Notes: a model not told the origin generated them from the sequence alone. Counted from the stretch's first letter, positions 1 through 20,000 are shown. The stretch: DNA of 20,000 nt from Malassezia furfur (GCA_052055015.1 JBQJIT010000020.1), one strand, 5' to 3'. Numbers and translations: made by a program.

Positions 1-1065
1 TTCACGGAGTTTATCAGCAGCAACTTTCTTCCTGGCGGCCTCATTTGCGACCTTGTCATGTTCAATAGGGATCTGGGCAGCCATCCCACCAATGGCAGCG
101 ACGCCTCTCTTATGGCAGACTTGTATAAGAAGTTCCACATAGGCCTTCATAAAAGGCACAGTCATGGTGACATCGTCACGATCCGGTAGCACAACACCTT
201 TGTTGTATCGCTGACGCTTGATGAACGAGAAGATGTAGTCCCAGCGACCACAGTTGAGACCAGACGAGTGCTCGCGCAGCTCGTAAATGATCTCCTCCAT
301 TTCAAATGTGGCTGTAATAGTCTCGATCAGCACGGTGCCACGGATTGTTCCGCGTGGCATATCGACGTAGTCCTGCGCGAAGTTGAAAATGTCGTTCCAC
401 AAACGTGCCTCGAGGTGGGATTCAAGTTTGGGGAGGTAGAAATAAGGACCGATACCGTTCTGGACGAGCTGCTTGGCATTGTGGAAAAAGTAGAGACCAA
501 AGTCAAACAGGCCACCAGCAATGGGCTTTGCATCCACTAGGAAAAACTCCTCATTCAGGTGCCAGCTGCGTGGTCGGACAATCGGTGTTGCTAGTTCTTC
601 GTTGGGCCTCAGTTTCCAATCCGCTCCGTTCTCATCCTTGTAGTCCAAGGTGCGATGAATTGCTGCCTTCATATTCACCTGTCCATCTAGGCTGTTTGCC
701 CACGTAGGTGTAGTTTGGTCTTCAAAATCGGCCATGTACGCGTACGCGCCAGAGTTCAACAACTTCATGACTGTGTGTCGGTCCACAGGGCCGGAGGTCT
801 CGACGCGCCGGTTACAGAGTCCTGGAGCTGGTGGTGCGCCCATCCACGTTGGATCTTCACGGATATGAGCGGTTTGAGGCAAGAAGTCGAGCCGACAACC
901 AGCGTCCAACTCAACCTGACGCGCTGCACGGGCTTGAAGACGCTCCTGGCGTTTTTCTTCAAAGACGCGGTGCAAGGCTGCTAAAAATGCAATGGCCTCT
1001 GGAGACAAGATGTTCACATGTTCCCCAACAATAGGGGCAAGAATGCGAACTCCCTCGACGGACAT
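1..1065 (-). CDS. Malate synthase A paralog (copy 2), 3'-truncated by the window edge; 355 codons visible
   Basis: ATG at 1065. My translation [95 protein letters not shown]...ADFEDQ...IVRPRSWHL...[15 protein letters not shown]...VLIET...[15 protein letters not shown]...GGMAAQIPI...ADKLRE has no stop down to base 1. It is colinear without indels with the first 355 aa of 1298..2899 (constant offset 1834 bp). It is absent from the ORF track because its stop lies outside the window. Confidence 0.93.
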
Positions 1066-1297
1066 TCTGTCGAATTTCGTGAATGAAAGTGACTAGGATG
1101 ACGGGCTAGCCTAATTCAGATAAGATTCGCGAGGGTCCGATAAACTCCACAAAAGCGACGCCCTTGATAAGATTAAATGCTGACAGGAACTGCACGCAGA
1201 GAGTGCCAGGCGCGGAGGCGACGAATATGTGATGACGTACACACCGAGATAGGATGACGCCGTGTGCTTTCGCTAAGCATATCTACCATATGTTTTA

Positions 1298-2582
1298 TTA
1301 GATCTTCGAAAGGCTGGCACTGTTGTCGAGGTGCGCCGTCAGATCCGTGGTCAAGAACTCGCTCGGCTTCTTCGCGCGCACCTGCTGCGAGAGGTAGCGA
1401 CGCGACAGGTCCACCGCCTTGGGGTCGAGCTTCGTGAGCTTCTTTGCCTCGTCGGCCAGGAGCTCGTCAATGTACTGCGGCGTAATCTTCTTGCCGTCGA
1501 CGGTGCTCGCGCCGTGGAAGACCCACTGCCAGAGCGAAATACGCGAAATCTCGGCCGTCGCAGCGTCCTCCATCAGGAAGTTGATCGGCACACAGCCGAG
1601 ACCGTGCACCCAGTTGGCGCAGTAGGCAAGCAACGCCGAGACGTTGGCGCGCGCGCCCTTCTCGGTAATCTTACCGGTGACGTTGGGGTTGAGCAGGTCG
1701 AGCGCGGTGACGTTGACCTCCTCGCGGCGCACGTAGTACTGGTTGGGACCAATCATGTACTTGTCAAAGATTTCCAGGGCAATCTTGACCAGCGCGGGGT
1801 GCGCCACCCAGGTGCCGTCGTGGCCGGCCTTAACCTCGCGCAGCTTGTCGGCGCGCACCTTCTCCATGGCGGCGTCGTTGGCCTTGGGGTCGTCCTTGAT
1901 CGGGATCTGCGCGGCCATACCACCAATCGCAGCGACACCACGCTTGTGGCAGGTCTGGATCAGCAGGTTCACGTAGGCCTGCATGAAGGGTGCCGTCATG
2001 GTGACGTCACCACGGTCCGGCAGCACGGCGCTCTGGTTGTAGCGCTGGCGCTTGATGAACGAGAAGATGTAGTCCCAGCGACCACAGTTGAGACCAGACG
2101 AGTGCTCGCGCAGCTCGTAAATGATCTCCTCCATTTCAAAGGCGGCCGTGATGGTCTCAATCAGCACGGTGCCACGGATCGTGCCGCGGGGCATGCCGAT
2201 GTAGTCCTGCGCAAAGTTGAACACGTCGTTCCACAGGCGCGCCTCGAGGTGCGACTCCATCTTGGGAAGGTAGAAGTAGGGGCCGTAGCCGTTCTTGACG
2301 AGCTGCTCGGCGTTGTGGAAGAAGTACAGACCAAAGTCAAACAGACCACCCGAGATCGGCTTGCCGTCCACGAGGAAGAACTCCTCGTTGAGGTGCCACC
2401 CACGGGGACGCACAATCAGGGTGGCAAGCTGGTCCGCGGGCTTCAGCTTGTACTCCTTGCCGTTCGACTGCTTAAAGTCAACGCGGCGGTTGATGGCGGC
2501 GTTCAGGTTAACCTGGCCGTCGAGGTTGTTCGCCCAGGTCGGGGAGTTCGAATCCTCAAAGTCAGCCATGTACGTGTAGGCA

Positions 2583-2614
<32 letters not shown>

Positions 2615-2899
2615 GTCGACCGGGCCGGTGATCTCGACACGGCGGTCGCGCAGACCCGGCGCAGGCTTAGCACCCATCCAGGTGGGGTCCTCACGGATGT
2701 GGGCCGTCTGCGGCAGGAAGTCGAGCTGCTTGCCAGCGTCCAGCTCAACCTGGCGCGCCTCACGGGCACGCAGTCGCTCCTGGCGCGTGCTCTCGAAGAT
2801 ACGGTGCAGCGTCGCCACGAACTTGATCGCCTCGGGGGTGAGGATCTTGGCGTGCTCGCCGAGCACAGGGGCAAGGATACGAACACCTTCAACCGACAT
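1298..2899 (-). CDS. MLS1: Malate synthase A (glyoxylate cycle), 533 aa, probably peroxisomal
   Basis: Hallmark motifs [75 protein letters not shown] and [12 protein letters not shown]. The C-terminal SKI is a PTS1-like tripeptide. No intron is needed. Confidence 0.98.
2049..2140. repeat. 92-bp perfect direct repeat shared with 215..306 (inside the two malate synthase genes)
   Basis: cgcttgatgaacgagaagatgtagtcccagcgaccacagttgagaccagacgagtgctcgcgcagctcgtaaatgatctcctccatttcaaa occurs identically at 215-306 and 2049-2140. Confidence 0.95.
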
Positions 2900-3526
2900 G
2901 ATGTGTAGAGGTAGACGTTAAACCGCTCACACCGCTCTATTTCCTTATATTGCCCCGGCGTTCCGAACCTCACCCCGGCTCGGCGAGCCCCGCGCACCCC
3001 GCAGTCTGTGCGCCTCCCACCGAGAGGTTCTCTCGGGTGCTTGCACCAATCACAATAAGGGCACGGTGCAGATGTCCGGTTAGTTCCTCGCCAAGGCTGT
3101 GCCGGTCTTCCGGTTATGTCATGCTGAGCAAGTGATCAGGACTCGTTACTCAGCGCATGGTAAGCTGCGATAGCCACGCACGTTGCGCAATCAGCCGCCC
3201 CCAACTGCAGGACCAGGGGCTTATCTGCAGCTCAGGTATCACGAGAGCAGGCACGTTTTTTTGCGCAGACGCGTCAGCGCGGCCAAGCCCGGCTGTGATT
3301 GTAGGGAAATCGCGTGCAGTTATGCAGCTTCTAATTTCGAACGAAGTGTCCGCCTTTATCGCGATCTTGCTAGTCTTATTGGGATATGTGCCGCGCGATT
3401 AATTAGGCGTGCAATCTAGCAGGGGTAGGTGGCCTGTTTCAGTACCCCAGGGGAGATTGCGTGTCACTCTCTTCCTCGCACACGTCGCATTCGCGCGCTC
3501 GTACCTAGGGTACAGAGTACGCTGCG

Positions 3527-4510
3527 ATGGCACCAAAATCGTCGGGCTCCCCCGCGCGACCACCGTCCAAGAGGTGGTCGTCCATTATCAGCCAACCTTC
3601 CATCTTCCGCAAATCCTCGGCAGACAATACCCACCGCTTTTCCACGGTCGACCCGGCTGGTCCAGGTTCCGACGTGATGCGCATGTTTCGTCCAAAACGC
3701 TTCTTGTCGTCTGATCATACGCCTTGCGAGGATGTATGGGAGATCCGCTCTTCCTCGTGTTGTGAATTTGACCGTCTTCGAAAGAACCTGGCGCTGGACG
3801 ACGACCCGACCTGCCTCGAGTCGCTCTTTTGCCGTTTGATTGATTTCAGTTTGACCCCAGACCCACAAGAGAAGCCGGAGATCCACTCCGATGCAGAAAC
3901 GCTCTCTTTGAACGACGACGACCAGAGCATGGGCGACATGAGTCTGCCTTCGCCGTCGCTGGACGGTCCAAAACTGGGCACATATGTCCCGACAAGCACA
4001 AACACACCCATCATTATTGCACCCGAAGCGCCGCCCAAACCCCCGCGATCCAGCCTTCGACCTGTATACACCAAAACGCCGGCGATGCGCCCCATACTGA
4101 GCAAAATTCCTGCAATGGAGCTATCGCTTTCTCAGAGCAGCTCGCAGCGTGCTTCGCCAGCGCTTTCGGGACTTGAAACACCACCGTTGGAGCCCAGCCG
4201 GAGCGGTCCCTACCTCGGTGACTCGGGGCATTCGAGCCGTGGCACACTGCCAGGGCTTGACTCCATGCCCGAATCGGACTGGTATTCTGGGTTCATCCGT
4301 TCGTCGTCGTATGCGACACTTAGTGTGAGCCCAAGTGCAGACTGGTCGGCTGTGCGGCGACCTGAGCTGACTAGTCCGCTGCGCGAAAAAAGCGCTGCGC
4401 ATTATGCGCATGCATCCATGTCGATACCAGTCTCGGACGACTATCTACACGAAATTGCCCGGCTCGACACGCATCTCCTGGTGAAGCCGCCTCCTTTCGC
4501 TCGTGGATGA
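3527..4510 (+). CDS. Hypothetical Ser/Pro-rich, probably disordered protein, 327 aa
   Basis: Longest ATG-initiated ORF in the gap between MLS1 and the SAPS gene. It has low complexity and PxxP stretches (APEAPPKPPRS). I recognise no family. Confidence 0.6.
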   Translation: MAPKSSGSPARPPSKRWSSIISQPSIFRKSSADNTHRFSTVDPAGPGSDVMRMFRPKRFLSSDHTPCEDVWEIRSSSCCEFDRLRKNLALDDDPTCLESLFCRLIDFSLTPDPQEKPEIHSDAETLSLNDDDQSMGDMSLPSPSLDGPKLGTYVPTSTNTPIIIAPEAPPKPPRSSLRPVYTKTPAMRPILSKIPAMELSLSQSSSQRASPALSGLETPPLEPSRSGPYLGDSGHSSRGTLPGLDSMPESDWYSGFIRSSSYATLSVSPSADWSAVRRPELTSPLREKSAAHYAHASMSIPVSDDYLHEIARLDTHLLVKPPPFARG

Positions 4511-5072
4511 TACCGCTCTGTTTTTTTACCTACCCTGTATGGTCTTCGTCATCTTGCCATACACTCTACGCCGACATGGAGTGTCGGGCATCGTTCGATG
4601 ATAAGGCCCCTGTTACATTCTGCCGGATTGGGTTGAACCTGCCTTGTCTGACGACAGGCTTTCGTTTTCTCCTACCATCGCATCTCACTACTTGCATGTG
4701 GCCTAGATAAAGACACTCGTTCGATTTTGTAATATACCTCTTTCCATCCCCCCGCGCGTACAGTAACAAAAGCACCGGACCTAGGGCGCTCATCTGACGT
4801 CGGATTAGTAAGCTATAGCTGCAACGCGCCATCGCCTCCAAAAACGGTCTCATCTGATCGCGGCTCGTGTGCGATTTGGAAGGAGAGGCGCAGAACCTGT
4901 CTTTTCCGAAGAAGAGCCGAGGTGTGACTCTTGACCTTTTTGTGTACCCCTATACGGATCTATACTCGCGTTGGTTTTCCGAACAGACCAGCCGTATCTG
5001 GACCAACGTCCGTGTAAGGAAAAAAAAAATTGCAATCGCTTGACGTTCGCCGGAACGAACTAGTTCGGCAAT

Positions 5073-8000
5073 ATGTTTGTGCGTACCGACTGCGATAACA
5101 TGTTATGATGCTAACACGCCTACAGTGGCGTTTTGGCGTGGCTCCGGTGTCGACGCTGACCACGTTGCTGGAAAAACCTGATATTACTGTCGAGGATGTG
5201 TTGAACGAGCCCGACCTCTTGCAGGAATGCAAGTCGAATAACCACAAACTCGTTGCATATCTGCAACAGCCCGAGGTCCTCCAGAGGCTGCTTGACTACG
5301 TTATTGGCGCTGTGGAAGTGGAAGATGTCTCAGACAGTGCCAACCAGGAGAAGATTGCCTTCAAGTATGTCGCGGGTTATCGTCGCTTATACTAACCACA
5401 GATATCCCTACTTTGCTTCCGAGGTGCTTAGCAGCGAGATACCCGAGATTTCCCTGGTTCTGTTCCAAAACGCACAGGCGCTGCTTGCGCCCTTCTGGGA
5501 CAACTTCCTGTCCACGCCGTCGGACGCCTTTGAGCGGCCCATACCGCTGCACGCTCATCCTCTCACCTCGGCGACCTACGTTAAGTCAGAGGCAGGAAAT
5601 GCGGGCGACGAGAACGAGGAAAAGAAGCCGGAGGAGAAATCGACCGGCGAAACTGTCAAGTACTCGGGCCGTTCGCACGGTCCTGGGCATACGGTGCTGG
5701 CGGGCTACTGGTCCAAGGTGAACATGGCGCTGCTCGAAAAACACCCGCAGGAGATGCTGGCATTTGTACAGACGCTGCCGACCGCGGTCGAGGGACTCGT
5801 GTCCCACTTTGAGACGTCGTCGGTGGTCGACCTGCTGTTCCGCCTGATCCAGACGGAGGATTCCGTGCCGGATGCGGGCATCATCCAGTGGTTTGCTGAC
5901 AACGACCTGATTACGCGTATCGTGTCGCTCCTGTCGCCGCATGTCTCGACCGAGCAGCACAAGGCGGCGGCTGAGTTCCTCAAGGCGATCATCTCGCTGT
6001 CGGCACCCTCGCCATCGGCGCTTAACCAAATCACCATGCAGGAGACGTTTGGCGGCCCCGGTGAGATGCTCATGGGTGCCGGCGGTGTCAACAACCTGCT
6101 GGTGCGCGAGCTCGCGAGCGAGGAAACGGTGAACAAGATGACCTACTTTATGTTCGACTTTAAGCCAACATTTAAACCGTTTGCGAGCGGCAGCGGCTCC
6201 GAGGGTGCAGCGTCGCGCAAGGCATCGATGCGCGGCGCCTTGGACTCGTCGCTGCCCGCGCTGCGCGAGTCGCTCTCTTCCGACGAATCGGCTGTTGAGG
6301 AAGAGGACGATGACGACGACGAAGAGTGGCAGGTACGGCTCAGTTTCAAGAACCGCCGCATGTCGCTTGCGCAAGGGATCAACGGTGGCCGGAGCCCCGC
6401 GCACCGCGACTCGACAGCCACTGTGCGCCCGTCGGATTTGCGGCGCGACAGCATTGTGCGGCAGGGCCCGTCACAGGCGGCCATCACCTCGTCCTTCACC
6501 AACTGTGCCGGGGTGTTTATCGAGCTGATCCGCAAGAACAACAGCGACTACTTTGAACAGCATCTGTTTCACACGCTGCGCAACTATCTGCTCCTCCGAC
6601 AGCAGGAGGTTTCTGGGAAGCGCCAGCAAGAGCGCCTCGCGCAAAAGAAGGCCGAGGGAGAGTCGGACAAGCCGGACCTGACGCTGGAAGATCTTCCATT
6701 TGAGGACGACGACGACGTCGAGGGCATGGAAGAAGCCATGGCCGAGGTCGCCGAAAAGATGGGCATCGTCCACCTGGGCCCACTGCTCCACATTCTCTCC
6801 AGCAGGATACCCGATTTGCAAGAGATGATGAAAAGCCCCAAGCTGGCAGTGCCGTTTGTCTCCACGACGCTGGGCCAGATTGAGCCGCTGACGCAAACGC
6901 GCTGCTGCATCGCGGAGCTGTATGCCGAGATGCTTCACTGTTCCAACATGGTCCTGCTTAATCGCGAACCCAATGTCGGGCCGCAGTACTCGCCTACCGG
7001 CACGCTGCTCGGCGGCATCGAGGGCCTCCAGCGGCTTGCACGTGCGCTCCAGGGCGACGACGGCGGACCGCTGTTCGACTCGAACGAGTCGAATAGCAAC
7101 GCGGCGCAGCCCAGCATGTCCCAGCCCGAGCTGCATGTTGAGTGCGAGGATGACGATGCGCCGCCGCCCACGGCACCAACGACTTCCGTATCCAGCGACC
7201 GGCTGGCTGCGCCACAGCCAGGAAGCACGAGCGGGCACAGCAGCGAGACCGGGTCGTCCGACTCGGAGGCCGACCAGGCCACGGATGACGAGGACGCCAA
7301 GAGCATTGCGTCGGCGCTCTCAAGCATGTCGCTGGCCGACCTGACGGCGCAGTTTGCGAGTCGGCCACCGAGCGTCGACGACGATCATCTATATGCAACG
7401 GCTGGCGACTACCTGAAAAAGCAGTTTTACGACTTCCAGGTGGTGCCGACGCTCATTGAGCTCTTCCTGAACCACCCGTGGAACAACTTCCTGCACAACG
7501 TCGTTTACGATATCGTCCAGCAACTCTTCAACGGCGATATGGACGCCGGCATCAACAAGAAGCTCACCATTGCCACGTTCGAGCAGGCCGGGCTCATCGA
7601 CGCCATTCTCGAGGGCTCGCGGCGCAACCAGGAGTCAAGCAGCCAGCTGCGCCACATCCGTCTCGCGTTCATGGGCCATCTCAACCTGATCGCCGAAGAG
7701 GTCATCAAGCTCCTCGAAAAGTACCCCGCAGCCGTGGGCGAAAAGGTGAAGAACTGCTTCCCCCAACCCGACTGGGACACATTTGTGAACGACGAGCTGC
7801 GTGTGTCGCGTGTCAAGGAGGCCATGCCGCTCGCCGGTGGCCGACCCAACGCCCACACCAGCAACGAGCAGAGCTGGGGCAAGGACTCAGACAACTGGTA
7901 CGCGGACTCCGAAGGGAACAACACCTTTGCACGCTACCTCTCGTCACAGATGCGCAACGAGTCCACTGAAGACGAGGCCCAGGAGAACGACATCCTCGCC

Positions 8001-8687
8001 CAGCTCGAAGAGCGCACCATCGGTTCGTTCCCGGGCGACGATCCGAACGCCGAAGAGGACGAATGGGGACCGTTCTCCGACTCGAACCAGCCTTCCGACT
8101 TCAACTTTATCTCGACGGGCGCCATTGCACGCGCGCAGACCAACGCCTCGAGCTCCGTGCAAGAAAACCTCACGCCCGCCGACTGGGCTGCCGAGTTCCG
8201 GCGTGGAGGGATGGGCGCCATTCCAGCCGACGACGCGGTCGACAACGACTCTGACTCTGACTCGGCGGGCAGCGGCCGCAACCGCGATGACAAGGACGGC
8301 ACCGACTCGGACGACAACGGCGCCGACGACTCGCCGTTCGTCGACCTGCACAAGCCAGCGACACTGCGTCAGCGTGCGCAGACCAGCGAGTCGCTGCCAA
8401 CGGCACGCAGTCCTGAGGCCATGGAAGAAGTCATCAAAAACCAAAGCGAGCGCTGGCCGGCCGCCGAAGCCGGCAAGCACGTGCGGTCGCTCAGCGGCGG
8501 CAGCCAAGACCGGGCACAGGACTGGGCGCTGGCTCAGCTGCCCCCAGACGTGGAGCCCACCAAGGACGGCCTGCTGCGCCGCAAGCTCTCGGACGGCACG
8601 AGCGTGACCGCCCCGCTAGACGACGCCGAGCTCATGGCGACCGAATCCGCGCTGGATATCTCGGACGACGAGCAGAGCAACTCATAG
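5073..8687 (+). CDS. SAP190: SIT4 (PP6) phosphatase-associated protein, SAPS family; 3 exons, about 1176 aa
   Basis: Exons 5073-5078 (ATG TTT), 5126-5364 and 5402-8687. Introns are 5079-5125 (47 nt, GTGCGT..GCTAAC..CAG) and 5365-5401 (37 nt, GTATGT..ACTAAC..CAG). Splicing gives the family-typical MFWRFG...LLEKPDITVEDVLNEPDLLQECK and FKYPYFASEVLS. Later motifs are IELIRKNNSDY, AELYAEMLHCSNM, FLNHPWNNFLHNVVYDIVQQ and RLAFMGHLNLIAEEV. The exact orthologue (SAP155/185/190) cannot be resolved. Confidence 0.93.
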
Positions 8688-8934
8688 GACACGCGTTCCC
8701 TCCGCAGGCGAAACGACGTAACGGCCGACTGCCCTCCACCTGCCGCGGTGCGCGCGCGCGACGTGTGATGCAATCCGGCCGGTCGCAGCGAATGACTGCA
8801 CGCCCAATACTCGGCCGAACCGGAGATTACCGGGCACAGGTCAGATCGGGCTGTCTGCTCGCAGTTACCCCGCATAAGCCGCTCGGTAACTGCGTACTGG
8901 AATAACCGGGGGTTCCTCGTTTCCCTGCATCACC

Positions 8935-10119
8935 ATGACGAACGCATTCATCGTTGGCTCGAAGCGCACGGCATTTGGCTCTTTCGGTGGCAAGCTGAGC
9001 CAACTCAATGCTGCTCAGCTTGGTGGCCACGCCGCCAAGGCTGCGCTGGCTCAAGTGAACGCTGATACCCCCATTTCGTCGACCATCTTTGGTGTGGTGA
9101 CTCAGTCGGACTCCACGACGCCTTACCTGTCCCGCCATGTCGGCCACCACGCCGGCCTGCCCATCACGGTGCCGGCACTCACTGTCAACCGCCTGTGTGG
9201 CAGTGGGTTCCAGGCGGCGATCAACGCCTTCCAAGAGATCAAGAGTGGCGACGCCGAGGTGGTGCTCACCGGTGGCACGGAAAACATGAGCATGTCGCCC
9301 TACACGCTCCATGGTGTCCGCTTCGGCAACACCCGCTATGGTATGGACCTTAAGCTGGTGGATAGCCTCGCGAGCGCCCTGGTTGACCAGGTGCCCGTTC
9401 CCACTCCCATGGGCGTCACCGCCGAGAACCTCGCGGTGAAGTACGGCATTACGCGCGAGCAGTGCGACCAGTTCGCGCTCCAGTCGCAGCAGCGCTGGGC
9501 CGAGGCGCAAAAGAACGGTGCCTTCAAGGACGAGATCGAGCCTATTGAGGTTAAGGTGAAGAAGGCCACCGAGACCTTTGAAGTGGACGAGCACCCGCGC
9601 GCGAACGCTTCGCTCGAGTCGCTTGCGAAGCTGCCCCCGGTATTCAAGAAAGATGGTGTCGTGACTGCCGGTAACGCGTCGGGTATCTCGGACGGTGCGG
9701 CAGCCAACGTGGTCGCCAGCGAGGAGGCGCTCACGAAGTACAACCTTAAGCCGCTTGCACGCATTGTCAGCTACGGCGTGACGGGCTGCGAGCCGTCGCT
9801 CATGGGTATTGGCCCAGTTGAGGCTTCGCGTGTGGCGCTCAAGCGTGCGGGTCTGAGCATCGCTGATATGGACCTTATCGAGGTGAACGAGGCCTTTGCT
9901 GCCCAGTTCCTCGCGGTTCAGAAGGAGCTCGAGCTTCCGAACGACAAGACGAACATCAACGGCGGTGCCATCGCGCTTGGTCACCCGCTCGGTGCCAGCG
10001 GCGCCCGCATTATGTCGAACCTGACCTACAACCTGCATCGCCTCAACAAGAAATATGCTCTCGGCGCGGCCTGCATTGGTGGCGGTCAGGGTATTGCCGT
10101 TGTCCTTGAGCGTGTTTAA
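8935..10119 (+). CDS. 3-ketoacyl-CoA thiolase (acetyl-CoA acyltransferase), ACAA2-like, 394 aa
   Basis: Thiolase motifs KRTAFGSFGG, VNRLCGSGFQA (catalytic Cys), TAGNASGISDGAAA, EVNEAFAAQ, NGGAIALGHPLGASGARI and ACIGGGQGIA. The LCGSGFQ and GGTENMS signature resembles the mitochondrial ACAA2 type. Confidence 0.95.
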   Translation: MTNAFIVGSKRTAFGSFGGKLSQLNAAQLGGHAAKAALAQVNADTPISSTIFGVVTQSDSTTPYLSRHVGHHAGLPITVPALTVNRLCGSGFQAAINAFQEIKSGDAEVVLTGGTENMSMSPYTLHGVRFGNTRYGMDLKLVDSLASALVDQVPVPTPMGVTAENLAVKYGITREQCDQFALQSQQRWAEAQKNGAFKDEIEPIEVKVKKATETFEVDEHPRANASLESLAKLPPVFKKDGVVTAGNASGISDGAAANVVASEEALTKYNLKPLARIVSYGVTGCEPSLMGIGPVEASRVALKRAGLSIADMDLIEVNEAFAAQFLAVQKELELPNDKTNINGGAIALGHPLGASGARIMSNLTYNLHRLNKKYALGAACIGGGQGIAVVLERV

Positions 10120-10259
10120 ATAGCACATGGGAATGTATGGACTTGACAATAATGGCGACTAACTGAGACAACAATGCGAGACGAGAAAGATGCCTGGCTC
10201 TGCCGTGCGGGGTACAACACATTCTTAAAACACTTGACCAAGAGTTTTTTCTTGAGATT

Positions 10260-10349
10260 GACTTTATAACTCAGTTGGTTAGAGTACCACGTTAACAACG
10301 TGGAAACGGAATTCCGTGGAAGTCCCCGGTTCGAGCCCGGGTAAAGTCA
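10260..10349 (+). tRNA. tRNA-Val(AAC): tRNA-Val (anticodon AAC) with a probable 16-nt intron at 10298-10313
   Basis: Acceptor stem GACTTTA/TAAAGTC with discriminator A. D arm ACTC-AGTTGGTTA-GAGT. Anticodon arm CCACG-TT-AAC-A^C-CGTGG. Variable loop AAGTC. T arm CCCGG-TTCGAGC-CCGGG. The insert ACGTGGAAACGGAATT sits at the canonical 37/38 position. Confidence 0.92.
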
Positions 10350-10352
10350 CTC

Positions 10353-10358
10353 TTTTTT
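10353..10358 (+). terminator. RNA polymerase III oligo-T terminator
   Basis: TTTTTT begins 4 nt after the tRNA discriminator base. Confidence 0.8.
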
Positions 10359-10370
10359 GCGTGGATTCAC

Positions 10371-13131
10371 CTATTTTGGAGCGCGCGCCTCGGCGAACAC
10401 GTGTTTCCAAGCCAAGAGAACTTGGAGGGTATCACGATCGGATGGATCGTCCTGGACTTGTGGATGCTTTTCTTGAGCATGAATCCATTCATAGAGATTG
10501 TTAGAGATCACATTCACGGCCTCTTTTGCATAGTCTTGTGGGCGCGCTACGCCGGTGTCCAGCAGCCATTCGGCATACTCCAGTTTGCTTTTCCGGCACT
10601 GCTCATTGGGGAGCGGGAATGTGGCCGAGCGCGAAAAGAGATGTTGAGCCCAAAGGAACCGAGGCATTGCGAAGGCTTGCAGCGCGACCGCAGGGTTGTG
10701 CAATTTGTCCGAGGGAAGGAACAGGATATTCCGCAGGTTTTGCAAGAAGATATATGCCCCTCCGCAGTCTTCCAGTGCAGGGGCAGTCTCGTTTGGCGGA
10801 GAGATACAGACCAGTATTTGTTGCAAGGACGTCTCTAGCATCGATATGTCCCGCATGATCTGAATCTTTTCTTCCTCCTCGTGCAGTCGAATTAATGTCA
10901 CGAATAGAAGGAAAGCCCGCAGAACAAATTGTACAAGATCTGTCACCATAGTCTTGACCTCGTCCGAGACCGTGATGCGGTTCAAGATGCCGTTTCGGAG
11001 AGAAGTGAGTCGTGCGTGCAGCTCCAGCATGTAGGTGCTCACAGGAGATTTGTTCGGATGACCCGCCGGTGCCGCTCTTGCCTTCTCGAGCTTGAACCGG
11101 GACATACGTGCCAGGACGCCCAACAACTCGGCTTGGACCGACCGGCACAGTGGATCCATCAGATCCTGACGGAGCATGCGTCGTGCTGTTTGCTCCCATT
11201 CCAACGCCTGCTCGGAAAGAGCGTGGAGAGACGCGGAATCGGTTCGCAGGCTCTGTAAAAAGGCGACCAGTGCGCTTATCACAGCCGCATTTTGAAGTTG
11301 CTGACGAGGCGGTTGTGGCTTTTGGAGCATGTACACCATGTCGTCGCGCGAAATTTGATCACGCAAGTCAGCCAACAAAGCGACCATCGCTGAAGAAAGC
11401 GTCTCGCCCATCCTGCGCGTCAGCCGCTCATCGGCGTTACATGCACTAGACTCTGTCGTAGCGATGCGCATCACAACGCAGGTCAGCGCAGGCATCTCTG
11501 ATGCGCTACTAGGGTTGGACAACACGGAGTGCAAAGATTGCCGTCTCTCCCCCAGCTCCTGGGTCACAGTGCGCAAATAAGACTGCTCAAGCTCACCCAG
11601 CAAAGAGAGCACCGACTTGGGCCAATCTTCGAAGTTGGTCGGTACAGACGACTCGTCCGTCAACAGTGCAATTCTTGCAAAAAGTTCCTTGAAGGTAGTC
11701 AGCAAACGAGGGTAGGTCGAAATCACAATGAACCGCCAAAAGTCGGACTCCTCAACGCATTCATGCACAACCATGCGAAAGTTGCGCGCAAAGGACGTCC
11801 ACAACAGCTCTGTCGGTTTTTCGCGCAGTTGCTTCGTAAGTGCGTCAACGTACATGCATCAACGACTCCAGGAGCGTCGCATCCGACCTGCTGGTATGCT
11901 TGGAACGCAGTACATACTCGAGCAGGTTGATCTTGGTAAATATAGGTGCCATTTCGTCAACGACCAACGAGTGCAGCTGCGCCCATACGCCTGAAGTCCA
12001 TTGCTGCAGAAGCTGTGCATCCTCGGCCACCATTGCACGGCCCGGAAGTTGGTAGTGCATCGAAAGCAGCGCCTTGAATGAAAACGAAGGCGGCTGGGTT
12101 TTTCCGAGCCCCTTGCCAATGGTATACAGATCCAAGGCCGAGCGGATGCGTTCAAGCAAAACGGCGTTGAGGTCTTCAATAAAACTCTCGACCAAGTGGG
12201 CCAGCTGGTGGCGATGCTCGGCGGCCTGAAGTGCAAGACCAAGCAGCACGGGCGACAAGTGTCGAATGCCGTACAATAGCGTATTTTCGACTTGCTCCTG
12301 AAGCAGCTGCGACGCAACCGGCAGCAGCGCCAAGTGAGGCGCGAGAAAGTCGAGCTGCGCGCAGTCCTCACGCAGTTTTTTGTCCAGCTCGTCCTCGTCT
12401 TTCCATGGCTCCAGAAGCTGCTCCAAATTCTCCAGAGTGATGCAGGTAGACAGAATGTGGGTAGCACGTTGCTGCATCGCTTTGGGATCCTGTGAGGAGC
12501 TCGTGGCATCTGCGCCAAGAATGGTATTCATCTGAGACGACAGGCGCATGCACAAAGCAACCATCTCTTGTGCATGCAATACGAGCTCTTCTCTCTCCTG
12601 CAATGCTTCGAGGCGCGTCTGGTTTTCTTCGATGCGTCGCAGCGAGGACGTCACATTCGAGCGCACACTGCGTCAGTTCCCGCCCACATACGATTTCACG
12701 CGATGATCGAGTTTGCTAAACTCTTGCAAATTATCCGACACAGCATCGCGGAGGGGCGCTACATTGGTGACGCGCTCCAAGAACTGCCCCGAATGCAAGG
12801 TGATCTGGTGTGAGATGCGCACCTACCAAACCGTGAATATCTTGGTCGACCTCGGTGATGGACACATTTAGGCGACTCAGTGCCACGCGCATATCTGTGT
12901 CGACCGAGGCGACACGATTCGAGACGCCAAGCGGATTCTCGGATGCCGAGGCGGGTTCCTGGGGCCGTGCCGGCGAACCCAGAAACTGGCTGGCATACGT
13001 CTGTGCATCAAAGTCATCGCGCAGAAACGCGGCGTGATCTGTGTAAGCAAAATCCACCTACCAAATGAGCCAGATGCGGGCTTTGCAGGTCCCGAGCTTT
13101 TCTCGGAGAGGGCCGCGCTCGTGTCGGCCAT
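10371..13131 (-). CDS. COG5: Conserved oligomeric Golgi complex subunit 5; 5 exons, about 889 aa
   Basis: Exons 13131-13062, 13038-12827, 12804-12692, 12667-11854 and 11831-10371. Introns of 23, 22, 24 and 22 nt (13039-13061, 12805-12826, 12668-12691, 11832-11853) join the ORF-track fragments into one frame. The N-terminus FLRDDFDAQTYASQFL...ALSRLNVSITEVDQDIH and the C-terminal SPVSTYMLEL...RAFLLFVTLIR...KIQIMRDISMLE resemble COG5. Confidence 0.82.
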
Positions 13132-13311
13132 GGCAGCGCACCTCCGCAATCGTCGAACGCGGAGCGTGCACGCGCACGGACTGGGAATTATGCAAGATGA
13201 GTTGGACCCGGTAGCGCCTTGGGCAGCGGTAGAGCAGGGCCACCGATGGACGGTGCCTAGGCAATGTCTATGAGCGTGGTTTTGGGGGAGTGTAGTCTAT
13301 GCCGAAGTTTC

Positions 13312-13815
13312 CTAGGCCTGCTTCGACCGGCTTTCAATCTCGCGCTGGATCAGCTCCTCCTGCCACTTCTGGATTTCCCTCTCGCTGGCAACGATCCCGC
13401 GCTGGCCTAGCTCACGCATGGCGCGGTTACGAATTAGGTTGTCGTGGGTACGCTTCTCGTACTCAAACCGCTGCAGCGCAGTCTCAGCCGCAAAGACGAG
13501 CCCAATCGAAGCCGCTGCGTGAGTACAGTTAACGTGCCTGACATAGTCAAGAACGCTTTGAACGCAAGCGTTTGGCGCCTGTGGTGTCAGTTGACCGACG
13601 TACCGGAACGAAGGGAAGATGTGGTGCGACGCAAAGACACCGGTGAAGCCGACAAAACCCCACACCAAGGCTCCGCGAATGCCCGCACGCTACATGAGTC
13701 ACGTATGATCATTACACACCACCTGGAGATCGTGCGCGTTTTTGATGTTCTCTTTGTCGAATTGCCTTCGCTCACGGTTAGTGAGTAAGCCAGACGACGA
13801 CCCCTTCGTGTCCAT
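13312..13815 (-). CDS. Small two-TM fungal membrane protein (weakly Rcf2/Rcf3 N-terminal-like); 4 exons, about 141 aa
   Basis: Exons 13815-13720, 13689-13604, 13578-13538 and 13514-13312. Introns are 30 nt, 25 nt and 23 nt (the last is GC-AG). Spliced product: MDTKGSSSGLLTNRERRQFDKENIKNAHDLQVRAGIRGALVWGFVGFTGVFASHHIFPSFRRQTLAFKAFLTMSAASIGLVFAAETALQRFEYEKR...SKQA, with two hydrophobic helices linked by PSFRRQTLAFKAFL. Confidence 0.72.
13515..13537 (-). other. 23-nt non-canonical GC-AG spliceosomal intron
   Basis: GCACGTTAACTGTACTCACGCAG. The donor GCACGT parallels the common GTACGT, and the branch ACTCAC-GCAG matches other introns here. It is the only nearby donor that restores the frame. Confidence 0.7.
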
Positions 13816-13915
13816 CGCGTTGAACGTAGATCCGATCGGAGAAGCAATTAAGGGCCGGAAGCACGAATGTGGAGAAAAATGCGCCGAAAAAATTCTCCCT
13901 GAAGCCTGCATCATT

Positions 13916-14775
13916 ATGGGCAGCTCAAAGAGCAGTGCGAGTTCGAGCAGCGTGGTGGTTTCGCCAGGTAGGTGAGCTGGTTCTGATACAGACGCTCTGC
14001 GACTGGTGCACGCCTTTCTCTATACACACGCGAAGCCGAAACTTGCGTCCAAGCTCGCGGACCAGTACCCTAAGCTGCATTTGGAGGAAGATGCGAGCCG
14101 GGCGGAGGAGCTCTCGAATGCGCTCGTGCACACGGTGACGAGTGCGCTGGCGGTCCCGAACTCCGAAATTTCGCGTATTTTGAGCGGGGAGAAGAAGAAG
14201 GCGCGTAAGTCGGAGGAAAAGGAGTCCAAGAAATCGAAGAAGGCCAAGGTGCGTGTGCGTCATTGACCACAGAAGAATGACGACGTACTTGCACCCGTGG
14301 TCGAAGAACCCGACACGGCAAACGAGTCTGCCATGCAGGTAGATGTCACGGAAGCGTCTGCGCCAGCGTCTGCGCCTGAGGCAGTGACCGAGGTTTCGGT
14401 GACCGAGTCGCAGCCGTCGGGCGAGACGGTTGTCACAAAGACCGTACAAACCGAGGCGCCTAAGCCCTCCAAGAAAACGAAAACACCCGGAGAGCGCTTC
14501 CAACGGGTCAAGTCAGACCAAGCGACGTTCCTGGATGACCGTTTGCGGGATATGAGTTATGCTGCAAAGGTACGTGATGCGCTGATACAGTCCGGTGCGG
14601 GCGACTACGGCGCGCGTGCAAATGCCGATCTGATCGTTACGCAGGGCAAGGCGTTCACGAAAGAAAAGAACAAAAAGAAGCGCGGGAGCTATCGCGGCGG
14701 GATCATTGACCAGGGTTCACAGTACGTGTATACACTCACACCAGCTCCATCAAATTCACGTACGACGATGAGTAA
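13916..14775 (+). CDS. SRP40: SRP40/Nopp140-like nucleolar protein; 5 exons, about 255 aa
   Basis: Exons 13916-13967, 13992-14248, 14273-14569, 14591-14721 and 14745-14775. Introns are 24, 24, 21 and 23 nt. The spliced C-terminus RFQRVK...DDRLRDMSYAAKSGAGDYGARANADLIVTQGKAFTKEKNKKKRGSYRGGIIDQGSHSIKFTYDDE* is the SRP40_C domain. The N-terminal LRLVHAFL is LisH-like. Confidence 0.92.
14570..14590 (+). other. 21-nt in-frame, stop-free intron in SRP40
   Basis: GTACGTGATGCGCTGATACAG has the consensus donor and the same CTGATACAG 3' end as intron 13968-13991. Removing it deletes VRDALIQ from within the SRP40_C domain. Confidence 0.75.
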
Positions 14776-14781
14776 GCTGCG

Positions 14782-16652
14782 TTATGCGGTGCCCTCAGTG
14801 CGTTCGCCGTGGGCGACCGCCTCGTCCCACATGCCGATCTCGAGCCGGGTGGCCCTGTGTGAGTAGTTGGCACGTACGTATTCCATATCTCTTGGAGATG
14901 GTCCGCCTCTTCCACCGAAGGCATCACGCGTGCGGCACAGCGCTCAAGCATGTCCAGGGTGGATCGCACTGCGCCCTGGAATTCGTCCCCGCCGTACTCG
15001 TCCAGCCAGGCCTCATAGCTGGGGTCAAGCGCGCTACTCGGGGTAGAGTGCTTCTGGCGCTGCTCCTTGAGCCAAAGGCCTACCTCGGCGTACCCAAACG
15101 CGCACGATGCGACTGACACGAGCAGGGGTAGAATGCCTTCGCGGGCCGTGTCCATCACGTAGCGTGTGTACGCCATGGTCGCGCGGCTCTCTTCGGTGCG
15201 CTCGAGTTCGTTGCGCGAAATTCCGACACGCTCGCACACCATGGCATGCACGTGTGTCTCATCAATGGCGGCCCGCGAAATGGTGAGGTAGTCGCGCAAA
15301 TCATCTGGCGAGCACGTCGGATCGGACGCCGCGGCGGCCCACACACGGGCATAGTGCTTGAGGTACAGGTAGTCTTGCCGCATGAACCACACAAACGCCG
15401 CTTTGGACAGCTTGCCATTGCACATGCGTGCCACAAACGGATGGCGCGTGTACAAGTGCCACAGATGCCACGAACGCGCAATGAGCCTGGTCGTGAGCGG
15501 CGCCGCACACCGCGCCGAGTGCTGAGGAATGCCGCGCGGCATGACGTGCGCGCCATGGTTGAGCGGGCCGGCGCCCTTGCCGAGGTCCTCGATGCTGTTC
15601 TGCAGCGCCTCTTGCAGAAACTGCAGGCCATGGGCCACGGCGATCCGCAGGGGACGTCCGTGCGCATGGGCCGCACAGATCGCGGACGACAGCGTACACC
15701 CCGTGCCGTGCGTCGCGCTGGTCGCGATGGTAGGTTTGATGAACACGGTCGTGTGCTGCGTCGCGGATTCGTACAGTACATCTACTGTGTAGGAGGGTGG
15801 ACCGACATCGGGCAGGTTGCGTCGCAGCATACGCACGTCGTTGGGTCCGTGCACAAGAAACACGTCGAGTTGCGGCGCATGGAAAGCAGAGGCACCGAGC
15901 ACCTGCGCAATGTCGCTGCGCTCGTTGGGCTCGACGCGTACCGAGAGCGCTACCGTGCCGTGTGCATTGCGCCTCGTCGACACGCGCGTGTCGCTAAAGC
16001 CGGCGATTGCTTCGTCGTCGGTGTACAGGGGGAGCGACACGCCCGCATCCTGGAGCGCCTCTTGCAGATCGCTGTGCGTGATGGGAACATGCCCGCCCTT
16101 GACGAGCACGTTGGCGACGCCCAGCTTCGCAATGGACTGCGCCGAAGCCATCATCTTGGCAAGGTCAGTCGAGGCCGCCGGCGGCGTTTCGCCGGCGCTC
16201 TGGAGTATTATCTCGGTCTCAGGTAGGTTGGGGGTAAGCAGTGTACAGAGGGGAAAGAGTCCCTCGATCAGCGCGCCAACTGCGTCGCGCTCGAGCAGCA
16301 GTGAGCCCGAGGTCGAGACCATCACGGGGTCCAGCACGACCGGCGCACCGTGCTGCTTCTGCGCCATGGCGATGCACTGGATGACTTCGCGGACGATGGG
16401 TGCATTGGCGAGCATTCCAATCTTGATCGCGTCAATGCGCACATCCGTCGCAACCGAGTCGAACTGCGCGCGCACGAATGCCGGATCCGGGGTGTGGACG
16501 CTTTGTACGCCCTGGGTGTTTTGGGCGGTGAGCGCGGTGAGCACCGACATGCCATACGTCTGCAGAGCAAGAAACGTCTTCAAATCCGCCTGGATTCCGG
16601 CGCCGCCACCAGAGTCGGAGCCCGCTATGGTCAACGTGCGCGGAAGCGCCAT
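14782..16652 (-). CDS. THI20: Hydroxymethylpyrimidine(-phosphate) kinase fused to TenA/thiaminase II (THI20 family); 2 exons, about 615 aa
   Basis: ATG at 16652 gives [26 protein letters not shown]. Kinase motifs are [40 protein letters not shown] and [11 protein letters not shown]. TenA motifs are [20 protein letters not shown] and SCAFGY. Removing the 23-nt intron 14855-14877 restores the TenA ending [17 protein letters not shown]...TA* (TAA at 14784-14782). Confidence 0.93.
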
Positions 16653-16718
16653 GGTGTGGGGTAGCAGCCGGGTTTCGGGCGCACGGCGCGCCGGCCTCCA
16701 CCCGCCGCCTGTTCTTCC

Positions 16719-19130
16719 ATGGCGACGGCCGATCCGCTGTCGTACGTCAGCTCGACACGCGCGTTTGCCTACCTGACGGAGCGCGGCGAGGATGCGCTGC
16801 ATGCTGTAAAGGAGGCACTCGGCTCGGGGTCGAGCAAGTACCTCGATGCCGACCCCAGCGCGATCCGCAAGCAGCTCGAGAGCGGCAGCGACGTCGAGCG
16901 CCTCGAGGGGGTGAAGCATGTGCTTGCCCTGATCTCCAAGGGACGCGATCCCACGCCGTTCCTCGCATCCGTATTCAAGCTGGCATCCACCACCTCGCTT
17001 GAGGTGCGCAAGCTCGTGTACATTGTCGTGCTGCGGTATGCACGCACCCAGCCCGACCTCGCCCTGCTGTCGATCAACAGTTTCCAGCGCGACCTCACCG
17101 AACCCAACGCACTGATCCGCGGCATGGCGCTGCGTACACTGAGCGGCATGCGCGTCAAGGCCGCCGAGTCGATCGTGACCCTCGCCATCGGCAAGGCTGT
17201 GCGCGATACCCACCCCTACGTCCGCCGCGTCGCGGCGTATGCGCTGATGCGCAGCTACCAGGCAGACCCCGACCATGCCGACATGTACGTCGAACTCGTC
17301 CAGACGCTGCTCCGTGACCGCTCGCCGCAGGTGCTGGGCCCCGCACTCGCCGCGTACACGGCGATTTGCCCGGGCCATTGGGAGCAGCTGCATCGGCACT
17401 TTCGCAAGCTGTGCTACGCGCTCGGCGACATGGACGCCTGGTCACAGCCTGGCGCAGTCGACGTGCTTGTGCACTATGCGCGCCTACACCTTCCCGAGCC
17501 GCGCGATGCACAGGACATCGATGCCGATCTCGCTCTACTTGTCGATCATCTCGAGCCACTGCTCGCCAGCACCAACCCCGGCGTAGTGATGGCCGCTGTG
17601 CGCGCTTTGCTGCTTGTCGCACCCACCGTGCGGCACCGCCGTGCAATTACGGCGCTCGTGCGCCTCGTGCGTGACACACCCGACGTGGCCTACATCGCGG
17701 CGCTGCGTGTGCTTGCGCTGGACGCCACCTACATCCCGCTGGTTGCACCGATGGCCGCGCATTTTTACGTGCGTGCCGACGACCCCGAGTACCTGGCGCG
17801 CGCCAAACTGCGCGTGCTGCTCCGTACCGCGCAGCCGAGCACGGCACGGGCCTTGGCCGACGAGCTCGTCGTGTATACCCAGGCGGCGTCCACCGCCGTG
17901 GCGCTCGACAGTGTCACGGCGCTGGGGAACGTCGCGTGCCGCTTTGACGCACATGCCGCGCACTGCCTCAAGCTGCTCATTGGCGTCGCGCAGGACACGA
18001 GCAGCGCCGAGCCGGTGGCCAGCCGCGCGGTACAGGTTGCCAAAATGCTCATGGCAATCCCGAACGTGATCGGCGACAAGGTCGTTGTGCGCGTCGTTGC
18101 CCAGTTTGCGCTGCGCCTCTTTGCGCCGCTCGCGCGTGCGGGACGGCCCAAGGATGCACGCATGCCATCGATCCTGCTCGACTCGTCGTCGCGCGCTGCG
18201 GCGCTTTGGATGCTGGGACAGTACGCGCGCGCGACGCTAGTGCCGGCGACGGATACGACGCCGAGCGCGACGCTCTGTGAGCTGCTTGTGCCCGATATAC
18301 TCCGCTGCCTGACGGCGCACTGGCACAAAGAGCACGCAAGTGTCCAGTGTGCCACGCTCACGCTCGCGGCCAAGGCAATTGTGATACTCCCCGATGTCGG
18401 CGCCCCAGTGGCCGTACGCAGTGCGACGCTGACGCTCTACCATGCGCTACTGGCGCTCGGCGCACCGAGCCGTGACGCGGATGTGCGTGACCGCGCGCGC
18501 TTCTACGGAAGCCTCACACGCAAGTGCGCCGAGGAGCAGGCGCCGCACTCGCCCGACGTCGACGCTGCGCACGAGCAGTTCTGGGCACAGCACCAGGAAC
18601 TCGACCGGCAGCGCCTGCCCGGTGTGCGTCTCCGGCGCGCACAGGTGCAGCATGTCCTCTTTGCACACGACACGGCCGAGGCCGCATCAATCGGCGCGCA
18701 GCTTGCCCTGGATACCCCCGTGTGCCCGCCCGAGGCCGTGCCAACCTTGGCCGGCCCCGTCTTTTTGCGGGGGGCCGCGGCGGCGCACGTGCCGGCGTGG
18801 CGCCCAGCGTCGGAACTGCCGCCGGCGATCGTGCGCATGCCCGAGGCGGAGCCGGCGCACGCCGAGATGGCCAACGTGCGCTCCCTGTCGAGTGCCTCGG
18901 TGCCGCCCGCGGCTGCAATCGAGCCACGTGCGCCGGTGGAGCGCGTGGTGCTGACGCCCAAAGAGACGCGCGCACCGCCACGGGCCGCATACCAGGCGCG
19001 CTATGCGGACCTCGATGCATTCTTTGACGAAGACGACGAGGAATCTGCGCGCGCAAGTCTCGACGAGGCCGCGCCCGAGGACGACGAGTATGCGCAGAGC
19101 GACTCGAGCGGCTCGAGCGATTCGGCGTAG
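16719..19130 (+). CDS. APL6: AP-3 adaptor complex beta subunit, 803 aa
   Basis: Adaptin-N motifs [89 protein letters not shown] and DVRDRARF. The acidic/Ser tail after DLDAFF is typical of fungal beta3. Confidence 0.92.
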
Positions 19131-19192
19131 GCAGGTAGGAAGTAAGCGTCCACTTTTTTTGTGCCTCCACCCGACGCCTTTTTTTTGTCGCC

Positions 19193-20000
19193 ATGCCGAA
19201 AGCCCCGTCGACGCAGCGGCGCGGCGCACGGCCGGCGGACGCGCGCCGTCCGCTCGGTCAGGATATCCAGGAAGACCAGATGGTGTCGCGCTTCGGGCGT
19301 GTGCGCACGCCCAAGCAGGGAAAGCGCGCCGCGAAGCACGACGGCGACAATGACGACGAAGGAGCGCACGCCGCAGGGCTGCGGGTCACGGGCGGGCGTG
19401 CGGGGCGCACCACCGTGGACCCCAAACTGAGCCGCAACATTCTGCGGCTCGCGCGTGAACAGCAGGAAGAGATTGAGCGCGAAGAGGCGGAGCTCGAGGC
19501 CGAGGAGGAAGTGGCGCCGCCCGCGTTCCGTGGCGAGGCCGAGCTCGAGGACGACGAGGAGGGCGACGACGAGGAGGCGTCCGTCGACAGCGACGACGCG
19601 GACGATCACGACCCGGACTATGCGCAACTCGATATCCGGCCCGAGGACCACGCGCTGCTCGAGCGACACGATGCCGAAGAGGAGCAGGCACTCGAGGAGA
19701 TGGGCGAGGATGGTCTGCCGCGGCCCAAGACCAAGACGCTCGCCGACCTCATTCTCGCCAAGATTCAGGCGGCCGAGGACGGGCAGCCGGCTGAGATGGC
19801 TATGGAGGAGAGCGACGGGCGGATGATGCCGCCGGGCATCAATCCCAAGGTGATCGAGGTCTATGTCAAGGTGGGCGAGCTTTTGTCGCGCTACAAGTCG
19901 GGCCCGCTGCCCAAGGCGTTCAAGATTATCCCCTCGCTGCCCGCATGGGAGGACGTGCTGTACATTACGAACCCCGAGACGTGGACGCCGCACGCGACGC
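19193..20000 (+). CDS. ENP1: Bystin (pre-rRNA processing, 40S biogenesis), 3'-truncated by the window edge
   Basis: ATG at 19193 (MPKAPSTQRRG) and open to the window end. Motifs VDPKLSRNILRLAREQQEEI, KTLADLILAKI and NPKVIEVYVKVGELLSRYKSGPLPKAFKIIPSLPAWEDVLYITNPETWTPHA. Not in the ORF track. Confidence 0.95.
   Translation, partial: MPKAPSTQRRGARPADARRPLGQDIQEDQMVSRFGRVRTPKQGKRAAKHDGDNDDEGAHAAGLRVTGGRAGRTTVDPKLSRNILRLAREQQEEIEREEAELEAEEEVAPPAFRGEAELEDDEEGDDEEASVDSDDADDHDPDYAQLDIRPEDHALLERHDAEEEQALEEMGEDGLPRPKTKTLADLILAKIQAAEDGQPAEMAMEESDGRMMPPGINPKVIEVYVKVGELLSRYKSGPLPKAFKIIPSLPAWEDVLYITNPETWTPHAT

Follow-up and report, generated by a model that had tools for sequence, protein, structure and literature searches.

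Removal of predicted introns of 21–30 nucleotides joins the reading frames of four adjacent Malassezia genes

Introduction

Four adjacent genes in a 20,000-nucleotide stretch of yeast DNA (hereafter the window, i.e., the whole stretch analyzed) are interrupted by segments of only 21–30 nt. The locus raises two questions: whether these segments are spliceosomal introns, and whether the ordinary splicing machinery could handle introns of this size. Ciliates, microsporidia, and dicyemids are listed as exceptions with introns under about 30 bp, and myxozoans were added to them in PMC13644364. The introns of these groups have similarly short medians of about 22–26 nt in compact genomes, but the organisms are parasites or ciliates, and Malassezia is absent from the exception list of that 2026 paper (0 occurrences). 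The tiny introns of Paramecium tetraurelia span 18–33 nt with a mean of 25 (PMC8997360), and those of the basidiomycete Cryptococcus neoformans average 63 bp (PMC8476143).

Results

Protein similarity places the window in Malassezia: over the SRP40 region, identity to a M. furfur protein reaches 88%, and the next named matches come from eight more Malassezia species. When 12 segments of 21–30 nt are taken out of positions 11832–14877, a single open frame results in each of four genes, i.e., a COG5-like gene, a small membrane-protein gene, a SRP40-like gene, and THI20. All 12 were present at the lengths given in the initial annotation, and two further introns in a SAPS gene bring the window total to the 14 that it had counted. 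Eleven of the 14 measure 21–25 nt, and the mean and median of the set are 26.3 and 23.5 nt. Intron lengths cover all three residue classes modulo 3, and the unspliced reading runs into a premature stop for 11 of the 14. From these sequence features, together with the homology described below, we read the 12 segments as real, extremely small introns.

The splice signals follow the ordinary fungal consensus, and the spacer alone is minimal. Boundaries are GT-AG in 13 introns and GC-AG in one, and the extended donor G[TC]RNGT is present in all 14. A [CT]TNA[CT] motif ends 3–9 nt ahead of the terminal AG in every intron, with its branch A 5–11 nt from the 3′ end, and in all 11 introns of 21–25 nt this A sits at intron position 16–19. 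The acceptor is always the first AG past the branch A, 5–8 nt downstream in the 21–25 nt class. Donor hexamer and branch pentamer lie merely 4–8 nt apart, and there is no polypyrimidine tract. The description of each intron as little more than a donor, a short spacer, a branch motif, and AG was thus accurate. The accompanying donor list (GTAGGT, GTATGT, GTACGT, and GTGCGT) covers most introns but omits the GCACGT and GTGTGT of the 23-nt and 30-nt introns of the small gene.

We consider it very likely that the segments are true spliceosomal introns of U2 type, of a kind ordinary for Malassezia, the yeast genus to which the window belongs. They keep the standard signals (GTRNGT, once GCACGT; a CTNAY-like branch; AG) and have lost nearly all spacer. 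A canonical spliceosome would then recognize the sites across the intron, i.e., by intron definition, with the donor pairing to U1 and later to U6, the branch pairing to U2, and the 3′ site picked by its nearness to the branch. Because 11 of the 14 bring a premature stop when unspliced, mRNA surveillance would be able to act on transcripts that escape splicing.

A different possibility is that the introns are real but require a modified or streamlined spliceosome, with altered snRNAs or with early-assembly factors lost or changed. The argument is steric: since the branch A follows the donor G by only 15–18 nt, the U1 and U2 particles would, on this view, be unable to co-occupy the intron in the usual early complex. 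The short donor-to-branch gap and the missing polypyrimidine tract fit this possibility, as does donor position +4, where none of the 14 introns has an A, unlike the usual donor consensus GTAAGT. The authors of the Paramecium study also describe how same-sized introns are spliced efficiently as not known (PMC8997360). However, the donor and branch motifs are themselves of ordinary fungal type, and the 37-nt and 47-nt introns in the same window share them, so that one machinery would serve both size classes. A modified spliceosome appears improbable. Within the window, a search for snRNAs returned none, and a literature search returned no paper on the Malassezia spliceosome.

The COG5-like gene (10371..13131, minus strand) has five exons and, once spliced, 889 codons plus stop in a frame open from ATG to stop. 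Its intron 1 (13039..13061; 23 nt, donor GTAGGT, branch CTTAC, phase 1) lies between the exon with the ATG and the one encoding COG5_N, and its removal links them. Intron 2 (12805..12826; 22 nt, donor GTAGGT, branch CTCAC, phase 0) was identified from ORF joining, the motif, and the frame test, and intron 3 (12668..12691; 24 nt, donor GTATGT, branch CTGAC, phase 2) carries an in-frame stop. Intron 4 (11832..11853; 22 nt, donor GTACGT, branch CTTAC, phase 0) is crossed by the Pfam COG5_C profile. Pfam family searches, here as for the other genes, were run exon by exon rather than on spliced proteins. They placed COG5_N in exon 2 and COG5_C in exon 4 (profile 4–136) and exon 5 (profile 143–186), with no COG5 match in exon 1, exon 3 (37 aa), or residues 1–60 of exon 4. 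A search for COG5 homologues with the exon 5 query (longer proteins) found none among the 8000 candidates scored, and a PDB search with exon 4 gave 0 matches at E up to 1.

Also on the minus strand, the small membrane-protein gene (13312..13815; four exons, 141 codons) yields a spliced product that aligns without gaps to two homologues, P0119 and P0122. Intron 1 (13690..13719; 30 nt, donor GTGTGT) contains an in-frame stop; P0119 lacks it, and the gene call P0123 retains it, which lengthens that protein by 10 residues. At intron 2 (13579..13603; 25 nt, donor GTACGT, branch CTGAC), both homologues match the spliced reading only, the unspliced frame being open yet unalignable. Intron 3 (13515..13537; 23 nt, donor GCACGT, branch CTCAC) is the GC-AG case and the sole canonical boundary pair that preserves the frame, giving the P0119 residues at the junction. 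GT-AG readings of this intron were considered, and the 19-nt and 28-nt options both destroy the frame. The protein is 64% identical to a M. yamatoensis orthologue labeled HIG1 domain-containing in UniRef; Pfam searches with P0119 and P0122 returned no family, leaving the HIG1 label of the orthologues unconfirmed by Pfam.

The SRP40-like gene (13916..14775, plus strand) has five exons and 255 codons plus stop. Introns 1 (13968..13991; 24 nt, donor GTAGGT, branch CTGAT) and 2 (14249..14272; 24 nt, donor GTGCGT, branch TTGAC) both contain an in-frame stop; the junction of the former is contiguous in Malassezia homologues, and the latter is placed by homologue alignment. A further AG lies 3 nt downstream of intron 2, a possible tandem acceptor. 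Across intron 4 (14722..14744; 23 nt, donor GTACGT, branch CTCAC, phase 2), the spliced C-terminus matches 7 of 11 homologues (six identical, and P0008 with one conservative change), and the deposited M. psittaci protein runs into this intron. Pfam SRP40_C spans the end of exon 3 (profile 1–25) and exon 4 (profile 30–68), and is contiguous over the junction of intron 3 (14570..14590; 21 nt, donor GTACGT, branch CTGAT, phase 0).

Intron 3 is the segment most open to another interpretation, namely that some segments are facultative and that partial retention of this one gives an isoform seven residues longer. Retention would be tolerated because the segment is in frame and stop-free, and deposited proteins of three Malassezia species do carry extra residues at the site (seven in M. 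furfur, nine in M. equina, and 11 in Malassezia sp. CBS 17886). These insertions are, however, most simply annotation errors: seven of the 11 homologues show no break at the junction, among them the M. sympodialis protein curated with RNA and peptide data and the two basidiomycetes from outside Malassezia, and the SRP40_C profile leaves no room for an insertion. The segment also has a complete set of donor, branch, and acceptor, its 3′ end being identical to that of SRP40 intron 1. Facultative splicing is a doubtful reading here, and a genuine intron remains our preferred one. The initial annotation had warned that gene finders mishandle introns of this size, and the errors in deposited proteins of relatives at these very sites bear this out.

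The THI20 gene (14782..16652, minus strand; HMP-P kinase plus TENA domains) has two exons and 615 codons plus stop, with Pfam matches to Phos_pyr_kin and TENA_THI-4. Its single intron (14855..14877; 23 nt, donor GTACGT, branch CTCAC, phase 2) is followed by a C-terminus that, when spliced, aligns to the conserved end in 12 of 13 homologues; the unspliced reading fails to align. A metagenome scan with THI20 gave 84 pattern matches, of which 0 were confirmed. The two longer introns, both in the SAPS gene on the plus strand (5079..5125; 47 nt, donor GTGCGT, branch CTAAC; and 5365..5401; 37 nt, donor GTATGT, branch CTAAC), were identified from ORF joining and splice signals, the SAPS domain beginning downstream of both and outside the reach of the profile.

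Overall, homologues are contiguous across 8 of the 12 junctions: SRP40 introns 1–4 (11 homologues), small-gene introns 1–3 (P0119 and P0122), and THI20 (12 of 13). At a ninth, COG5 intron 4, the Pfam profile runs through, and for COG5 introns 1–3 the support consists of frame restoration, splice motif, and codon usage. Codon-usage scoring, trained on the other genes of the window, agreed with the predicted frame for 14 of the 16 exons, the five of COG5 among them; the two misses were exons of 41 and 52 nt, both backed by homology. We also counted a strict motif, i.e., GT[AG]NGT followed by [CT]TNA[CT] 1–5 nt before the terminal AG, for a total of 20–26 nt. A search of the 20 kb window on both strands gave 10 matches, each coinciding with a proposed intron in the sense orientation. 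Sequences from 500 first-order Markov simulations averaged 1.23 matches, and the highest count was 8, so that none reached 10. This statistic is partly circular because the motif was derived from the same introns, and the independent tests are ORF joining, homology, and codon usage. That the segments are instead assembly errors, frameshifts in decaying genes, or translational recoding sites has a negligible chance of being right, given the common donor–branch–AG architecture on the sense strand in 12 of 12 breaks, lengths in every modulo 3 class, the exact conserved protein sequence obtained upon removal at eight junctions, and a genus known for such introns.

Discussion

Frame joining, homology, and splice signals agree with the central claim of the initial annotation, that spliceosomal-type introns of 21–25 nt occur in this fungal nuclear genome. 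Its suggestion of novelty, already made with a caveat about Malassezia, largely falls: the observation is correct and not new. Tiny introns have been published for this genus, and the novelty is small because very short introns are in print for it. In M. sympodialis, 5350 introns averaging 30 bp were reported, 99% with RNA-seq support (Zhu et al. 2017, PMC5389616). The introns of M. restricta average 37.2 with a median of 30, the minimum intron length having been set to 20 and 15 during annotation (PMC6473144, PMC9241646). A review on Malassezia likewise speaks of “very short introns”. We found no statement of a 21–25 nt mode in the published text available for these species, where the printed figures are means and medians near 30.

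The window agrees with these genomes in several respects. Intron density is ~1.2 per gene in both M. sympodialis and the window (5350 introns in 4493 genes versus 14 in about 11), and the mean of 26.3 nt compares with 30 bp. The M. sympodialis and M. restricta annotations accepted GT-AG and GC-AG sites, as found here, and their gene finders required minimum-intron settings of 10–20. These are other species, the window being nearest to M. furfur, and the M. sympodialis introns have RNA support whereas those of the window are predicted from genomic DNA. Moreover, the sections of these papers devoted to introns give means and medians, without an analysis of branch position or mechanism.

Compared with Paramecium, the window shares the length class, recognition that is necessarily across the intron, and unspliced forms that mostly expose stops (PMC8997360). 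Paramecium signals are described in the same source as weak, whereas the donor hexamer and branch pentamer of the window are strongly conserved. Since the two lineages are unrelated, their introns would have shortened independently. Ordinary basidiomycetes, e.g., C. neoformans and three fungal contigs with SRP40 genes (L003, L005, and L006), have the same donor and branch consensus as the window, with introns of 50–80 nt that are two to four times as long.

The three contigs come from a metagenome scan with the SRP40 alignment, which yielded seven loci. Four of these (L001, L002, L004, and L007) have no intron in the SRP40 domain and are therefore uninformative on intron length. The other three carry introns of 63, 64, and 80 nt at the phase-0 position that SRP40 intron 3 occupies in the window; their second intron within SRP40_C lies 11 nt upstream of the Malassezia site. 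Because three other fungi have introns of 63–80 nt at this position, the comparison suggests that SRP40 intron 3 shrank in place from an ancestral fungal intron of normal size.

Taken together, these results have a practical side, in that default minimum intron sizes, if used in annotating this species, would give broken or padded genes. Agrobacterium transformation has been reported for M. furfur and M. sympodialis (PMC5654937), so the spacer-length limits of spliceosome assembly would be testable by mutation in these yeasts. There is a slim chance that Malassezia uses an altered early assembly, e.g., one in which U1 and U2 engage in sequence or in which bridging factors have changed or disappeared, and if so, it would be the first genetically tractable fungal model for the recognition of sub-30-nt introns. 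In either case, Malassezia represents a neglected case of sub-30-nt introns with strong canonical splice signals.

Gene models and intron lengths

Four tightly packed genes occupy positions 10371–16652: a COG5-like gene (−), a small membrane protein gene (−), an SRP40-like gene (+) and THI20 (−). Their coding-strand stop-to-stop ORFs are interrupted 12 times, each break corresponding to a 21–30 nt segment bounded by a donor-like hexamer at its 5′ end and AG at its 3′ end, and excision of these segments leaves four continuous open frames. The products are a COG5-like protein of 889 residues (introns of 23, 22, 24 and 22 nt), a small membrane protein of 141 residues (30, 25 and 23 nt), an SRP40-like protein of 255 residues (24, 24, 21 and 23 nt; 13968–13991, 14249–14272, 14570–14590 and 14722–14744) and a THI20 protein of 615 residues (23 nt). 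Together with two introns of a SAPS-family gene (5079–5125, 47 nt; 5365–5401, 37 nt), the window holds 14 introns (mean 26.3, median 23.5 nt), 11 of them 21–25 nt long. All 12 individual lengths, this count and the single frames restored by intron removal reproduced those of the initial annotation.

Two malate synthase genes, a thiolase, an adaptin and a partial bystin gene are intronless. The malate synthases lie in tandem (both −; 1–1092 and 1298–2917) and share 79% identity across 355 residues, the first extending past the window edge. The interval from the malate synthase genes to the SAPS gene contains a 333-codon ORF lacking a Pfam match (3509–4510, +), followed by ~550 nt of lower-GC non-coding DNA. 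At 10260–10350 (+) is a tRNA-Val (anticodon AAC) followed by a T-run; its length of ~90 nt points to a tRNA-type intron, ~17 nt long and positioned after the anticodon, bearing no relation to the spliceosomal introns. SRP40 and THI20 converge, with just 6 nt between their stop codons (14773–14784), so that their 3′ ends must overlap; SRP40 and the small membrane gene diverge, with 100 nt between their start codons.

Splice signals

Donors were GTAGGT, GTATGT, GTACGT, GTGCGT, GTGTGT and, in intron 3 of the small membrane gene, GCACGT, where GC–AG boundaries give the residues of the orthologue; GT alternatives were rejected for breaking the frame. The initial annotation had correctly listed the first four hexamers but omitted GTGTGT and the GC donor; with these small corrections, its observation of tiny introns was confirmed. 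All 14 introns carry a [CT]TNA[CT] motif close to the 3′ end, and in every one the acceptor is the first AG past the putative branch A. In the 11 introns of 21–25 nt, this A lies at position 16–19, 5–8 nt before the 3′ end; the gap between donor hexamer and branch pentamer is only 4–8 nt, and there is no space for a polypyrimidine tract. Intron GC content is 51%, vs 60% for the window. For 11 of the 14 introns, retention of that intron alone would introduce a premature stop; of the remainder, SRP40 intron 3 would add seven in-frame residues, and the THI20 intron and SRP40 intron 4 would alter the C-terminus. A second AG lies 3 nt past the end of SRP40 intron 2 (14249–14275, +); this tandem acceptor, judging from the sequence, could yield an isoform one residue shorter.

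Homology and codon usage across junctions

Ultra-short spliceosomal introns are supported by homology. When the spliced SRP40 product, assembled from window coordinates, was aligned with 11 homologues, the alignment was contiguous at all four junctions. The 21-nt SRP40 intron 3 is stop-free and in frame, and seven of the 11 homologues have no insertion there, among them two basidiomycetes outside Malassezia and an M. sympodialis protein curated with RNA and peptide data. Removing intron 4 yields a C-terminus that matches that of 7/11 homologues (six identical; P0008 with a single conservative change). Gap-free alignment of the small membrane protein to P0119 (from M. yamatoensis) and a second homologue, P0122, was obtained only with the three-intron model; the open unspliced frame failed to align with either. 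The spliced THI20 C-terminus agrees with the conserved end of 12/13 homologues; the unspliced reading matched none of the 13. Pfam placements agree with this homology evidence: SRP40_C positions 1–25 fall at the end of exon 3 and 30–68 in exon 4, and COG5_C positions 4–136 fall in exon 4 and 143–186 in exon 5. No homologues were found covering COG5 introns 1–3 in a homologue search with exon 5, a PDB search with exon 4, and Pfam searches of exon 1, exon 3 and the start of exon 4.

A codon-usage score trained on the other window genes provided an independent test of the junction-dictated frames. It was best in that frame for 14/16 exons (COG5, 5/5); the misses were exons of 41 and 52 nt, both covered by homology. 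A strict motif scan over 40 kb (both strands) returned 10 matches, all of them proposed introns on the sense strand, against 1.23 expected by first-order Markov simulation (0/500 runs attained 10), a chance test given less weight because the motif was derived from the same introns. Opposite the GC–AG intron of the small gene, 28 nt at 13519–13546 (+) also fit the donor/branch/AG motif, probably by chance through near-palindromic signals (GTACGT is its own reverse complement).

Genus record and annotation errors

In the SRP40 region, identity to M. furfur SRP40 is 88%, and eight more Malassezia species follow as the next named matches, placing the source of the window in Malassezia, near M. furfur. 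In its curated annotation, M. sympodialis has 5350 introns averaging 30 bp, 99% with RNA-seq support (PMC5389616, Table 2), and an earlier homology-only annotation had 3462 averaging 65 bp (PMC5389616). M. restricta introns average 37.2 bp (median 30 bp), annotated at minimum lengths of 20 and 15 (PMC9241646, PMC6473144), and a review describes "very short introns" in Malassezia genes (PMC7426719). The phenomenon noted initially is real but not new: Malassezia short introns are already in print at genus level, and novelty is low. A printed length mode for Malassezia was not found in the accessible text of these sources, the cumulative plot in the PMC5389616 supplement being an image. The exceptions below ~30 bp named in the accessible text of a 2026 paper on ultra-short introns are ciliates, microsporidia and dicyemids, Malassezia being absent (PMC13644364).

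The mis-annotation predicted for gene finders is borne out in deposited proteins of relatives, for both SRP40 and the small protein. At the SRP40 intron 3 site, M. furfur, M. equina and Malassezia sp. CBS 17886 proteins carry 7, 9 and 11 extra residues, indicating read-through of in-frame introns of ~21, 27 and 33 nt. The M. psittaci SRP40 protein terminates in intron 4 read-through, the M. furfur one lacks two residues at the intron 4 junction, and one gene model of the small membrane protein keeps the 30-nt intron.

Splicing mechanism and intron origin

The splice signals are ordinary for fungi and recur in the 37 and 47 nt introns. Most simply, a canonical U2-type spliceosome would act by intron definition on introns with a minimised spacer and would select the first AG past the branch as 3′ site. 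The modified spliceosome proposed initially rests on a reasonable steric argument, and for Paramecium introns of equal size the authors state the mechanism of efficient splicing to be unknown (PMC8997360); we consider such a modification unlikely. Our literature search found no paper on the splicing mechanism of tiny Malassezia introns or on the Malassezia spliceosome.

Scanning metagenomes with an SRP40 alignment recovered seven fungal loci, four of which have the domain without an intron. The other three (contigs L003, L005 and L006) carry introns of 63, 64 and 80 nt, respectively, at the phase-0 site of the 21-nt SRP40 intron 3, and a second intron (52, 58 and 50 nt) whose site precedes that of the 23-nt intron 4 by 11 nt. 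The intron of L005 at the intron 3 site (1585–1648) seems to have a GC donor (GCATGT). From the longer introns at the same phase-0 site, SRP40 intron 3, at least, appears to be of old origin, shortened in situ to roughly one-third of its length; intron 4 may have slid or be independent.
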